Shown here piece by piece: positions 1 through 64,000 of a stretch of DNA of 64,000 nt. Below the pieces are notes generated by a model, which saw only the letters and a list, made by a program, of their open reading frames with translations, did no database searches and was not told where the DNA came from. The position numbers and the translations under genes are program-made. The DNA comes from an uncultured Verrucomicrobiae bacterium (GTDB lineage: Bacteria; Verrucomicrobiota; Verrucomicrobiia; Chthoniobacterales; UBA10450), in the NCBI GenBank assembly GCA_963772365.1, contig CAVYXA010000003.1, positions 128,001 through 192,000 of the forward strand, given 5' to 3'. How positions within the stretch are numbered: position 1 is the stretch's first letter; every line of letters starts with the position of its first letter.

Positions 1-19
1 GTAACACGGGTGATAAAGT

Positions 20-25
20 TATAAT
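20..25 (+). promoter_or_regulatory. possible sigma-70 -10 box upstream of arc
   Basis: Exact TATAAT about 50 nt before the arc ATG; the -35 position is at or beyond the window edge. Confidence 0.3.
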
Positions 26-73
26 CCAAATCAGTTCGGTGATTCCGAACCGGAGGGGCGAGACCTAAAGATA

Positions 74-1747
74 ATGAGCGACGAAGGACTCCAGGGCGAC
101 GAGGAAAAATCGCAGGCGCGAACTCTTCTCGACGAATTCGACCGAATTATTGCTTTGCTTCCACCGGGTGACCCGCTGCGGCGTGAGTTGATCGAGCTCC
201 GGTCGGAAGTTTCAGACCGGGAGGAAATGGTGTCCGAAGCTCGCCGGATGATTGAGAAACTCGAGGACGTGATCAAGAAAGTGACCTCGCCGGCGAACCG
301 GATTGGAACGTTTCTCGGCGCGACCTCGCACAATACGGCCCATATCGTGGTGGGCGGTGCGGATTATTTTTGCAACGTCGATCCTCGGATTCCGCTGGCG
401 AAATTGAAAAAGGGAACACGCGTTCTCGTAAATGAAGCATTCGTGATTGTTGGCGACCTCGGTTTTGAAACGAGCGGGCCAGTGACCAAGATCACCGAAG
501 TGCTCGGCGAAGACAGACTGCGCGTTGGGTCCGAACACGGCTTGCAGGCCGTCGTTCTCCAGCGTTCGTCCGATCTCGCGAATTCGGTGCTGAAAACAGG
601 GGACGAGGTCCGGGTCGACCCGAACTATCGAATGGCGCTGGAGATGCTTTCTAGCCCGAAATCGCAGGAGCATTACCTCGATACGGTGCCCAACCTGCCG
701 TGGGAAAAAGTCGGCGGTCAGGAAGCAGCCATTCAGGCGATCAAAGATGCGATCGAGCTGCCGCTGTTACATGTCGATCTTTTCCAGAAGTTTCAGCACG
801 CTACACCGAAAGGTTTTCTGCTCTACGGTCCACCCGGCTGCGGCAAGACGCTGATCGGAAAGGCAACTGCTTACAATTTGACGAAGCAGCTCCGGGAAAA
901 AACGGGCACCGAGATGCACGAATATTTCATGCACGTCAAAGGACCGGAGATCTTGAACATGTGGGTGGGCGAATCGGAGCGGATCGTGCGCGAGATTTTT
1001 TTGACTGCCCGCGAGAAACGGCGCGAAGGATTCATGCCGTTCTTGTTCATCGATGAAGCGGAATCGATTCTCGGAACGCGGCGTGCCTCGCGTTATTCGA
1101 ATATTCTCTCCACGCTCGTCCCGATGTTCTGCTCGGAGATGGACGGAATCGAATCGCTCAATGACGTGGTAATCATTCTCGCGTCCAATCGCGCGGATCT
1201 GATCGATCCCGCCATTCTGAGACCGGGCAGAATCGACAGGAAAATCAAAGTGAACCGGCCGAACAAGGAAGGCGCGCGCGACATTTATCGCATTTACCTC
1301 AGAAACGATCTGCCTTATGACGGCGCTCTGGCGAAGGAAGCCGCCCATATCGGCGAGGCGATCGAACGATTGATCGAGAGATTCGTCGATTGGCAATTTT
1401 TGCGCCGCGATGAAAACAAGTTTCTGGAAGTAACGTTGCGGAGCGGCCGAAAAGAGATCCTCTATCGAAGCGATCTCATCAGCGGTGCGATCATCGCCTC
1501 GATTGTGGAACGAGCCAAAGCCGCCGCCATCAAACGGTCGATCGCCAGCGGAATGGAAGAAGGTATCACTGAGAATGATCTGCGCGTCGCCTTCGATGCC
1601 GAGTACATCGAGAACGATATTTTCCCGCCCAGCGACGTCACGGAAGATTGGCTAAAGTTAATCGATTACGATCCGGAGAACGTAGTCAAAATTGCCCCAA
1701 TTCGCCCGGGCGCATCCGCGGCAGGGCATTCTTCGGGCGTCATCTAA
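74..1747 (+). CDS. arc: proteasome-associated AAA+ ATPase (ARC/Mpa family)
   Basis: N-terminal coiled coil, OB-like region (LKKGTRVLVNEA), Walker A GPPGCGKT, VKGPEILNMWVGESER, Walker B LFIDEAE, SRH NRADLIDPAILRPGRID; next to dop. Confidence 0.9.
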   Translation: MSDEGLQGDEEKSQARTLLDEFDRIIALLPPGDPLRRELIELRSEVSDREEMVSEARRMIEKLEDVIKKVTSPANRIGTFLGATSHNTAHIVVGGADYFCNVDPRIPLAKLKKGTRVLVNEAFVIVGDLGFETSGPVTKITEVLGEDRLRVGSEHGLQAVVLQRSSDLANSVLKTGDEVRVDPNYRMALEMLSSPKSQEHYLDTVPNLPWEKVGGQEAAIQAIKDAIELPLLHVDLFQKFQHATPKGFLLYGPPGCGKTLIGKATAYNLTKQLREKTGTEMHEYFMHVKGPEILNMWVGESERIVREIFLTAREKRREGFMPFLFIDEAESILGTRRASRYSNILSTLVPMFCSEMDGIESLNDVVIILASNRADLIDPAILRPGRIDRKIKVNRPNKEGARDIYRIYLRNDLPYDGALAKEAAHIGEAIERLIERFVDWQFLRRDENKFLEVTLRSGRKEILYRSDLISGAIIASIVERAKAAAIKRSIASGMEEGITENDLRVAFDAEYIENDIFPPSDVTEDWLKLIDYDPENVVKIAPIRPGASAAGHSSGVI

Positions 1748-1786
1748 GATGAACACGCGGGCCCATTCTCGACGCGCCAGCGTCAA

Positions 1787-2295
1787 CTGTAGGGGAAGCT
1801 GACAGCTTCCCCCGTGCCTATGGCCGAGCCCCCGCGATTGCCAGCGATCCAGCTTCCTTGGGATAAATCCGTCATCTACTTCGTCACGATGTGCGTGAAG
1901 GGTCGACAGCCTGTATTGGCGACATCGGAAATGTTCGAAGCGACGAACGGGACAATCGGACAGCTGCGAAAATGGCGCGTGCTAGCCGGCGTTGTCATGC
2001 CCGATCATGCCCATTGGATCGTCTCGCCTCGTGAAGATCGGGACTTATCGGTCGGAGATTTTTCGCATGGATTTAAGCGAGTGCTCAGTAGTCGGATCGG
2101 TTCACAAACATGGGAGTGGCAGCGAGGCTGTTTCGATCGGTTGTTGCGATCGGATGAGAATCTGTTGAGCAAGTGGATTTATGTGAAAGATAATCCAGTG
2201 CGGCATGGGTTAGTCGAGAAGGCGGATGACTGGCTGTATTACATCGACAACATTAACAATGCAGCCACAGGGGAAGCTGTCAGCTTCCCCTACAG
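1787..2295. mobile_element. RAYT element bounded by a perfect 26-bp inverted REP pair
   Basis: 1787-1812 ctgtaggggaagctgacagcttcccc is the exact reverse complement of 2270-2295; each copy is GTAG plus a hairpin (ggggaagct-gac-agcttcccc). Confidence 0.85.
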
Positions 2296-2332
2296 GGCGG
2301 CAGATCAGATTATCGGCGTGGGAGGGGAATGA
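1814..2332 (+). CDS. REP-associated tyrosine transposase (HUH/Y1, IS200-like)
   Basis: YFVTMC, HUH motif MPDHAH, WQRGCFDRLLR, catalytic Tyr in YVKDNPVRHGLV; flanked by REPs. Start may be ATG 1820. Confidence 0.85.
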   Translation: MPMAEPPRLPAIQLPWDKSVIYFVTMCVKGRQPVLATSEMFEATNGTIGQLRKWRVLAGVVMPDHAHWIVSPREDRDLSVGDFSHGFKRVLSSRIGSQTWEWQRGCFDRLLRSDENLLSKWIYVKDNPVRHGLVEKADDWLYYIDNINNAATGEAVSFPYRAADQIIGVGGE

Positions 2333-3849
2333 AACGGGTTTTTGGACTTGAGACCGAATACGGCATCACCGTAAGCGGAACGGAGATTGTCGATGTTGTA
2401 GCCGAGTCGATCGAGCTGGTCCATCGCTACACTGAGCATGGCGCGTTGATGAAATGGGACTACGAACTGGAGGATCCGCATCTCGATGCCCGCGGTTTTC
2501 GCGCCCGCGAGTTGCTCCAGGACACAGACGAATCGGCTTATTACGAAATCGATAAGAATCGCCCCCTGAGTTTCGAGGAGATCAAAAGCGACCTGGTTCT
2601 GTCGAATGGTGCGCGATTCTACAACGATCATGCGCATCCCGAGTACTCGACTCCGGAATGCACGACCCTTCACCAGATCGTCGCCCAGGATAAAGCGGGC
2701 GAACGCATACTCGAAGAATGCGCACGTCGCCGAAACCAAAAGCTCTCAGAAGGCCAGCAGGTCAGCCTTTACAAAAACAACACCGATTTCGTCGGCCACA
2801 GTTACGGTTGCCACGACAATTACCTGATCGCGCGCGCCCTGCCGTGGGACCGGATCGTAAATGGTATTTTGCCGTTTCTGATCACCCGCCAAATTTTTGC
2901 CGGCGCCGGTAAGATGGGAGTGGAAGCGGAAAGCACGTCGAGCCAGCCAGGAGTTTTTCAGATTTCTCAGCGCGCCGATTTTTTCAGCGTGCTTGTGAGC
3001 ATCGACACGATGAACCGCCGTCCGCTCGTAAACACGCGCGATGAACCCCATGCCGACCCCAGCCGCTACCGCAGATTCCACGTCATTCTGGGCGACTCGA
3101 ACATGAGCGAATGGGCGACGGCCATGAAAATCGGGACCACGGCGCTGGTGCTGGATTTGATCGAGCGCGGTGAAGCTCCTCAGCTCGAAATTGCGCAGCC
3201 GATCGAAGCCAACAAATCGATCAGTCGTGATCAGAATTATGATTGGATCATCGAGTTGAAGGACGGCCGGAAGATTTCTGCAATTGAGGTTCAGCGGCTT
3301 TATTTGCGTGCGGCGAGCACGCTGGCCGACTCGGCGGACGAAGATCGAGCCTGGATTTTGCGCGAATGGAAAGAGATTCTCGATGATCTGGAGCGCGATC
3401 CAATGTCGACTCGCAACCGGGTCGATTGGGCGGCCAAAAAATTCTTGCTGAATGCATTACAGGAAGAAGAAAAACTTTCCTGGACCGATCCCTGGTTGCA
3501 ATCGATCGATCTCGAATATCATAATATCGACCGTGAACGCGGTTTATTTTACGAGCTGGTCCGCAAGGACCTGATGCGGCGTTTCACCACTGAAGACGAT
3601 ATTAAATTGTCGATCTTCAATCCACCGGAGACAACGCGCGCTTTCTTTCGTGGACGCGCGGTTGCCCGTTTTAACGACGAGATCTCTTCGATTCAATGGG
3701 ACGAGATTGTTTTCACCAACGGATCAGCTTCGCGACGGATCGCCTTGCCCGAAGCAGCGATGAACGATCGGCTCAACTCACTCAATCAAGCCGCACGTAA
3801 TGGCAAGGATTTCGCCGAATTTTTGAATGCCGTGGCGCAGATTGATTGA
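2329..3849 (+). CDS. dop: Pup deamidase/depupylase (Dop/PafA2 family)
   Basis: GLETEYG, NGARFYNDHAHPEYSTPEC (Dop-type), YKNNTD..GHSYGCHDNY, RDEPHAD..RYRRFHVILGDSN, IDLEYH. Confidence 0.85.
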   Translation: MKRVFGLETEYGITVSGTEIVDVVAESIELVHRYTEHGALMKWDYELEDPHLDARGFRARELLQDTDESAYYEIDKNRPLSFEEIKSDLVLSNGARFYNDHAHPEYSTPECTTLHQIVAQDKAGERILEECARRRNQKLSEGQQVSLYKNNTDFVGHSYGCHDNYLIARALPWDRIVNGILPFLITRQIFAGAGKMGVEAESTSSQPGVFQISQRADFFSVLVSIDTMNRRPLVNTRDEPHADPSRYRRFHVILGDSNMSEWATAMKIGTTALVLDLIERGEAPQLEIAQPIEANKSISRDQNYDWIIELKDGRKISAIEVQRLYLRAASTLADSADEDRAWILREWKEILDDLERDPMSTRNRVDWAAKKFLLNALQEEEKLSWTDPWLQSIDLEYHNIDRERGLFYELVRKDLMRRFTTEDDIKLSIFNPPETTRAFFRGRAVARFNDEISSIQWDEIVFTNGSASRRIALPEAAMNDRLNSLNQAARNGKDFAEFLNAVAQID

Positions 3850-3854
3850 TTCAT

Positions 3855-4229
3855 TCATTTCCGAGCTCGAAATTTCACACCGGATATTCTCTCGAAATGT
3901 GCATCCTGCGTCCAAATGATTGCATTCTCGGATCGAGCGGTAGCGAGAATAATACTATCGGCCATGGGTAATCGTTCGTGGTGACTGATTGTGGCTGCTG
4001 CGATCGCGAGAGATGCAGTGAGATCGACAATTCGGCCGTGGCGCAAAGTCGCTACCGCTTGCAACGCTGATAGCGCAGTTCGTTGTCGCAGCACTCGCTT
4101 ATAGACTTCCAGCACGACGATGGTTGGAACAATCAGATCTCGGCTCTTCTCGACAGCCGGTGCAAAAAATTCGGCATTGGGCCCATCAGCGAAGTATTCC
4201 AGCCAAGCTGAAGAATCGACGAGATTCAC
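3855..4229 (-). CDS. vapC: PIN-domain toxin (VapC family)
   Basis: VDSSAWLEY...LEV...LPMADSIILATA...WTQDAHF PIN motifs; overlaps the antitoxin stop. Confidence 0.85.
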   Translation of the reverse strand: MNLVDSSAWLEYFADGPNAEFFAPAVEKSRDLIVPTIVVLEVYKRVLRQRTALSALQAVATLRHGRIVDLTASLAIAAATISHHERLPMADSIILATARSENAIIWTQDAHFERISGVKFRARK

Positions 4230-4432
4230 GCTCGATCTTTGTCGCGTGCAACGGTGGAATCGATTCCACGCAGAAATCCGCGCATCTCCTTCGCTAAGCG
4301 CACAGGCAATAACTCGATGTGGCCGGCGTGTTCCACGACATTAAATGCGCTTCCCGGCTTCAGTTTGAGTTTTTCCCGAACTTCCTTTGGAATCACGATT
4401 TGAAATTTCGGGGACAGCGTTACTCGTGTCAT
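4226..4432 (-). CDS. AbrB/MazE/SpoVT-family antitoxin
   Basis: VTLSPKFQIVIPKEVREKLKLKPG swapped-hairpin motif; coupled to vapC. Confidence 0.85.
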   Translation of the reverse strand: MTRVTLSPKFQIVIPKEVREKLKLKPGSAFNVVEHAGHIELLPVRLAKEMRGFLRGIDSTVARDKDRA

Positions 4433-4504
4433 ATCGATCGAGGCTGCGTAAAACGATATCAGGATCGATCAGAAGTGCAAACTACATTTTGTGGAAAGTA
4501 GAAA

Positions 4505-6085
4505 TTATTCCCACTCAATCGTGCTCGGCGGTTTGCTGGAGATATCGTAAACAACGCGATTGACGCCTTTCACTTCGTTGCAGATACGATTGGAGATGCG
4601 GGCCAGAAGCTCGTAGGGAATCCGGACCCAATCTGCGGTCATGCCGTCCTGACTCTCGACGATGCGCAATGCGATTGTGTTTTCATACGTGCGCTGGTCG
4701 CCCATGACACCGACTGATTGAACTGGAAGCAGAACGGCGAATGATTGCCAGACTTTGTAATACCAATCGGCGGCTTCCATTTCGCTTTGCACGATGGTGT
4801 CGGCTTCGCGCAGGATCGACAATCGCTCGGGCGTGACTTCGCCGAGGATGCGCACGGCCAGTCCGGGACCCGGGAACGGTTGGCGATAGACGATTTCTTT
4901 TGGCAAACCAAGTTGTAGCCCGACCTGGCGAACTTCGTCTTTAAACAATTGCCGGACCGGCTCGACCAGCTCGAAGTGCATTTTCTCCGGCAAGCCGCCG
5001 ACATTGTGATGACTCTTGATCACCTGTGAAGGGTTTCCTTCGATCGAAACGCTTTCGATTACGTCGGGATAAAGTGTGCCTTGGGCAAGAAAACGGAATT
5101 CGTGATTTCTGGATCGTGATTCGTCTTTCCTGAGATCGCAAACAGCGTCTTCGAATACTCGAATGAATTCGTTACCAATTATTTTTCGCTTTTGCTCAGG
5201 ATCGACAACGCCGCGCAGCTTCGACAGAAATCGTTCCGAAGCATCGACATATTTGAGTTTAATGTGAAAATTTTCTCCGAATACTCGCTGAACGACTTCC
5301 TCTTCCCGAGCCCTGAGCAGGCCGTTATTGACGAAAATACAGGTGAGCTGATCGCCGATTGCCTTGTGCAATAGCGCTGCCGTCACTGATGAATCGACCC
5401 CACCGCTCAGCCCCAGTACCACTTTTTCGTCACCGACTTGCCGCTGAATACGCTCGCACGCTTCTTCGATGAACGAGCCCATCGTCCAGTCCATCGGGCA
5501 GCGGCAAATGTGATAAACGAAGTTTTGCAGAATTTCCTTGCCTCGGGGTGTGTGCGCGACTTCTGGATGAAATTGGAGGCCGTAGAATTTGCGCTCGGAA
5601 TTTTCGATCGCCGCAAAGTTCGAATTTTCCGAAGTGGCAACGGCATGAAATCCTTTCGGCAGCGCGGTCAGTTTGTCTCCGTGACTGCTCCAGATGTCGA
5701 TCTGTTCACTAATGCCTTCGAACAACGGCGACTTGTGTCGAATGTGTAAAATGCCCGGCCCGTACTCGCGTCGGGCGCTGAACTCGACTTCGCCGCCCAA
5801 ATGACGCGCCATCAATTGCATTCCATAACAAATGCCGAGCACCGGGACCCCCATCTCGAACATTGCCGGATCGCCCAGTGGCGCGCCTTTATCGTAAACA
5901 CTGGCCGGGCCACCGGAAAGTATCAGGCCATTCGGCTTGAGCTTTGCCATCTCAGCGGCAGAAGTGGCGAAAGGTACGATCTCGGAATAGACCTGACACT
6001 CCCGAATTCGGCGGGCGATGACTTGAGTGTATTGCGAACCAAAATCCAGGATGAGAATTCTGGAGTGAGGAGCTCGAGCCTTCAC
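4505..6085 (-). CDS. guaA: GMP synthase (glutamine-hydrolysing)
   Basis: [48 protein letters not shown]. Confidence 0.97.
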
Positions 6086-6088
6086 GCG

Positions 6089-6289
6089 CTAGGGATGAGT
6101 TTGGGGGACACCGTGCTCGGCGGCAGGATCGTTAGCCGGTCGATCGATCGGCCCGAGCTGGCCTTCTCCTTTGATCCCGCGGCCAAGTTGTTGTTGAACT
6201 TCGGCACTGCTGCGTTGTTCGAATGGATCTGCGCAGCCGACTGCTAGCGAAGCCCAGGCAATCAAGAACAGGATCGACAGGGGCTTCAT
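6089..6289 (-). CDS. small putative lipoprotein
   Basis: MKPLSILFLIAWASLAVGC signal/lipobox; ATG at 6289. Confidence 0.55.
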   Translation of the reverse strand: MKPLSILFLIAWASLAVGCADPFEQRSSAEVQQQLGRGIKGEGQLGPIDRPANDPAAEHGVPQTHP

Positions 6290-6378
6290 TCGTTCATTGT
6301 AGGAATGAACTTTTGCATTGCAAGCAGGTTGAAAGATCAAAGTATGCAGCGATCTATTCCGCGCTCGATTCTTTTTCT

Positions 6379-6465
6379 ATCATGTTGAGCGAAGCGAAAC
6401 ATCTCTGACTATTTTGCCGCAGATTTCGAAATGATTGGAGATTCTTCGCTTCGCTCAGAATGACA
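6379..6465. repeat. inverted-repeat element (TGTCATTCTGAGCGAAGCGAAGAATCT type)
   Basis: tcatgttgagcgaagcgaaacatct ... agattcttcgcttcgctcagaatgaca; second copy at 27815-27937. Confidence 0.75.
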
Positions 6466-6500
6466 ACGCAACGATTCGCACGTAGCCCGTCAACGAATCC

Positions 6501-7067
6501 ATGATTCCAGCCGAACTCTTGCTCCAGGGTTATCGCTTCGGCGTTTTCCCGATGGCGATGGAAGATGGAACGATCGAATGGTTTTCGCCGGACCTGCGCG
6601 GAATTCTGCCGCTCGACGCCTTTCATGTGCCGCATGCTCTGGAGCGGGTTATCCGAAAGAAAATTTTCCAAATCAAGATCGACAGCAGCTTCAAGAAAGT
6701 GATCGAGGGCTGCGCCGCGCGGGAAGATACCTGGATCAATGGCGAGATCATCGAAAGTTACACGCGGCTGCACGAATTGGGGCACGCCCATTCGGTGGAA
6801 GCATGGAAAAATGGAAAACTCGCCGGGGGCCTCTATGGCGTTGCGATTGGAGGGGCTTTTTTCGGAGAATCGATGTTTCATCGCGTGACCGAGGCGTCCA
6901 AAGTTGCGCTGGTGGGATTGGTCGAACATTTGTGGGCGAAAAAGTTCATTTTGCTCGATACCCAGTGGCTCACGCCGCACTTGCAACAGTTTGGCGGGAT
7001 CGAAATCTCCAGGTCTCAATATTTGCGGCTTCTCCGGCTCGCGGTTGAGCTGCCACAGAAATTCTGA
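6501..7067 (+). CDS. aat: leucyl/phenylalanyl-tRNA--protein transferase
   Basis: GYRFGVFPMA, WFSPDLRG, AHSVEAW, GGLYGVAIGGAFFGESMF, LLDTQWLTPHL. Confidence 0.93.
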   Translation: MIPAELLLQGYRFGVFPMAMEDGTIEWFSPDLRGILPLDAFHVPHALERVIRKKIFQIKIDSSFKKVIEGCAAREDTWINGEIIESYTRLHELGHAHSVEAWKNGKLAGGLYGVAIGGAFFGESMFHRVTEASKVALVGLVEHLWAKKFILLDTQWLTPHLQQFGGIEISRSQYLRLLRLAVELPQKF

Positions 7068-7139
7068 ATTGGATCGGCGTTGAGCGCCGGACGTTTTCTG
7101 CTTTAATAACCAACCTGCGTCAGGACAATGGCGTAGTTC

Positions 7140-7212
7140 GGCTGGGTAGCTCAGTTGGCAGAGCAGTGGACTGAAAATCCACGTGTCGGCGGTTCGATTC
7201 CGCCCCCAGCCA
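7140..7212 (+). tRNA. tRNA-Phe(GAA)
   Basis: Acceptor stem GGCTGGG/CCCAGCC, D arm GCTCAGTTGGCAGAGC, anticodon arm GTGGA-CTGAAAA-TCCAC, T arm GGTTCGATTCC; CCA not encoded. Confidence 0.95.
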
Positions 7213-7235
7213 TTTTCCTCGAGCATGGAACCTTC

Positions 7236-7982
7236 ATGAAATATTGGAAAGACGGAGGAGAGGAATGGTCCAAACCGTGGGGAAATTCCGCGGCGCAGTG
7301 GGCCGGGGTGATTCTGCCTCGAATCCGGGATTATCTTCCCGCCGGTACAATTCTCGAAATCGCTCCCGGGTTTGGCCGCTGGACGCATTATCTCACGGGC
7401 TATTGCGAGAATCTGTGGCTGGTTGAGAAAGCCGATCAATGTTACGAAGCGTGCTGCCGTCGATTTGGCAACGACCAACAGATTAAGATCTATCACAACG
7501 ACGGATATTCGTTGTCGATGATCCCGGACAACTCGGTTGACTTCGTCTTTACCTTCGACTCACTCGTCCATGACAGACGCGGGTTCATCGCATCCTATTT
7601 GAGCCAACTGGCTTCGAAGCTCAAAGTCAGTGGGAAAGGCTTTTTTCATCATTCAAACCTGGGCGCGTATGCCAACTCGGTTCGTAACCGTTTGCCAACG
7701 TCGGCGCTGAAATTATTGGAAAAAGCCAGGATTATCGATTCGGAACATCATCGCGCGCCCACGATGACGGCCGATTTCTTTCGCGCTTTGTGCGAGAAGA
7801 GCGGTCTACATTGTTTTCGTCAGGAGTTAATCAATTGGCGGGCTCGCCGTCTGATTGATTGTTTTTCCTGGTTTGAGCGGGACGTAACCCAACAAGCACA
7901 GCCCACCGAGATTATCAGAAACCCCAATTTCATGCGGGAAGCAGCCCGCATTCGCCGGACTATTCTGTCCGCAACGCCGTAA
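7236..7982 (+). CDS. class I SAM-dependent methyltransferase
   Basis: ILEIAPGFGRW motif I, IPDNSVDFVFTFDSLVH; start moved to ATG 7236 because the longer ORF overlaps the tRNA. Confidence 0.8.
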   Translation: MKYWKDGGEEWSKPWGNSAAQWAGVILPRIRDYLPAGTILEIAPGFGRWTHYLTGYCENLWLVEKADQCYEACCRRFGNDQQIKIYHNDGYSLSMIPDNSVDFVFTFDSLVHDRRGFIASYLSQLASKLKVSGKGFFHHSNLGAYANSVRNRLPTSALKLLEKARIIDSEHHRAPTMTADFFRALCEKSGLHCFRQELINWRARRLIDCFSWFERDVTQQAQPTEIIRNPNFMREAARIRRTILSATP

Positions 7983-10500
7983 TCGGATTGACATGCATCG
8001 CGCGGCGTGCGGGCAGAAAACAAGCCAAAAGAGCGGCGGCGCCGAGTAGTATGGTTGAGGTGATTAACGCGAATGGATCGCTCGGGCTGACGCCATACAG
8101 AATTTGCGAGAGAACACGTCCTGCAGCCAACGAGAAAACGAGCCCGACCGCCACAGCAAGGGCCGTTTGCATTGCTCCCTGTCGCATGATTAGAGCAAAA
8201 ACGTCTTTGCGGTGGGCTCCCAAGGCCATCCGAATTCCGATTTCGCGGGTTCGGCAGGCCACGGCATAAGCTTTGATTCCATAAACACCAACCACGGCAA
8301 GCAGCAATGCGATGCAGCCGAATGCGCCAAACAAAGTGGCGCCGAGTTTAACAATCCAAAGGCCGACACTTTGCTGTAGCAGATCGACGAATGGTGCGAT
8401 CCCCAGGACCGGAAGATCGGGATCAATTCCGCGCAGCGTCGAGCGCATTGTTGGAGTCATTCCTAAAACACTTTGTCGATCCTGCCGGTTGAAGCGCACG
8501 TGAAGGAAGACGTTGCCGGTATAGCCTTGCGCGAATGGCACAAAAACTCGCGCCAGAGGAGTGTCGTTCTGGACATCGTGTCGATGGGTTCCGACAATGC
8601 CGACGATCTCGAGGTCGTTTGGGGAACGGTCTTTAGGCGGAATGGTGTAACGGATGTGCTGGCCGAGCGCGTCCTCGTTTGGAAATAGTTTTCGGGCCAG
8701 TTCTTCATCGATGATGGCAATGCGTCTGCCGTCTCGATTTTCGCATTCGTCCTGTCTGAAATCGCGACCTCGCAGGATCTTTACGCCGATGGCACTAAAA
8801 TACCCGGGCGTGGTCGCGGTGTAGAGCGTACTTACGCCCGGGTCGGGTGCTTTTGGATCGGTGGAAAGCGTTTGGCGACTCGACATGACACGGCGTGTAT
8901 TGGTGAAATTCCCGTAAGGCAACATTGTGCCAACTCCGACTGCAGTGACGCCCGGCAATTTTTTGACGCGCTCTTCGATATCGAAAATCATACGGCGCGC
9001 GTCTGCCGGAGTTTTTTTCACGAGCGAAAAGTCCATTTCTGTCACCAGGTCGCCGGCGGCGACGAAACCGGGATTTAGCCGGGCAGCCTTGAGCGCACCG
9101 CGAAAGAACAGACCTGCAGCGAAAAGCAACATGAGCGAGAGCGCGATTTGCACCATCACCGAGATGTGACGCGGTGCGAAGAATTTGCTGAACCGGCCGA
9201 TGCGCGCCGGTTCGCCGACCTGTTGTTTGAGATCGTTAACGAGATCTGCCTTGGTTGCCTTGAGCGCCGGGCCCAGACTGAACAGCAACGTTGCCAGCAG
9301 GCAGAACAGAAACGTCACGGCAAGCACCTTCGCGTCCGGGGTAAGATCGACGACGAAGGAAAAATTCACGTTACTCAGTAGCGAAGCGAGCGAATGCAAC
9401 AGCAAGTTGGTGCACCATACGCTGAAAATAAGCCCAACCACCCCGCCGCACACCGCCAAGAAAAAGCCTTCCACCAGCAATTGACGAACGATCCGCCCGC
9501 GCGATGCACCGAGAGCCAACCGCACAGCGATTTCCTTCGCGCGCGCCGTTCCGCGCGCAAGCATCATATTCGCGAGATTCAAGCATGCGATTAATAACAC
9601 TGCGCCGGCCATTGCCATCAGCAGAGTCCCGATCAAAGTCACCGGTCCGTCATCCTGCGGCGAGGTGCTCAGGCTGAACCGCGATGGTTTTTGGACTTGC
9701 ACTTCACGCTGGAACTCGGCGTCCGTCTGCATGGCATTGAAACGTCGCGAGATTACCGATAGGCGGGATTTGGCCGACTCGAGGCTGAGGCCGGAGCGCA
9801 GCCGGCCAACGAGGTTGAAGCAATAGTTTTTCGGATTGTTGAGGTCATGCATTGTTTCCGAGTCGCCAAAGGCCGAGCCGAGCTGCGCACGCATGCCGAG
9901 CGGCACCCAGATGTCCGGCGCAATCAACGCGCTCGCGCCGCTAAATCCTTCCGGCGAGATCCCGATCACAGTGTAGGGCTGACCATTAATCTGCAATGTG
10001 CTGCCGACGAAATCGGCGCGGCTGCCCTGACGTTTCCAAAAACCGTAGCTTGTAACCACCACTGCAATGTTCGCATTCGGCTTACATTCCTCGGCGTTGT
10101 AGAACCTCCCGCGAAAGGGTCGCACTCCCATCAATGTGAAATAGTTTTCGGAAGTTAGAAACGCGAAGCTCCGCCGCATCTCGTGCTCGCGCCCAATGCC
10201 CGCAACTGCGAATTCGAGGGCGGCCATATCGGCAAAAACGTCGCGACCACTTTGACGCAGGTCGCGAAATTCATTGTAGGAGAACTGGCGGTAATCGTGG
10301 TTCGCATTTTGGCGGCAATTGAAAACGTTCACGACCTCCTCAGGTCGTACTGGCACAATTGGCCGCAGGACCGCGCCGTTGATCAGCGCAAAGATTGCCG
10401 AGTTAACTCCGATCGCCAATGCCAGCGTCAATACCGCAACGGCCGTGAAACCGGGCGTTTTCAACAGCTGCCGGAGCGCAAACTTGAAATCCTGAATCAT
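7960..10500 (-). CDS. duplicated MacB/FtsX-type ABC permease (ADOP-like)
   Basis: MIQDFKFALRQLLKTPGFTAVAVLTLALAIG, LLIACLNLANMMLAR..RAKEIAVRLALGASR, RTREIGIRMALGA, P..ALR.E terminus; no adjacent ATPase. Confidence 0.9.
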   Translation of the reverse strand: MIQDFKFALRQLLKTPGFTAVAVLTLALAIGVNSAIFALINGAVLRPIVPVRPEEVVNVFNCRQNANHDYRQFSYNEFRDLRQSGRDVFADMAALEFAVAGIGREHEMRRSFAFLTSENYFTLMGVRPFRGRFYNAEECKPNANIAVVVTSYGFWKRQGSRADFVGSTLQINGQPYTVIGISPEGFSGASALIAPDIWVPLGMRAQLGSAFGDSETMHDLNNPKNYCFNLVGRLRSGLSLESAKSRLSVISRRFNAMQTDAEFQREVQVQKPSRFSLSTSPQDDGPVTLIGTLLMAMAGAVLLIACLNLANMMLARGTARAKEIAVRLALGASRGRIVRQLLVEGFFLAVCGGVVGLIFSVWCTNLLLHSLASLLSNVNFSFVVDLTPDAKVLAVTFLFCLLATLLFSLGPALKATKADLVNDLKQQVGEPARIGRFSKFFAPRHISVMVQIALSLMLLFAAGLFFRGALKAARLNPGFVAAGDLVTEMDFSLVKKTPADARRMIFDIEERVKKLPGVTAVGVGTMLPYGNFTNTRRVMSSRQTLSTDPKAPDPGVSTLYTATTPGYFSAIGVKILRGRDFRQDECENRDGRRIAIIDEELARKLFPNEDALGQHIRYTIPPKDRSPNDLEIVGIVGTHRHDVQNDTPLARVFVPFAQGYTGNVFLHVRFNRQDRQSVLGMTPTMRSTLRGIDPDLPVLGIAPFVDLLQQSVGLWIVKLGATLFGAFGCIALLLAVVGVYGIKAYAVACRTREIGIRMALGAHRKDVFALIMRQGAMQTALAVAVGLVFSLAAGRVLSQILYGVSPSDPFALITSTILLGAAALLACFLPARRAMHVNPITALRTE

Positions 10501-10586
10501 AAAAACCTCGCGTTGCTTTCGGGTGAGATGCAGAGAGTGCGAGGTTTGGATTCAAATCTCTTTTTCAAGCTGCATTTGAGCCAGTT

Positions 10587-11423
10587 CTACTCTGTGTCCA
10601 GGAATGGATGTTCGAAGGATAAATAGAAAAACAAGCCCCAATCCGGTGAATCGGCAGTCACGCCGACTGGAACGGCAGCACCCACCACGATTTGCAGGTT
10701 TCCCGGCCGATTGATCGCGTATCGAGCGCCGGGGGAGATAAGGGCCGAAGTAATCCGTGAGACACGTCGGCTAGCATCGACATCCTGGTCCCAACCAGCC
10801 ACCGTTTCGAGCATAAGATTGAACTCCCGGTTCACCGCATAAATCGCGCTGGCGCCGAGATTGTAGTTGATCAGATCGCGTCCGTGGACATCCGGGAAGA
10901 TTGACAATCCGGCATTGAAATGAACGGTCCAACGGCCACTAACAATTTTACTGAACGGCAGGTTGAATTCGTAACCGACACTGCCTGCTCCCAAATCACT
11001 ATCGGAGTTGCCGCTAGGAAGGCTGAGTGAAAAGCTCGGCGCGAAGGCCGGTGTGCGGTCGCCTTCCATTAATGCCTGGTAGCGATAATGAAGCGCGACA
11101 TCGCCAAATCCATTTTCATTTTCGAGGAAAAGATAGGGAACGGTATAGGAAAGCTGATGGGTTTGACCAAACAACGGCCACTCCTGAGTGAAATTCGGCT
11201 CCACTTCATGGTGTCCGCGCCTGAAGAATACCGGCACATTGATGATGTGTTGCACGACGCCGGCTTCCTGATTGTAAGCTTCCTCCACGAAAAACGAGTT
11301 GTCCTGGATTCCCCGGGCGGTGGGTTCGGCAGCGAAGCAAACTTTGCTGAGGAAAAAGATCAGCAGGAACCGGATCAGGTGGAACTGAGAAACGTCGAGG
11401 AAATCTTGCATGGCAGACCTCAA
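10587..11423 (-). CDS. putative outer-membrane beta-barrel transporter
   Basis: Signal peptide, IQDNSFFVEEAYNQE, alternating beta strands, C-terminal FYLSFEHPF. Confidence 0.6.
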   Translation of the reverse strand: MRSAMQDFLDVSQFHLIRFLLIFFLSKVCFAAEPTARGIQDNSFFVEEAYNQEAGVVQHIINVPVFFRRGHHEVEPNFTQEWPLFGQTHQLSYTVPYLFLENENGFGDVALHYRYQALMEGDRTPAFAPSFSLSLPSGNSDSDLGAGSVGYEFNLPFSKIVSGRWTVHFNAGLSIFPDVHGRDLINYNLGASAIYAVNREFNLMLETVAGWDQDVDASRRVSRITSALISPGARYAINRPGNLQIVVGAAVPVGVTADSPDWGLFFYLSFEHPFLDTE

Positions 11424-11464
11424 TTGAATGTCCCGCAGAACGGCCAGGCAAGAACAAGCCGATG

Positions 11465-12718
11465 CTAGTATTTTAGGGTGAACTGGATGGCGACGAGGTT
11501 ATTGCCATCGTGAAAATCAGCTTTGGTGTAGCTGTATTGCACTTTCGCCTGCAAATAATTGGTAAAACGATAACCAGCCGCGGCGTCAACACGCCAGGTA
11601 TCCGTGCCCCATTGCACCCGTTCGTCTTCATCGGGGACAGTACCGTAGAGCTGCTGATTCCAGCGGGCAGCTGCGAACAGTTGCGGGGCGATTTTGTATT
11701 TCGCTTCGAGGTAATAAGCGAACACATCCGCGTTTCCAATCTGGGGGACTTCGAACCGGGTTTCGAAAAATTCCGCCCACACTTCCAGATGATGCCAGGC
11801 GAATGATGCATCCTGGCCGAGCACAAGTTCGCGATAATCATCGATGCTTCGCCCGGGCGGCAACGACCATTCGGCCTGCGGCAGGAGATACGGCCCGCTA
11901 CTGGCCGAGATTCCGAAGTTCCACATCTCGTTTGGCTGAACGCCGGCGCGACCGCTAAAGGTAGGATGATCCAGTCCGGCTTCGGTGAGATCCCATTTGT
12001 TTGGGCGAGATGAGAGGGCACCGTTCTTGATCTCGAATGCGAAATCGAATTTGTCGATCATGCCTGAAACGGCAGCGCCGGAAGTATAATTCGGGCCCCA
12101 GATGATAGGCAGGCGATAATATTTGTCCCAGTAAACGTTGCCGAAGTTTTTGCCATATTCTTCCGTTGGGATCTGGCCCCAATAAAGCAGGTCATCGACA
12201 TCATCGGGCGCTGCGAAATCCCACATGCCGGTAAGATTTTCGTAAGGCAACGGCGCGTTGATCAATGGATTGTCCCAAGAAAAATGCCGCGGGACCCAAT
12301 TCCCGATGACGGTAGCGAATTTTCCGACCTGAATCTCAATGCGCGAATCATCGAACGGCTTGTAGCGGAGCAAGTATTCATCGAGGCGCGCGTGCGCTCC
12401 TTTATCGGAAGGATCGAACCCACGATCGAAGCGAGCCTGACCGAAGAAATAGAAATGTTTCGTCCATTGAGCATCGACAAAAATCGAAAATCGCGGGTTA
12501 AAAAGAACCCTGTCGTCGGTATAAAGCAGGGCTGGAGCGCTGTCGTCGATGAAGTAAGTCTCAAGGTCGAAGAGCCCGCTGATTTGAAGATCGAAATCAT
12601 TCTTAGGCGAGCGAATCGACAATGCTTCGTTGACTCGATCGAGCAAATCCTCCGCGCTTGCGGAAAGGGCAAGACTCAGCGCGATTGCGACCGCGGGAAT
12701 GGAGCAGCTAAGCCGCAT
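11465..12718 (-). CDS. putative outer-membrane porin-like beta-barrel
   Basis: Signal peptide, aromatic-rich alternating strands, terminal IQFTLKY beta-signal. Confidence 0.65.
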   Translation of the reverse strand: MRLSCSIPAVAIALSLALSASAEDLLDRVNEALSIRSPKNDFDLQISGLFDLETYFIDDSAPALLYTDDRVLFNPRFSIFVDAQWTKHFYFFGQARFDRGFDPSDKGAHARLDEYLLRYKPFDDSRIEIQVGKFATVIGNWVPRHFSWDNPLINAPLPYENLTGMWDFAAPDDVDDLLYWGQIPTEEYGKNFGNVYWDKYYRLPIIWGPNYTSGAAVSGMIDKFDFAFEIKNGALSSRPNKWDLTEAGLDHPTFSGRAGVQPNEMWNFGISASSGPYLLPQAEWSLPPGRSIDDYRELVLGQDASFAWHHLEVWAEFFETRFEVPQIGNADVFAYYLEAKYKIAPQLFAAARWNQQLYGTVPDEDERVQWGTDTWRVDAAAGYRFTNYLQAKVQYSYTKADFHDGNNLVAIQFTLKY

Positions 12719-14921
12719 GGAGAACCCTGTCGATCGTTCGACGCAGAGCGTCGAGCGTGATCGGTTTGTTCAGTACCACATCGACTGCTTGCGGCTGGCC
12801 AACAATGGTTTCGAGTGCTCCGCCGAACCCGGTAAGCAGAATCACCGGCACGTTTTGATTAACCTGCTTCATGAATCGCGCAGTTTGATCGCCCGTCATT
12901 TCCGGCATCACGCGGTCCATCACCACGAGATCAAATTGGCTTCGTCGAAATTTCTCCAGAGCTTCACGGCCACTCGAAGCAATCGCGACGGAGTGGTGAT
13001 CGGAACGCAAATAAGTAGAAAGAACTTCGCGACTCCGCGCTTCGTCATCGACGATGAGGACGTTGAGCCGAGAATTCGGTTTTTCGGCAGCGACTTTCGC
13101 CGTGTCATGAATCGGGGCCTCCTGGGCCAAGGGCAGGCGGATTATGAAAGTGGTTCCTTGGCCCAGCGCAGATTGGATGTCCACCTGGCCGCGATGGCGT
13201 TCGACGATGCCGTAAACCATCGATAGCCCAAGCCCGGTTCCATGTTCTCCTTTGGTGGAGAAGAATGGTTCCAGACAACGTTGACGCACTGTTTCGGTCA
13301 TGCCGGTGCCGGTATCGGCGACGCGCATGACAGCGTGTTCGTTCTCAATCGAAGTCTCGATGGAAATGTGGCCGCCTTCGGGCATCGCATCTACTGCATT
13401 AAAGAGAAGGTTGGTGAGCACTTCGCGGAGCGCGGATTCGTCGCCCGCCACAATCGGGAAGGCCCTGATCTCTGTGTTCACAGCGACGCTGATCCCGCGA
13501 GCCTGCGTCAATCCTCGCCACTTCGGCTCGGTCAGCTTGACCGCCTGCTGTACGATCTTGGCCAGATCGACAATCGGAAAGGCCTCATCGGTTTCGGCCG
13601 GGCGATAAAATTCGCGAAGGCGGCTAACGACACTGGCCGCATCCTTGGCGGAAGTACGCAACATTTCCAGGCATCGCCGGGCCTCGGCTTTGTCCTCCAG
13701 GAGAGCGTCATTTTGCAGAAGGACATCGGCAAAACCCAGAATTGGCATGAGTGTGTTGTTGAAATCGTGCGCGATGCCCGCGGCCATTTGACCGAGTGCG
13801 CTGAGACGTTCTTGCTGAATGACCTGCTGTTGCGTCGCGCGCAGTTCGGCCAGCGTTTTTTCCAGTTCGCGATTTGCATGAACCAAGTCTTTCTCGGCCC
13901 GTCTGCGCAGCGTCACATTCTCCGCCGACTTGGCTACGATTCGATCAACCGGCTTGGAGAGATGCCTGGCCAGGAATGAACTCGCGGCAAACCCACAAGC
14001 GAGAACGAGCAAGCCGAACCCAAGAATCTTCCACCGAAGAATCCGGGCTTCGCGAAACGAAGCTACCAGAGGATAAAGACAGACGTCGTACGCTGGCGCA
14101 AATTGCGAATCGGGATCGAGGGCCTTGTAGAAAACAAGGTGGGGACCCGTGGCCAAATTGACCGGAAGGTTGCCGGCCGGTTTCTGTTTGATCGCTGCAG
14201 CGACGCGTTGCTCAAGAAGATGTCGATCGGGCGTGCTCAGCCGGTCGATGAACAATTTGTTGTTCAACCAGATGCCGCTCTTAATTTGGTTCTCGTTAGT
14301 GGGCTCCGGAGCGCGGATTTCGCTAATGGGAAAACCAAGAACCAGCGCGCCGAGGTCTCCTCCCACCCAGTCGCGGATTTTGGTTAGAACAATTTCGCGC
14401 AAAACCCCCGGATTACTGCCACGGGCGATAGCAATGAAACCGACGCTTTGATCTTCGACGTCGCGCAGAGAATGGCTCGCCGTCGCCAGACTCTCTTCAA
14501 GGATGGCCTGATTAATAGATCCAGCACGATGTTCACCGGGCGGCAAGACCGCTCCATTTTGATCGACGAAACGAAAGAAGGAGGCGCGAACCGATTGTGG
14601 ATCAAGCGACCTGCCTGGCTCGGTTCCATCGAAGACTGCCTGCAATTCCGTCAAGGCATTCCGGTACAAATCGTCCACATCACTTTCCTCCAAAGCGGCC
14701 CGAAGCCGGACAGAATAAGAAGCTACCCGGCATCGCTCGGTAATGGCGCGTGATTGCGTTTCCTGTGCCCGAACAAGCGAGCGCACCTGGTTTTGGAATT
14801 GGATGTCGAAAACTTTTTCCTGATTTGCGCGCAGATTGTTCTCGGCCAGGTAGAGCGTGGCGATTGTGACGGCAAGAACGACAACCATCATCGCCACGAG
14901 CACCCTGACTCGAAAGCTCAT
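12708..14921 (-). CDS. membrane hybrid sensor histidine kinase/response regulator
   Basis: Two TM helices, H-box AHDFNN, N-box NLLFNAVDAM, DTGTG, GTGLGL, C-terminal receiver (IVDD, VMDRVMP, KP); likely start ATG 14921. Confidence 0.9.
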   Translation of the reverse strand: MSFRVRVLVAMMVVVLAVTIATLYLAENNLRANQEKVFDIQFQNQVRSLVRAQETQSRAITERCRVASYSVRLRAALEESDVDDLYRNALTELQAVFDGTEPGRSLDPQSVRASFFRFVDQNGAVLPPGEHRAGSINQAILEESLATASHSLRDVEDQSVGFIAIARGSNPGVLREIVLTKIRDWVGGDLGALVLGFPISEIRAPEPTNENQIKSGIWLNNKLFIDRLSTPDRHLLEQRVAAAIKQKPAGNLPVNLATGPHLVFYKALDPDSQFAPAYDVCLYPLVASFREARILRWKILGFGLLVLACGFAASSFLARHLSKPVDRIVAKSAENVTLRRRAEKDLVHANRELEKTLAELRATQQQVIQQERLSALGQMAAGIAHDFNNTLMPILGFADVLLQNDALLEDKAEARRCLEMLRTSAKDAASVVSRLREFYRPAETDEAFPIVDLAKIVQQAVKLTEPKWRGLTQARGISVAVNTEIRAFPIVAGDESALREVLTNLLFNAVDAMPEGGHISIETSIENEHAVMRVADTGTGMTETVRQRCLEPFFSTKGEHGTGLGLSMVYGIVERHRGQVDIQSALGQGTTFIIRLPLAQEAPIHDTAKVAAEKPNSRLNVLIVDDEARSREVLSTYLRSDHHSVAIASSGREALEKFRRSQFDLVVMDRVMPEMTGDQTARFMKQVNQNVPVILLTGFGGALETIVGQPQAVDVVLNKPITLDALRRTIDRVLHAA

Positions 14922-14955
14922 TGTCTCGGCAAATTTGCGAAACAAATCGCGCCGT

Positions 14956-15612
14956 TTATTTGGCGGGAAAATCGACATGAAGTGTCGCGCCGTCTTTTAA
15001 GTCCACGACGTGCTCACGGACGTCGTTTTGTGTGACCCAGGTTTTAAGAACGAAGTGCCCAGCCGGCAAATGTTCCAAACGGTAATGACCGGACGTATCG
15101 GTCTTCGTAAAGAATGGGGTTTCCAGAACGAGCACAGTGCCGTGCATGCGATCGTGAATCTCGCAATGCACTGTGATCACGCCGGGTTTATCAAAGAGGA
15201 CAGTGCCCGGTTTTTCATTTTTCCGATAGCGCCCAAGGTCGAACCGTTTCGCTTTGGAATAGGAAAAAACGTTATGATAGGTATCGTCGAGGTTCGGGAA
15301 TTCGACGGCGGTGCCCACCCGAACTGCGATGAGGTCGGGAGCGAACAGAATGTTTTTCTGCGCCATTTCGGATGCATGCTTCGAGCCCGGCTTCGCGCTT
15401 GCTGCAAAATCGCCCTCGAGGTAAACGATCGCGGCTGGAGGATTGCTCGGTGTTATTGCGGCGTCGGTGTTCGTTCTGTAACGCTGGCTGAGGGGTCGCT
15501 CGGCGACTGGAGGCGGCAACTGCACCACTCCTTCGACGACCGAATCGTCACGGGCGATGGTGGTCGTCGCAAGGACAGCTAAAAGGAACAGGGTGACAGT
15601 TGTGGAGTTCAC
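14956..15612 (-). CDS. secreted cupredoxin-like protein with carboxypeptidase-regulatory-like domain
   Basis: Signal peptide, FPNLDDTYHNVFS, CEIHDRM (putative H/C/H/M ligands), TDTSGHYRLEHLPAGHF. Confidence 0.75.
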   Translation of the reverse strand: MNSTTVTLFLLAVLATTTIARDDSVVEGVVQLPPPVAERPLSQRYRTNTDAAITPSNPPAAIVYLEGDFAASAKPGSKHASEMAQKNILFAPDLIAVRVGTAVEFPNLDDTYHNVFSYSKAKRFDLGRYRKNEKPGTVLFDKPGVITVHCEIHDRMHGTVLVLETPFFTKTDTSGHYRLEHLPAGHFVLKTWVTQNDVREHVVDLKDGATLHVDFPAK

Positions 15613-15627
15613 GCCGACACCCCTAGA

Positions 15628-15644
15628 AGCCAGAAAAATGCCAG
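15628..15644 (-). promoter_or_regulatory. sigma-54 -24/-12 promoter
   Basis: Minus strand CTGGCATTTTTCTGGCT (GG-N10-GC), about 15 nt upstream of the cupredoxin start. Confidence 0.5.
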
Positions 15645-15720
15645 AGCCGGTACCGGAGTGCGTTTGTCCCGCGGCTATTCGGAAAGGACCAGGTCGGCGA
15701 CATCGGCCGCCGGGTGATTC

Positions 15721-16244
15721 CTATGCCGCAACTAAGCGCGCGAGCTCGGTGGATTGCGAAACACCGCCAAACTTGGGGTAGAGAAATCGCGCCACAGGGG
15801 CATTTTCGCGCGCGATTGCGCTGGCGCGGGCCAGACCGGCTTCACGCAGCGATTTTAGGGAATGCTCGAAAAGAAGCGTCCCGAATCCCGCGATTCCGGT
15901 ATTCCATCAAGATCGATGGGCCGGGCGCGAGATGACTATCAGCCTCCGGATCGAACGAAAGAACAGATGCGCCGATGATTCGTTGGCCGTGACGCAGCAC
16001 CAGACAGGCACTAAGGTCGCAGGCAAGAGCGCGGTCGACCCAACTGCTCACCATTCGCATAATCTCGCGCACCGACAGGATTCCAAACCGGATCGAGCAT
16101 GAACGAACTGGAGAAAACTTTGCGCAAGCCGATTTCGTCTTCGCTCGTTGCATACGCGATTTGATAGTGCTGTGGCAGTTGCGAAAGAGGCGGCGGTAGA
16201 TTCGACAAGTCCCACCAGAATCGGACCCAGCCCAGCAGCTTCAT
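15721..16244 (-). CDS. GNAT-like protein (frameshifted, probably sequencing indels)
   Basis: Joined frames give MKLLGWVRF...ILMEYRNRG(I)GTLLFEHSLKSLREAGL..., an acetyl-CoA-binding-like motif. Confidence 0.5.
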
Positions 16245-16446
16245 GGAACGACGGAGCAGCAAGTCCCTCGAGGGCCAACCACGTGATGCTGGCAGCGGAT
16301 CGGCGAAGGCCCGAACAACTTATCGTTTATCATCTTTCGCTCCAGGCTGAATATCGTCGTTGGACGAATTTTTGCGCGCAAAATTGTAGAAAACTTCCAT
16401 GCCTTGAAAAATCAGTGCGACCAAGAAAGGTTCCGTAAAGAGACAG

Positions 16447-16914
16447 CTAAAGCGCTTGAACGCTTTTCAGCATTTCGTCGAAAGCCTGATAAAGCTCTCG
16501 ATGCTGGGCCACTCCGCGCCGAATGACCGGTTTGAAATTCGCCAGATCGGTGATGTTGACGATCTGATCGACGCTCTGGACAAAAGCGCTCATGGCATCA
16601 TTCGTGGCAAATTATGGCTCAGCAGGACAACGAAATGTTCGCGCCGCTGAGCATCGGGTTGCCGGCGGATTTCGCGCAAGATCGGATTGGTTTCTAGCGT
16701 GGAATTTTTGAAGTTCTCGTAAATACAATCACATCATAGCTGTAGCTGTTGAGTTTGAGGACACGTCCTCCTCAAACAAACCCAGGTGCACTTTGTAGGT
16801 GAGATCGATCAGCTGGGGAACGACGATTTTTTGATATTGCTGATGATCGACGCAAACCAGAGCAGTGTTATCGCCCAGATCGTGAAACGCTCTTGCTTCG
16901 GTTTGTTGGTCCAT
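16447..16914 (-). CDS. hypothetical, degenerate receiver-like protein following pilT/pilU (frameshifted)
   Basis: Joined frames: MDQQTEARAFHDLGDNTALVCVD...YDVIV.YENF...RREHFVVLLSH.FATNDAMSAFVQSVDQIVN...; stop at 16447. Confidence 0.55.
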
Positions 16915-16924
16915 CGTCGAGATT

Positions 16925-18093
16925 TTATTGAAACGCATTTTCCGGCAGATCGAGCCGCAAACCGGAATCGAGATCTACGTCCAGCCACGCGACTTTCTGG
17001 ATCAAATCGATTCCGCGGGCGATGCGGCCTTTGCGAGTGGCGAATAATCTGGCGGTTTCTTCTGAGATGAGATCGCTCTCGTAGGCATTGAGAATTGATT
17101 GATCGAAGGTCATCCAGCCGAACGGTGAGCTCGCCTCGATGATTTCATAGAAGCTGCGATGTTCGCCTTCGCCCAATGCAATGGCCTCTTTCGTGCGCAA
17201 ATTGTGCCCCAGAATTTCGGTAATCAATTGCCGGCCGCCGCCCACTTTCGGCGCAAGTCGCTGGCTGACGATGTAACGCAAACGTATCGGCCAGGCGAAT
17301 CCGCAATTGTTTTTCTTCGCCTACGGAAAACATACCGAGAATTCGGTTAATCGACTGGCCAGCATCGACAGTGTGCAGGGTGCTCAGAACGAGGTGACCG
17401 GTCTCCGCGGCCATGAGTGCGATTTCTACCGTCGCCCGGTCGCGCATTTCGCCTACCAGAATGACCTTCGGTGCCTGACGCAACGCCGCTCGCAAGCCAT
17501 TCGGATAATTATTGAAATCCTGCCCCAACTCGCGCTGGTTAAACGTGGCTTTGCGCTTCGGATGGACAAATTCGATTGGATCTTCCAGCGTGATGATATG
17601 CACGGGCTGGGTCTCATTGATCTCGTTCAACAGTGCCGCCAGCGTGGTGGTCTTACCGCTGCCAGTGGCTCCGGTCACCAGAACCAGCCCTGTCTTCTCC
17701 TTTGCTATTTCGTGAAAAATGGGTGGAAGCCCCAGCCGTCTCAATGCTCGGCACCTCTCCATATAATTTCCGCAGAACGATCGAGAAATGCCCCTGTTGC
17801 CGGAAAATGTTGATGCGGAACCGGGCTTCATCGTTGAGCGAATAACTGCAATCGCAGGAGCCGCCGGTGAGATAATCGTAAATCAAACGGCGATCTCCCC
17901 GCATCAGCGTGAGCGCGATCTGCTCGGTCTGATACGGCGTAAGCGCTTCGATCGGAGGATCGACAAAAACCTGCTTGAGCTCGCCGAAGTCTTCCACCTG
18001 GAGCGGATGGCCGACGGAGAAATTGAGATCGGAGATGCCGTCATAGGTTTTCAGCATCGCCGACAGGATTTTGTCCAGATCAGGAATTCTCAT
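16925..18093 (-). CDS. pilU: PilT/PilU-family type IV pilus ATPase, second paralog (frameshifted)
   Basis: SDLNFSVGHP, GATGSGKTT, TLEDPIE, ALRQAPKVILVGEMRD, ETGHLVLSTLHT across three ORF fragments. Confidence 0.75.
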
Positions 18094-18103
18094 GCGCGTG
18101 GTC

Positions 18104-19187
18104 TTATTCCTCCGAAATATCCAAAGGAGGTTCTTTGAGGAATTGGCGGAACTTTTTCTTGTCGATCGACTTGTCGTAAGCTTCCTCCGGAGAGATCCGC
18201 ATGTTGCGCAGTTGATCCATGATGGCATCGTCGAGCGGTTGGTTGCCTTTCTTTTTGCCCACTTGAATCATGCCCGGGATTTGATGGGTTTTGCCTTCCC
18301 GGATCAGATTGGCAATGGCCATATCGATCACCAGAATTTCCAAGGCAGCGACCCGGCCGGGCTTATCGATGCGCTTGAAGAGGTTTTGCGCGACTACGCC
18401 CTTGAGCGATTCGCCCAGGGTGGTGCGGATCTGGTTTTGCTGATTGGTCGGGAAAACGTCGATGATTCGGTCCACCGCTTTGGCTGCATTCGAAGTATGC
18501 AAAGTGCCAAAGACAAGGTGACCCGTGGCAGCCGCGGTTAGTGCCAGCTCGATCGTTTCCAGATCGCGCATTTCACCCACAAGAATGATGTCAGGATCTT
18601 CGCGCAATGCGCCGCGCAGAGCCGAGGCGAATGAGCGCGTGTGCACGCCGATTTCACGATGTTGCACAAGGCAATTTTGACTGCGATGCACAAATTCGAT
18701 TGGATCTTCAATGGTGATGATATGGTCCTGGCGCTTGAGATTCGCATAATCCACCATCGCTGCCAGCGTTGTCGATTTACCGGAACCAGTCGGTCCGGTT
18801 AGCGAGGACGAGTCCTTTTTTTAGCAGCGGAAATTTCTTCAGGATAGGGGGCAGCCCGAGATCCTCGATGGTCAAGACGTTGGATGGAATCGACCGAAAT
18901 ACCGCAGAGATGCCATATTTTTGCTGGAAAAAATTTGCGCGGTAACGCGCGACGCCGGGGATCTCGTATCCGAAATCGACATCGTTAGATTCTTCAAAGA
19001 TCTTGATCTTCCCTTCCGGTGCGATTTCATAAACCATCGCTTTGAGCTCATCGTTTTTGAGCGCGGGATAATCCACCCGTACCAGCTCACCGTTAATGCG
19101 GAGCATGGGGGGATTATTTGTGGCGAGGTGTAGATCGGAGGCCTTCTGCTCGGCCATTAATTTGAAGAAAGCATCTATGCGCGACAT
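18104..19187 (-). CDS. pilT: type IV pilus retraction ATPase PilT (one frameshift near 18800)
   Basis: ASDLHL, GPTGSGKSTTLAAM, TIEDPIEF, ALREDPDIILVGEMRDLET, IANLIRE (AIRNLIRE-like). Confidence 0.88.
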
Positions 19188-19209
19188 GGGCGTTCGGGTT
19201 CCTGAGAAG

Positions 19210-20121
19210 CTAAATTGATGCCACCAGGACGCTCGATTGAATGAACGAGCACAATCGGTCGCCAGCAGAAACCTCAAAGCGAAACGCCACCGATCTCGAT
19301 ATATCTCGGTCCTTAACGGATTCCTTGGCGAGCGGCGTCCAGAGTGTCGAACGGACTTGGGCGAGCAGCTTCTCACGGGTGTATGGCTTGGGAATAAAGC
19401 CGCGCAGGCCTTGTCCAAGCATTGCGCTGACCTTTTCTTGTTCTGCAAAGCCGCTGCTCAACACTACGTCGATGTTCGGGTTCAAAGCCCGCAATTCATC
19501 GAACACAGCGTCTCCATCAATCACCGGCAAAAAGAAATCCAGAATGACGAGTCCGATCTTCTTGCCCATTCGCTGATAGATTTGCAGTGCCTCAAAACCA
19601 TCTCGCGCCAGAATGACTTTGTATCCTTCGTCAGTGAGCATGTCGGCTGCAAGCTCGGCGATGGCCGCATCGTCTTCGATAATCAGAACGCATTCGCGAA
19701 TACCTTTTGGATTGCGGATTTCGATGCCGCTGGTCTCAGCCGTCGCCACTTGCGTAGCATGCGGCGAGCTGGCGTTAGTGAACGTAAGCTGTGGCTTCTC
19801 AACCGAACCAAAGTTCGCCGCCGCTGGCACGGGGATGGAGACAGCAGGCACTGGAAGGGGAACGACTGTGAATATTGGTTGTGCACCGGGAAATGGGTTC
19901 GTTCTTTCGGTTGTCCTGGCGAGAATCTTTGAGGTAACGCGGTCGAAGAGTGTTTGCGCTGTTTTAGCCGCCAGTTCGACCCGATCGCCTAACAAATCAA
20001 GATAGTGATGCTCGCCCTTGTGCCGCCGGGCCAGATCGGTGTACCGGGCAAGTTGTTGCAGCGATGAGTTGAGATTCGTGGATGTCTTTGCGATCCACTT
20101 CAGATCTTCCTGATCGAGCAT
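19210..20121 (-). CDS. response regulator with N-terminal helical domain
   Basis: C-terminal receiver (IIEDD, ILDFFLP, SSG, PKP); the true stop is probably at 19313 (indel near 19350). Confidence 0.8.
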   Translation of the reverse strand: MLDQEDLKWIAKTSTNLNSSLQQLARYTDLARRHKGEHHYLDLLGDRVELAAKTAQTLFDRVTSKILARTTERTNPFPGAQPIFTVVPLPVPAVSIPVPAAANFGSVEKPQLTFTNASSPHATQVATAETSGIEIRNPKGIRECVLIIEDDAAIAELAADMLTDEGYKVILARDGFEALQIYQRMGKKIGLVILDFFLPVIDGDAVFDELRALNPNIDVVLSSGFAEQEKVSAMLGQGLRGFIPKPYTREKLLAQVRSTLWTPLAKESVKDRDISRSVAFRFEVSAGDRLCSFIQSSVLVASI

Positions 20122-20484
20122 AGGGGGATTCGGTTACAAACTAATCATCGCCTTGGCATGTCCATACGGCCCAAACGAGCATGGCGAAGGAGACCAGGGA
20201 AAGGGAAACAATTCGGGCCATTTCATCCACCGATGAGCACGGCCCGTGCCGTCGATCCTCTGCCACTGGCTATGGAAAGGCTCGTCTCGCTAGACTCTCG
20301 CGGCTCTGCGGGAACGAAAAATAGTTCCCGAACGGAACTTGCCAGTTTGATTAAGAAACCAGTCAATTCGCTACCCACGCCGGGCGAGATGGATTGGCGT
20401 CATCTGCCCGGCAAACCGTGGGATTGGAAGCTTGTCCGCGTTTCGAATGCCAGCCTGGAAATTCCAGGTTGCGGCTAAGTTACA

Positions 20485-21715
20485 TTATCGGTGATATGCG
20501 CTGAGCAGCTCGTGCACACGATCGTGAGGCAAAGCATCGACATGATGATTGTCGCGCCCGGTCATGGAATGATTGTCGACCAACGCGTTCACCACAGCCT
20601 CTTCTGTCGCTTCCACCACCCCGGCAAAAATCGGGTCGAGCAGATCATTCGGAATTGTCTCAACGGAATGCGTGATCTGATCACTGTTCGCGACATTCCG
20701 ATTGGCGGTTGAAAACGCGATGAATAAATCACCGGACCCATTTCCCGAAACTGTTCCCGTCCGGGCGAGCCCAAGCGAAACGCGCCGGGCCAATCGCTTC
20801 AATTGACCGGCAATAAGGGAGCATCAGTGGCCACAACTGCGATGCACGAGCCGTTCTCCTGTTTATAGACTTGGCCGGGAATTTCTTTCCCTACAGGAAC
20901 ACCCGCAATCGTAAGCTGGGCGCGACGGCCGAAATTTGCCTGAAGAAAAACACCCACGGTGTAGGTCCTTGGCGGCGCATCTTTGCAAGTCGGATGTCGA
21001 TCTTGCGAGACGAAGTGCCGTTTCCGCCTTTGAACTCATAACAGATCATTCCCGTGCCGCCGCCCACGCTGCCTTCTTCGACGTTCCGCCATGGGCAGAA
21101 TCGAGCGCATGAAAAACATCTTCCGGTTTCACATGGAACCCATTGATGTCGTTAAGCCATCCATCCCACGTCTCCGCCACCACCGGCAAACTCCACCAAT
21201 ATCCAGTTTTGTCGGCTGCTCCGTGGTTGACGCGCCATGTGATTACTGCGTCCCGAGCAACACCGACGCTGTGCGTATTTGTGATCACAACCGGACCTTC
21301 GAAAAATCCGCTCTCTTCAACCCACGCGTCCCGGTCATTTCTCCATTGCCGTTTAAACTGAAATAGCCCGCATAAACTGGATCATTGAGTGATGTCGGGC
21401 CCGCGTGGAAGGATTGCTGTTACCCCGGTGCGAACCGGGCCTTTACCGACTTCAAGTTTCCCTTCCCCGCTGATCAGGGTGGTGTAGCCGACTTCCACGC
21501 CAGCGACATCGGTGATCGCGTTTAGTTTTCCTGGCGTTCCATCGAATGGAACTCCCAAGTCGCGAGCGCGAACAATAGCCTGCCCTTCGTAGCCTTGGCG
21601 AAGATGGGTCGATCTTACCGGAGGCGATTTCTGCGGCTCGCGCGCAATCGCATCGAGCATAAGCAGGACCATGCAGTAATAGCGAGGAGAAACCCGAAGA
21701 GCGACGCGATTTCAT
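20485..21715 (-). CDS. dmpA: DmpA/P1-family aminopeptidase (several frameshifts)
   Basis: RARDLG...NAITDVAGVEVG...VRTGVTAILP, TNTHSVG, LPVVAETWDGWLNDINGFHV, GNGSGDLFIAFSTAN, ATEEAVVNAL. Confidence 0.8.
21578..21607 (-). repeat. 30-nt micro-element B, copy in dmpA
   Basis: Minus strand gatcgac|ccatcttcgccaaggctacgaagggcaggc|tat, similar to the copies at 30094 and 58677. Confidence 0.65.
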
Positions 21716-21723
21716 TTCCCGAT

Positions 21724-21753
21724 CTATCAACTATCAACTACCCACCATCAACT
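21724..21753. repeat. heptamer tandem repeat (CTATCAA)n
   Basis: ctatcaa ctatcaa ctaccca ccatcaa between dmpA and dnaX. Confidence 0.6.
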
Positions 21754-21773
21754 TTTCCGTTTAGATTCAATCC

Positions 21774-23353
21774 GTGAGCTACGAGGTTTTTGCCCGCAAA
21801 TATCGGCCACAGACTTTCGATGATCTGGTTGGGCAGGCACATGTTTCGCAGACGCTGAAAAATGCCGTCACCCAGAACCGGCTGGCGCATGCGTATCTTT
21901 TTGTTGGACCACGCGGGATCGGGAAAACATCGACAGCGCGCATTCTCGCTAAGGCACTGAATTGCGTGAACGGTCCAACGGCGACGCCATGCGGCGTGTG
22001 CGATAATTGTCGCGAAATCGCCGCCGGAAACTGCCTCGACGTCATCGAGATTGATGGCGCCAGCAATAACAGCGTCGAGGATGTGCGCGAGCTTCGCGAC
22101 AATGTCCGTTACGCGCCGGCGAAAGGTCGTTACAAGATTTATCTTGATCGACGAGGTCCACATGCTTTCGCAGGCGGCGTTTAACGCCCTGCTCAAAACG
22201 CTCGAGGAACCGCCGCCGCACGTGAAATTTATTTTCGCTACGACCGAGCCGCAGAAGGTTTTGCCGACAATTCTCAGCCGTTGTCAGCGGTTCGATCTTC
22301 ATCGCATCCCGGCGAATCTAATTGCGAACCATCTGCAATTCATTGCCGGTAAAGAAAAAGTTTCGCTCGAGCCCGCGGCTGCACACGCCATTGCCCGGGG
22401 CGCCGAAGGCGGTCTGCGCGATGCGGAATCGATGCTCGATCAATTGGTCGCGTTTTGCGGAGAAAAAATCAGAGAGACCGACGTGCTTAGCATTTTCGGA
22501 TTTACTGCCGAACAAACGGTTGTCGATCTTACCGGAAGGATCCTGCGTGCGAAGGCAGCAGACGCGCTCGATTTACTTTACGAACAGATGCGAGTCCGGG
22601 AAGGACATGATGCGGCTGATGTCGGATTTGATTGTTTATCTGCGCGATCTCTTGGTGTACAAGGCAAAACCGGAAGCGCTGAAGGAAGATGTCGATCCTG
22701 AAACGCAAAAGGCTCTGGCGGAACAGGCGGAGTTGATCGCGACCGATCGGTTGCTGGAATTAATCGATCAATTCGCCGCCGCCGAAGGCCGAATGAAATG
22801 GGCGCCGAACAAGAAACTGCATTTCGAAGTTGCGATCATTAAAGCGATCCAAAGCCTGGGACAGGCCACGCTCGATGAAGTAATCGAAAAACTGGGCGAT
22901 CTGCGCGATGGTAGGGCGCGCTTGCCGAGCGCGCCGAAAGCAGAGACGAAGATTGCACGAGTTGCCGAAGCAGACCCCGGATATGGGGCCAAAAAGATCC
23001 CCTCGAATGTCGATCCTGCGGAGCTGTGGAAAGAGGTGAATGAGAAAATTCCGCCGCAAAAGGCATTCTTGCGAAACACTGCCGGTGCGGCTCACGTGCT
23101 CGGAATCGATGGCCGCCATTTGCAGCTTGGCTTCGCGCCCAGCGACAAATCGTTGATGGAAATCATGGGAACGCAGGCGAATCGCGCGGTTATCGAAAAG
23201 CTCGTGCGAGAGGTCACTGGTAAAGAGTTTTCCATCAAGCTCAGCCTTGATGAAAAGCTCACGGAGAAAGCAGTTCCGCGATCGCGGGAACCCAAAGACG
23301 ATCCGCTAATCCAGGAGGCGATCGAGATGTTTGAAGGAAAACTCAGATCCTGA
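21774..23353 (+). CDS. dnaX: DNA polymerase III gamma/tau (two indels)
   Basis: YEVFARKYRPQTF, GPRGIGKT, Zn module C..C..C..C, EIDGASN, DEVHML, ILSRCQ, GGLRDA. Confidence 0.93.
22911..22935 (+). repeat. GTAG-type REP inside the dnaX linker
   Basis: GTAG-GGCGCGCT-TGCCG-AGCGCGCC, perfect 8-bp stem. Confidence 0.55.
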
Positions 23354-23357
23354 CGAT

Positions 23358-23663
23358 ATGAACCTGAACAAGTTAATGAAGCAGGCGCAGAAGATGCAGG
23401 AGCAAATGGCCCAGGCGCAGGCCGAGCTCGCGAAGAAAACCGTCGAGGTCCAGGCCGGCGGCGGCAAAGTCAACGTCGTGGCGAACGGCGCAGGCGAAAT
23501 CATTTCGATCAAGATCGACAAAGCGATTGTCGATCCGAACGATGTCGAGTTTCTTGAAGAAGTGGTGCTGAGCGGCGTCAAAGGCGCTATCGAGCAAGGC
23601 AAGGCGCTGGCTCAATCTGAGATGACCAAGATCACCGGTGGCATGGGAATGCCGGGATTGTAG
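23358..23663 (+). CDS. ybaB: nucleoid-associated protein YbaB/EbfC
   Basis: MNLNKLMKQAQKMQ...AGGGKVNV...DVEFLEEVVL; downstream of dnaX. Confidence 0.92.
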   Translation: MNLNKLMKQAQKMQEQMAQAQAELAKKTVEVQAGGGKVNVVANGAGEIISIKIDKAIVDPNDVEFLEEVVLSGVKGAIEQGKALAQSEMTKITGGMGMPGL

Positions 23664-23720
23664 GGCAACCGCATCGGTTGCCCGGGTAACGCGAAGGCAG
23701 GCGGAGCGCCTGCCCTACAA
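23658..23720. repeat. GTAG REP doublet between convergent genes
   Basis: ttgtagggcaaccgcatcggttgccc ... ggcaggcggagcgcctgccctacaa. Confidence 0.75.
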
Positions 23721-24536
23721 CGCGCCAATTGTTCGTTGGTGTTTTTCATAGACGCACACTTCGCGAATGCCGAGGATCGACATCTTCTCGGCGAGGCGGT
23801 CGTAGTTCTCTCCTAATTGCGCGTGCGAATGAGCATCGGAAGCAGTGGTGAATGGAATGCCCTTTTTCATGGCGAGCCGAATGATTTCGTCGCTCGGATA
23901 AAGCTCATCGACCGGCTTGCGCCAGCCGGCGGTCGAGAGTTCAATCGCGAGATTGCGAGAGCGGATGAGATCGAGCGTTTCATCGACAATCGCCCGGACA
24001 TCACCGCAGGGACGATGACCATGGATCTTGATGAGATCGAGATGAGATAGACAATCGACGAGACCGGTGGAGGCGATCTCGCGGATGCGTCGAAAATAAT
24101 CTTCGTAGACTTCGTTGATATCGCGTCCGACGAATTGCCCCGCGCCCTCGGGGATGGTGTCGAACATCTGCGTCGGATCATCGAGGTAATGAACCGAGTC
24201 CGAGAACAAAATCGAGTTTGTCCCAGTTTTTCTCGACCCAATTTCTGCCGGCGGCTGAAGTTTGCGGATCATTATCGAGCTCAATGCCGGCACGAATTTT
24301 CACATCCGTATTCGTGTCGCGGAGTTTATCGATTTCATCGAAATCGATGCCGGCGTGAAAACGATCGTGATCGGTGAAAGCGATATCGTTAAGCCATGCT
24401 TGCGCGCGCTGTCGATCCAGGGTTGCAACAAAGCGGCGGAATATGGTTGGACCCGATGACCCTGGGGATGAGTGTGATAATCGGAGAAGAGTTTCGTAAT
24501 CGCTTCGTTTGTAGCGGCGGTCAATGAGCGTCGCAA
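23715..24536 (-). CDS. PHP-domain histidinol-phosphatase (HisJ-like), frameshifted; start uncertain
   Basis: DYHTHP, SVHYL, SHLDLIK, IELSTAG, ASDAH. Confidence 0.75.
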
Positions 24537-24585
24537 ACTTTCACGCTGAAAACAGCGGCGGTCACAGACTTTCGGGGCCGCTACA
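24510..24585. repeat. GTAGCGGCGGTC REP doublet
   Basis: tgtagcggcggtcaatgagcgtcgc ... gcggcggtcacagactttcggggccgctaca. Confidence 0.8.
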
Positions 24586-24590
24586 GCGGG

Positions 24591-25188
24591 TCAGGGCGCA
24601 GTGAGAAATTTCTGGTGGACACGAAGCTCTGGATAATTCGGGAAGAAAACTTCGACGGTGAAAACCCGATTCGACGTGAGATCGCGCGTAGCAATCGTCT
24701 CGTTGTATTCCACCTGTTCTCCTGGGTTAATTAACACCGTGCCCGAGCGTCTTGTTAATGGCATGATTCTCCGACCAGCGAGTCAGGATGCTTGTCAATC
24801 GGATTCAAGAGATAAATCTCGATTCGTTGATCCGTTGGAAAATCGAGCACCACAGCGCGCTTTCCCTGATTGCCCAGAGTCAATTTGATCTCAAGCTGGC
24901 GCACTTCCGAGAGCTTGACATTTCCGGCGAGATATGCAGATCAAGCACCAGACCGCGCAACTTGGGATTCTGGTATGTCGGAGCGCTCCGTTTGGACGAG
25001 CTAAAAGGGTGCAGGATGCGGCTAAACCAGCTTCTTTTCTGCGGTTTTGGTTGCGGGGGCCGTTTCGGTTGGGCGCGGGCTCCGGAGTGGATTGGGCCTG
25101 AGGCGAAGGCGTAGGCACAAATTCCTGGGCCGGTAAATCGGTCCGCCAGAAAAGAGAGCGCGAGAAGCAATGGAAAATTGCGTTTCAT
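24591..25188 (-). CDS. secreted hypothetical protein, possible BsuPI-like domain (frameshifted)
   Basis: Signal peptide; joined frames give ...VVLDFPTDQRIEIYL...INPGEQVEYNETI...FPNYPELRVHQKFLTAP*. Confidence 0.45.
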
Positions 25189-25261
25189 GAAGCGAAGTTG
25201 AAACAGCCCCGAAATCTTTCTGGGTTGCAGAAGTCACTGTCAAACCCTTTATCAATCGCCC

Positions 25262-25745
25262 ATGAGGTTGCTCTGGGCGATTGCTTTCTTTCTGGTGCTC
25301 TCCTCTCCGTCCCGGTCGCGAAAGATCGACATTGCATGTTGCGGCTGCATATGGAGGCGAATCCCCACGATACATCGGAATTTTTGCCACCTCCGTCCGG
25401 GCGAAGGTTTCCGGGCGCGATGTTGCCATTGAGCGGCTGGCGCGAATTTCGGAATGGGACGTTTCCGCATTTTACCCTTATCAAGCGAGCGATGGCAGCT
25501 ATGGCGCGTTGCTTCAACTCGACGAGCATGGGCGGGTGGCGCTCGAGGCACTCAGTATCGAGCGGCGTGGCAGTTTGCTTTTTGTTTTCGTCAATGGGCG
25601 GCCGATCACCGAGTTTGAGATCGATAAGCGCGTTTCCGATGGCCAGATTTATATTCCCTCGGGACTGACGGCTTCCGATATCCAGTTGATGAAAAAAGAT
25701 TGGCGATTGATGCGGAAGAAGAGCGGAGACGTGGACGCTAGTTAG
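25262..25745 (+). CDS. secreted hypothetical protein (SecDF head-like)
   Basis: ORF 25281-25745 with GALLQLDEHGRVALEALS...LFVFVNGR; N-terminus probably frameshifted from ATG 25262. Confidence 0.5.
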
Positions 25746-26785
25746 TGATGCGTTCCTTTGCCGGCGCTGTCGTGCTCCTCGTCTTCGCGACACTTGCCGC
25801 GCTCGGACAGGATCACGACCGGCTCAATCTCGTGTTGCCTACCGATAATGGCGCTCTCTTCTCCGGAGACGGACCGGCGTTCTATCAATACATCGAGCGC
25901 GATTACAAAGGAGAAATGTCGAATCCGTGGGAGGGCGGCCAATACGGATTTGTGCGCGATCCGATCGAGACATCCGCGGGAATGGTTTATCGGCGTTTCC
26001 ATGAAGGGATCGATATTCGTTGCATCCACCGTGACGCTCATGGCGAACCCCTCGATGAGGTCCGCGCGATTGCGGATGGCAGGGTCGTCCACACGAACCC
26101 GGTGGTGGGTCATTCCAATTACGGGAAATATGTCGTGATAGAGCATCGCTGGAACGGCTGTAGTTATTACAGCCTTTACGCGCATCTGAGCGCGATCAGC
26201 GTGCAGCCCGGTGAGGAGGTGCAGGGCGGCGAACAAATCGCGGCGATGGGTCACACCGGACAAGGATTAAATCAGGCCCGGGCGCACGTTCATCTCGAGC
26301 TGAACCTGATGCTGAGCCGCCATTTTCAAGATTGGTATGATGCGTTTTTCAAAAACGACCCGAACTACAATGGCATTTACAACGGCTTCAATCTCGCGGG
26401 TCTCGATATTGCGCGCCTCTATCTTGCTCTCCGCGAAAATCCAGCGCTCACTATTCCCGAATTTCTCGCTTCCGAAGAAGTTTTTTACAAAGTGACCTTT
26501 CCACGATCGGCCAGTTTTGATTTGCCGAAAATGTATCCGTGGATGCTTGCAAGCCGTGCGGGACCTGAAACGGCATCCTGGGAGGTTTCATTCGCACGCT
26601 CCGGCTTGCCTCTTAAAATTGAGTCGAGTCAGAAATCGGTGACCGAGCCGGAGCTAACCTATATCGAAGAGAACGCGATCAATTATTCCTATCTCACCGA
26701 ACGTCGCATTAGCGGCCACGGGAAAAATGCGCATCTAACCGAATCGGGAAAACGCTTGATGCGGCTGCTGATTTATCCGGATTGA
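25745..26785 (+). CDS. M23 family metallopeptidase
   Basis: FHEGIDI, YGKYVVIEH, YAHL, MGHTG, HVHLE. Confidence 0.88.
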   Translation: MMRSFAGAVVLLVFATLAALGQDHDRLNLVLPTDNGALFSGDGPAFYQYIERDYKGEMSNPWEGGQYGFVRDPIETSAGMVYRRFHEGIDIRCIHRDAHGEPLDEVRAIADGRVVHTNPVVGHSNYGKYVVIEHRWNGCSYYSLYAHLSAISVQPGEEVQGGEQIAAMGHTGQGLNQARAHVHLELNLMLSRHFQDWYDAFFKNDPNYNGIYNGFNLAGLDIARLYLALRENPALTIPEFLASEEVFYKVTFPRSASFDLPKMYPWMLASRAGPETASWEVSFARSGLPLKIESSQKSVTEPELTYIEENAINYSYLTERRISGHGKNAHLTESGKRLMRLLIYPD

Positions 26786-26792
26786 CTCGGAT

Positions 26793-27271
26793 TCAGCACG
26801 AAGTCGGGACCCGTTGGGCCAGGGCAACGGCATGAGGAATCGCGCCCAACACGAAGCCGAGGCATTCGACTGCGCCGCTCGGTTTGCCCGGCAGCGCGAT
26901 GACCAGGGAAAGATCGACAATGGCCGCCAGACTGCGCGACAGAATCGCGTTCGGCGTGATTTTCATCGATTCGGCCCGCATCACTTCGCCGAATCCCGGA
27001 ATTTCCACGCGCATGATGGCGCGGATCGCTTCCGGCGTGACATCGCGCTCGGCCACGCCGGTACCGCCGGTGGTCAAAATCAAGCCGCAACCTTGCTAGA
27101 AAACGAGCGGACCGTTTCCTGGATGCGCGCGCATCGTCGGGAACAATCGCCTCGGCCAGGACTTGCCAGCCATATTTTGAGCAAACTCTTTCACGCCGGC
27201 CCGCCAAGATCGACATATTGCCCGAGCTGGCGCGATCTGAAATCGTAATGATGCCAACGCTGAATTTGCAT
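26793..27271 (-). CDS. mog: MogA/MoaB molybdopterin adenylyltransferase (frameshifted)
   Basis: VGIITISDRAS, IVPDD, TTGGTGVAERDVTPEA, PGFGE, LPGKP. Confidence 0.82.
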
Positions 27272-27278
27272 TCCAATT

Positions 27279-27349
27279 CTGTAGCGGCGGTCTATGAGCG
27301 TCGCATTATTTTTTTCGGATCGAGCGACGGTCATAGACCGCCGCTACAG
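27279..27349. repeat. GTAGCGGCGGTC REP doublet
   Basis: ctgtagcggcggtctatgagcgtcgc ... gcgacggtcatagaccgccgctacag. Confidence 0.85.
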
Positions 27350-27796
27350 ATGCTGCTTCATTTTCTGAATCAGTCGCACATCTGAAATCCGCATCTCCTC
27401 ATCAACGGCCTTGCACATGTCGTAGATCGTAAGTAGCGCGACGGCACGCCAGTGAGCGCTTCCATTTCCACACCGGTCTGGGCGATGGTTTTGGCCGTGC
27501 ATTTCGCTTCCGCACCGTCTCGCGACCTCACGATGTCGATCTTGACTTCACTCAACGGCAATGTGTGGCAAAGCGGAATCAGATGCGCGGTTTGCTTCGC
27601 CGCCTGAATGCCGGCAATTCGGGCAGTCGCGAAGACATTACCTTTGGCGATTTGATCGGTCGAGATCAAGTCAGATCGTCTCGCGCTGAAGCTTGATCTT
27701 TCCGGCGGCGACTGCTCTTCGCGCGCTGATCGGCTTGGCCGAAACATCAACCATCTGCGCGCGACCATCGACCGCGATGTGAGTGAGGCGTTTCAT
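27344..27796 (-). CDS. moaC: cyclic pyranopterin monophosphate synthase MoaC (frameshifted)
   Basis: LTH...[47 protein letters not shown]. Confidence 0.88.
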
Positions 27797-27814
27797 TTCC
27801 ACTATCTTGCGTTC

Positions 27815-27937
27815 TCATTCCTGCATGACGGGAGAAGAATCTCCAGTCATTTTCTCCGACACGTCAAAACCAATAGTTTGAGATGTTTCGCTTCGCTCAA
27901 TTCGCCACAGGACGAATCCGCCGCGGCGGACATGACA
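27815..27937. repeat. second copy of the 6379-type inverted repeat, carrying 30-nt micro-element A at 27901-27930
   Basis: agatgtttcgcttcgctcaa[ttcgccacaggacgaatccgccgcggcgga]catgaca. Confidence 0.75.
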
Positions 27938-27966
27938 AGGGCGGAAATTCCGCTACCACATGTCGC

Positions 27967-29024
27967 TCAGCCGCCGATGGCGACCATTTTGCGACCGGGC
28001 TGGTAGTTATCGCGAAAGTCGTGCTGCTTGAGGCTTTCGATCGACTACATCGCGAAAAAACTGCCGCAGTTCTTCGTCGGTCGCCCCGGCGCGCAGTGGC
28101 TCCATGATATCGAACTCGAGATAGCTTCCGAGACATGGGCGTAGCTTTCCGTCGCAGGTCAATCGCAGCTTGTTGCAGCTTTCGCAGAAGTGCAGATTGG
28201 TCATGGCGCCGATGAAACCGATCCGCTGCGTCCGCCCGGGGATCTGATAATACGTGGCCGGTCCGTTGGTTCGGAACGACGGCTCGGGAATCAACTGGCC
28301 AAAGATGCGACTCGATTGCGCGTCTGGCATGCAGGATCGACAGGAAATTCTCGTCGCTTAAAACTTCGGTGGTGCTCACCGGCATCAATTCAATGAAACG
28401 CAGAATCAAATTGCGGCAGGCGGCGAATTCGACCAGCGGAATCAATTGATCTTCGTTACGGCTGCGCATGAGAACGCAGTTCAATTTGATCTGATCAAAT
28501 CCAGCGGCGATCGCCGCCTTGATTCCGTCGAGAACTTGTGAATGAAAATCGCGGCCCGTGATCTGCGGCGTAAAGATGTCGATCCAAAGTATCGAGCGAG
28601 ATGTTGACCGATCGCACGCCAGCATTGCGAAGCGCCATTGCCATGGTTGTAGCCGTGGGCGCTGAACACGGCTCACTTCGATCAGCCCAAGAGTTACCGG
28701 GGTCGCCCCCGGCTAAGCTCGCGCGAGCAACGTTCCGTTCGTCGAGATACCAATGTCGCGAAGGCCGGAAATCTGAGGGAGCTCGCGAACCAGATTGAGA
28801 ACGCCGCGCCGGGTGAGGGGCTCGCCCCCGGTGATCCGCACCTTGGAAACGCCCAGCTCAACGGCGATGCGAATGAGGCGTAACGTTTCTTCGTAGGTCA
28901 AAATGTCCTCTCGCGGAAGCCATTCCTGTAACTCCTGCGGCATGCAATAAGTGCAGCGCTCATTGCAGCGGTCGGTAATCGAAACCCGCAAATAAGAAAT
29001 GCGATGGCCGTAGCGATCCTGCAT
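27967..29024 (-). CDS. moaA: GTP 3',8-cyclase MoaA (frameshifted)
   Basis: YLRVSITDRCNERCTYCM, ITGGEP, RFIELMP, FCESCNKLRLT.DGKLRPCL, C-terminal MVAIGG. Confidence 0.92.
28648..28716. repeat. GTAGCCG REP doublet inside moaA
   Basis: tgtagccgtgggcgctgaacacggc ... ccggggtcgcccccggctaa. Confidence 0.65.
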
Positions 29025-29109
29025 CCGAGCGCAACGTTACGAACGATAAAGGGTTGAATCAAGGAGGCGGAATGGTTGATTCCAATAAGGAGGTTGTATG
29101 ATTTTCAAA

Positions 29110-29636
29110 ATGAGGCGGCAAATTCTCTCGGGCGCTGATGTTCGGCCTGGCAGCCGGAGCATTGAGTCTAACCAGCTGTTCCACGGTGGAGAGCCGGATC
29201 TCGGATCATCCGGAAATTTACAATTCACTTTCGCCCAACGATCAGGCGCTGATCCGGGAGGGGAGAATTCGTTCGGGAATGTCGATGAACGCGGCCTGGC
29301 TGGCCTGGGGTTCGCCCGAGCAAAAAGTGGTTGGAAACATGCGCGGCCGCGAGACTGAGACTTGGGTTTACATCACGTACAGGACTGCCTACCCCTACGG
29401 GTATCCTTATGGCTATCCTTATGGCCCTTATTACGGATTTGGATTTACCAGCTTCCACCATGGCGGTTCCTTCCACAGCCATGGCCATAACAGATTTGTT
29501 TTCTTCGGCGATGCGTTCTACGATCCGTTCTATTATTCGTACTTTCCCCCGAGCATTCCTGTTCCGTATAAGACGGTCACGTTCGCAAATCGTCGGGTGA
29601 TGTCATTCCAATATCTGGTCGGACCGGTACCGCTGA
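29110..29636 (+). CDS. putative lipoprotein with Tyr/Gly/Pro-rich region (ends inferred across indels)
   Basis: LSLTSC lipobox, GMSMNAAWLAWGSP, ETWVY, YPYGYPYGYPYG. Confidence 0.55.
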
Positions 29637-29679
29637 TCGGCGTTGACTTGCCCGCGAGCAGAGCCAATCTGCACCTGAG

Positions 29680-31188
29680 ATGGCTTACCGCTCCTATCGC
29701 GATTTTCTTCAGGCGCTGGAAACAGCCGGCGAACTGACGCGCGTCTCGGTCCCAGTCGATACCAATTTGCTCATTGCCGAATGGGCCGATCGAGAGATGA
29801 AATCGCCCGGTGGCGGCAAAGCGTTGCTTTTCGAGCAACCGCTTGTCGATGGAAGGAAATCGCAGTTCCCGGGGGCGATTAATACCATGGGTTCGCGCCG
29901 GCGGATGGCGCTGGCCTTACAGGTCGCGGACGTCGAAGAGTGGCGCGGGAAATTCAGCTCATCCTCAAAGCCAAGCCGCCCACTGATCTGCGTGAAGGAT
30001 GGAGCTCTGCTCAAGCAAGGAATTCATTTGCTGCACGCGCGGCCGAAACAAGTGAAGGAAGCGGCCTGTCACGAAGTCGTGCACAAGATCGACCCGCCTT
30101 CGCAAGGCTGCGGCGCGGCAGGCAATGGCGATGGATTTTCATTGTCGGATCTGCCGATCTTGAAATGCTGGCCCAAAGATGGCGGGCGATTCATCACCCT
30201 CCCCTGCGTGCATACTCGCGATCCGGAGACCGGCGCGCGCAACGTCGGGGTTTATCGAATGCAGGTTTATGACGAGCGCACTACCGGCATGCACTGGCAG
30301 ATTCACAAGGTCGGCGCGCGGCATGGGAAACGTTATTATGAAAGGCGCGAACGGATGCCGGTGGCGGTGACCCTCGGGGGCGATCCAGTTTACACCTTTG
30401 CCGCCACCGCGCCGTTGCCAGACGGTCTGGACGAAATTTTGTTCGCCGGTTTTCTGCGGAAGAAATCGGTCGAGCTAGTCCGTTGCAAGACCATCGATGT
30501 CGATGTTCCGGCGGATGTCGATTTTGTCCTGGAAGGTTATGTGCAGCCTGGCGAGATGCGACCGGAGGGACCATTCGGCGATCATACTGGGTTTTATACC
30601 GCGGTCGAGGATTACCCAGTCTTTCATCTGACCGCGATCACGCATCGCAAGGATGCGATTTACCCGACCACGATCGTGGGCAAGCCGCCGATGGAAGACT
30701 TTTATCTCGGCGATACGACGGTGCGGCTTTTTCTGCCGGTGTTCAAAATGAACTTTCCAGAGATCGTCGATATGACGTTGCCGCCCGAAGGCGTGTTTCA
30801 TAATCTGGTGTTTGTCAGCATTCGAAAACAGTATCCGTATCAGGCGTTCAAAGTGATGCACGGCCTCTGGGGCATGGGCCAGATGATGTTCAGCAAATAC
30901 ATCGTGGTGGTGGATGAAGATTGCGACGTGCATAACACCAGCGAAGTGCTGTTTCGTTTGTGCGCCAACACCGATCCGGCCCGCGATTCAACCGTGATCA
31001 AAAACCCGAGCGACTCGCTCGATCACGCGCCAACGGAACAGAACATCGGTTCGCACATGGGATTTGATGCCACCCGAAAATTACCGGGCGAAGGCTACCG
31101 TCGCCCATGGCCGGAGTTGCTGAAGATGACGGACGAAGCGCAGAAGCTCGTGGATGAGCTGCAACGAAAGTCAGGCATCTCTACCTGA
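29680..31188 (+). CDS. ubiD: UbiD-family decarboxylase (probably menaquinone/futalosine pathway)
   Basis: WPKDGGRFIT, NVGVYRMQ, EGPFGDHTGFY, VVVDED, DSLDHA, FDAT.K; compensating indels near 29940-30003. Confidence 0.88.
   Translation: MAYRSYRDFLQALETAGELTRVSVPVDTNLLIAEWADREMKSPGGGKALLFEQPLVDGRKSQFPGAINTMGSRRRMALALQVADVEEWRGKFSSSSKPSRPLICVKDGALLKQGIHLLHARPKQVKEAACHEVVHKIDPPSQGCGAAGNGDGFSLSDLPILKCWPKDGGRFITLPCVHTRDPETGARNVGVYRMQVYDERTTGMHWQIHKVGARHGKRYYERRERMPVAVTLGGDPVYTFAATAPLPDGLDEILFAGFLRKKSVELVRCKTIDVDVPADVDFVLEGYVQPGEMRPEGPFGDHTGFYTAVEDYPVFHLTAITHRKDAIYPTTIVGKPPMEDFYLGDTTVRLFLPVFKMNFPEIVDMTLPPEGVFHNLVFVSIRKQYPYQAFKVMHGLWGMGQMMFSKYIVVVDEDCDVHNTSEVLFRLCANTDPARDSTVIKNPSDSLDHAPTEQNIGSHMGFDATRKLPGEGYRRPWPELLKMTDEAQKLVDELQRKSGIST
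30094..30123 (+). repeat. 30-nt micro-element B, in frame in ubiD
   Basis: gatcgac|ccgccttcgcaaggctgcggcgcggcaggc|aat encodes PPSQGCGAAG. Confidence 0.8.
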
Positions 31189-31292
31189 TTCGCCCGTCGC
31201 GGTTTGACCTGCCGATTAATGCCGATTAAGGGAGGCAACCTTATACTGGCGGCTAATTAGGCCGATTGGCCAAAAGCAAGCCTCGGCTGCTT

Positions 31293-31312
31293 TTTCGTCG
31301 GAGTTGTTTACA
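31293..31312 (+). promoter_or_regulatory. putative enhancer (bEBP site) for the PEP-CTERM gene
   Basis: tttcgtcggagttgtttaca matches ttttgtcggtgcattttaca upstream of the second PEP-CTERM gene. Confidence 0.6.
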
Positions 31313-31413
31313 CAAATCTTCATGCCGCGGGAGAACTGCCTGGCCATTTTTCTAAACATAAACCTTTGATAATCACGATACTTACACAGAGAATATACGA
31401 ACCACGGATCACG

Positions 31414-31430
31414 GTGGTACCTGTTATGCT
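31414..31430 (+). promoter_or_regulatory. sigma-54 -24/-12 promoter
   Basis: GTGGTACCTGTTATGCT (GG-N10-GC), 13 nt before ATG 31444. Confidence 0.65.
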
Positions 31431-31443
31431 AACAACATCAGCT

Positions 31444-32130
31444 ATGAAAAAATCACATGTTCTGTCGCACCAAAAGATGCATGGGTTGTCGTTAACGGTC
31501 GCAGCGTTGCTACTCCTGGTTGGGAAGACATCCATTGCAGCGACCTTCGACTTCGAGTCGCTGCCAACTTCTTCCGGCGGGGCTCACACCTCATTGATGC
31601 TGACTGATTCCGGGCTCACCATGACCTTGACGCGAAATGGCGGTACCGCTTTCGATATCTTCGATCTGAGCCCATTTGCCGGTCCGCCGTCGTTTGGCAT
31701 GCGCACACTCGATCCATTCCAGGCAGGGGAGTTCGGGCCTGGGCACGAGTTCGTCGCCGACTTCTCTTCCGCGGTCAGTTCTGTCGGAATTAACTTCGGG
31801 GATTACGATGCCGATGACGATACATTCGAAATGAGGGCTTACTCGGGAGCAGGTGGCACCGGCATGCTGCTGGACACTTTTACTCTGTTCTGGCCGGCGA
31901 CGAACACGTTCCCCGGTGACGTCGGATTTGGATCGGTTTCCGGGGCCGGGATTATGAGCGTAGTTTTCACCAGCACTGGGACTTTCAACAACAGTTTTTA
32001 CTACGATAACATTATCACCACTCCCATGGGTGTGCCGGAGGGAGGCGCAACCGCCATTCTTCTCGGACTCAGCTTTGCTGGTTTCGCTCTGTTCCAGCGA
32101 TTTCTGCGTAGCCGCGGGCTGGCGTGCTAA
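31444..32130 (+). CDS. PEP-CTERM/VPDSG-type exosortase-target surface protein
   Basis: Signal peptide; C-terminal VPEGGAT, TM helix and basic tail QRFLRSR. Confidence 0.8.
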   Translation: MKKSHVLSHQKMHGLSLTVAALLLLVGKTSIAATFDFESLPTSSGGAHTSLMLTDSGLTMTLTRNGGTAFDIFDLSPFAGPPSFGMRTLDPFQAGEFGPGHEFVADFSSAVSSVGINFGDYDADDDTFEMRAYSGAGGTGMLLDTFTLFWPATNTFPGDVGFGSVSGAGIMSVVFTSTGTFNNSFYYDNIITTPMGVPEGGATAILLGLSFAGFALFQRFLRSRGLAC

Positions 32131-32268
32131 ATCTCCCTTAGTTGTTAGAAACAGTCGGGGCCGCCTGCCTGCCGGCCCCGAGGCAACAGCGAGAAATTAC
32201 AGGCCAAATCTGGCAGCCTAAGTCATCGCAGTTTTCGGAAGCTTCCTCGTTAGGATTCGGACATTCCT

Positions 32269-32658
32269 TTACGGTCTGCGGAATAATTGCCCGGTATCGA
32301 CATCGCGGGTTAATCCGCCGTGCGGAACGCCGCGAAGATCGTAAACTCTGCCAGTGTATGGGCTGTAATAGAAGCCTCGCCTTCCGGCATATCGCCCTAA
32401 GGGAAAACCGCCCGGAGGCGGAGGACCATATCGAGCAGCCTGATCGGCTTCGATCGCCGATCCGATTAATGCGCCAGTGGCTGCACCGATCGCTGCGCCT
32501 ACTGCTGCCCCTCGCACTCTTCCGGTCGCCGCTCCGCCAATGATTGCGCCCGCTGCTGCTCCATAACCTGCTCCCTGTCCAGTGGGCGTGTCACACGAGT
32601 TCAAACTCAACGCCAGGAGCGCGGCTGACGATACGATTCCGAAATACAATTTTCTCAT
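32269..32658 (-). CDS. glycine-zipper lipoprotein
   Basis: LSLNSC lipobox; GAGYGAAAGAIIGG...GAAIGAATGALIG. Confidence 0.75.
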   Translation of the reverse strand: MRKLYFGIVSSAALLALSLNSCDTPTGQGAGYGAAAGAIIGGAATGRVRGAAVGAAIGAATGALIGSAIEADQAARYGPPPPGGFPLGRYAGRRGFYYSPYTGRVYDLRGVPHGGLTRDVDTGQLFRRP

Positions 32659-32718
32659 AGCTCGATCCTTGTTAAAGCTTCGCAACGTAAACGTGAGACG
32701 GATGCCTGTCCCGCAAAT

Positions 32719-33540
32719 TCAGATTGATTTCAGTAGCTGCCCCGCAATGCGAAAAACTTTCTCTACTTTGCTCAAGCGATATTCCTTTTCGAAAACGCGG
32801 AATCGATCGTGTTCCATTTTGCGCAACAGGCCGCGATAAACCGAGCTCATGATCTCGGCTGCGACCATCGATTTACGATCTTCCAGAGGAAGCAAATCCT
32901 TTGCGCGCGAAAAAAATTGCCGGGTCCGCTCCGCCTCGAAACCCATCAGCTTCACGAACTGCGCGTTGTATTGTCGATCTTGTAATTGCGATTCGGAATA
33001 ATCGAATCGCCGCAAATCTTCCAGCGGCAGGTAAATCCGGCCATTTCGCAAATCCTTGTCCACATCGCGGATGATGTTGGTCATTTGCAGGGCCAGACCG
33101 AGCTGGACCGCGTATTGTTTACAGGCCGGATTTCGATAACCGAAAATTTCGATGGAAACGAGCCCGACTGCGCTGGCCACGCGATAGCAATAGACGCGCA
33201 GCTCCTCGAACGTCGCGTATCGCGAAGTGTGCAAATCCATTTCCACTCCTGCGATGATTTCCTCGAGCATTTCCGGGCGAAGCGAATACTTGTGGATCAG
33301 TCCTCGGACATCGGCGGCCAAGGAAGTCTCGTTGGGCATCGCGTTTCTCAACATCTGCCGCCAGGCCGTGAGTCGAGTTTGTTTCTCACCGAGATCCAGC
33401 TCGGGCGAATCCGCGATATCGTCGATTACCCGGCAGAACGCGTAGAAGACGGTGATGTCGCGTTTGCGCTCGCCATCCAACGAAACAAATGCCAGCGCCA
33501 GGTTCGATTTACTTTGTCGAGTAATTTTCGCCGCGTTCAC
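32719..33540 (-). CDS. hpnD: squalene/phytoene synthase family (HpnD-like)
   Basis: YAFCRVIDDIAD, YCYRVASAVG, LGLALQMTNIIRDV..D...GRIYLP; start GTG 33540. Confidence 0.75.
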   Translation of the reverse strand: MNAAKITRQSKSNLALAFVSLDGERKRDITVFYAFCRVIDDIADSPELDLGEKQTRLTAWRQMLRNAMPNETSLAADVRGLIHKYSLRPEMLEEIIAGVEMDLHTSRYATFEELRVYCYRVASAVGLVSIEIFGYRNPACKQYAVQLGLALQMTNIIRDVDKDLRNGRIYLPLEDLRRFDYSESQLQDRQYNAQFVKLMGFEAERTRQFFSRAKDLLPLEDRKSMVAAEIMSSVYRGLLRKMEHDRFRVFEKEYRLSKVEKVFRIAGQLLKSI

Positions 33541-33549
33541 GTTCGTCGT

Positions 33550-33621
33550 TTGTAGCGGCGCTCTGCGAGCGTCGCAAACTTGTTCTGGAAAGCTGGCGAC
33601 GGTCACAGACCGCCGCTACAA
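33550..33621. repeat. GTAGCGGCG REP doublet
   Basis: ttgtagcggcgctctgcgagcgtcgc ... gcgacggtcacagaccgccgctacaa. Confidence 0.85.
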
Positions 33622-33628
33622 GAAAAGA

Positions 33629-34807
33629 TCAATATTGAATCCAGCTCTCCTGATGAATCCGCCCGCTTTCACATTGGCGGAAAAGACAGACCCATGATGC
33701 CAGAAGCCAGGCTGTGATAAATCCACGGAGGCCAATGAGCAGGCATTTCCACAAGAAAAGCGCCATCAGCCGGTCGGCAATGGCTCCGCGCGTGATCGAG
33801 TCGAAGACCGCGATGAAGAAAAAATGGACTGCGCAGATTATGAGAAACCAAAACAAGCGGCTGAAATTCTGTTTGGCAAATTGCCAATGTGCCCGGATCG
33901 CCGCCCCGAGACTTTCGTTATGCAGAGCCAACGAGATCTGGACAGAGCAAAACAGAATAATCAATCCGCTCATGAACCAGCGCTCAGCCGGCAGATAATC
34001 CAGCACATTCGGCACGTTCATGAAGTAGGCCAGCAATAGCGGCAATCGGATCAACAGCGTGCTGATCACTATGATGATCCCCGCCCATTCCAGAACATAA
34101 CTAAATCGCCGCATGGCAAACCGGAGCAACGCGCCTTCTTCGAAGCCGAGCCCTTTCACCCAAGCCAGGCAAACCGTGATCAAATAGACCTGAACGTAAA
34201 CCCCAAAGAGATATTCGAAGATGAACGCGATAGCATCGACAGTGGCGGAGATTTGGAGCAGTTGAGGAGCTACTCCCGACAATCCCCAGGCTGGCAATCG
34301 CCAGAACACGATCGGTTTCAAAAGCGAGGCCAGCGCGCCGATCAGGAGGATCAAGTAGATCAAATAGCTCCAGAACCGATAGCGCTTGCGTAGCGCCTCA
34401 AATAACATCCCGTGCAGGCCGCGCCAGTTCGCAAACAGGAGCAGGGCGGCAATGATCGAAAGCGGGTAGGTAGTCGTCGCGTTATCGAAGAGACCGGCCA
34501 CGCCTTCCGCAGTCGCCAGAGGCGTTTCTCTCCAGATTTCTGTGAATCGCGGCCAGTGCCACGTGGGCGCTGATATGATTTGGGCCAGATCGAGATCGGC
34601 CGTGTTTTGAATCGGTGTAAACGTGGCGAATTGAAAAACGAAATAGGCGAACCCGAGCACCACAAAAATCAACCAGATCCGTTTGAACCGGCCGACACAG
34701 CGGAAACCGTTGCGGAGCGCGAGCCGCACCGGATTGAACAGCATCAGGAGGAGATAGCCGGCAATCAATCCCAGCAGCGGAAGAAGGCGGGGAGCGCTGT
34801 GCCACAT
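33629..34807 (-). CDS. multi-pass membrane hypothetical protein
   Basis: 392-aa ORF with about 9 hydrophobic segments. Confidence 0.7.
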   Translation of the reverse strand: MWHSAPRLLPLLGLIAGYLLLMLFNPVRLALRNGFRCVGRFKRIWLIFVVLGFAYFVFQFATFTPIQNTADLDLAQIISAPTWHWPRFTEIWRETPLATAEGVAGLFDNATTTYPLSIIAALLLFANWRGLHGMLFEALRKRYRFWSYLIYLILLIGALASLLKPIVFWRLPAWGLSGVAPQLLQISATVDAIAFIFEYLFGVYVQVYLITVCLAWVKGLGFEEGALLRFAMRRFSYVLEWAGIIIVISTLLIRLPLLLAYFMNVPNVLDYLPAERWFMSGLIILFCSVQISLALHNESLGAAIRAHWQFAKQNFSRLFWFLIICAVHFFFIAVFDSITRGAIADRLMALFLWKCLLIGLRGFITAWLLASWVCLFRQCESGRIHQESWIQY

Positions 34808-34824
34808 TTTTAAGGGACAATCTT

Positions 34825-34880
34825 GGTAGGGCTCGACCGCCGGGCGAGCCGGGCAGGGACGGCCCAGTGGTCCCTCCCTT
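34825..34880. repeat. degenerate GTAG REP doublet
   Basis: ggtagggctcgaccgccgggcgagcc ... ggacggcccagtggtccctccct. Confidence 0.5.
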
Positions 34881-34898
34881 GCATTCGTGAAATTGCTT

Positions 34899-36091
34899 CT
34901 ATCGAATCAGTCCCCAATGTCGATTGAACGGCCAGTAAACTACGAAGCCCTGCCCGACCAAATCATCTTCCGGGACGGTCCCCCAATATCGGCTGTCCAG
35001 ACTGTTGTAGCTGTTGTCGCCCAAAGCGAAATACGCATGCCACGGCACCGTGATATGTACTGTTGGGTGCGCCCAGATATACAGCGCCCAAACCATATCC
35101 GCGATAGCCATCCTTCGCCGCCATCACTCGTTGGAATCCGTACTCTTCCGCCAGATGTCCGTTAACAAAAAATTTAGGCGGATCGATGCGCAGCGTGTCG
35201 CCAGGCAAGCCGGCCAGCCGCTTAATGTAAAACGGCTGTCCCATATCGGGATCGCCGGGGATGCCCGGAATATTGTTGGTTCGGAAACACGAAGACGTCG
35301 TCCGCGATGCGGCTTGATAAAATTATAGGAGAACTTATCCACAAAAACCTGGTCGCCCGTGTCCACCGCGCCGCGGGCGATCACTTCGCCGCGTTTGTAA
35401 CGCATATTCGGCACGACCTTGAAATCTCCCCGCAACTGATCCGGCGGACAGTAAACCAAAAAGCTTTGATGCCGGCAGATCACGCGGGAAAAGGTGAAAA
35501 AGAACAAGAACTTCCTCGGCTCGACCTGCATCACTTCGTCGTCCTGCTGCGATACGACATTGATGTAGTCCGGCCGAGCATGACGTACTCGATCGCCTGC
35601 TTTAGAAAATTGGGTTTGACCTCCTTTTGTGCATATCCCTCGAAGGCTTTGAAGAACCACGCTCCATTTCGAAATTCGTAAAGGTGCTTTCGATCCGGGG
35701 GGATGGCCGCTTCGTAAGGATAGGAATATGGATAGGCGATAATCCCGTTGAGCGTTGGTTGCATCGAGCCGGTCGGGATTTTGAATGGCTGCAAAAAATA
35801 GGAGCGAATTCCGATCGCTACCACAATCGCCACAAAAACGACTTCGACATTTTCGCGCCAATGCGATTCCCACGTCACCGGCGCGAGCTTATGCATTCGC
35901 GCGTCGAGCGTTTCCGCCGCGGCCCGGATCCTTTCGTGATCGCGGGTGCGCAGGGCCTTGCGCAACTTGTCGATCTCGCCCGCCAGTTCTTCCCGGGCGG
36001 AACTGCTCAAAAGATCGCTTTTGTAACGCAAAAATTTTTGCGCGTGTCGGAGAAGCAGTTTGCTGTGTTTGACGTATTGCGGTGTAAACAT
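34899..36091 (-). CDS. lepB: signal peptidase I (several frameshifts)
   Basis: PFKIPTGSMQPTL, GDQVFVDK, YIKRLAGLPGD, GDNSYNSLDSRYWG; follows lepA. Confidence 0.88.
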
Positions 36092-36107
36092 GTCGATCTA
36101 AAATTTC

Positions 36108-36220
36108 TTACTCTTGCTCCTGATCCTGATCGAAAAAAAGCGATCATGAGCATGAGCAGGATCATGAGCATGAGTAGGAGAAAAAAGAGTCATTCCGATG
36201 TAACGATGTAACGCTTCAAC
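36108..36220. repeat. short tandem repeats (hexamer GAGCAT-type in inverted arrangement, plus ATGTAACG x2)
   Basis: ttactcttgctcctgatcctgatcg ... cgatcatgagcatgagcaggatcatgagcatgag; atgtaacgatgtaacg. Confidence 0.55.
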
Positions 36221-36233
36221 TAATTACGGACCT

Positions 36234-38030
36234 TCATTGCGCTTTGAGCACTTCAATAAAAGCTTCCTGCGGAATGTTGATTTTCCCAATGCTCTTCATC
36301 CGTTTCTTTCCTTCTTTCTGTTTCTCCAGCAACTTTCGTTTGCGGGTGATATCGCCGCCGTAGCATTTCGCGGTCACATTTTTTCGCAAGGCCGAAACGC
36401 TCTCCCGCGCAATTATTTTCCCCCCGATCGCCGCCTGGATTGCGACTTGGTAAAGCTGCCGCGGAATGACTTCCTTCAATTTCGCCGCCAACTGGCGGCC
36501 GCGCGCTTCGGCCCGATCCTTGTGCACGATAGTTGAAAACGCATCCACCGGTTCGCCATTCACCAGCAAATCGAGTTTGACCAGCTTCGCCGCCCGATAG
36601 CCGGAGTGTTCATAATCCATCGAGCCGTAACCGCGGGTGATCGATTTAATCTTGTCATTGAAATCGACCAAAATTTCGTTCAGCGGCAGCTCGCAATGCA
36701 ACATCACCCGGCGCGTGTCGAGCGACTCGGTATGATCCATCTGGCCGCGCTTTTCCAGAATCAATTGCAGGATGTCGCCGATGTTTTCATTCGGGCATAG
36801 CACATACGCTTTCACGATCGGTTCGCGAATCTCGTCAATCTCGCTCGGATTCGGCAGATGCGCCGGATTGTCGATCATCGACGTCTCGCCGCGCGTAGTG
36901 ACTACTTCGTAAACGACGCTTGGGCTGGTCGCGATGATGTCCATGTTGTACTCGCGTCGCAGCCGTTCCTGGATGATCTCCATGTGAAGCAGCCCGAGAA
37001 AACCGCAGCGAAAACCGAAGCCGAGAGCGACAGAACTTTCCGGCGTGTAAACGAACGCCGCATCATTTAGTCGCAATTTGCCGATCGCAGTTTTGAGATG
37101 TTCGAAATCTGCGGTGTTGATCGGGTAAATCCCGCTGAACACCATCGGATGAATTTCCTGGAAACCAGGCAGCGGCTCGGACGCGGGATGACGCTGGTCG
37201 GTGATGGTGTCGCCGATCTTCATGTCAGCGGTCGATTTGATGTTCGCGATGAAATAACCGACATCGCCCGCGCTCAGGCCGGGTTGGACAAACATCTTCG
37301 GAGTAAACACACCCACTTCCTTGATCTCGTAACGCGTGTCATTGCTCATCAACTTGATGGCATGATTCGCTTCCATCGTTCCCGAAACGACGCGGACATA
37401 TCCGACCACGCCGCGATAAACATCGAACACCGAATCGAATACCAGCGCGCGCAATGTTTTGTCGGCCGGTTTTTCCGGCGGCGGAATCCGATGGATGATC
37501 GCTTCCAGAATTTCTTCGATCCCGGTTCCCATTTTCGCGCTGGCACGAATCGCTTCCTCGGATGGAATGGCGAGGATTTCTTCGAGTTGTCGATGCACCG
37601 CGTCCACATCTGCATTGGGCAGATCGATCTTGTTGATCACCGGAATAATGGTGAGTCCCTGTTTGTGGGCGAGATGAACATTAGCCACGGTCTGCGCTTC
37701 GACACCCTGAGCAGCATCGACAACCAGCAGCGCGCCTTCGCATGCCGCCAGACTCCGCGACACTTCATAGGCAAAATCGACATGGCCGGGCGTATCGAGC
37801 AGGTTCAGCCTATATGTTTCGCCCGAATTTGCGCGGTATTTCATCGTGACCGGGTGCGCTTTGATGGTGATCCCGCGCTCGCGCTCGAGGTCCATCGAAT
37901 CGAGCAATTGATCCTGCTTTTCGCGTTCGTGAATCGTCCCAGTCCGCTCGAGTAATCGATCCGACAACGTAGTCTTGCCATGATCGATATGCGCGATGAT
38001 GCAAAAATTGCGCGTCAACTCAATTGCCAT
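36234..38030 (-). CDS. lepA: elongation factor 4
   Basis: RNFCIIAHIDHGKTT, LERERGITIK, DTPGHVDF, GFRCGFLGLLH, KCYGGDITRK. Confidence 0.98.
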   Translation of the reverse strand: MAIELTRNFCIIAHIDHGKTTLSDRLLERTGTIHEREKQDQLLDSMDLERERGITIKAHPVTMKYRANSGETYRLNLLDTPGHVDFAYEVSRSLAACEGALLVVDAAQGVEAQTVANVHLAHKQGLTIIPVINKIDLPNADVDAVHRQLEEILAIPSEEAIRASAKMGTGIEEILEAIIHRIPPPEKPADKTLRALVFDSVFDVYRGVVGYVRVVSGTMEANHAIKLMSNDTRYEIKEVGVFTPKMFVQPGLSAGDVGYFIANIKSTADMKIGDTITDQRHPASEPLPGFQEIHPMVFSGIYPINTADFEHLKTAIGKLRLNDAAFVYTPESSVALGFGFRCGFLGLLHMEIIQERLRREYNMDIIATSPSVVYEVVTTRGETSMIDNPAHLPNPSEIDEIREPIVKAYVLCPNENIGDILQLILEKRGQMDHTESLDTRRVMLHCELPLNEILVDFNDKIKSITRGYGSMDYEHSGYRAAKLVKLDLLVNGEPVDAFSTIVHKDRAEARGRQLAAKLKEVIPRQLYQVAIQAAIGGKIIARESVSALRKNVTAKCYGGDITRKRKLLEKQKEGKKRMKSIGKINIPQEAFIEVLKAQ

Positions 38031-38133
38031 AAGAGCCGCACTATGCGGGCGCGAGGCTAGTGGGTCAATTGTGTGACGGAAGCGAATGGCTAATCATTCC
38101 TGGGAAATAAGCCACAGTGGAGCACGCCGAACG

Positions 38134-38342
38134 TCATCCGCCTGAGATGAACCGCTTGATGATCTTGTCGAATTCGTTGTGCGTGTCGATCCAAAACCAA
38201 TACGCTGTATCAGCGCGAACACGCGCGAGGGCGTGCGCGATCTCGCGCGCAAGACCTACACCAGTTGTGGCCGCCAATCACAATCGAGCGCTGCCACGGA
38301 ACGATACGCCTCCCAAAAATCAGGCGTCGTTGATGACTTCAT
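38134..38342 (-). pseudogene. RelE/ParE-like toxin remnant
   Basis: MKSSTTPDFWEAYRS at the start and ALARVRADTAYWFWIDTHNEFDKII at the end, with a short disrupted middle. Confidence 0.5.
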
Positions 38343-38538
38343 CCAGCGGTTTTATCCGCCCGGCATCGATATCGGCATCGACTTTCTTCAGCCATTCGTC
38401 GAGTTTCCGGACTGCGCGGCTTCTTCTAGCGCGCGATCAAAACGCTCGGCCTCCATTTGATCTACTGCGAGCGACACCTCGCGAAAATCGGCGTCTGAAG
38501 GCACTGATTGCCGCTTTGATTTCCTGCACCGTGCTCAT
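38320..38538 (-). CDS. putative antitoxin (frameshifted)
   Basis: Joined frames MSTVQEIKAAISA..D.DFREV...FDRALEEAAQSGKLDEWLKKVDADIDAGRIKPL; overlaps the toxin start. Confidence 0.5.
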
Positions 38539-38607
38539 TGAGCTTCCATTATAATCATTCGATGCGGTGTCTGCCAATGGAACGGCCCCGAAACACTCTT
38601 TTATGCT

Positions 38608-38631
38608 GACGGCTGACACAGCCGTCCTACA
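38608..38631 (-). repeat. single GTAG REP
   Basis: gacggctg-aca-cagccgtc-ctaca, 2 nt before the FHA gene ATG. Confidence 0.55.
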
Positions 38632-38633
38632 AT

Positions 38634-39134
38634 ATGGAGATTATGCCCAAACTGATCATTGGCGGAACGACGCATGAATTGACGGAACCGTTGATCACGA
38701 TAGGGCGCGCGCCGGACAACACGATCGTGATCGACGATCCGTCGGTCTCGGCGCATCACGCGGAACTGCGATTAGTGGGTGAGGATTATCGGCTGAAGGA
38801 TCTTGGATCGACACACGGCACCCGGATTAATGGTGTTCTCGTCACCGAAACGGTTCTGCGCTTTGACGATCGGGTCCGGTTCGGCGGCGTTGAAGCGCGG
38901 TACGAATCGGACACGCGCGGCTCGCAACCGCTCCCGGCCCCGGAAGAAATCCGGGCCCAACCGGCGGAATCGAGCACGAGCCCGATCGATTTCGCAAACG
39001 CATCACCGTTTCGGAAACACAAGAAAGAGAAAGACCCGATTCGCACCGCCATTCTGGGCGCGGTTCTCGTCGCGTTTCTCGCTTTCCTCGGCAGCATGAT
39101 CGCGGTGCTGCTGATGGCGCCGCCAAGTCCGTGA
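38634..39134 (+). CDS. FHA-domain membrane protein
   Basis: IGRAPDN...SVSAHHA...DLGSTHGTRING; C-terminal TM helix. Confidence 0.88.
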   Translation: MEIMPKLIIGGTTHELTEPLITIGRAPDNTIVIDDPSVSAHHAELRLVGEDYRLKDLGSTHGTRINGVLVTETVLRFDDRVRFGGVEARYESDTRGSQPLPAPEEIRAQPAESSTSPIDFANASPFRKHKKEKDPIRTAILGAVLVAFLAFLGSMIAVLLMAPPSP

Positions 39135-39136
39135 TC

Positions 39137-39204
39137 TGTAGCGGCGGTCTGTAATCGTGGCCATCTCCGTGGCAAATTTGCGCCGGTCATAGACCGCCGC
39201 TACA
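39137..39204. repeat. GTAGCGGCGGTC REP doublet
   Basis: tgtagcggcggtctgtaatcgtgg ... cgccggtcatagaccgccgctaca. Confidence 0.8.
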
Positions 39205-39261
39205 AAGTCACCGCCGCAAGAGTTATGTGAAACTCTGCGAAATCTGCGGAATGATAAGAAA

Positions 39262-39951
39262 ATGATGCAACCAAAGCGCCTCTTGCTTTTCGACATTGAC
39301 GGCACGCTCATTCATTCCGGCGGCGCGGGCATCCACGCGCTTCGAGTCGCATTGAAGGAGCGATTCGGAATCGACGACGATTTGCACGACATCGAATTTG
39401 CCGGCATGACCGATTTCGGGATCGTGATCAGCATCTTGAACAAGCACAAAATCCCCGCGACCGCCGAGAACGTGACCGCGTTCCTCGACAGTTACGCTCA
39501 TTTTCTCTCGTTCGAATTGCCCCGCCGCAAAGGGAAACTGCTTCCCGGTGTTTTAGAGTTGCTCGAAAAATTGAAATCGCGAAAGCATGTCGTGCTCGCG
39601 TTGCTGACCGGAAACATTTCCCGTGGCGCCCGATTGAAGCTCGAACATTACGGCGTCTGGCATTTCTTCGAATTCGGCGCGTTCGCCGACGATCACCACG
39701 ATCGCAACCAGCTCGGGCCGTTCGCCCGTATTCGTGCGAAAGAAAAACATGGGCGCGAATTTTCTGCCGAGGAGATCGACGTGATCGGCGACACGCCGCG
39801 GGACATCGCTTGCGGGAAAGCTTTCGGCGCGCGCACCATCGCCGTCGCGACCGGCACGTGGAAGCGGGAACAACTCGCCGAGCACAACCCGGATTTTTTG
39901 ATCGACGATCTTTCCGATGTCGATGGTGTGATTGATACGCTCGGATGGTGA
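39262..39951 (+). CDS. HAD-superfamily hydrolase
   Basis: LFDIDGTL, LLTGN, IGDTPRDI. Confidence 0.88.
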   Translation: MMQPKRLLLFDIDGTLIHSGGAGIHALRVALKERFGIDDDLHDIEFAGMTDFGIVISILNKHKIPATAENVTAFLDSYAHFLSFELPRRKGKLLPGVLELLEKLKSRKHVVLALLTGNISRGARLKLEHYGVWHFFEFGAFADDHHDRNQLGPFARIRAKEKHGREFSAEEIDVIGDTPRDIACGKAFGARTIAVATGTWKREQLAEHNPDFLIDDLSDVDGVIDTLGW

Positions 39952-39969
39952 TTGATTGACGAAGGGGAA

Positions 39970-40317
39970 ATGATGAAAAAAACCAGATCGGATATTTCCA
40001 AGCCGATGCGGGACCGGCAGAATGTGCTGCCGCTGGAGGGTGAAATTGATCTGCACATTTCACCGAGCGTCACCGCCTCGCTTCAATCGATGATCAAAAA
40101 GAGACCGGCGAAAGTGGTCGTCGATCTTTCAAGAGTGACTTACATCGACAGCTCCGGTCTGGCGTCGTTAATCGAGGGAATGCAAAACGTGGAGGAATAT
40201 GGCGGCAAGTTTGCCCTGGCCGGCCTGCAGGAAAACGTCCGCACCGTTTTCGAGATCGCGCGGCTCGACCAAGTCTTCGGCATTTATCCCGATGTCGATT
40301 CGGCGCTGGCCGGGTGA
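39970..40317 (+). CDS. STAS-domain anti-sigma-factor antagonist
   Basis: LEGEID, VDLSRVTYIDSSGL, VFEIARLD. Confidence 0.88.
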   Translation: MMKKTRSDISKPMRDRQNVLPLEGEIDLHISPSVTASLQSMIKKRPAKVVVDLSRVTYIDSSGLASLIEGMQNVEEYGGKFALAGLQENVRTVFEIARLDQVFGIYPDVDSALAG

Positions 40318-40319
40318 TC

Positions 40320-40375
<56 letters not shown>

Positions 40376-40430
40376 TGCTCCCTTGGTTTCCTTCGTTTCC
40401 TTCTGTTTGGTTTTTGCCTGCCGAATCAGG

Positions 40431-40586
40431 GCTGTAGAGTCCGCTGTCTCCAGCGGAAGATTCCCGGGAGTTGCTGTAGAGTCCGCTGTCCACAGCGGAA
40501 AATTCCCTTTGGTGAACAAGCTCTGATGCGCTGAGGACAGCGCACACTACAGGGAAACCTTGCGCTGAGGACAGCGCACGCTACAA
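40431..40586. repeat. cluster of four GTAG REPs (two forward, two reverse)
   Basis: gctgtagagtccgctgtc..cagcgga x2; tgcgctgaggacagcgcac.ctaca x2. Confidence 0.8.
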
Positions 40587-40617
40587 CGTTGATCGTTTTC
40601 TTCTGTTTGGTTCTGCA

Positions 40618-41334
40618 ATGCAGCCGTTTCTCACCGCCAATTGGCGCTACCTCGCGATGCTCAATTACACTGTCGATCCTGCGATCGTCGCCCCGCTCGT
40701 CCCGCCCGGCACCGAGCTCGATTTCGAGAACGGCCAGACCTATCTCAGCATCGTCGGCTTTCTCTTTCTCGATACTCGCGTCGTCGGGCTGCCGATTCCG
40801 CTCCATCGCGATTTCGAAGAAGTAAACCTGCGGTTCTACGTGCGAAAAAAATCCGCCGATACCTGGCGACGCGGGGTTGTGTTCGTTCGCGAAATGGTGC
40901 CGCGTCGCGCGATTGCTCTGATCGCCCGCGCCTTTTACGGCGAACCGTATCGGGCTTTGCCGATGAAACACCAGATCGACCATGTCGATCTTCGACTCAG
41001 CGTGGAATATTCCTGGCGACCGGGGCGCAAATGGGAATCCCTCAAGATGACTGCGACCAGTGAGCTGCAATCGATCCCGGCCGGATCGCACGCCGAATTC
41101 ATCACCGAACACTATTGGGGTTACACCTGTGTAAAGGGCGGCGACGGTTGCAGCGAATACCGGGTTGAACATCCGCGCTGGAAAATCTGGAACGCCGAAA
41201 CCTTCGAGCTCAACGCCGATGTCGCATCGCTTTACGGCGAATCATTCGCCGAAACGCTGACAAAGCCACCGCGTTCCGCTTTTATTGCAGACGGTTCACC
41301 GATCACGATTCAGCGCCGCTCAATCGTTCTTTGA
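40618..41334 (+). CDS. DUF2071/YqjF-family protein
   Basis: FLTANWRYLAMLNY, FEEVNLRFYV, EFITEHYWGY, YRVEHPRW. Confidence 0.8.
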   Translation: MQPFLTANWRYLAMLNYTVDPAIVAPLVPPGTELDFENGQTYLSIVGFLFLDTRVVGLPIPLHRDFEEVNLRFYVRKKSADTWRRGVVFVREMVPRRAIALIARAFYGEPYRALPMKHQIDHVDLRLSVEYSWRPGRKWESLKMTATSELQSIPAGSHAEFITEHYWGYTCVKGGDGCSEYRVEHPRWKIWNAETFELNADVASLYGESFAETLTKPPRSAFIADGSPITIQRRSIVL

Positions 41335-41348
41335 GCATGTTTTCGCGC

Positions 41349-41462
41349 GGAGAGCTTTCGGAGTGCGGCGATTCCTTCGCCGCTTTGGATAAGCTTCTTT
41401 TTCACCCCAGAGAGCACGGAGCACGCAGAGATGAGAGACACAAGGAAACCAAGGAAAACGAA
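41349..41462. repeat. mixed intergenic repeat cluster
   Basis: ggagtgcggcgattccttcgccgctttgg hairpin; 9-mers cacggagca/cgcagag; aaggaaacc repeats related to 40383-40410. Confidence 0.5.
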
Positions 41463-41596
41463 GATTTGGTTTCTTAGTAGAGCCTCCCTCATCCTTTCGT
41501 TCGCCCACTCTCACTGAACCCGCCTCCCGAATCCCGGTTTTCATGTTTCCCGCGGGGCCCCAAATTCGCTAGGATCCGACCCGTGCACTGGTATAA

Positions 41597-42385
41597 CACA
41601 CAGGATCGAGAGCAGCGCGCATCCCGCATCGCGCAGCGCTCTTCAGCCTCGTCGAGCTTTTGGTCGTGATGGGCATCATCGCAATCCTAATGGTGCTGCT
41701 GATGCCAGCGTTCACAGGGCTCAATACTGCAAACGATCTAACAAGAGCCGCGTCCACTATCAAGGAAACATTGGATCGAGCGCGCACCTATGCACAGGCA
41801 CACAATACCTACGTCTGTGTGGGTTTTTTTGAAGAGAATGCCGCAAATCCACCAAGCCCGGGCACTGGCAGGTTGGTGATGTTTACTATTGCCTCGACTG
41901 ATGGATCTAAAACTCCGATAACGAGCAGCCCAGTTGATACCGGTCGTCTAAAGCCGGTTACGAAGTTGATCAAGATCGACAATGTTCATCTCCCGCTGTT
42001 GGACGAAACAGGCAGCCAACGAGGCACGGGTGAGCTGTTTGATACGAGACCGCAGCTTCAGAATGATCCTGGAGTGGGGTACAACGATTCTCGATTTGGG
42101 GAGCTAAATTCCTCGCCCACCGCTCCTACAAATCCCAGTCCGTACCCATTCTGGTATCCACTTACGGCGGCCAGCCAAAGCGAGGCCCAATACGTTTTTC
42201 GGAAAACACTTCTGTTCGGCCCAACTGGAGAAAATCGAATCAATAGCACGTACAATGTGCGAAGGGTCGTCGAAATTGGTTTGGTCCAAGCAGCTGGCGA
42301 TTCAGCGTTGTCCTCAACAACCGGCAACCTGATTGCGATTCAAATCGGCGGGTTCGATGGGGATGTAAAAGTTTACAGGCGATGA
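41597..42385 (+). CDS. prepilin-like protein (Verru_Chthon cassette D-like); start lost to an indel
   Basis: FSLVELLVVMGIIAILM type IV pilin N-terminus upstream of ORF 41660. Confidence 0.7.
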   Translation, partial: HTGSRAARIPHRAALFSLVELLVVMGIIAILMVLLMPAFTGLNTANDLTRAASTIKETLDRARTYAQAHNTYVCVGFFEENAANPPSPGTGRLVMFTIASTDGSKTPITSSPVDTGRLKPVTKLIKIDNVHLPLLDETGSQRGTGELFDTRPQLQNDPGVGYNDSRFGELNSSPTAPTNPSPYPFWYPLTAASQSEAQYVFRKTLLFGPTGENRINSTYNVRRVVEIGLVQAAGDSALSSTTGNLIAIQIGGFDGDVKVYRR

Positions 42386-42876
42386 GATCTTCGAGAGTTC
42401 ACAAGTTAGGATTTTCCTTGGTTGAAGTGACGCTCGCGCTTGGCATAGCCGCATTTTGTTTACTCGCTGTTGTAGGCCTCCTACCGGTTGGCGTTCAATC
42501 CAACCAAGCAGCCTTCTCGCAAACCGCCGCAACGTCGATCTTATCCAACGTCGGTGCTGATATGCGCGCTGCAGGTACGAGTGCCTCTTCCCCCCAATAT
42601 GGAGTCTCCTTCAACGAGCGCACAGATTGTTATTTTAATGACGTGGGCGAATGTTCCAGCGACCTGAGTGGTACACTCAATTGCAACCCCGGCGCGCCTC
42701 CTTGGAGTCCCGCAATCCAGGTTCGATACCATGCGGTAATTACAATTCCATCCACCACGACGTACGCCACTTGCGCGAATATTAAAATCTGCTGGCCTGC
42801 AATGGTCGACCCGACATTGGAGGCGAGCAGACCAGCTGGGATTGTCGAAACGGTCGCAGCCTTTGACCGCCAATAA
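42382..42876 (+). CDS. prepilin-like protein (Verru_Chthon cassette B-like)
   Basis: GFSLVEVTLALGIAAFCLLAVVGLLPVG. Confidence 0.8.
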   Translation: MRSSRVHKLGFSLVEVTLALGIAAFCLLAVVGLLPVGVQSNQAAFSQTAATSILSNVGADMRAAGTSASSPQYGVSFNERTDCYFNDVGECSSDLSGTLNCNPGAPPWSPAIQVRYHAVITIPSTTTYATCANIKICWPAMVDPTLEASRPAGIVETVAAFDRQ

Positions 42877-42887
42877 GGAGCGACGAC

Positions 42888-43812
42888 ATGTCCAAGAGAA
42901 CCGCAGCATTTACTTTGGGCGAACTTCTTATCAGCCTCGCTGTACTCACGGTTCTTGTTCTCTTCGTGGGCCAGATGTTTAACGGGGCGATGACTGTCGT
43001 TTCCCAAGGCACTAAGCACATGGAGGCCGAATCTCATGCGCGACCGCTGTTTGACCGACTGGCTGTGGACATCGCACAGATGGTAAAGCGGACAGACGTG
43101 AGCTTTTATCTCAAATGCGCCGGGGACCCCATGTCCGGGACCAACGATAGGATAGCATTTTTTAGCGCTGTCCCGGGGTATTACAACGACAGCAGTTGGG
43201 GTTACAATAGCGGCTACTCAGTTGTCGCCTACAGGGTAAACACCGATTCGACGAAATCGCAGTACAACAAATTGGAGAGAATGGCCAAAGGCCTGCCTTT
43301 AAATGGGGCTTATTCCGGTTCTGCGCGAATGCCACTCTTGTTTTTGGACAACGGTTCTCCGCCTGCTACAGCAATCGGTCAGGCGTGGCCGGATGCCATT
43401 GCCCCCGCCGGAGAGTCTTCCGACCCATATCAGAGATTTGAGTTGGTCGGGCCCCAGGTGTTTCGATTCGAATATTATTACCTGACGAGTGCTTCCCCTG
43501 CGAGTCTCGTTCAATATCCGGCATCTTCTTTGAAGGATCCTGCTCTTGATTGGTCAACAGTGTACAAGACCAATATTCGGGACATATCCGCGATAGTCGT
43601 GGACGTCGCAGTAATTGATCCGCAAAGCCGACGGATACTTTCCAAAGTGGACATCGCAACCCTCACGTCTCAACTGGAAGATTACGGAAACGGGATGGGG
43701 CCGGGTGAGCTTTTAGGTCGGTGGCAAAACACGATCGATTCCTCCAATCTTCCGCACGCGGCACTTCAAGGTATCCGCTTGTACCGAGCGTTATTTTTAT
43801 CTCTCCCAATGA
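42888..43812 (+). CDS. prepilin-like protein (Verru_Chthon cassette C-like)
   Basis: AFTLGELLISLAVL; removing one C near 43785 gives ...IRLYERYFYLSQ* with an ATGA overlap to the next gene. Confidence 0.7.
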
Positions 43813-46139
43813 GAGCACGAAAGTCGCACCTGTTCGCGCGGGCCCATGATGGAGGGGCTGCCCTGATCATCGTGCTTGCTCTAGTAGTGCTTCTTACTGG
43901 CCTGGCGGTGGCCTATTTATCCCGGGCGACGACGGATCGACAGCTTTCACATGTAAGCTACAATAACACTGCGGCCAACGTGCTCGCACGTAGTGCTCTA
44001 GACATCGTTGTCGCCGATTTTAGGCACGAGATCGCCAGTGGCAGCAATCCAGCACCGATCCCGGGAGGAGGGGGAACTTGTTATTTTCCATTGGAAAATA
44101 CGAACATGATGCCGCAACGAATCGGCAGCGCTGACACAATTCCAAATCTTATCCGACGTAGCGACCAATCGGACGCCGCCAGTCGCGCCTCAGCGCTTAG
44201 TTCAACTGAGAACTCAGCTAATGGACGATCCGTGAGTCGTGCTCGTTGGAATACTCACTATCTAATTCCGCGGAGCGCCGATGCGGCTGCGACCTACACC
44301 GACACGACACCTATTGGTGACTTTGCTGCTCCAGATTGGGTTTTGATCACGAGAAATGGCCCGGCAGTTCTGAGCTGGGGCAGTTCACTGAAAGATCCAA
44401 GCGCAACCAACTCTGACTATGTCGTCGGCCGATACGCTTATGCCGTCTACGACGAAGGCGGCCTCTTGGATATCAATGTCGCAGGATATCCACAATCGGC
44501 TTCTGCGCCTTCAGTGATGGATATTGGAAGGAAAGGCATCAATGTCTTCGCCGATCTCACGATGCTGCCTGCTACAACTGGCGGAAATCCCCTCACGTCC
44601 ACAGCGGTTAACAAAATTGTTCTCTTTCGCAATTACGCAACCACCGGCAGCTCGACGACATTAGGCGCTACCACGTCCTTCAACTCCACAGCGACTGCCA
44701 ATTTTGTAAATTACTACCTCGGCAATCCCCAGACCGGCACAAGTTCCGATTTCGGAATCGCCAGACGGTACTCCAGCTCATCAAGCGGATCGCTCAGAAC
44801 AGACCAAATTTTCCAGAACAGAGGCGAGTTGATCAAATTTGCTACAAATTCGTCGATCGCGAACATGCCTAATGCATTGCAATATCTCGGCACATTTTCG
44901 CGAGAGAAGAACCAGCCCAGCTGGCCTCAGGCGAATTCAATCACAATAAGTGGGAATGCGGTTGTGTTCCCTTCGAGGTTCGCCATGTCAGACCTTGATA
45001 TTATGCCCGGCCACCCACCGCCTCACGATAGCGCTGGTCTGCATTGGACTGACCCCGCATATACAGAAGAGCCTCCGTCCGCTCTGACATCACATGGCTA
45101 CTGGCAGTACTTCGGTCATGGCGGTAGTTCTTCCCTGAACCGAATCCCAGCGATTTTAAATCCGCAGGGTACAGTGAATTCAAATGCTGATCTCCCGCAG
45201 TACCTGAATTATTTTTTGTTTGGTGGTTCGTCGTGGTCCGGGACATCTGATGACGCTGATCCAAATCATCTTCGCACAACGTTGTCCGTTGTAGCGGCGC
45301 TGATAGATCAGTATGACCCGAACACCGACGAATACACTGACACAGGCAGTCTCTCCGATTGCCCCGGGAGCCCCTGTGGTGGGAGCACCACGACGAGAAT
45401 CGATTGGTCGGGTGGCACAGTTTACGGGGTTGAAGAGACTCCACCCGACCCCCATCGGCCGTATGTTTCTCCTACCGGTCTTTTAACAGATCCGGCTCCT
45501 TCGAATCCGCCTGCACCAGCGGCTCCTCCGGGCTATTACGCGATCAATCGTCCATTTCGGAATGTCGGCGAGGTTGGTTACAGCTGGATTTGGTTCCCAA
45601 GCGCAAACCGCACTTTTGATTTCAAGGACCCTGAAGATCGAATATCTCTTCCGGATCCTGCTCTTCTTGATCTTTTCACATACAACACCGCCGCTGTTCG
45701 CTCAGGGACGGTGAACATCAATACACGCCAGCCATATGTTCTGGCCGCAATCCTGCGAAGAGCGATCACCACGGATTCCACGGCCGCTACAGTAAGCGGA
45801 ACAAACGCCTTAACTGCGGCCCAACAGATTGTAAATGCGACCGCAAGCAGCCCGGCAAAAAGTCGAGCCGATATAGCGAGGCTTGCGAGTGTGGTTACGC
45901 CCTTTATATCTAGTGAAGAAACGCGCGAAACTGTCGCTCGCGCTCTGGCCGAATGCACTCAAACCAGAACGTGGGGACTCATGATCGATGTAATTGCCCA
46001 AACGGGACACTATGGGCCAAATGCCAATAGTCTTGCCGATTTTATTGTCGAAGGAGAAAAGCGCTGCTGGCTCCACATCGCGATTGATCGGTTTACCGGC
46101 GAGATCCTCGATGAGCAGCTGGAGCTGGTGAATGAGTAG
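43809..46139 (+). CDS. large PilX-like protein (Verru_Chthon cassette A-like)
   Basis: GAALIIVLALVVLLTGL, VVGRYAYAVYDEGGLLDIN, C-terminal GEKRCWLHIAIDRFTGE. Confidence 0.75.
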   Translation: MRARKSHLFARAHDGGAALIIVLALVVLLTGLAVAYLSRATTDRQLSHVSYNNTAANVLARSALDIVVADFRHEIASGSNPAPIPGGGGTCYFPLENTNMMPQRIGSADTIPNLIRRSDQSDAASRASALSSTENSANGRSVSRARWNTHYLIPRSADAAATYTDTTPIGDFAAPDWVLITRNGPAVLSWGSSLKDPSATNSDYVVGRYAYAVYDEGGLLDINVAGYPQSASAPSVMDIGRKGINVFADLTMLPATTGGNPLTSTAVNKIVLFRNYATTGSSTTLGATTSFNSTATANFVNYYLGNPQTGTSSDFGIARRYSSSSSGSLRTDQIFQNRGELIKFATNSSIANMPNALQYLGTFSREKNQPSWPQANSITISGNAVVFPSRFAMSDLDIMPGHPPPHDSAGLHWTDPAYTEEPPSALTSHGYWQYFGHGGSSSLNRIPAILNPQGTVNSNADLPQYLNYFLFGGSSWSGTSDDADPNHLRTTLSVVAALIDQYDPNTDEYTDTGSLSDCPGSPCGGSTTTRIDWSGGTVYGVEETPPDPHRPYVSPTGLLTDPAPSNPPAPAAPPGYYAINRPFRNVGEVGYSWIWFPSANRTFDFKDPEDRISLPDPALLDLFTYNTAAVRSGTVNINTRQPYVLAAILRRAITTDSTAATVSGTNALTAAQQIVNATASSPAKSRADIARLASVVTPFISSEETRETVARALAECTQTRTWGLMIDVIAQTGHYGPNANSLADFIVEGEKRCWLHIAIDRFTGEILDEQLELVNE

Positions 46140-46182
46140 GGAAAGTCAAAAGCTGAGAATCTGAAACGCTGAAAAAGCTCGG

Positions 46183-46245
46183 CTACGATTTGGGTTTGTC
46201 GAACTCGATGGATGCGAGGTCGGCGAAGACGGTGCCGATAAAAAT
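46183..46245 (-). pseudogene. orphan diverged copy of the 3' end of the DUF3108 gene
   Basis: IFIGTVFADLASIEFDKPKS* versus IFIGNVFAELQSIQFDKPKP* at 47041-47103; 50/63 nt identical. Confidence 0.8.
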
Positions 46246-46255
46246 GAACTCGATC

Positions 46256-46828
46256 TTAGCTATGCAGTTTGCGTCGAATCATTCCGATGCTGGTGATTGC
46301 CATGCCCAGTAGGGCTATTGTCGAGCCGGAGTCGGGTACCGGTAAATCAATGTCGGACTGAATATTTATGAATACCGTTTCGCCTCGATCGTTGAGGTAG
46401 GTGCCGACGAGTTGCAGATTCCCTGTCTCTATTACGGTCGCGGTTGGCGTCAGGTTAACAAACATGTTGGGATCAGAGAAAAAATCGACCACTGTGTAAA
46501 TGCCGTTTAGTCGATGAACGAAGACCTGATCGGAAAGGGGGCCGCCTGGAGATTCCAAGATGTTAAAGAGGTAATAATCGGCAGATAAGCTTATACCGAT
46601 ATGGCTGGCAGTCGCATCAGCGGGATATCCAGGAGGAATGAGTGGGGAAGATACGTGATACGTCTCGCTACCCGGAACGTCGTTATTGAAGATCATTAGA
46701 ACGGTGTCGCCAGAAAAATGGACGCCTCCTTCGTTGGGAAGCTCAACGAAGTTGAGGGTGACCGCGGATACACTGCCGCTGACGGCCAACAAGCAGATCA
46801 GAACGAGCAATTTCGGTAGAATCTTCAT
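46256..46828 (-). CDS. VPDSG-CTERM exosortase-target surface protein
   Basis: Signal peptide; C-terminal VPDSGST, TM helix and RRK. Confidence 0.88.
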   Translation of the reverse strand: MKILPKLLVLICLLAVSGSVSAVTLNFVELPNEGGVHFSGDTVLMIFNNDVPGSETYHVSSPLIPPGYPADATASHIGISLSADYYLFNILESPGGPLSDQVFVHRLNGIYTVVDFFSDPNMFVNLTPTATVIETGNLQLVGTYLNDRGETVFINIQSDIDLPVPDSGSTIALLGMAITSIGMIRRKLHS

Positions 46829-46840
46829 GCGCTCAGTGTA

Positions 46841-46857
46841 AGCAATGATAATGCCAA
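46841..46857 (-). promoter_or_regulatory. sigma-54 -24/-12 promoter
   Basis: Minus strand TTGGCATTATCATTGCT, near-consensus, 12 nt before the ATG. Confidence 0.75.
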
Positions 46858-46932
46858 ACGAATTTAGAAATCTATAAGTGGCTATCGTTCAGCGATATAA
46901 TCATATGGGTCGAAATCAGTGTTTCTGAAAAA

Positions 46933-46952
46933 TGTAAAATGCACCGACAAAA
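46933..46952 (-). promoter_or_regulatory. putative enhancer (bEBP site)
   Basis: Minus strand ttttgtcggtgcattttaca, matching 31293-31312. Confidence 0.6.
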
Positions 46953-47040
46953 TCGCTGGACCGGCGTCTTCCTTGCCAGCTGCCTTATCGTTTAGCTCTG
47001 GTCTTCTCCTGTGGTGAATTCTGACACGCGAAGCCTACTT

Positions 47041-47854
47041 TTACGGTTTGGGCTTATCGAACTGGATCGATTGCAGCTCGGCGAAAACGTTGCCGATGAA
47101 AATTTGAGCTTCGGCCCGGAGCAGAAGACGGTCGGAATCATCCGAGACCCAGAGCGTGGCTCGCCGGAATTTGTGGTGGGGTTCTAATTTCATGTTCTTG
47201 TCGATCTTGTCGAGGTGGAGATCGATTTTGATAGCTTCGTAATTCGCCGGCATGGACGGCGATTTTTTCCCGCCCAGTCACAGTGAGCGTAGCCAGATAC
47301 GGTGTCGCGGCGGGATAAACGACCACGCGATAAACGTTTCCCGGTTTGAGCGCCTGGCTCCGCAAATAAAGCGCGGCAGAATTCATGTCGAAATTCGGGA
47401 GATTGAAATTCTTTCGTCTTCATTTCGCCGGTGCGCGGGTTATCGGTGCGTGATCGTCTGACGCTATCTCTCGTGAAAGTGGAACGGGTCACGATGGTTT
47501 TTTTCGATAGGCTTCCATCTGGCGCATCTCGATCGGGCGAAGCGTTTCGGCGTCGGCCACCGCGTGATGAGTGGTGTCCAGTTTCCAGAGGACACGAGCC
47601 AGGCCAATGGTGCGGCCAACGCCATCCACCTGAAGATGATTGGGGGCGGCGTGGTGAATGGACGTCGCCGGTGGCGGCGGTGAATCCCAGCCCAGCCGAA
47701 ACGATAGGTCGCGCGAAGCGGCCGCAGCGCGGGGAAATCGCCGGGAGGATTTTTTGTGAGCGTCGATTGCCAGGATGGCGCGGCCAGGCAGGTCGTTAGC
47801 CAGATCAGATCGAAGATCAGGGCAATCGAGAGACGGCCTCGGCTCGGCGCGCAT
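47041..47854 (-). CDS. DUF3108-like exported protein (many indels)
   Basis: RATYRFGW, SAALYLRSQAL..G, WVSDDSDRLLLRAEAQIFIG. Confidence 0.6.
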
Positions 47855-47902
47855 TGCCGATAGGGCGAGCCGTCGGTTTGGCCATTCATTGCCGGTACAA
47901 GA

Positions 47903-47934
47903 AAACACACGCGAGTGATTGCTCGCGTGTGTTT
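47903..47934 (-). terminator. intrinsic terminator after skp
   Basis: 13-bp stem aaacacacgcgag/ctcgcgtgtgttt with a T run on the minus strand. Confidence 0.65.
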
Positions 47935-47985
47935 CCAAAATGTTGAAAGTGAAAATTTAAGGTTTCGCCGGGCTGGCTGCCGGTT

Positions 47986-48549
47986 TTACGCCCTTGTTGA
48001 GCGGGCAATGATCTCGGCGGTGAAATCCATGTTCTCCGGTGAATACATCACCACCGGCACACCATTGAGGCTCATGCCGGATTTATCAAAGACCATGTCC
48101 ATGTGATTGGCTTTAACCTTGGTCATGACCACATCGGTGATTTCCTTCACGATTCCCTCGCGCATCCGGAGCGCCTGTTCCTGCAACTGCCGCTCTCGGG
48201 TCTGGCGGAACTCGTTGATCTCGCGCTCCATGTTTTTGATGTTCGCGATTTTTTCATCGCGATCCTTGGCCAGCTTGGTCTTGGCATCGGCGCTAGTAGC
48301 GGAGGATTCGAGCTGTTTGTTGAGATTGTTTATTTCGTCGAGCGCTTTCTTATAGCTGTTGGCCCGATCGTCGTATTCTTTTTTGGCGGCATTTTTGGCC
48401 TCGTTGATCTTGGCCTCGGCATCCTTGGTTTTACTGTATTCCTTGAATGCGCGCTGCATATCAACCGTGCCGACCTTGAGTGTCTGGGCAAAAGCCGCGG
48501 CCGGGACGAGAAGCGCGGTAGCCAGAGCAATAGAGAGAAGTTTTTTCAT
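47986..48549 (-). CDS. skp: OmpH/Skp periplasmic chaperone
   Basis: Signal peptide, LKVGTVDMQRAF, coiled coils, DMVFDKSG; follows bamA. The true stop is probably 47957. Confidence 0.88.
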   Translation of the reverse strand: MKKLLSIALATALLVPAAAFAQTLKVGTVDMQRAFKEYSKTKDAEAKINEAKNAAKKEYDDRANSYKKALDEINNLNKQLESSATSADAKTKLAKDRDEKIANIKNMEREINEFRQTRERQLQEQALRMREGIVKEITDVVMTKVKANHMDMVFDKSGMSLNGVPVVMYSPENMDFTAEIIARSTRA

Positions 48550-48602
48550 AAGCGGTGCTTAAGATGGTTGGAAACTTTTAGACTGCAAGCCATTTGATTC
48601 GT

Positions 48603-51111
48603 TCAAAACTGATAGCCGACACTGAAGTTGAACTGGCCCTGCTTGCCGTTGCCGCGCTCTCTGGATCGGAATTCCGTAATCGAGCCGGAGGGGACCGATG
48701 GGCAAATCGAGCCGAAGACCGATGCCGAAATCCGAGGCAACATTCTCAAAAACCATAGTCGTTCTATGTGGATGCCCCGGCTGTTTTACGAGGCATGATC
48801 TCGAGTGTGGCGGCGTAAAATCCCAGGGATCGGCATTCACAAGTCCCGTGTCGTAGAAAATTGCTCCGCGCGTCTTGAGCACGAGAGGAAAAGTAAATTC
48901 ACGGTGAACCGCGACCATCGACTGACCGCCGAGCGGTTCTCCGAATCGATCTTTCGGGCTGACGTCGCGAAAATTGAAGCCCCGGAGATTATTAGAGCCG
49001 CCGAGAAAAAGTCGGTCGTAAATCGGTACGGCAGGCACAGTGGTAAAGATTTTAGATCCCGGAAGAAATCGGCGGCGGCGAGGGATTCGGCGCAGCTGAG
49101 GACAAGAACCGTCTTGTGGAATGGGCTGTTCCAGACGTCGACCCCTGCGGCCATTCGGCATTGAACAAGAGGATCAGGTCGCCCATGGGAAATGGAAATA
49201 TTGCGAACCCTCGATGTCCCAACCGTAAGTCTGTTCGTCCCCGCCGAGAAATCCGCCGGAGACCTAGGAGGAAACAGACGACCCGCTGACCGGTGCGGCT
49301 CAACAGACGGGTTGTCCCGCCGATCGAAAACCATGACTGCTCAGAACCGTGCTTTTTGATCAGTCGAACCTTTTTCCGCCAGAATTTCGCGGCGACGAGT
49401 CCGGCTGGACATTGAAAATATCGATCTTCTTCCAAACGATAACCTAGCGTGCCGTAAAGGAATGTGGCAAGCGGTTTGCGGATATCGAGTGCGAAACCAT
49501 AGTCGCGTTCCTCGTAAATCGAGCTCAGATAGTCCGCTTCATTAAAAAAGCCTGGCCGCCGACAGACAACCGGCGATCCAGGAAATAGGGTTCGGTGAGA
49601 GCCAGAAGGAAATCTTTTCGCTGGGTACCAAGCTGAATGCGGAGCCGGAATTTTTCCACCACCGGTGAGCGTCGGCCAATTGGTGATGTCGAAATTTCCC
49701 TGCGAAAGCTCGGTGAAACCGACGAATCCATCAATGGTGCTGAAGCCGCCGCCAAAGTCAGTGCCCCGGTGCGCTTTTCTTCCACTATGATGTCCAGGTC
49801 TTTGCGCCCAGGCGACTCCCGTATCTTCAGGGTAAGTTTCGACTTTGGCAAAGTAGCCAAGGTTCTCGAGACGCTTCTTGCTACGCCTCCACCCGCATCG
49901 GTATCAAAAACATCTCCCGGAGTAACCAGTATTTCCCGCCGGATCACTTTGTCTTTGGTGCGCGCGTTGCCCGTGATGTTGACCCGTTGAACAAACGAGC
50001 GATCGCCCTCCTGGATTTTGTAGTGAATGTCGATCCTGGCTCTCTCCTGCGGGGATGCTTTCCGGCATCGATCTCAGCGTCGACATAGCCACCGCCCCCG
50101 TAGCCATCGAGCAAAGTCCTTTGACATCATCGTGTAATTTTTGCGGTGAATATGGATCGCCCTCTTTCAGCTTGAGCCAGCGACGGATTTTTTGTTCGGT
50201 CGCCACCTTTCTCTCCTGAAACGGTGATCTTGCCGACGTCGGTATTGGATTCCTTCATTGATCGACGACAATGATCGATAATCGGCCCTTCATGCGCGTT
50301 CTTTGCGCACCTCTTTCACTTCCGCGTCGATGTAGCCGTGGTCTTGGTAAAACTCCCGAATCTTATCCAGGTCCTGCTGCAATTGGACTTCATCCAGCCG
50401 GCCCGATTTATCGATGAATGAAATGAGAGACTTGCCACGCGTTTTCATCTGCCTGCGCAGAACGCGATCGCTAAAATGCGCGTTGCCTTCGAAACGGATT
50501 CGGCGAACCGCACCTTTTTCGCCTTCGCTTATGGTAAATACGACGCGGGCCGTGCCCAGCTTCTCATTGATCGGCTCGACTTGAAACTGAACTGTCGCGT
50601 CATTGAAGCCGTGAGCTCGATAACTGTCGATGATCTTCTGGCGCGCTTTTTCCAGTTCCTCTTCGTTCGCCGGCTGGCCCAGTTTGAGCCCAATGTCTTT
50701 GCGAATCTTCTTGGCCTTGATGGCATGCGCGCCGTCCACCACGATCTCGCGGACGACCGACCGCGTCTGCACGTAAATGATCACGCCCACTCCGTTGTCT
50801 TGCGGGTGGGCCAGGAAACGGACATTCAAAATGGCGCCCGTCTTGTAAAGATTCTTGATGTCTTGCTCGACCACCTGATCCGAATACGGCTCACCGACTT
50901 TGGTCCGGATCTCCGATAAAATCCGCTCTTTCCCAATTGTCTCTGGACCGCTGTATTCCACGTTGATGGACTTGACGATCGGCGCAGCCGGCGGCGGAGG
51001 AGGAGGCGCCTGCAACTGAGCGCGCACAGTTTGCGCGCCAAAGATTGCGCAAATCAGCCCAAGGCAAATCGAACCAGCCCGGGCACGCGTCAACACGTGA
51101 GAGAGTCCCAT
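48603..51111 (-). CDS. bamA: outer-membrane assembly factor BamA (many indels)
   Basis: POTRA repeats, VIRREI...PGDVF, TEPYFLD, FLGGSNNLRGF, GIGLRLDLPIGPLRLDYG, terminal FNFSVGYQF. Confidence 0.9.
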
Positions 51112-51245
51112 AAATAAAGATGCCGAATCCCGCGCGGAGACCCGTCGCGGGATAGGCGGCTATTAGATGGAGAAGCGGGTCATCGTCAAGGCAGGAATTT
51201 CCGTCGCTCCGGGGAGTGTCGTCCATAGACAACCCCGGCAGGAAC

Positions 51246-52337
51246 TTAGTTCAAAAGGTCGTACCAATTATTTCGTCGTCGCGGTTCGTAGCCGGCTTCC
51301 CGGATGAGTGACTCGATCTGCGCGGCATCGAGCCGGAAAGTCGTACCGGCGCTGCTCACCACATTTTCCTCCATCATTACGGATCCAAAATCGTTGGCGC
51401 CGTACTTGAGCGCGATCTGCCCAATGCCCGGCCCCTGAGTCACCCATGAGCTTTGAATATTGTCGATGTTATCCAAAAAAATCCGGGCCAAAGCCTGGGT
51501 ACGAAGATACTCCGATACACCCGTGGGATGCTTCACTTTCAAGACCGTGTGCTGCGGTTGAAAGGTCCAGCAAATAAAAGCCGTGAACCCGCCAGTCTGG
51601 TCCTGTTGGTCGCGAATGCGCTGCAGATGTTCCACCCGCTCGTCGATCGTTTCGACATGACCAAACATCATAGTCGCACTCGATTTCAGGCCCAGCTCGT
51701 GCGCGACCCGCATCACTCCCAGCCATTGATTGCTATTGATTTTTAACGGCGCGATTTTCTTCCGGACGCGATCCACCAGAATTTCGCCGCCACCGCCCGG
51801 AATGGAGCCGAGGCCGGCGCTTCGAAATTCATTGATGACGTCACGCAACGGCATTTCGAAAGTCTCGGCAAAATGCTGAAACTCCGGCGGACTGAATCCG
51901 TGGATATTAATGTGCGGATATTTTTCTCGAATGTGCCGGAGCAGATTGATGTACCAATCGAACCCGAGTTTAGGATGATGCCCCCCTTGCATCAGGATTT
52001 GAACACCGCCGGCGGCGGAAAGTTCGTCTAATTTCTGATCGAGCTGCTCGAAGGAAAGCACGTAATGATCTTCGTCGCGTTCGGTGCGATAAAACGCGCA
52101 AAATTTGCAGTAAACATTGCAGACGTTCGTGTAATTGATGTTTCGATCGACAATGTAGGTGACGATCTGGTTTCCTTTCCCGGCATAAGACGAACTTTTC
52201 GCCTGTTGCCGTCGGGCATCGGCCAGCAGGCCGAGTTCTTCGAGCGGAAGCTGATAAAGCTGCAATGCTTCCTCCGCCGAAATCCTTTCTCCGGCGAGAA
52301 CTTTGTCGCTGACTGCATCTCGATTGAAAGCAACCAT
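51246..52337 (-). CDS. mqnC: cyclic dehypoxanthinyl futalosine synthase (radical SAM)
   Basis: RNINYTNVCNVYCKFCAF, SIPGGGGEIL, ATMMFGHVE, IQSSWVTQG, GANDFGSVMMEENVV. Confidence 0.88.
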   Translation of the reverse strand: MVAFNRDAVSDKVLAGERISAEEALQLYQLPLEELGLLADARRQQAKSSSYAGKGNQIVTYIVDRNINYTNVCNVYCKFCAFYRTERDEDHYVLSFEQLDQKLDELSAAGGVQILMQGGHHPKLGFDWYINLLRHIREKYPHINIHGFSPPEFQHFAETFEMPLRDVINEFRSAGLGSIPGGGGEILVDRVRKKIAPLKINSNQWLGVMRVAHELGLKSSATMMFGHVETIDERVEHLQRIRDQQDQTGGFTAFICWTFQPQHTVLKVKHPTGVSEYLRTQALARIFLDNIDNIQSSWVTQGPGIGQIALKYGANDFGSVMMEENVVSSAGTTFRLDAAQIESLIREAGYEPRRRNNWYDLLN

Positions 52338-52504
52338 GTCGCCTCAGTTTATACGACGTGGTGCGGCATTGCACGCCTCAAGGTGGATCGACTTCTCCGG
52401 AGGCGATGCTAAAACCAATCACCGAAGGCGCTAGTCGGGTCGGCGGGCAATCATCCGACCAAAAGCGGCGACATTTTATGGAGTTGGAGAATCCAAAAAG
52501 CATA

Positions 52505-53449
52505 ATGAGACGGAGAATCGCGGTGGTTGGTGCGGGCGTCTCGGGCCTCAGTTGCGCCGTTTCTTTTGCGGAGCGGGGAATTCGCACCACGATTTTTGCC
52601 GAGGAAAGTGGACAGCGAACAACCTCAGCTGTTGCCGCGGCGATCTGGTTTCCGTACGATGCCGAGCCCGCAGCGAAAGTAATTCCATGGGCGCTCGAAA
52701 CCTACAGAACGCTTGTCGATCTTGCGCGAGACGCGAGTAGCGGTGTTTCGATGATCGAGCTGCGCCAATTTTCGCGAAGTGCTCACATCGAGATTCCGGA
52801 TTGGGCGAGCAAGCTCGGCGCGCGCCGCGTTTCGCTCCTCCCGCAGTTTCCGGACGGACTCGCCATTAATGTTCCGCTGATGGATACCACAATTTATCTC
52901 GACTATCTCGCGCGCCGGTTTTCCGCAGCCGGAGGCGCAATTCATTCCGGCGTGCGTTTGGAGCAGTTGGGGGATATCGATCTTGCATTCGATCTAATCA
53001 TTAATTGTGCGGGAGTGGGCGCGCGTAAGTTGGTCGGCGATGTCGATGTTGAGCCGCACCGCGGCCAGGTGGTGATCGTGCCCAAGATCGACAAGTTATC
53101 GTGCGCGATTGCCTGTGATGAGGCGCCGCTCTTTTACGCCATTCCGCGCAAGAAGGATTGTGTGCTGGGCGGAACAAATGATCTGAGTGATGATCTGGAC
53201 GTTGATCCTCAAGCCACGGCTCATATTCTTGCCGAGATGAGCCGCGCGCTGAATCTTGGCGAACCGAAAATTCTTGCGGAGCGAGTTGGCCTTCGCCCAT
53301 TTCGGCGCACGGGCGTTCGTTTGGAATCGGATCGTTTGCAGGACGATCGCGCCGTGATTCACAATTATGGGCATGGTGGGTCTGGCTTCACTCTTTCCTG
53401 GGGATGCGCGAAAAAAGTTCTCGAACTCGCGAAAGCGATTCTGGGTTGA
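52505..53449 (+). CDS. D-amino acid oxidase family FAD oxidoreductase
   Basis: VVGAGVSG, TTSAVAAAIW, INCAGVGA, RGQV, GLRP, HNYGHGGSGFTLSWGCA. Confidence 0.85.
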   Translation: MRRRIAVVGAGVSGLSCAVSFAERGIRTTIFAEESGQRTTSAVAAAIWFPYDAEPAAKVIPWALETYRTLVDLARDASSGVSMIELRQFSRSAHIEIPDWASKLGARRVSLLPQFPDGLAINVPLMDTTIYLDYLARRFSAAGGAIHSGVRLEQLGDIDLAFDLIINCAGVGARKLVGDVDVEPHRGQVVIVPKIDKLSCAIACDEAPLFYAIPRKKDCVLGGTNDLSDDLDVDPQATAHILAEMSRALNLGEPKILAERVGLRPFRRTGVRLESDRLQDDRAVIHNYGHGGSGFTLSWGCAKKVLELAKAILG

Positions 53450-53482
53450 GCATTGAAGGTTGGGCGTTGAGCGTTGAACGTT
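53447..53482. repeat. heptamer tandem repeat (TGAGCGT)-like x5
   Basis: tgagcat tgaaggt tgggcgt tgagcgt tgaacgt. Confidence 0.65.
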
Positions 53483-53487
53483 TGCCG

Positions 53488-54576
53488 ATGGAAACGGAAA
53501 CGCCGGCCGGGCCTGATCCGGCGCGCCCGGCGGTCGCGCCCTACCAACTCGGTTATCGAATGCCGGCGGAATGGGAACCGCACGCGGCGACCTGGCTTTC
53601 CTGGCCGCGCCGGGAAGGGATCAGTTTTCCCGAATCGTTTGATCGCGTCCTGCCCACGTTGCGCGCGATGGTGGAAGCGCTGGTCGAGAGCGAACCCGTC
53701 TGCATTAATGTTTGCAACGGCGCGCACGAAGCGGAAGCGCGGAACGTCTTGAAAGATGTCGATCTTGGGCGTGTCACTTTTTATCGGATACCAACCAACG
53801 AGCCGTGGTGCCGCGATCACGGTCCGATTTTTTTGACGCGCGATGCGAAGCCGAAGTTCGCCACCGGACGGATTCGCCGCGGCGAACTGGCGATTGTCGA
53901 TTGGGATTACAACGCCTGGGGGAATAAATATCCGCCATTCGATTTGGATGAGGTCGTGCCCACGCGCGTAGCCGAAATTTTGAAGGTGCCAGTATTTTAT
54001 CCGCAGATGATTCTGGAAGGCGGTTCGATCGACGTGAACGGTGCCGGCGCGCTGCTGACGAGCGAATCGTGTCTGCTAAATAAAAATCGAAACCCGAGAC
54101 TCTCGCGAGAAGAAATCGAACAACGGCTGCGGGAGTTTCTCGGCGTTCGCGATATTCTGTGGCTGGGCGACGGAATTGCCGGCGACGACACAGATGGCCA
54201 CATCGACGACCTGGCTCGCTTTGTTTCCGAAACGAGAGTCGTGACCGTGGTCGAAGAAAATCGAGATGACGAAAACTTCGAGCCGCTTCAGGAAAACCTT
54301 AGCCGCCTGAGCGGATTCGGACTCGAGATCGTGACATTGCCGATGCCGAAAAAGATTGTGCGGGAAGGTCTGCGGCTGCCAGCCAGCTACGCAAACTTCT
54401 ACATTAGCAATGGATGCGTACTGGTACCGACTTTCGCGGATCCTGCCGATGAATCGGCGTTGTCGATCCTGCGCGATCTCTTTCCAGATCGCCGCATCAT
54501 TGGGATCGATTGCCGCGAACTGATCTGGGGCCTGGGCACATTTCACTGTCTCACCCAGCAACAACCCGCCGTTTAG
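53488..54576 (+). CDS. agmatine deiminase family protein
   Basis: MPAEWEPH, WCRDHGP, LEGGSI, DDTDGHIDD, ASYANF, GTFHCLTQQQP. Confidence 0.9.
   Translation: METETPAGPDPARPAVAPYQLGYRMPAEWEPHAATWLSWPRREGISFPESFDRVLPTLRAMVEALVESEPVCINVCNGAHEAEARNVLKDVDLGRVTFYRIPTNEPWCRDHGPIFLTRDAKPKFATGRIRRGELAIVDWDYNAWGNKYPPFDLDEVVPTRVAEILKVPVFYPQMILEGGSIDVNGAGALLTSESCLLNKNRNPRLSREEIEQRLREFLGVRDILWLGDGIAGDDTDGHIDDLARFVSETRVVTVVEENRDDENFEPLQENLSRLSGFGLEIVTLPMPKKIVREGLRLPASYANFYISNGCVLVPTFADPADESALSILRDLFPDRRIIGIDCRELIWGLGTFHCLTQQQPAV
53857..53886 (+). repeat. 30-nt micro-element A, in frame in agmatine deiminase
   Basis: ttcgccaccggacggattcgccgcggcgaa encodes FATGRIRRGE; 26/30 identical to 27901-27930. Confidence 0.8.
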
Positions 54577-54741
54577 GGGCGCAAGTTGCAAACTCGCGCC
54601 ATCAAACAGTGAACGTCCAGCCTTGAGCGTTTTGTGCGCTACTTAGACGCCAGTTTCGTGAACTGCTCTACTCGAATTCGAAACGTGTGCTTACCTTTTG
54701 GGTTTGCACCGCTTGCTCTTTCAGACTCGCAGTCAGAATCG

Positions 54742-55782
54742 TTATAGCCTGGCAAAAAATTCCGACAATTGGCTGCGAATGGATTGAAAAGAAAACCTTT
54801 CCATCGCCCGCCACTGCGCTTCGATGATGAGGGTAGCGCGGGAACCTGTGTCGGCCAATAATCCGGCGGCGATTTTAGTCAGGTCATTTATGCTTCGACC
54901 TTCGCCGCAGGTTTTTGCGAAAGCGATCCGTTCGACCGTGCCATCACCGCCCACGCACATTGTCCGGGCAAGAAGAGCGTCGCCTGCCACCTGGCCCGGC
55001 ACACGGCTTCGGTCCAGTTGAAGAACGATCTTGTGTCGCGCCATTTGCCGCAGGTAATCGGCGTAGGGCTTTTTCTCCTCGACGACATGCAGTTTACCGG
55101 CAGGAAATTTGAGTTCCGCCAGCATTCGCCGGCCTTTCCACCGGTCCAGATTGACTACTGTCACCCCTTCTCCAGTTGCATCGCAGAGCTGTCGGGCCAT
55201 GAGCAACGCGGCAAGATGATTTCGCGATGGAACATTCCATTCCCGGGTGCCGACGAAAATACCGGTCTGATCGTTAGGCGGGATCGACATATCCCATTGT
55301 CGATCTTCCAACGGATAGGGAGTTGGAATAAAGGCCACGGTCGTCGGGTCACGTTTCAAGCGCACCCGCCAGTAAATCTCCGCGGCATCGGCTGTAGTGG
55401 CGATGCAACCATTCGCTTCGTCCACGATTCTCATGAATCGCGCCAGTCTGGTCCGATTGGACATTTGGCGCGCGATCTGGTGGAGCCCCGTCTCCTTGAG
55501 AGAAACGACAACTTTAAATTCATGCTTCCTCAATTCCCGGAAAGCGCGCTCCGAAGTGCGAAAATCGCCGCGCAACAACAGCAAGACAGGCAGGCCTTCA
55601 GCGAGCGTCCGTTGAACATCGCGATGGAAAAAACCGCGGGTGCAGGCGGCAAAGCCATGGAAATTCACGGGCGGGTGCGCCGAATCAACCGGCCCGGTTT
55701 CTTCGCGAAAATCCTGGTCCGGATCGCGGCCACCGGGATTTAAAACGCTTAACCGAAATTCATCTGTCTGAACAGACGTCAT
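54742..55782 (-). CDS. hypothetical protein, possibly glycosyltransferase-like
   Basis: 346-aa ORF; ..VPGQVAGDALLA.T.CVG resembles a GT-B nucleotide-binding segment. Confidence 0.55.
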   Translation of the reverse strand: MTSVQTDEFRLSVLNPGGRDPDQDFREETGPVDSAHPPVNFHGFAACTRGFFHRDVQRTLAEGLPVLLLLRGDFRTSERAFRELRKHEFKVVVSLKETGLHQIARQMSNRTRLARFMRIVDEANGCIATTADAAEIYWRVRLKRDPTTVAFIPTPYPLEDRQWDMSIPPNDQTGIFVGTREWNVPSRNHLAALLMARQLCDATGEGVTVVNLDRWKGRRMLAELKFPAGKLHVVEEKKPYADYLRQMARHKIVLQLDRSRVPGQVAGDALLARTMCVGGDGTVERIAFAKTCGEGRSINDLTKIAAGLLADTGSRATLIIEAQWRAMERFSFQSIRSQLSEFFARL

Positions 55783-55785
55783 TAG

Positions 55786-58354
55786 TTAGTCGCCGAAATT
55801 GCCATCGCCGGGAGACGGAGTCTGGTTTTTCAAGAGCGTATTATCGAGATCTTCATCCAGCGGTCGCACCGGCATGGCTTTGCGAATCTCCGCCGGCGTT
55901 TCCTCCGCTGGTTCGACCGGCTGCGCTTTGGGAATGACCTCCGTGCCGGCGTTTTCGTTGTTGTCGATCTTCTCTTCGGTCGGAGTTTCTACCGGGATCG
56001 CCGGCTCGATCGGATGCTCAGTCTCGGGTGGAGGAGTTGGTGCCCTAACAGAATTGTAAGGATCTTTGGCGGCGAGAAGATCGGGCGTCTTGATGATCAC
56101 AGGCTGCACCTCGCTCAGATCGACGGCCAATTGCGCGCGAGGCAAGTCGGTCTCTGGCAAATCGTGGACCAAACGAATACGCGGTTCGCCATGGACGTTG
56201 CAGGGCTCCGTTGGCAGTTGCGAAGCCGTCCCGATCTCCATGTAAGTGCAACGCCGCTGCACTACGCCATGGGGCGTGTTGACGCTGTCGTAACATTTGT
56301 CGGTGGCGAGTAAACCGGAACGCGCGCAGATCTCCGCGCGCTTCAGGTCCGCCGGCTTCTGAATTTCCTTCGGCGGATAATGCGCCGCCGCCGCGTTCAT
56401 GATGTCCACCCAGACTGGCAACGCGATTTCACGACCGAAAGCGCCGCGATAGATCTTTTGCGGTTTGTCGAATCCGGCCCAGACGGCGCAGGTGAGATTG
56501 CTGTCGTAGCCGGCGAAAAGCGCGTCGGTGAAGTCGTAGGCGGTGCCGGTCTTGCCTGCTGTCGGGAATTTTTTCAAACCAAATTCTGTGCGCGCGGATT
56601 TGCCGGTCCCGTAGTTGAGAGCATCGACAAGACAGGAGTGAACCTCGTAGGCTGTTTCGGGTTTGACTACGTTGCGTCGGTGTCGCTCCTGGTTGGACTG
56701 CCAGACCACCATTCCGTCTTTTTCCTCGATCCGCTCCAGAATGTGCAACTCCTGCGGTCGCCAGCCACCGTTGGGAAAAATCGTGTAGGCCAATGCCAGC
56801 TCGGCCAGAGTGATCTCGCTGGTGCCGAGAAACGTGGCCGGATACGGCCTGAGATTGGAATGGACCCCGGCCGATCGACAAAGTTGCAATACCGGATCGA
56901 TACCAACGTTCATGCCGATGCGGATGGTGGCGCCATCTTTGGATTTGGCCAGCGCTTCGCGCGCCGGGATCGCGCCTTCGTAACGATTGTCCGGGTTTTC
57001 CGGGCCCCATTCTCCCAGGATGCCGGTCGTACCGCCGATCATGACCGCGCGATTATCCAGCGGCGAATCTTCCACTACCGTACCCGGATACATTCCGTTT
57101 TCGAAAGCTGCCGCGTAAACGAACGGCAGCATCGCCGTGCCGACCGGGCGCTTTGCCTGCAGAGCGCGATCATATTGATTATGCTCGAAGTCGCGCCCTC
57201 CAATCAGGTACTCGAATCCCGCCCGTTTCATTATCGATTCCGATGACTGCGCCCTGCAAATATTCCGGGGCTGGAGGTTTGCCGTTGCTGTTTGTTGTTT
57301 CCTTCCGAAGATTCGCGGCGAACTGCGCATAGGTCTGGTGATCATAGCCGGGATGTTGCTCGGCCCGGTCCAGACTGCGGCGCAACGATTCTTCGGCGAC
57401 TTTCTGTAAATCGGCATCCAGTGTGGTGTGAATGCGAAAGCCTTCGTTCATCGCCCGGTCCCATCCGACAGCGTCGATCACTTTCTGCCGAATATAATCG
57501 ACTGCGTAATTTTGCCCCTGCGCGTCCTGCCGGTCGCCCACAACGATCTTCTCGGCCCTGGCGTTGGCCCAACGATTTTGATCGATAAATTCGAGATCGC
57601 GCATCCTGTTCAGTACATAATTGCGCGCGTCACGCGACGCGGTGAGATCCGTCCACGGGGATAATCGATTGGGACTCTTGATCAAACCGGCCAATGTGGC
57701 GCATTCCGCGAGCGTCAGATCCTTGGCGTGTTTATTGAAATATCCCCGCGCGGCCGCTTCCGCGCCGTACAAACCGCCGCCGAAATAAATTCGATTGAGA
57801 TACAGCTCCATGATTTTTTGTTTGCCGAAACGGTCCTCGATCCGGCGGGCGAGAAAAATCTCGAGCAGCTTGCGGTGAAAAGTCCTTTGCTTGAGCGAAA
57901 AAGTATTGCGTGCCAGTTGCTGTGTGATCGTGCTGGCTCCCTGACGGACATGTCCGGCCACAAGGTTTTTTAACGTGGCCCGCGCGATCCCGAATAAATC
58001 GTAACCATGATGCCGGTAAAATTTTGAGTCCTCAACGGCGACCACGGCATTGACCAAATCGCGCGGCAACTGCTCGTAGGGAACCGTTTCGCGGTTCTCG
58101 ACATAAATCTGGCCAAAAATTTTGTTGTTACGATCGACAATTACGCTGGCCGACTCCATCTGATCGAGTTTGCTTAGATCATAAGTCTCAGCTTCTGCGC
58201 TGAGTTTGGCCGCGAGCAGAAGACCGTAAACCAGTGCCCCGCAGCCGAGCAGGATGACAATCGCAGCCGAAATATAAAATAGCGGCTTGCGATACCACGG
58301 CGTCCGGAAACGATAACCGGGTGGCGGCATCAGATGTGGGCTGGAGGTTCTCAC
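55786..58354 (-). CDS. class A penicillin-binding protein (one frameshift near 57210)
   Basis: EDSKFY.H.G, GASTITQQLA, RKLLE, YLNRIYFG, transpeptidase-like domain with AGKTGT. Confidence 0.88.
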
Positions 58355-58430
58355 TGTCGATGTAGATTAGATTGGTCTAAGCGGCGCAACTTAGGTTGCT
58401 GCTTCAACGATTCAACGATTTACCGTTTCT

Positions 58431-59495
58431 ATGCCAACAGGCAACGAGGCCTTAATCGAAATTATTCGCCAAACGATTCGTTCACACGGGCCGCAATCGT
58501 TCGACTGGTTCATGCAACAGGCCCTTTATCATCCCGAGCATGGATATTATGCCAGCGGACGCGCCCGTATCGGACGAAAGGGCGACTACTTCACAAACGT
58601 CAGCGTCGGTCCGTTATTCGGCAAATTGTTAGCCGCGCAATTCAAGGAAATCTGGGAACAGCTCGGGAGGATCGACCCGCCTTCCCAAAGCTCCGGCGCG
58701 GCTGGCAATTTCCTGATCGTCGAGCAAGGCGCTCATGATGGCCAGTTCGCCTGCGACGTTCTTGGGGCGATCCAGGAACACACACCCAAATTTTTTGCCG
58801 CGTTGCGTTATCGAATCATCGAGCCGTTTGCGGTGTGGAAGGATCGACAACGGCAAAACCTCGGCCCGTTTCGTGACAAGGTGGAATGGCGCGATGCTCT
58901 CGAGCCTTTTACTGGCATCCATTTCTCGAACGAACTCCTCGACGCCATGCCGGTCCGATTATTTGAAAATGGAATGGAGAAATTTATCGATATTCGGAAC
59001 GGTGAGTTTGTGTTGTTGACTCGCGAATCGAAAAGTCGGCGCCCGTTTAATCAGGCAGCGCTCGATTGGATCGACAATGTAGCGGCGAAGTTGCAGCGCG
59101 GTTACATCCTCACAATCGATTACGGACGCGAGTGTTCCGAGCCGCCCCGCGATGTCCAGGTTCGGGCGCAACATCGACATCTGGATTCGCCATTGGAACA
59201 AATCGGCGAGGCAGATATTACCGCGCCGGTGGATTGGACTGGCATTATCAGTCGGGCCAGCCAGGCGGGTCTGGATTTGGCCGGATTCACGGACCAACAT
59301 CATTTCCTTACCGGGATCCTTTCGACCTGGCCCGATCTCCTCGCCCGAGTGAATCCAAAGATGAGCCGTGAGCTGAAAACGTTGCTTCATCCGGAGATGC
59401 TGGGGCGCAGTTTCCATGTGCTGGCATTATCAAAGAATGTGAATCGTGGCCTGCCATTAGCTGGTTTTCAGTTGGCCGGAACGCTTTCCCGGTAA
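58431..59495 (+). CDS. MidA/NDUFAF7-like SAM-dependent methyltransferase
   Basis: FMQQALYHP..GYY, GDYFT, IVEQGAHDG, SNELLDAMP, IDYG, DITAPVD. Confidence 0.85.
   Translation: MPTGNEALIEIIRQTIRSHGPQSFDWFMQQALYHPEHGYYASGRARIGRKGDYFTNVSVGPLFGKLLAAQFKEIWEQLGRIDPPSQSSGAAGNFLIVEQGAHDGQFACDVLGAIQEHTPKFFAALRYRIIEPFAVWKDRQRQNLGPFRDKVEWRDALEPFTGIHFSNELLDAMPVRLFENGMEKFIDIRNGEFVLLTRESKSRRPFNQAALDWIDNVAAKLQRGYILTIDYGRECSEPPRDVQVRAQHRHLDSPLEQIGEADITAPVDWTGIISRASQAGLDLAGFTDQHHFLTGILSTWPDLLARVNPKMSRELKTLLHPEMLGRSFHVLALSKNVNRGLPLAGFQLAGTLSR
58677..58706 (+). repeat. 30-nt micro-element B, in frame in the methyltransferase
   Basis: gatcgac|ccgccttcccaaagctccggcgcggctggc|aat encodes PPSQSSGAAG. Confidence 0.8.
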
Positions 59496-59568
59496 TTTTC
59501 CGTTTGCAATGATGAACAATGGAGATTCTTGTCTCGCTGGTTCGCAGCTGGGATTTTTCATTTCCGGG

Positions 59569-60387
59569 ATGAAACGTTTTCTCTTTCGCATTCCTTTTTT
59601 ATTTGTCGTCTTTCCCGCGTATTGCTTTGGCCTCAACGGCGTGGTGAATATGTCGCACTACGACACGATGCGGGCCGATTTTGCGCGGATGAAAGCGGAA
59701 GGCATTATCGGAGTCATTCATGAGGCGAGTTATCCGCGATACGAGCGGGACGCCTATTATGCGGCCAGACAGAATGCTGCGACGCGAGCCGGATTACTGT
59801 GGGGCGCCTATCATTACGGTAACGGGAACGATCCGATTCGGCAGGCAGATCACTTCCTGCAAATTGTCTCAAGCGCGTGGGAACGGTCTGACCCGGCTGG
59901 TCAGCCGGACGGCATCCTGTTAGTGTTGGATTTCGAAAAGAACGGGCATTATCCAGGTCGCAGCATGCGGCTCGACCAAGCCGTTGCTTTTGTGGAGAGA
60001 ATTCGGGAACGCACCGGGAAATATCCCGGAATTTACTCGGGCGAATATCATCTACGACAGGTGCTGAAAAGCCCGAGGATCAGCGGAAGCCAAAAGCGAG
60101 TGCTGACGAATTGCTGGTTGTGGCTTGCGAATTATGGCGCAAGACCGGAACCGACTTTGCCGTGGACTCGCTGGCATCTCTGGCAGTATTGCGGCGATGG
60201 GATCTGCCGATTGCCTCGTCGATCCTATCCCAAAAGTGTGGCTAACATCATCAAAGCCGAGCGAAATATTTTTTCTGGAAGCCGCACAGAACTGGAAGCG
60301 TTTTGGCATGACCATGCTTGGCAGCCAGGGGCAGGAACTCCGCGACGCAACGCCGAATCCGTAATGACATTAACTGCCGAGCGATGA
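59569..60387 (+). CDS. glycoside hydrolase family 25 (lysozyme-like)
   Basis: Signal peptide, GAYHY, LVLDFE, PGIYS, LWLANY, LWQY. Confidence 0.8.
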   Translation: MKRFLFRIPFLFVVFPAYCFGLNGVVNMSHYDTMRADFARMKAEGIIGVIHEASYPRYERDAYYAARQNAATRAGLLWGAYHYGNGNDPIRQADHFLQIVSSAWERSDPAGQPDGILLVLDFEKNGHYPGRSMRLDQAVAFVERIRERTGKYPGIYSGEYHLRQVLKSPRISGSQKRVLTNCWLWLANYGARPEPTLPWTRWHLWQYCGDGICRLPRRSYPKSVANIIKAERNIFSGSRTELEAFWHDHAWQPGAGTPRRNAESVMTLTAER

Positions 60388-60542
60388 TTCGAGCGGCGGA
60401 ATCCGGGTTATTCTGGTGCGCCGTCAGATCACAACGACTCGCGAGCGCAAAATTTCTCGACAATTAACGGAAATTCGGCTAAGCCACATGCCGATAATGC
60501 GCTCTTAGATTCACACGGGAGCGCTTAACAAAATCCGCCTCT

Positions 60543-62513
60543 ATGATTCATCGCATTCGAATTCCCGCCGTTATTTTCGCCGGTTTCCTTCTGTCTTCAC
60601 TATCATGCGCAGCGTCTGGTCTGGCTCCTGTTTGGGACCCTACTAGCTCGGGACCATTGGAAAGATACGACAATCCGCCCATTTACATTTACCGGACGGA
60701 GACGTCGCCACGAATGGTGTCGCGGTTTGGCTCGTTCATAAGTTATCAGGCAAATGTTGATGCGAACGGGAACAATATTGTCGGCGACGCGGCCAATGAG
60801 CCATCGATCGCTGTCGATCCTGCAAATCGCAACAACATGGTGATCACCTGGCGGCAATTCGATAGTGTGTTCTCGAATTTCCGGGAGTCCGGTTGGGCTT
60901 ATACCAGCAACGCCGGCGTGAACTGGACCTTCCCGGGTGTTCTGCAGGACAATATTTTCCGCAGCGATCCGGTGGCAGACGCCGATGAAACCGGCCGATT
61001 TTTCTATCTCAGTCTTCAATCCGACACGAACCAATCGTTTTTTTGCGATGACGTGTGGCGTTCAACAAACGGTGGCCAAAGCTGGACTCAAGGAGGGCCG
61101 GGGCACGGAGGAGACAAGGAATGGTTCACCATCGATACGACGAATAGTAGCGGGCACGGCTTTCAGTACCAATATTGGACCGCTTTCTTCAATTGCGATG
61201 GGGGAGCATTCAGCCGATCCACCGACGGCGGCATCAGTTGGATGACTCCGATTGGCACACCCAATAATATTCAGCACGGAACGCTCGATGTTGATACGAA
61301 CGGCAATATGTTTCTTGGCGGCGTAGTTGGGAATGGTTTTCAGTGCATCCGGTCGAGCAACGCCAAGAACGGGGGCGTTACACCGACGTTCGATCGAATC
61401 ACTTCGGTCAACCTCGGAGGTAGCGAAGTGGGTGGCGGAATAAATCCCGCCGGTCTTATCGGTCAGGCATTTCTGGCAGTGGACCGTTCCGGCACTGCGA
61501 CCAACAACTACATTTACATGCTGTGTAGTGTTCAACCGACCGGCGCGAACAACGGCAGCGATGTGATGTTTTCGCGGAGCACGGATGGCGGAGTGACCTT
61601 TAGCGCGCCGCACCGGATCAACGACGATCCCGTAAACCATAACAAATGGCACTGGTTTGGCACGCTGGCAGTTGCGCCTAACGGACGGATCGATTGTGTG
61701 TGGCTCGACACCCGCAATGCCGCCAACAACACCGATTCGCAACTATTCTACTCATACAGCACCGATGGCGGCGCGACGTGGGCGGCCAATCTCGCCGTGA
61801 GCAATTCTTTTATTCCTTCCGAAGGTTATCCGAATCAGAACAAAATCGGCGATTACATCACGATCGTGTCGGACAATACCGGCGGCAATGTGGCCTATTC
61901 GGCCACGTTCAATTTCAACGCGAGCCGTGGTCAGCACGAAGAGGACGTTTATTACGTGCGAGTGGCACCGCCGGGACTGCCGGTGGCGCAAAGTGCTGTG
62001 TCGCGAAAAGTACATGGAGGAGCCGGCACCTTCGATGTCGATCTTGGAGTAAGCGGGCCGCCGGGAATCGAATGTCGCAGTGGCGGAGCCACCAACGATT
62101 ATACGATAGTGGTGACTTTCGCTGATCCCGTGACAGTGAACGGAAATCCGCAAGCGCAGGTGATCGCCGGAACGGGAATTGTCGGCAGCGGCGGAGTAAG
62201 CAATGGCGGCATGGTGACAGTGAGCGGTAACACGGTCACGATTCCTTTGACCAATGTAGCCAACGCGCAGACGATCACGGTGCGACTTAATTCAGTAAAT
62301 GGCGTAGCCAATGTGGATATTGGAATGAGTGTGTTAGTGGGCGACGTGAATGGAAATGCGACAGTAAATTCTTCCGATGTCAGCCAGACGAAGTCGCAGA
62401 TCGGTCAGGCAGTAACCGGATCCAATTTCCGAACGGACGTAAACGCCAACGGCACGATTAATTCCACTGATGCTTCGCAAGTAAAAGCAAACGTCGGGAC
62501 GGGCCTGCCGTAA
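60543..62513 (+). CDS. secreted BNR/Asp-box (sialidase-like) protein with C-terminal Ig-like and dockerin domains
   Basis: Repeated S.DGG.TW/F boxes; GDVNGNATVNSSD...DVNANGTINSTD dockerin duplication. Confidence 0.82.
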   Translation: MIHRIRIPAVIFAGFLLSSLSCAASGLAPVWDPTSSGPLERYDNPPIYIYRTETSPRMVSRFGSFISYQANVDANGNNIVGDAANEPSIAVDPANRNNMVITWRQFDSVFSNFRESGWAYTSNAGVNWTFPGVLQDNIFRSDPVADADETGRFFYLSLQSDTNQSFFCDDVWRSTNGGQSWTQGGPGHGGDKEWFTIDTTNSSGHGFQYQYWTAFFNCDGGAFSRSTDGGISWMTPIGTPNNIQHGTLDVDTNGNMFLGGVVGNGFQCIRSSNAKNGGVTPTFDRITSVNLGGSEVGGGINPAGLIGQAFLAVDRSGTATNNYIYMLCSVQPTGANNGSDVMFSRSTDGGVTFSAPHRINDDPVNHNKWHWFGTLAVAPNGRIDCVWLDTRNAANNTDSQLFYSYSTDGGATWAANLAVSNSFIPSEGYPNQNKIGDYITIVSDNTGGNVAYSATFNFNASRGQHEEDVYYVRVAPPGLPVAQSAVSRKVHGGAGTFDVDLGVSGPPGIECRSGGATNDYTIVVTFADPVTVNGNPQAQVIAGTGIVGSGGVSNGGMVTVSGNTVTIPLTNVANAQTITVRLNSVNGVANVDIGMSVLVGDVNGNATVNSSDVSQTKSQIGQAVTGSNFRTDVNANGTINSTDASQVKANVGTGLP

Positions 62514-62529
62514 GCAGCATTGCCATGTG

Positions 62530-62560
62530 AAGGTCAGCTCCAGTTGTGGCGGACCTTTTT
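62530..62560 (+). terminator. possible intrinsic terminator
   Basis: aaggtc.gc...gc.gacctt followed by a T run. Confidence 0.45.
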
Positions 62561-62575
62561 ACGCAAAAAGAAAGA

Positions 62576-62605
62576 TTGACATTCAAGGTCTGGTCTCAAT
62601 AGCCT
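62576..62605 (+). promoter_or_regulatory. possible sigma-70 promoter
   Basis: TTGACA-N18-TAGCCT upstream of ATG 62672. Confidence 0.45.
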
Positions 62606-62671
62606 TCAAAATGTCGCACGGCAACGTGGCGGCACGTTCAGAATTTAAAAAAAATCTAGGAAACCATTAAA

Positions 62672-64000
62672 ATGAAAAGACTAATCAACTCCGCTATTGT
62701 TCCGCACCTTGTTAGGGGTGCGTTCTCGCTTGGTTTAATTGTAGTCGCCATCCAGTTGATGATTCCGCTCGCTCTTGGCCAGAGAAAGAGTGGCGGTAAT
62801 CTTCAGACTCCGGAAGGCTCCGGTTGTAGTTGGAGCGCCGGCCCCAGCATGCCATCGGTGCTCGTCCGCTCAGTCGGTGTTTACCTTCCGTCCACTGGAC
62901 ACTTTTACGCCATGGGCGGCCGCACGTCCGATGTTGCAGGCAGCGATGTGCAGAATCCGCGTGAATACGATCCCGGAACAAACACTTGGGCGATACGCTC
63001 CGAGACAACGCCCGACAATCAGATGAATAATATGGCTTGCGGAGTACTAACGGACGCTGGAACACAGTGGATTTATTGCGTCGGCGGTTCAGCCGCGGGC
63101 GCGACGACAGCAACGGCGCGGACGTTTCGCTTTAATCCGGTAACCGGGGCAATGGAAAACCTCGGGGGGACATGGCCCGGTGATGCGGACGGGATCACAC
63201 TTCCGGGAGGATTCGCAGTTTTCAATAACAAGCTTTATCTATTCGGCGGATTCCAGATCAACACCTCGATGAAGAATGGAATCTGGGAATTTACGCCTGG
63301 GACAAACACCTGGGTGACCAAGACTGCCACGCTGCCAGTTGGGCTCGGCTACATTCCCACGGCAACCGTTGGGAGCCTGATCTACATGGCTGGCGGTAGC
63401 ACATGGGACGGAACAACCATCAACGACGACAGCAGCTCGGTCGCCTACAATCCAACGACCGACATGATCTCTTCCATTGCCACCATACCCAGAGTGACGT
63501 CTGAGACGCGGGCGCTGACTTACGCTGGCAAAGTGCGGGTTCTCGGAGGGGGCCGCACGCCGCCGAATCCGAACAACGAGGTGGACGTCTATGATCCGGG
63601 TACAAATATGTGGTCGCTCGGAACGCCGTTTACGACACCGCGTCGCAACTTCCCAGCCGATTCGGATGGCTCCACCATCTGGCTGGCTGGCGGCTACGAC
63701 AGTAGTGGCGTAACCCCGTTGGACAGCATGGAGATCTTCACCTGTAGTGCCCCTACGTTAACCGGTGCGGTCTCTCGTAAGACACACACGGGAGTAGGTC
63801 CCTTCGACATCAGTTTGCCAGCGAATACCGAGTGTCGCACGGGCGGCGCAACCAATGATTTCACGATTGTCGCTACGTTCAGTGGGCCGGTGACCGTTAA
63901 TGGTAGCCCGCAGGCGGCGGTGATCGCGGGAACCGGGTGTGTTGGATCTGGAGGCGTGTGCATGGGTGGAACCAATGTAACCATTAGCGGCAATGATGTG
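62672..64000 (+). CDS. secreted Kelch-repeat protein, partial (runs off the window)
   Basis: Frame from ATG 62672, absent from the ORF track because it has no stop in the window: signal peptide, repeats FYAMGG...YDP..NTW and YLFGG...WEFTP..NTW, then the same AVSRK.H module as the upstream gene. Confidence 0.82.
   Translation, partial: MKRLINSAIVPHLVRGAFSLGLIVVAIQLMIPLALGQRKSGGNLQTPEGSGCSWSAGPSMPSVLVRSVGVYLPSTGHFYAMGGRTSDVAGSDVQNPREYDPGTNTWAIRSETTPDNQMNNMACGVLTDAGTQWIYCVGGSAAGATTATARTFRFNPVTGAMENLGGTWPGDADGITLPGGFAVFNNKLYLFGGFQINTSMKNGIWEFTPGTNTWVTKTATLPVGLGYIPTATVGSLIYMAGGSTWDGTTINDDSSSVAYNPTTDMISSIATIPRVTSETRALTYAGKVRVLGGGRTPPNPNNEVDVYDPGTNMWSLGTPFTTPRRNFPADSDGSTIWLAGGYDSSGVTPLDSMEIFTCSAPTLTGAVSRKTHTGVGPFDISLPANTECRTGGATNDFTIVATFSGPVTVNGSPQAAVIAGTGCVGSGGVCMGGTNVTISGNDV

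Follow-up and report, generated by a model that had tools for sequence, protein, structure and literature searches.

Results

A 30-nucleotide insertion in the moaA-moaC gap

The stretch of DNA analysed here, called the window throughout, comprises 64,000 nucleotides of one contig of an uncultured Verrucomicrobiae bacterium of the order Chthoniobacterales. The source genome (G000) measures 3.35 Mb in 6 contigs and is 90% complete. The features on which the analysis turns are as follows, with positions counted from the first letter of the window.

1814-2332, forward: RAYT gene with its own GTAG REPs (1787-1819 and 2263-2295) and no flanking element A
6381-6404, reverse: whole paralogous arm of the host repeat, an empty target
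6439-6465, forward: sister arm of the pair at 6381
27814-27843, forward: degraded second arm of the pair of host repeats between moaA and moaC (limits approximate, from alignment with the empty site of genome G155)
27881-27900, forward: host repeat arm left of the insertion (Ssn/NTS-type, CGTC-like repeat)
27901-27930, forward: element A, with hairpin 1 (27901-27916, with a bulged A and a loop of 3 nt) directly followed by hairpin 2 (27917-27930)
27931-27937, forward: host repeat arm right of the insertion
30093-30122, forward: element B, 30 nt, one bulged hairpin and a 4-nt tail, in a ubiD-family gene, with a purine|C junction
53404-54576, forward: PAD_porph/agmatine-deiminase-family gene, an open frame that scores under the NCBIfam aguA cut-off
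53857-53886, forward: copy of element A within the deiminase gene
58676-58705, forward: second copy of element B

Element A is gene-less DNA of 30 nt that holds two small hairpins (27901-27930, forward strand). A preliminary description of the window had noted that it splits one repeat arm precisely, and this holds: the arm runs from 27881-27900 into 27931-27937 when exactly the 30 nt between are removed, and no target duplication is left. The same description paired this site with the arm at 6381-6404 (reverse strand) as filled and empty states; the arm there is indeed the same and whole, but it belongs to a paralogous repeat copy and is not an allele of the site at 27881. In relatives, the moaA-moaC gap holds an empty repeat (G155), a different repeat (G001) or none (G009). 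On the reverse strand at 27967-29100, moaA is spread over several reading frames, probably through assembly indels, and its stop lies just right of the filled repeat.

Throughout G000, 142 matches to the host arm were found, of which 117 are uninterrupted, 13 are filled and 12 are other or weak. Eleven of the 13 fills are exactly 30 nt long, one of them with its junction shifted by 1 base, one further fill has 31 nt and one has a damaged right flank; variable-length junk at this position, the observation that would undo a precise insertion, was not seen. Arms with C after the junction are filled in 13 cases and empty in 58, and arms with another base are filled in 0 of 59, counts in which the copies are not independent. 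The composite of host repeat and element A is present in 3 of 151 genomes, including two of another genus. Across data sets the host-repeat site is filled 20 times, 18 times by one subtype of element A and twice by the other, which suggests that repeat and element spread as one unit and that the element also inserted independently at least once; such joint spread probably accounts for some of the 13 copies.

Copies, precision and distribution

A position-weight matrix applied to G000 returned 31 copies of element A above 25 bits and 33 above 20 bits, against 0 and 1, respectively, in a fifth-order Markov genome of equal size. When exactly 30 nt were removed from 39 coding sites of other genomes, 25 then aligned to G000 without a gap; 4 are also filled in G000 and the remaining 10 show gaps of other kinds. 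Direct repeats across the junction were counted in 156 site clusters and measure 2 nt in 7, 3 nt in 1, 4 nt in 4, 5-6 nt in 0 and 7 nt in 3. These are chance-like levels, and the 7-nt length matches enriched heptamer tracts. A target duplication of 1 nt was excluded because in 41 of the 156 sites a G precedes an element that ends in A, and because empty look-alikes keep the target base; position 30 of the element tracks its position 17 and not the target base. The empty orthologues and junction-repeat counts thus bear out the proposal of a precisely inserting 30-nt mobile unit without target duplication, and it is almost certain that element A is mobile and precise.

Chance or an assembly artefact has next to no probability as the source of this pattern. 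Indel-type breaks do occur nearby in the assembly, where moaA is split over frames, but at least hundreds of copies exist across independent assemblies, a reversed-pattern control gave 0 matches in 151 genomes and clean empty orthologues exist, so this reading is refuted.

The element A pattern is present in 99 of the 151 family genomes, a tally that includes unpublished genomes, with 0 control matches, and in 0 of 149 Verrucomicrobiota genomes outside the family. Collections were scanned by DNA pattern and the taxonomic spread is a sample; among the matches listed, exact sporadic copies stand in records titled Nitrospirae, Elusimicrobia, Bacteroidetes, Acidobacteria and Dormiibacterota. Some of the copies outside the Verrucomicrobiota may be mis-binned. 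In the Bacteroidetes record (G316, 35% GC), three copies (L172, L177 and L181) lie at the 3' end of a gene that is presumably transposase-like, with which element A apparently hitch-hikes. A phage carrier was rejected, as a single contig of the viral collection matches. The titles and abstract openings searched, in a collection with few subscription journals, hold no description of the element A family.

Insertions within protein-coding genes

The copy at 53857-53886 matches element A at 26 of 30 positions and adds FATGRIRRGE in frame, both as first described. Thirty deiminase loci were compared, of which 5 could not be parsed. Among the 24 other readable loci the spacing is exactly 10 residues shorter in 19 (one of them from an unpublished genome, G014), departs by +1 in 2 and by +2 in 1, and is occupied by longer inserts of their own in 2. 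A clean gap of 10 amino acids in orthologues, without which an insertion here would have been hard to maintain, is therefore present in 19 of 24. Seven deiminase orthologues (L002, L005, L006, L008, L021, L022 and L028) have other short in-frame inserts, two of which occupy the same loop as element A.

Outside the host repeat, 15 of the 20 copies above 20 bits in G000 lie inside open frames of at least 200 codons. The frames concerned include aspS, gcvP, hpt, ligA, two Ser/Thr kinases, a molybdoenzyme, a methyltransferase, an ABC transporter and glycosyltransferases, and one in-frame copy sits at the very start of its open frame. Each in-gene insertion adds 10 amino acids, and a stop triplet on either strand is found in 5 of 142 copies; in-gene copies survive because 30 nt keeps the frame and stop triplets are rare in the element.

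Conserved genes contain 39 of 135 copies of 30 nt and 17 of 45 of 33 nt, but 0 of 21 of 31-32 nt (p ~0.001, a value that overstates the filter: one host repeat accounts for about half of the 32-nt copies, and length was the criterion by which the 32- and 33-nt sites were chosen). The length of 30 nt is intrinsic, because intergenic copies also have it, and genes also filter element length. From two unrelated elements of 30 nt, the preliminary description had surmised either a shared mechanism or selection for the reading frame, and both find support, the former in the purine|C junction that element B has in common with element A and the latter in the absence of 31-32-nt copies from conserved genes.

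Element A is constrained to fold as two abutting hairpins

Hairpin 1 is 16 nt long, with a bulged A at position 12 and a free 3-nt loop, and is directly abutted by hairpin 2 of 14 nt. Forty sequences were picked by hand from loci, 39 of them distinct. In these 39, the two-hairpin model leaves 99.1% of cells paired, which 0 of 500 shuffles reach; the search pattern had fixed the invariant positions, which are most of the paired ones, and the informative pairs are 2:15, 17:30 and 18:29 only. All three covary, with both sides changing. The terminal inverted ends reported earlier are confined to the deiminase copy and did not stand as a feature of the family: positions 2 and 29 are unpaired in 24 of 39 sequences, and a terminal-inverted-repeat model was discarded, as it pairs 82.4% of cells, below all shuffles. 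Element A is thereby shown to be under constraint to fold as two abutting hairpins, which as a single strand would form a nicked dumbbell.

In the energy model the circular consensus folds as a dumbbell, in favour of such a form; against it, the minimum-energy fold of the linear consensus is a long stem (-9.8 versus -7.0 kcal/mol for the dumbbell). A circularly permuted form with swapped hairpin order was found in 0 of 151 genomes. The two main subtypes of element A differ as if the two halves of the central duplex of the dumbbell had changed places, with positions 2/15 and 18/29 strongly coupled.

Loop 1 takes 33 different sequences among the 156 clusters. Freely varying loops would suit a route by way of RNA and reverse transcription, which has been suggested for the hairpin elements of fungal mitochondria, and insertion without flanking duplication is an argument also made for the elements of Allomyces (PMC2800124). 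For element A this route is nevertheless highly improbable, given that it lies in both orientations relative to the host gene (18 same and 16 opposite in 34 long-frame cases), that Rfam gives no match around the site (27700-28100 of the window) and that no RVT_1 match was found in the 90%-complete G000.

Related short elements and neighbouring repeats

Sister elements of 32/33 nt, in which both hairpins are bulged, form a family present in 68 of 151 genomes. Counted from the junction, its 37 targets have C at -4 in 27, G at -1 in 30, C at +1 in 25 and G at +4 in 27. In three genomes (G047, G069 and G087; L230-L263) one intergenic repeat position is filled by many 32-/33-nt sisters with different loops, which suggests repeated independent insertion. 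Element B, found in 65 of 151 family genomes, shows 1:26 covariation in its hairpin and prefers an A|C junction, with A at -1 in 20 of 25 and C at +1 in 20 of 25. Elements of these families nest in one another, and at C3:326,770-326,835 of G000 a 33-nt sister lies in the first loop of an element A copy, itself inside an open frame of 467 codons.

Other repeats and genes of the neighbourhood and genome were recorded. Scattered pairs of a second GTAG REP family lie in the window at 24505-24568, 27275-27350, 33546-33621 and 39132-39206. Elsewhere in G000, a RAYT domain stands in frame (C1:531,070-531,348) inside a 904-codon gene that reads like recG, tandem small GIY-YIG genes lie between tRNA fragments in which other short hairpins take the place of the anticodon arm (C1:377,000-379,100 and C6:1-500), and an integron integrase gene lies at C1:1,249,825-1,250,424.

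An oriented target coupled to the end of the element

De-replication of 280 sites left 156, in which a purine occupies -1 in 150, C occupies +1 in 128 and -4 in 92, T occupies +3 in 78 and G occupies +4 in 72, with sites from related genomes not being independent. Element A is shown to prefer the oriented target C-N-N-purine|C-N-T-G. The junction is purine|pyrimidine in 93 of 110 element A sites, and the motif CNNR|YNNG fits 23 of 110 of these and 14 of 37 sister sites, against a background of 1.8%. The same motif describes both the internal joint of element A and its end-to-start junction, and the central duplex of the dumbbell (CGRR|TYCG over CGRA|YYCG) resembles the target.

At -1, the target base is coupled to positions 17 and 30 of the element; set against the last base of the element, the combinations are A/A 64, G/A 41, G/G 41 and A/G 4 (p=1e-9), a pattern repeated in metagenome loci alone. 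Position 18 does not covary with -2. Variants with a G17:C30 pair retain G at -1 at three separate sites, which looks like a preference for G, with A tolerated via one-base homology, and not like strict guide pairing.

Flank logos contain target bases and no fixed tag. Among the 156 targets, heptamer tracts are enriched (10 versus 1.4%) and REP-like motifs weakly so (24 versus 10%), and Ssn-type repeats are not (4 versus 1.9%). Placement of the target inside a hairpin was tried as a further factor and found weak (mean z of -0.6, 16 of 104 below -2). GATC and TCGA show no overall enrichment near the sites, an abundant genomic motif being merely in register with the target. The most frequent 8-mers of G000 are TGTCGATC and its complement (2,371 counts on both strands), in the manner of a highly iterated motif.

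Bacterial topoisomerase I is described as selecting a cytosine 4 nt upstream of its cut (PMC3467081). The host type IA topoisomerase (TopA) is a universal single-strand phosphotyrosine enzyme, and if it spliced in the dumbbell no dedicated transposase would be involved. Its preference would match the C at -4 in 92 of 156 element A targets and 27 of 37 sister targets and the C fixed at -4 of the right end of element A (in alignment) and of element B (where it is part of the search pattern). G000 has one topA gene, and a host enzyme would account for the lack of a partner gene and for the sporadic copies of the Nitrospirae, Elusimicrobia and Bacteroidetes records. However, the enzyme is universal, yet element A is confined to the family among the Verrucomicrobiota genomes searched (0 of 149 outside it), and C stands at -4 in just 59% of targets. 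To our knowledge, the strongest target features, the -1 purine and the +1 C, are not among the preferences of TopA, and we know of no established productive two-ended insertion by this enzyme. Splicing by TopA is therefore considered unlikely.

The junction also bears on tyrosine recombinases, for which element A could be a minimal attC-like substrate used as a folded single strand. An integron integrase is present in G000 (TIGR02249, above cut-off), element A keeps one extrahelical base conserved and its strand order is fixed, and the bottom strand of the host-repeat site fits the integron core, G|TTRRRY. However, AA|C, which gives the GTT triplet on the other strand, occurs in only 15 of 132 junctions, and attC sites are far longer than element A and have paired core boxes that it lacks, making this the most improbable of the routes considered.

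The host repeat and Ssn-type nucleases

The host repeat resembles repeats that flank small GIY-YIG (Ssn-like) genes in G000 (C3:612865) and in relatives, as judged with the NTS motif of PMC11893778. Nicks by such a single-strand nuclease could give breaks at which ligation, repair synthesis or gene conversion copies hairpins. In 20 loci chosen from about 110 hairpin-1-only matches, hairpin 1 by itself makes up the tip of an Ssn-type repeat, 4 or 5 of the 5 copies in the Elusimicrobia record lie inside such repeats, and GIY-YIG matches occur in 151 of 151 genomes, a count that includes UvrC. On the other side, a hydrolytic nuclease gives no strand transfer, de-replicated targets are not enriched in Ssn-type repeats, and an A-type hairpin was marked in 0 flanks of the 13 GIY-YIG loci that were parsed (of 30). 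Furthermore, SsnA is described as cutting a few nucleotides upstream of its repeat (PMC11893778) and not at an internal position such as that of element A. Movement of element A by Ssn is accordingly judged decidedly unlikely.

The repeats with hairpin 1 at their tip (L451-L470) come from G163, G119, G133, G042, G145, G157, G083, G111 and G135; at L470 the repeat directly precedes an Ssn-like GIY-YIG gene, which itself has an insertion.

HUH transposases and element A

Profile searches of G000 matched 9 Y1, 9 GIY-YIG, 12 four-helix-bundle and 8 tyrosine-recombinase proteins (one of the last being the integron integrase) and one TopA. Y1 genes are present in 139 of the 151 family genomes, and insertion in the IS200/IS605 family leaves no target duplication, both in keeping with an HUH enzyme. 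The enzymes of this family are described as inserting in an oriented manner at a site chosen by base pairing near the hairpins (PMC8266576).

The replichores of G000 carry 16 and 17 copies of element A, showing no bias in a genome of weak GC skew and 6 contigs. A true lack of bias would count against an HUH enzyme, as IS200/IS605 elements favour the lagging-strand template. The expectation that element A would flank a RAYT locus was disappointed: it flanks 0 of the 9 Y1 genes of G000, the nearest copy lying 1.4 kb from a gene that has its own REPs, and its junction is purine|pyrimidine and not C|T. Characterised RAYTs are reported to cut mainly at C|T, one of them also at C|A (PMC8266576). Nor does element A flank any GIY-YIG gene in G000. 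Y1 genes show no enrichment near element A in other genomes, with 2 among L031-L171 (252 kb), 0.7-1.0 kb away, and 0 among L300-L470 (428 kb). An autonomous tnpA element with the same, split ends was sought through hairpin 1 alone in 151 genomes, and none of the 50 loci inspected has a Y1 gene; the matches comprise degenerate copies, an Ssn-type repeat, variants with G17:C30 and what are likely chance matches. HUH chemistry in general may nonetheless apply to element A.

Discussion

The data presented identify element A as a short, gene-less unit with exact junctions, a conserved fold and an oriented target. The explanation that accounts best for them, though it is put forward tentatively and carries somewhat less than even confidence, is a non-autonomous bacterial double-hairpin element moved in trans by an unlinked transposase of the IS200/IS605 HUH (Y1) type. 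Insertion of the folded dumbbell into one strand is the firmer part of the proposal and is rather probable, judging from the geometry, the fixed order of the hairpins, the orientation and the likeness of joint and target. Single-stranded element A would fold as a dumbbell, bringing its 5' and 3' ends together within a single helix. One strand would then be cut at purine|pyrimidine steps with C at -4 by a strand-transfer enzyme supplied in trans, which would splice the 30-mer into one target strand to give a four-way junction; replication would fix the insertion. An IS200/IS605-type HUH (Y1) transposase unlinked to the element is a first guess at this enzyme.

A broader and more doubtful reading takes element A, its 32/33-nt sister and element B together as 30-base DNA parasites without an enzyme of their own. 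Element A would excise as a closed single-strand dumbbell with a target-mimicking duplex and be spliced into one strand of CNNR|CNNG sites, either by an orphan HUH enzyme or by a general phosphotyrosine enzyme of the host, for example topoisomerase IA. If true, the same route might explain the orphan double-hairpin elements of mitochondria and giant viruses, and would amount to a minimal chemistry for inserting DNA without a scar and under the direction of sequence. Should a host enzyme be responsible, element A would be among the smallest site-directed mobile DNAs known to us.

How gene-less palindromic micro-elements spread, among them CGTC REPs, Rickettsia palindromic elements (RPEs) and mitochondrial double-hairpin elements (DHEs), is a long-standing question. 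The element A family offers filled and empty sites by the hundred, junctions known to the base, a measured target consensus and a structure, so that candidate enzymes are testable with four oligonucleotides. Furthermore, element A constitutes a steady supply of 10-residue loop insertions in essential proteins (aspS, ligA, gcvP and hpt) of abundant soil bacteria.

Comparison with known systems

Several established classes were considered for element A and set aside. A MITE moved by a DDE transposase would have terminal inverted repeats and a target-site duplication, and element A has neither. It is not a member of the REP/RAYT system (REPtron), as it has no GTAG-type tetranucleotide at the hairpin foot, no flanking RAYT and no C|T cleavage site. 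It is not an integron cassette or attC site, the conserved GTT crossover triplet being absent (AA|C in 15 of 132 junctions), and as a whole it is not of the Ssn/NTS kind, with no GTCAT-type tag before the hairpin and no ssn gene flanked.

Likenesses to these and other systems are nonetheless evident. With non-autonomous IS200/IS605 derivatives and RAYT/REP systems, as described in PMC8266576, element A has in common a conserved bulge in its hairpin ends, an orientation on insertion at a short target and an apparent coupling of bases between element and cut site. It inserts 3' of that target and without duplication. It differs from them in lacking a guide tetranucleotide outside the hairpins, in a junction that is purine|pyrimidine and not C|T, in an apparent absence of replichore bias and in that no cognate tnpA was found. 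With regard to the Ssn/NTS system of PMC11893778, the host repeat is NTS-like and hairpin 1 equals the tip of one such repeat beside an Ssn-like gene, but element A is without the NTS tag and its insertion point lies within the repeat and not at the upstream Ssn cut described there. Yeast mitochondria contain GC clusters, GC42 among them, that are also very small palindromic mobile DNAs, change mainly in their loops and merge hairpin units in modular fashion (PMC4478555). For GC42 a duplication of AG at the target is postulated there, whereas element A has none.

Intragenic REPs of the GTAG and CGTC families and RPEs resemble element A as short palindromes in frame in housekeeping genes (PMC3733652). 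The in-frame REPs described there lie in tRNA synthetases and DNA ligase, and also occur in the verrucomicrobium Opitutus terrae. Unlike REPs and RPEs, element A has no GTAG or CGTC tag, consists of two hairpins without spacer or tail and does not flank a RAYT gene; it inserts into REPs and CGTC-type repeats as targets.

The DHEs of fungal mitochondria (Allomyces, chytrids and Schizosaccharomyces) are, like element A, GC-rich and gene-less, with two adjacent hairpins and loop variation, and are presumed mobile (PMC10085805, PMC2800124). They too lack a flanking duplication and an assigned mobilising enzyme. Element A shares with them two adjacent GC-rich hairpins with covariation, and presence or absence at orthologous sites without target duplication. 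It differs in residing in bacterial chromosomes, in its length of 30 nt, in a defined oriented target coupled to its last base and in standing often in frame in protein genes, whereas the DHEs of fission yeast are described from intergenic DNA and rRNA genes (PMC10085805, PMC2800124). The kinship appears to be a likeness of form and not membership, the two having been compared by description and not by sequence. The element A family is a real, bacterial one, of a known kind that is without mechanistic explanation, and its closest known counterparts are the double-hairpin elements of mitochondria and the in-frame REPs and RPEs.

Follow-up and report, generated by a model that had tools for sequence, protein, structure and literature searches.

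Element B in three genes of the window

The window, that is the whole 64,000-nt stretch of DNA analysed, contains three copies of a short sequence, termed element B, each located in a protein-coding gene and each splitting a copy of the motif ARGATCGACAW (Table 1). Named homologues indicate an origin in Chthoniobacterales. The three copies correspond to three 40-mers singled out in a preliminary description of this DNA, all of which were recovered at the same positions; the ubiD and midA sequences are identical at 36/40 nt, as had been reported, while the dmpA sequence matches these at 27/40 and 26/40, respectively. A search of the window against Rfam returned no match apart from one tRNA.

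Table 1. Positions of element B copies, split target motifs and host genes in the window (^, insertion point)
Feature	Position	Strand	Details
Element B copy in ubiD	30093..30122	+	in-frame insert of 30 nt; PPSQGCGAAG gained between Asp and Asn
Target motif around the ubiD copy, AAGATCGA^CAA, split by element B	30085..30125 (30085-30092 + 30123-30125)	+	0 mismatches to ARGATCGACAW
Host gene ubiD, UbiD-family (menaquinone) decarboxylase	29680..31188	+	Pfam; NCBIfam menaquinone decarboxylase
Element B copy in MidA-family methyltransferase gene	58676..58705	+	30 nt, in frame; adds PPSQSSGAAG
Target motif around the midA copy, AGGATCGA^CAA, split by element B	58668..58708 (58668-58675 + 58706-58708)	+	
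Host gene midA, SAM-dependent MidA-family methyltransferase	58431..59495	+	Pfam Methyltransf_28
Diverged element B copy, dmpA N-terminal linker	21579..21608	-	30 nt, other frame, HLRQGYEGQA
Target motif split by the dmpA copy	21576..21616	-	1 mismatch
Host gene dmpA (Peptidase_S58), fragmented in the assembly	20485..21672	-	three ORFs with Pfam PF03576

The ubiD insertion site falls in a variable loop, at which a 13-residue gap is present relative to E. coli UbiD (2idb). The MidA structure model is poor (mean pLDDT 47) and gives weak support to a position of the insert in a coil between helix and strand. An intact motif occupies the midA site in two orthologues (L376, L379), and an uninterrupted motif is likewise found at the dmpA site in orthologues L370 and L372. 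The dmpA copy precedes the peptidase domain and is of the same subtype as the second of two copies in an amidohydrolase gene located elsewhere in the genome (see below). dmpA itself is broken by five 1-nt indels relative to the orthologue of G001, a genome of the same genus.

Precise insertion relative to empty orthologues

Comparison with homologues reveals what each insertion has added. The UbiD loop varies between 12 and 37 residues in length (118 anchored of 120 homologues), and that of the query equals a common 14-residue allele (e.g. P0010) plus exactly PPSQGCGAAG. At the DNA level, the empty ubiD alleles L004 and L015 read AAGATCGACAAT. A B-type peptide is present in 11/118 UbiD rows and requires 6 changes on a tree computed without the loop, at least 3 of which are forced by strong branches. 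The corresponding MidA segment consists of 17 residues in 116/120 homologues, 23 in three and 27 in the query alone; in four of five midA orthologues it measures 36 nt compared to 66 nt here, the fifth carrying an unrelated 54 nt.

Three further genes elsewhere in the genome, encoding DnaE, an amidohydrolase and a 2-oxoacid dehydrogenase, were compared with those of five relatives. dnaE is longer by exactly 30 nt than 3/5 orthologues; the exceptions are G001, which has a diverged copy in common, and G007, whose gene lacks a further 6 nt compared to the empty allele. Two separate 30-nt gains are present in the amidohydrolase gene, one relative to 5/5 anchored loci from four genomes (one additional locus was not anchored) and the other relative to 5/5. 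The 2-oxoacid dehydrogenase site is variable and, as for the dmpA site where orthologues have 4-6 other residues, displays no clean 30-nt gap relative to orthologues. Hence, the precise 10-residue indel anticipated in the preliminary description was found for UbiD and MidA, and not for dmpA. Further putative insertions, assigned by ORF location, fall within reading frames whose Pfam matches include DnaE2, MnmA, LeuD, GlnRS, HsdM and MoaE.

Target duplication is absent: of 62 cases with a 5' T, 43 have a base other than T after the element, and no duplication is seen relative to the empty amidohydrolase allele L361. Element B is a precise insertion element without target duplication, found in many phyla. 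The empty orthologues, together with the covariation described below, bear out the original notion of a precise hairpin-type element that encodes no enzyme and adds 10 residues to unrelated enzymes. The resulting peptides are probably tolerated passengers in surface loops.

In a set of 168 distinct copies, covariation links the base preceding CCGCC to the purine of G[AG]CA (C-G 99, T-A 59, other 10). This base therefore belongs to the element, which in turn places the insertion point at GA^CA, one base to the left of the earlier drawing; the boundaries were corrected accordingly in all three genes (30093-30122, 58676-58705 and 21608-21579), each copy starting one base earlier with a base that pairs near the far end. 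The predicted structure consists of a bulged outer stem, a 3x3 internal loop (GTA/GAA or GAA/GAA), a 2-bp inner stem and a hypervariable loop, and the element ends in a 4-nt unpaired tail. The inner loop occurs in 68 forms, and its closing pair covaries (C-G 134, T-A 15). Energy folding of the three 40-mers, in which the stem is imperfect, was no better than that of shuffles (z 0.01 to 1.26), and the assignment as a hairpin thus rests on covariation and not on energy.

Of the 168 copies, 75 are 30 nt long, 67 are 31 nt, 25 are 32 nt and a single copy is 33 nt; the corresponding values for the 43 copies in the source genome are 22, 11, 9 and 1. The insert is exactly 30 nt relative to empty orthologues in ubiD, midA, dnaE and at both amidohydrolase sites, but the family spans 30-33 nt. 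With 21/43 genomic and 93/168 wider copies at 31-33 nt, preservation of the reading frame cannot be upheld as a property of the element, as had been proposed. Among copies with enough flank, 10/48 of those of 30 or 33 nt lie deep in a long ORF, compared to 1/63 of those of 31 or 32 nt (p 9e-4). This near absence of 31/32-nt copies from long ORFs indicates it is selection that keeps the frame: frame keeping is a survival filter, with only multiples of three persisting inside genes.

The genomic copies were counted using a three-block profile at a score cut-off of >=23 over the 3.35-Mb genome (90% complete). The 43 matches obtained compare to 1, 0 and 1 matches at >=20 in three Markov null genomes, confirming the prediction of further genomic copies. 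The dmpA copy and the second amidohydrolase copy are more diverged, fall below the >=23 cut-off and are additional to the 43. A strict pattern matches 15/41 related genomes (reversed control 0) and 11 viral contigs, and yields at least 120 matches in a species collection, where the 80 listed titles include Verrucomicrobiota, Acidobacteriota, Planctomycetota, Proteobacteria and others. The tallies of strict pattern, motif and nuclease over the relatives include the unpublished genomes G003, G008 and G014, and no conclusion hangs on these alone. Copies that are not in the motif often sit within unrelated hairpin or heptamer repeats.

The target motif ARGATCGACAW

The commonest 10-mer of the genome, AAGATCGACA, is present in 1048 copies, and ARGATCGACAW in 1267 exact copies distributed as 631 and 636 per strand. 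Single-base variants of the motif are mostly 10- to 500-fold rarer, with just a 2- to 4-fold difference at positions 2 and 3. Where GC content reaches 66-71%, its density is 0-1 per 20 kb, compared to a mean of 7.6. Inverted pairs are not in excess, as 8 neighbours occur within 40 nt (5 of these inverted) with ~14 expected at random. The motif visibly shapes proteomes, appearing as Lys-Ile-Asp-Asn in loops. Both the hyper-abundance of the target in the genome and the membership of the hairpin in a GIY-YIG cassette at tRNA genes (see below) had been missed in the preliminary description.

The distribution of the motif is restricted. AAGATCGACAA reaches 265-960 copies in 9/25 family genomes and 31-78 in four, and does not exceed 7 in 16 genomes of other families. 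Within a sample of the phylum, the motif-rich genomes are the source genome (G000) and G050 (739 copies), the other 199 having at most 45.

Eight of the 43 element B copies lie within 2 mismatches of the motif, compared to 0.05 expected (p 4e-16), in line with the target preference originally put forward; 35/43 are located outside the motif. The motif-borne copies are all at offset 0 and in one orientation, and a scan of both strands between -10 and +10 gave none at any other offset. When considering the 11 copies with a GA^C site, 7 are in the motif compared to 5% expected. For other family genomes, 5/17 copies from motif-rich and 0/13 from motif-poor genomes are motif-borne (p 0.052), one of the five coming from the unpublished G014. 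Beyond the motif, little target consensus is seen (A precedes the element in 98/168 copies and C follows it in 109/168). In this clade, element B prefers the A^C step of ARGATCGACAW. Since uptake sequences occupy poorly conserved residues (PMC2817400, portions compared), the enrichment in the motif may be partly due to survival; survival cannot fix the register.

In its profile, ARGATCGACAW resembles a DNA uptake sequence, and it might function as such. Like the uptake sequences of Neisseriaceae and Pasteurellaceae, as described in the compared portions of PMC2817400, it is ~10 nt long and non-palindromic, with 700-1300 copies per genome that lie on both strands and within coding DNA, and it has a sharply peaked consensus, is scarce in foreign-looking DNA and is clade-restricted. 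It differs from these in its sequence and in showing no excess of terminator-type inverted pairs. ComEC is present in the genome, but also in 39/41 relatives, and is uninformative for uptake. An N6/N4-type methylase, found in 34/41 genomes, is similarly uninformative for a link to the motif. Neither a C5 methylase (1/9 motif-rich genomes) nor a Dam-type methylase (5/9) tracks the motif, and no replication-strand bias of the Chi/KOPS type was seen in 150-kb bins.

A tRNA-associated GIY-YIG cassette and the mobility of element B

In one of 161 element B loci (L155), the fetched flank contains a small GIY-YIG gene beside a tRNA. Relatives of this gene were collected from 75 positive family genomes, of which the best 30 were used, and from 395 metagenome matches, of which the best 80 were used, giving 110 nuclease loci. 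The element B hairpin is located ~80-90 nt upstream of the nuclease gene in 102/110 loci (59/61 after dereplication), and on both sides of the gene in 19/110. By comparison, the hairpin is present in 2 of 20 weaker, more distant GIY-YIG loci (hand-picked), which mostly have other hairpins. The element B hairpin is physically linked to one SLX1-like GIY-YIG clade.

The cassette is ~400 nt long and consists, in order, of a CCA end that usually belongs to a tRNA, a first hairpin, the B hairpin, a third motif and an 82-codon gene. The CCA ends are mostly those of tRNA-Ala or tRNA-Val, as well as Gly, Ile and Met. The arm of the first hairpin begins within CCA, while the third conserved upstream motif is B-like and present in 48/61 cassettes. 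Compensatory changes occur in 8/17 pairs of the cassette hairpins, a value reached by 0/500 shuffles and inflated by related sequences. In 12/44 cassettes, one of which is a tandem copy, a stretch of 13-87 nt that terminates at CCA or no more than 3 nt from it is repeated behind the gene, compared to 0 cases in shuffles. The same cassette insertion in a protein gene is seen in L203 and L207. In L155/L201, a free element B copy is nested exactly at the junction between two cassette hairpins.

The nuclease contains 82 residues with a Pfam GIY-YIG match, and the catalytic Tyr, Arg and Glu are conserved. Its model has a pLDDT of 94, with Slx1 as the nearest, weak fold match (Foldseek E 1e-3); no NCBIfam name was obtained. 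It is ~25% identical to the source genome's own GIY-YIG gene with Ssn-type flanks, and the clade is probably distinct from cd10448. It was not found in viral contigs or plasmids with the queries used.

In the 25 family genomes common to both searches, a nuclease match at E<=1e-14 is present in 9/14 genomes with element B and 0/11 without (p 0.001, for kin that are not independent). The best matches in the 90% complete source genome (E 6e-10) belong to other clades, and this nuclease clade was not found there; only nuclease-less cassette ends are present, at three tRNA genes (one tRNA-Gly, two tRNA-Ala). The GIY-YIG genes that the genome does contain are accompanied by different hairpins, and element B is near none of these genes. 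The tails differ between free copies (CARG) and cassette copies (CAG-T/C), and free copies are therefore not simple excisions from the cassette.

We lean towards a model in which element B is a non-autonomous, 30-33-nt mobile hairpin that would be mobilised in trans by the 82-residue SLX1-like GIY-YIG nuclease. The nuclease would bind the hairpin in single-stranded DNA and cut beside it, in the manner of SsnA and NTS. GIY-YIG enzymes act by hydrolysis and are not known to join DNA; insertion would hence need host repair to finish, with the freed hairpin being sealed into a nick. The motif could be favoured because, on the cassette strand, it offers TG^TCG, the same step as the hairpin junction of the cassette, and perhaps also because it is often single-stranded or protein-bound. 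SsnA has been reported to cut a few bases 5' of NTS (PMC11893778, portions compared). Counted against this model are the source genome lacking the nuclease clade, the presence of the nuclease near only 1/161 free-copy loci and the differing tails. The 35/43 copies located outside the motif, the weak target consensus there, the limited motif enrichment in other genomes (p 0.052), the unclean dmpA and 2-oxoacid dehydrogenase sites and the weak Slx1 match weigh in the same direction.

A more far-reaching proposal, tentative and well short of probable, combines both halves of the data. ARGATCGACAW would be an undescribed uptake sequence of soil Chthoniobacterales, and element B a 30-nt parasite homing into it, with the SLX1-like nuclease from tRNA-parked cassettes cutting hairpin and motif in single-stranded (incoming or lagging-strand) DNA. 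Such cut-and-patch mobility would require no transposase, and would repeatedly write 10-residue loops into essential proteins.

Alternatively, a host enzyme (acting in uptake processing, as a nickase or as a repair factor) might cut the motif at A^C, with element B a passive patch and the GIY-YIG cassette either a supplier of hairpin fragments or a bystander. We consider this unlikely, even though it readily accommodates the fixed register in the motif, the occurrence at that register of several B subtypes (C-G/T-A stems, with or without bulge, 30 and 31 nt) and the copies inside unrelated hairpin and heptamer repeats. There is furthermore a precedent in the directed cutting at HIP1 proposed for SDR5 (PMC4390886, portions compared). 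Conservation of the stem across phyla without the motif is left unexplained by a host nick, as is the 59/61 link to one nuclease clade, and no methylase of the C5 or Dam type tracks the motif-rich genomes.

It is improbable that the motif was entered just once, early on, and that the insert was then copied to further motif sites by microhomology gene conversion across the 8+3 nt flanks, as might happen in natural transformation, with no site-specific enzyme involved. The genome does offer 1267 identical potential recipients, the ubiD and midA copies are alike at 36/40 nt with flanks included, and the ubiD insertion is patchy on the tree. However, the motif-borne copies belong to different B subtypes, indicating independent events, most copies lie outside the motif and the flanking homology is very short.

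Movement of element B as a GTAG-type REP by a RAYT (Y1 HUH transposase) is very improbable. On the reverse strand GTAG adjoins a small hairpin, the lack of duplication on insertion is compatible with HUH chemistry, 9 Y1_Tnp matches are present in the genome and intragenic REPs are known in Opitutus terrae; the supplements of the latter report (PMC3733652, portions compared) gave no DNA match to B. The GTAG is nevertheless internal, being part of the 3x3 loop and not a terminal tag, it is replaced by GAAG in 70/168 copies and the tail on that strand is CYTG. Reading the flanks of the genome's Y1 genes showed 0/9 to be flanked by B, and a profile built from 7 of these found a Y1 match near 0/161 B loci.

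We give least credence to an RNA route, in which B transcribed behind tRNA 3' ends would be freed in the form of a small, structured RNA, with RNA recombination or reverse transcription accounting for its insertion: this route draws on G-U pairs on the cassette strand, on a cassette hairpin following tRNA genes in the sense direction with the first hairpin using CCA, and on a GUA/GAA internal loop that resembles a loop-E submotif, whereas sheared G-A loops are stable in single-stranded DNA too, B has no Rfam match in the window and the linked enzyme has a DNase fold. SsnA, moreover, does not act on RNA according to the compared portions of PMC11893778.

With respect to known systems, of which the portions of the cited texts were compared, element B is SDR5/HIP1-like in mechanism and Ssn/NTS-like in build; comparisons with SRM, GTAG-REPs, MITEs and RPE size were negative. 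The SDR5 repeats of Nostocaceae, which insert into HIP1 (PMC4390886, PMC5861425), share with B the very small repeat, the precise fixed step and the use of the genome's most iterated motif. HIP1 is a palindromic octamer tied to methylases, in contrast to the non-palindromic 11-mer targeted by B, which has no matching C5/Dam methylase pattern. SDR-like repeats are reported absent outside Nostocaceae among HIP1 genomes (PMC4390886, PMC5861425), whereas B is found across many phyla and comes with a candidate enzyme; this comparison is with SDRs as described and not with their sequences.

Ssn/NTS-SRM (PMC11893778) similarly couples a single-domain GIY-YIG gene to a hairpin of ~30 nt whose short tail is unpaired, and that hairpin is also dispersed alone, as with B. 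The SRM pattern matches 0/43 B copies and 0/64 nuclease loci, the same pattern finding 18 matches in the source genome. B differs from Ssn in its 82-residue nuclease behind tRNA CCA ends with target duplication, the word 'tRNA' being absent from the main text of PMC11893778 in the portions compared. Those portions likewise describe neither precise insertion into genes nor a motif target.

In-frame palindromic inserts in housekeeping genes are a feature B shares with Rickettsia palindromic elements (RPEs) and with intragenic GTAG/CGTC REPs (PMC10969869, PMC3733652), for which the repeats translated in frame include those in DNA polymerase III alpha genes. Indeed, B inserts in frame into unrelated genes (ubiD, midA, dnaE and twice the amidohydrolase) with a common peptide. 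RPE-1 is ~150 bp long compared to the 30-33 nt of B, which has neither a terminal GTAG or CGTC tag nor a RAYT neighbour, and which combines an imperfect stem and fixed 3x3 internal loop with a defined target. The analogy with RPEs drawn at the outset thus extends to the shared in-frame peptide, but SDR5/HIP1 and Ssn/NTS are the closer analogues. Assignment of B as a MITE was rejected, given the lack of target-site duplication and one end being an unpaired tail. No description of element B, the tRNA-parked cassette or the motif was found in the literature searched, which covers few subscription journals and does not fully exclude a match to a published REP consensus or SDR family.

Element B bears on the question of how repeats of <40 nt move: RAYTs serve the REPs, while SDRs, RPEs and CGTC repeats are without a demonstrated mobiliser in the compared texts. 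For B, empty and filled alleles are known exactly, the target step is defined and an 82-residue protein is a candidate enzyme, making the question reducible to an oligonucleotide assay. If the proposed role of the nuclease is true, the Ssn idea of sequence-specific single-stranded DNA nucleases would come to include a second GIY-YIG clade, whose specificity is new. The related literature found on uptake sequences covers Neisseriaceae and Pasteurellaceae, and the motif described here has the corresponding profile in an abundant soil lineage. In this soil bacterium, element B writes 10-residue inserts even into DnaE, the main DNA polymerase.

The UbiD loop and copies of element B

The UbiD loop that holds B, the 30-33-nt hairpin insertion element, is an insertion hot spot. 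In relatives, the UbiD homologues P0001-P0120 carry at least three further types of insert in this loop (see table). Elsewhere, two Acidobacteriota records (L122 and L136) contain B in head-to-tail arrays with a period of 32-33 nt, and a single open HsdM-like frame in the source genome (G000) accommodates two oppositely oriented copies, of 30 and 31 nt. A RAYT-like gene in the window lies between its own GTAG-type inverted repeats, which bear no relation to B, and a Y1_Tnp match was located within a 904-codon open frame on contig C1. The breaks in dmpA and dnaX are probably long-read assembly errors.

Coordinates and loci of the features discussed (G001, same-genus relative)
Feature	Position or locus	Strand	Detail
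RAYT-like gene	window 1871-2107 (G000:C3:129871-130107)		
dmpA	window 20485-21672		in pieces; five 1-nt indels vs G001
dnaX	window 21774-23353		split
UbiD loop holding B	window 30060-30140		
Other UbiD-loop inserts in relatives	among P0001-P0120		heptamer-like RPTPNA repeats; GFQPMSHRQDADAT; GMTAS...
ARGATCGACAW, example window copies	4812, 23511, 58840	+	exact match
ARGATCGACAW, example window copies	771, 20994, 62035	-	exact match
Y1_Tnp match	G000:C1:531070-531348		
HsdM-like frame	G000:C3:544937-545129		
GIY-YIG tandem	G000:C1:377020-379069		
Second GIY-YIG clade	L334, L338, L339, L344-L348, L350, L332		CCGCGTAAAA...CACGCGG-type hairpin

Small GIY-YIG genes and their hairpins

Six near-identical small GIY-YIG genes, spaced at 321 bp and each accompanied by a tRNA 3'-end fragment, form a tandem behind a tRNA gene of the source genome. 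A seventh GIY-YIG gene, of a different type, follows behind another tRNA. At L203 and L207, the nuclease cassette (an SLX1-like GIY-YIG gene with an upstream B hairpin) has inserted into a protein-coding gene that lies on the opposite strand, and the insertion comes with a duplication of 85-87 nt that has CCACCA at its end; L202 contains a fragment of the same protein gene behind a tRNA-like left end. In a second small GIY-YIG clade the gene is preceded by a hairpin of its own (see table), and it seems that every clade comes with a cognate hairpin.

Distribution of the target motif

ARGATCGACAW, the preferred target of B, occurs 1267 times across the whole source genome, with 29 exact copies in the window. 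It is nearly absent from two stretches (C1:1-60000 and C3:780000-820000) with a GC content of 66-71%, compared to 55% genome-wide; these motif-poor regions are foreign DNA or mis-binned sequence. The motif is confined to part of one family, and in profile it matches a DNA uptake sequence.
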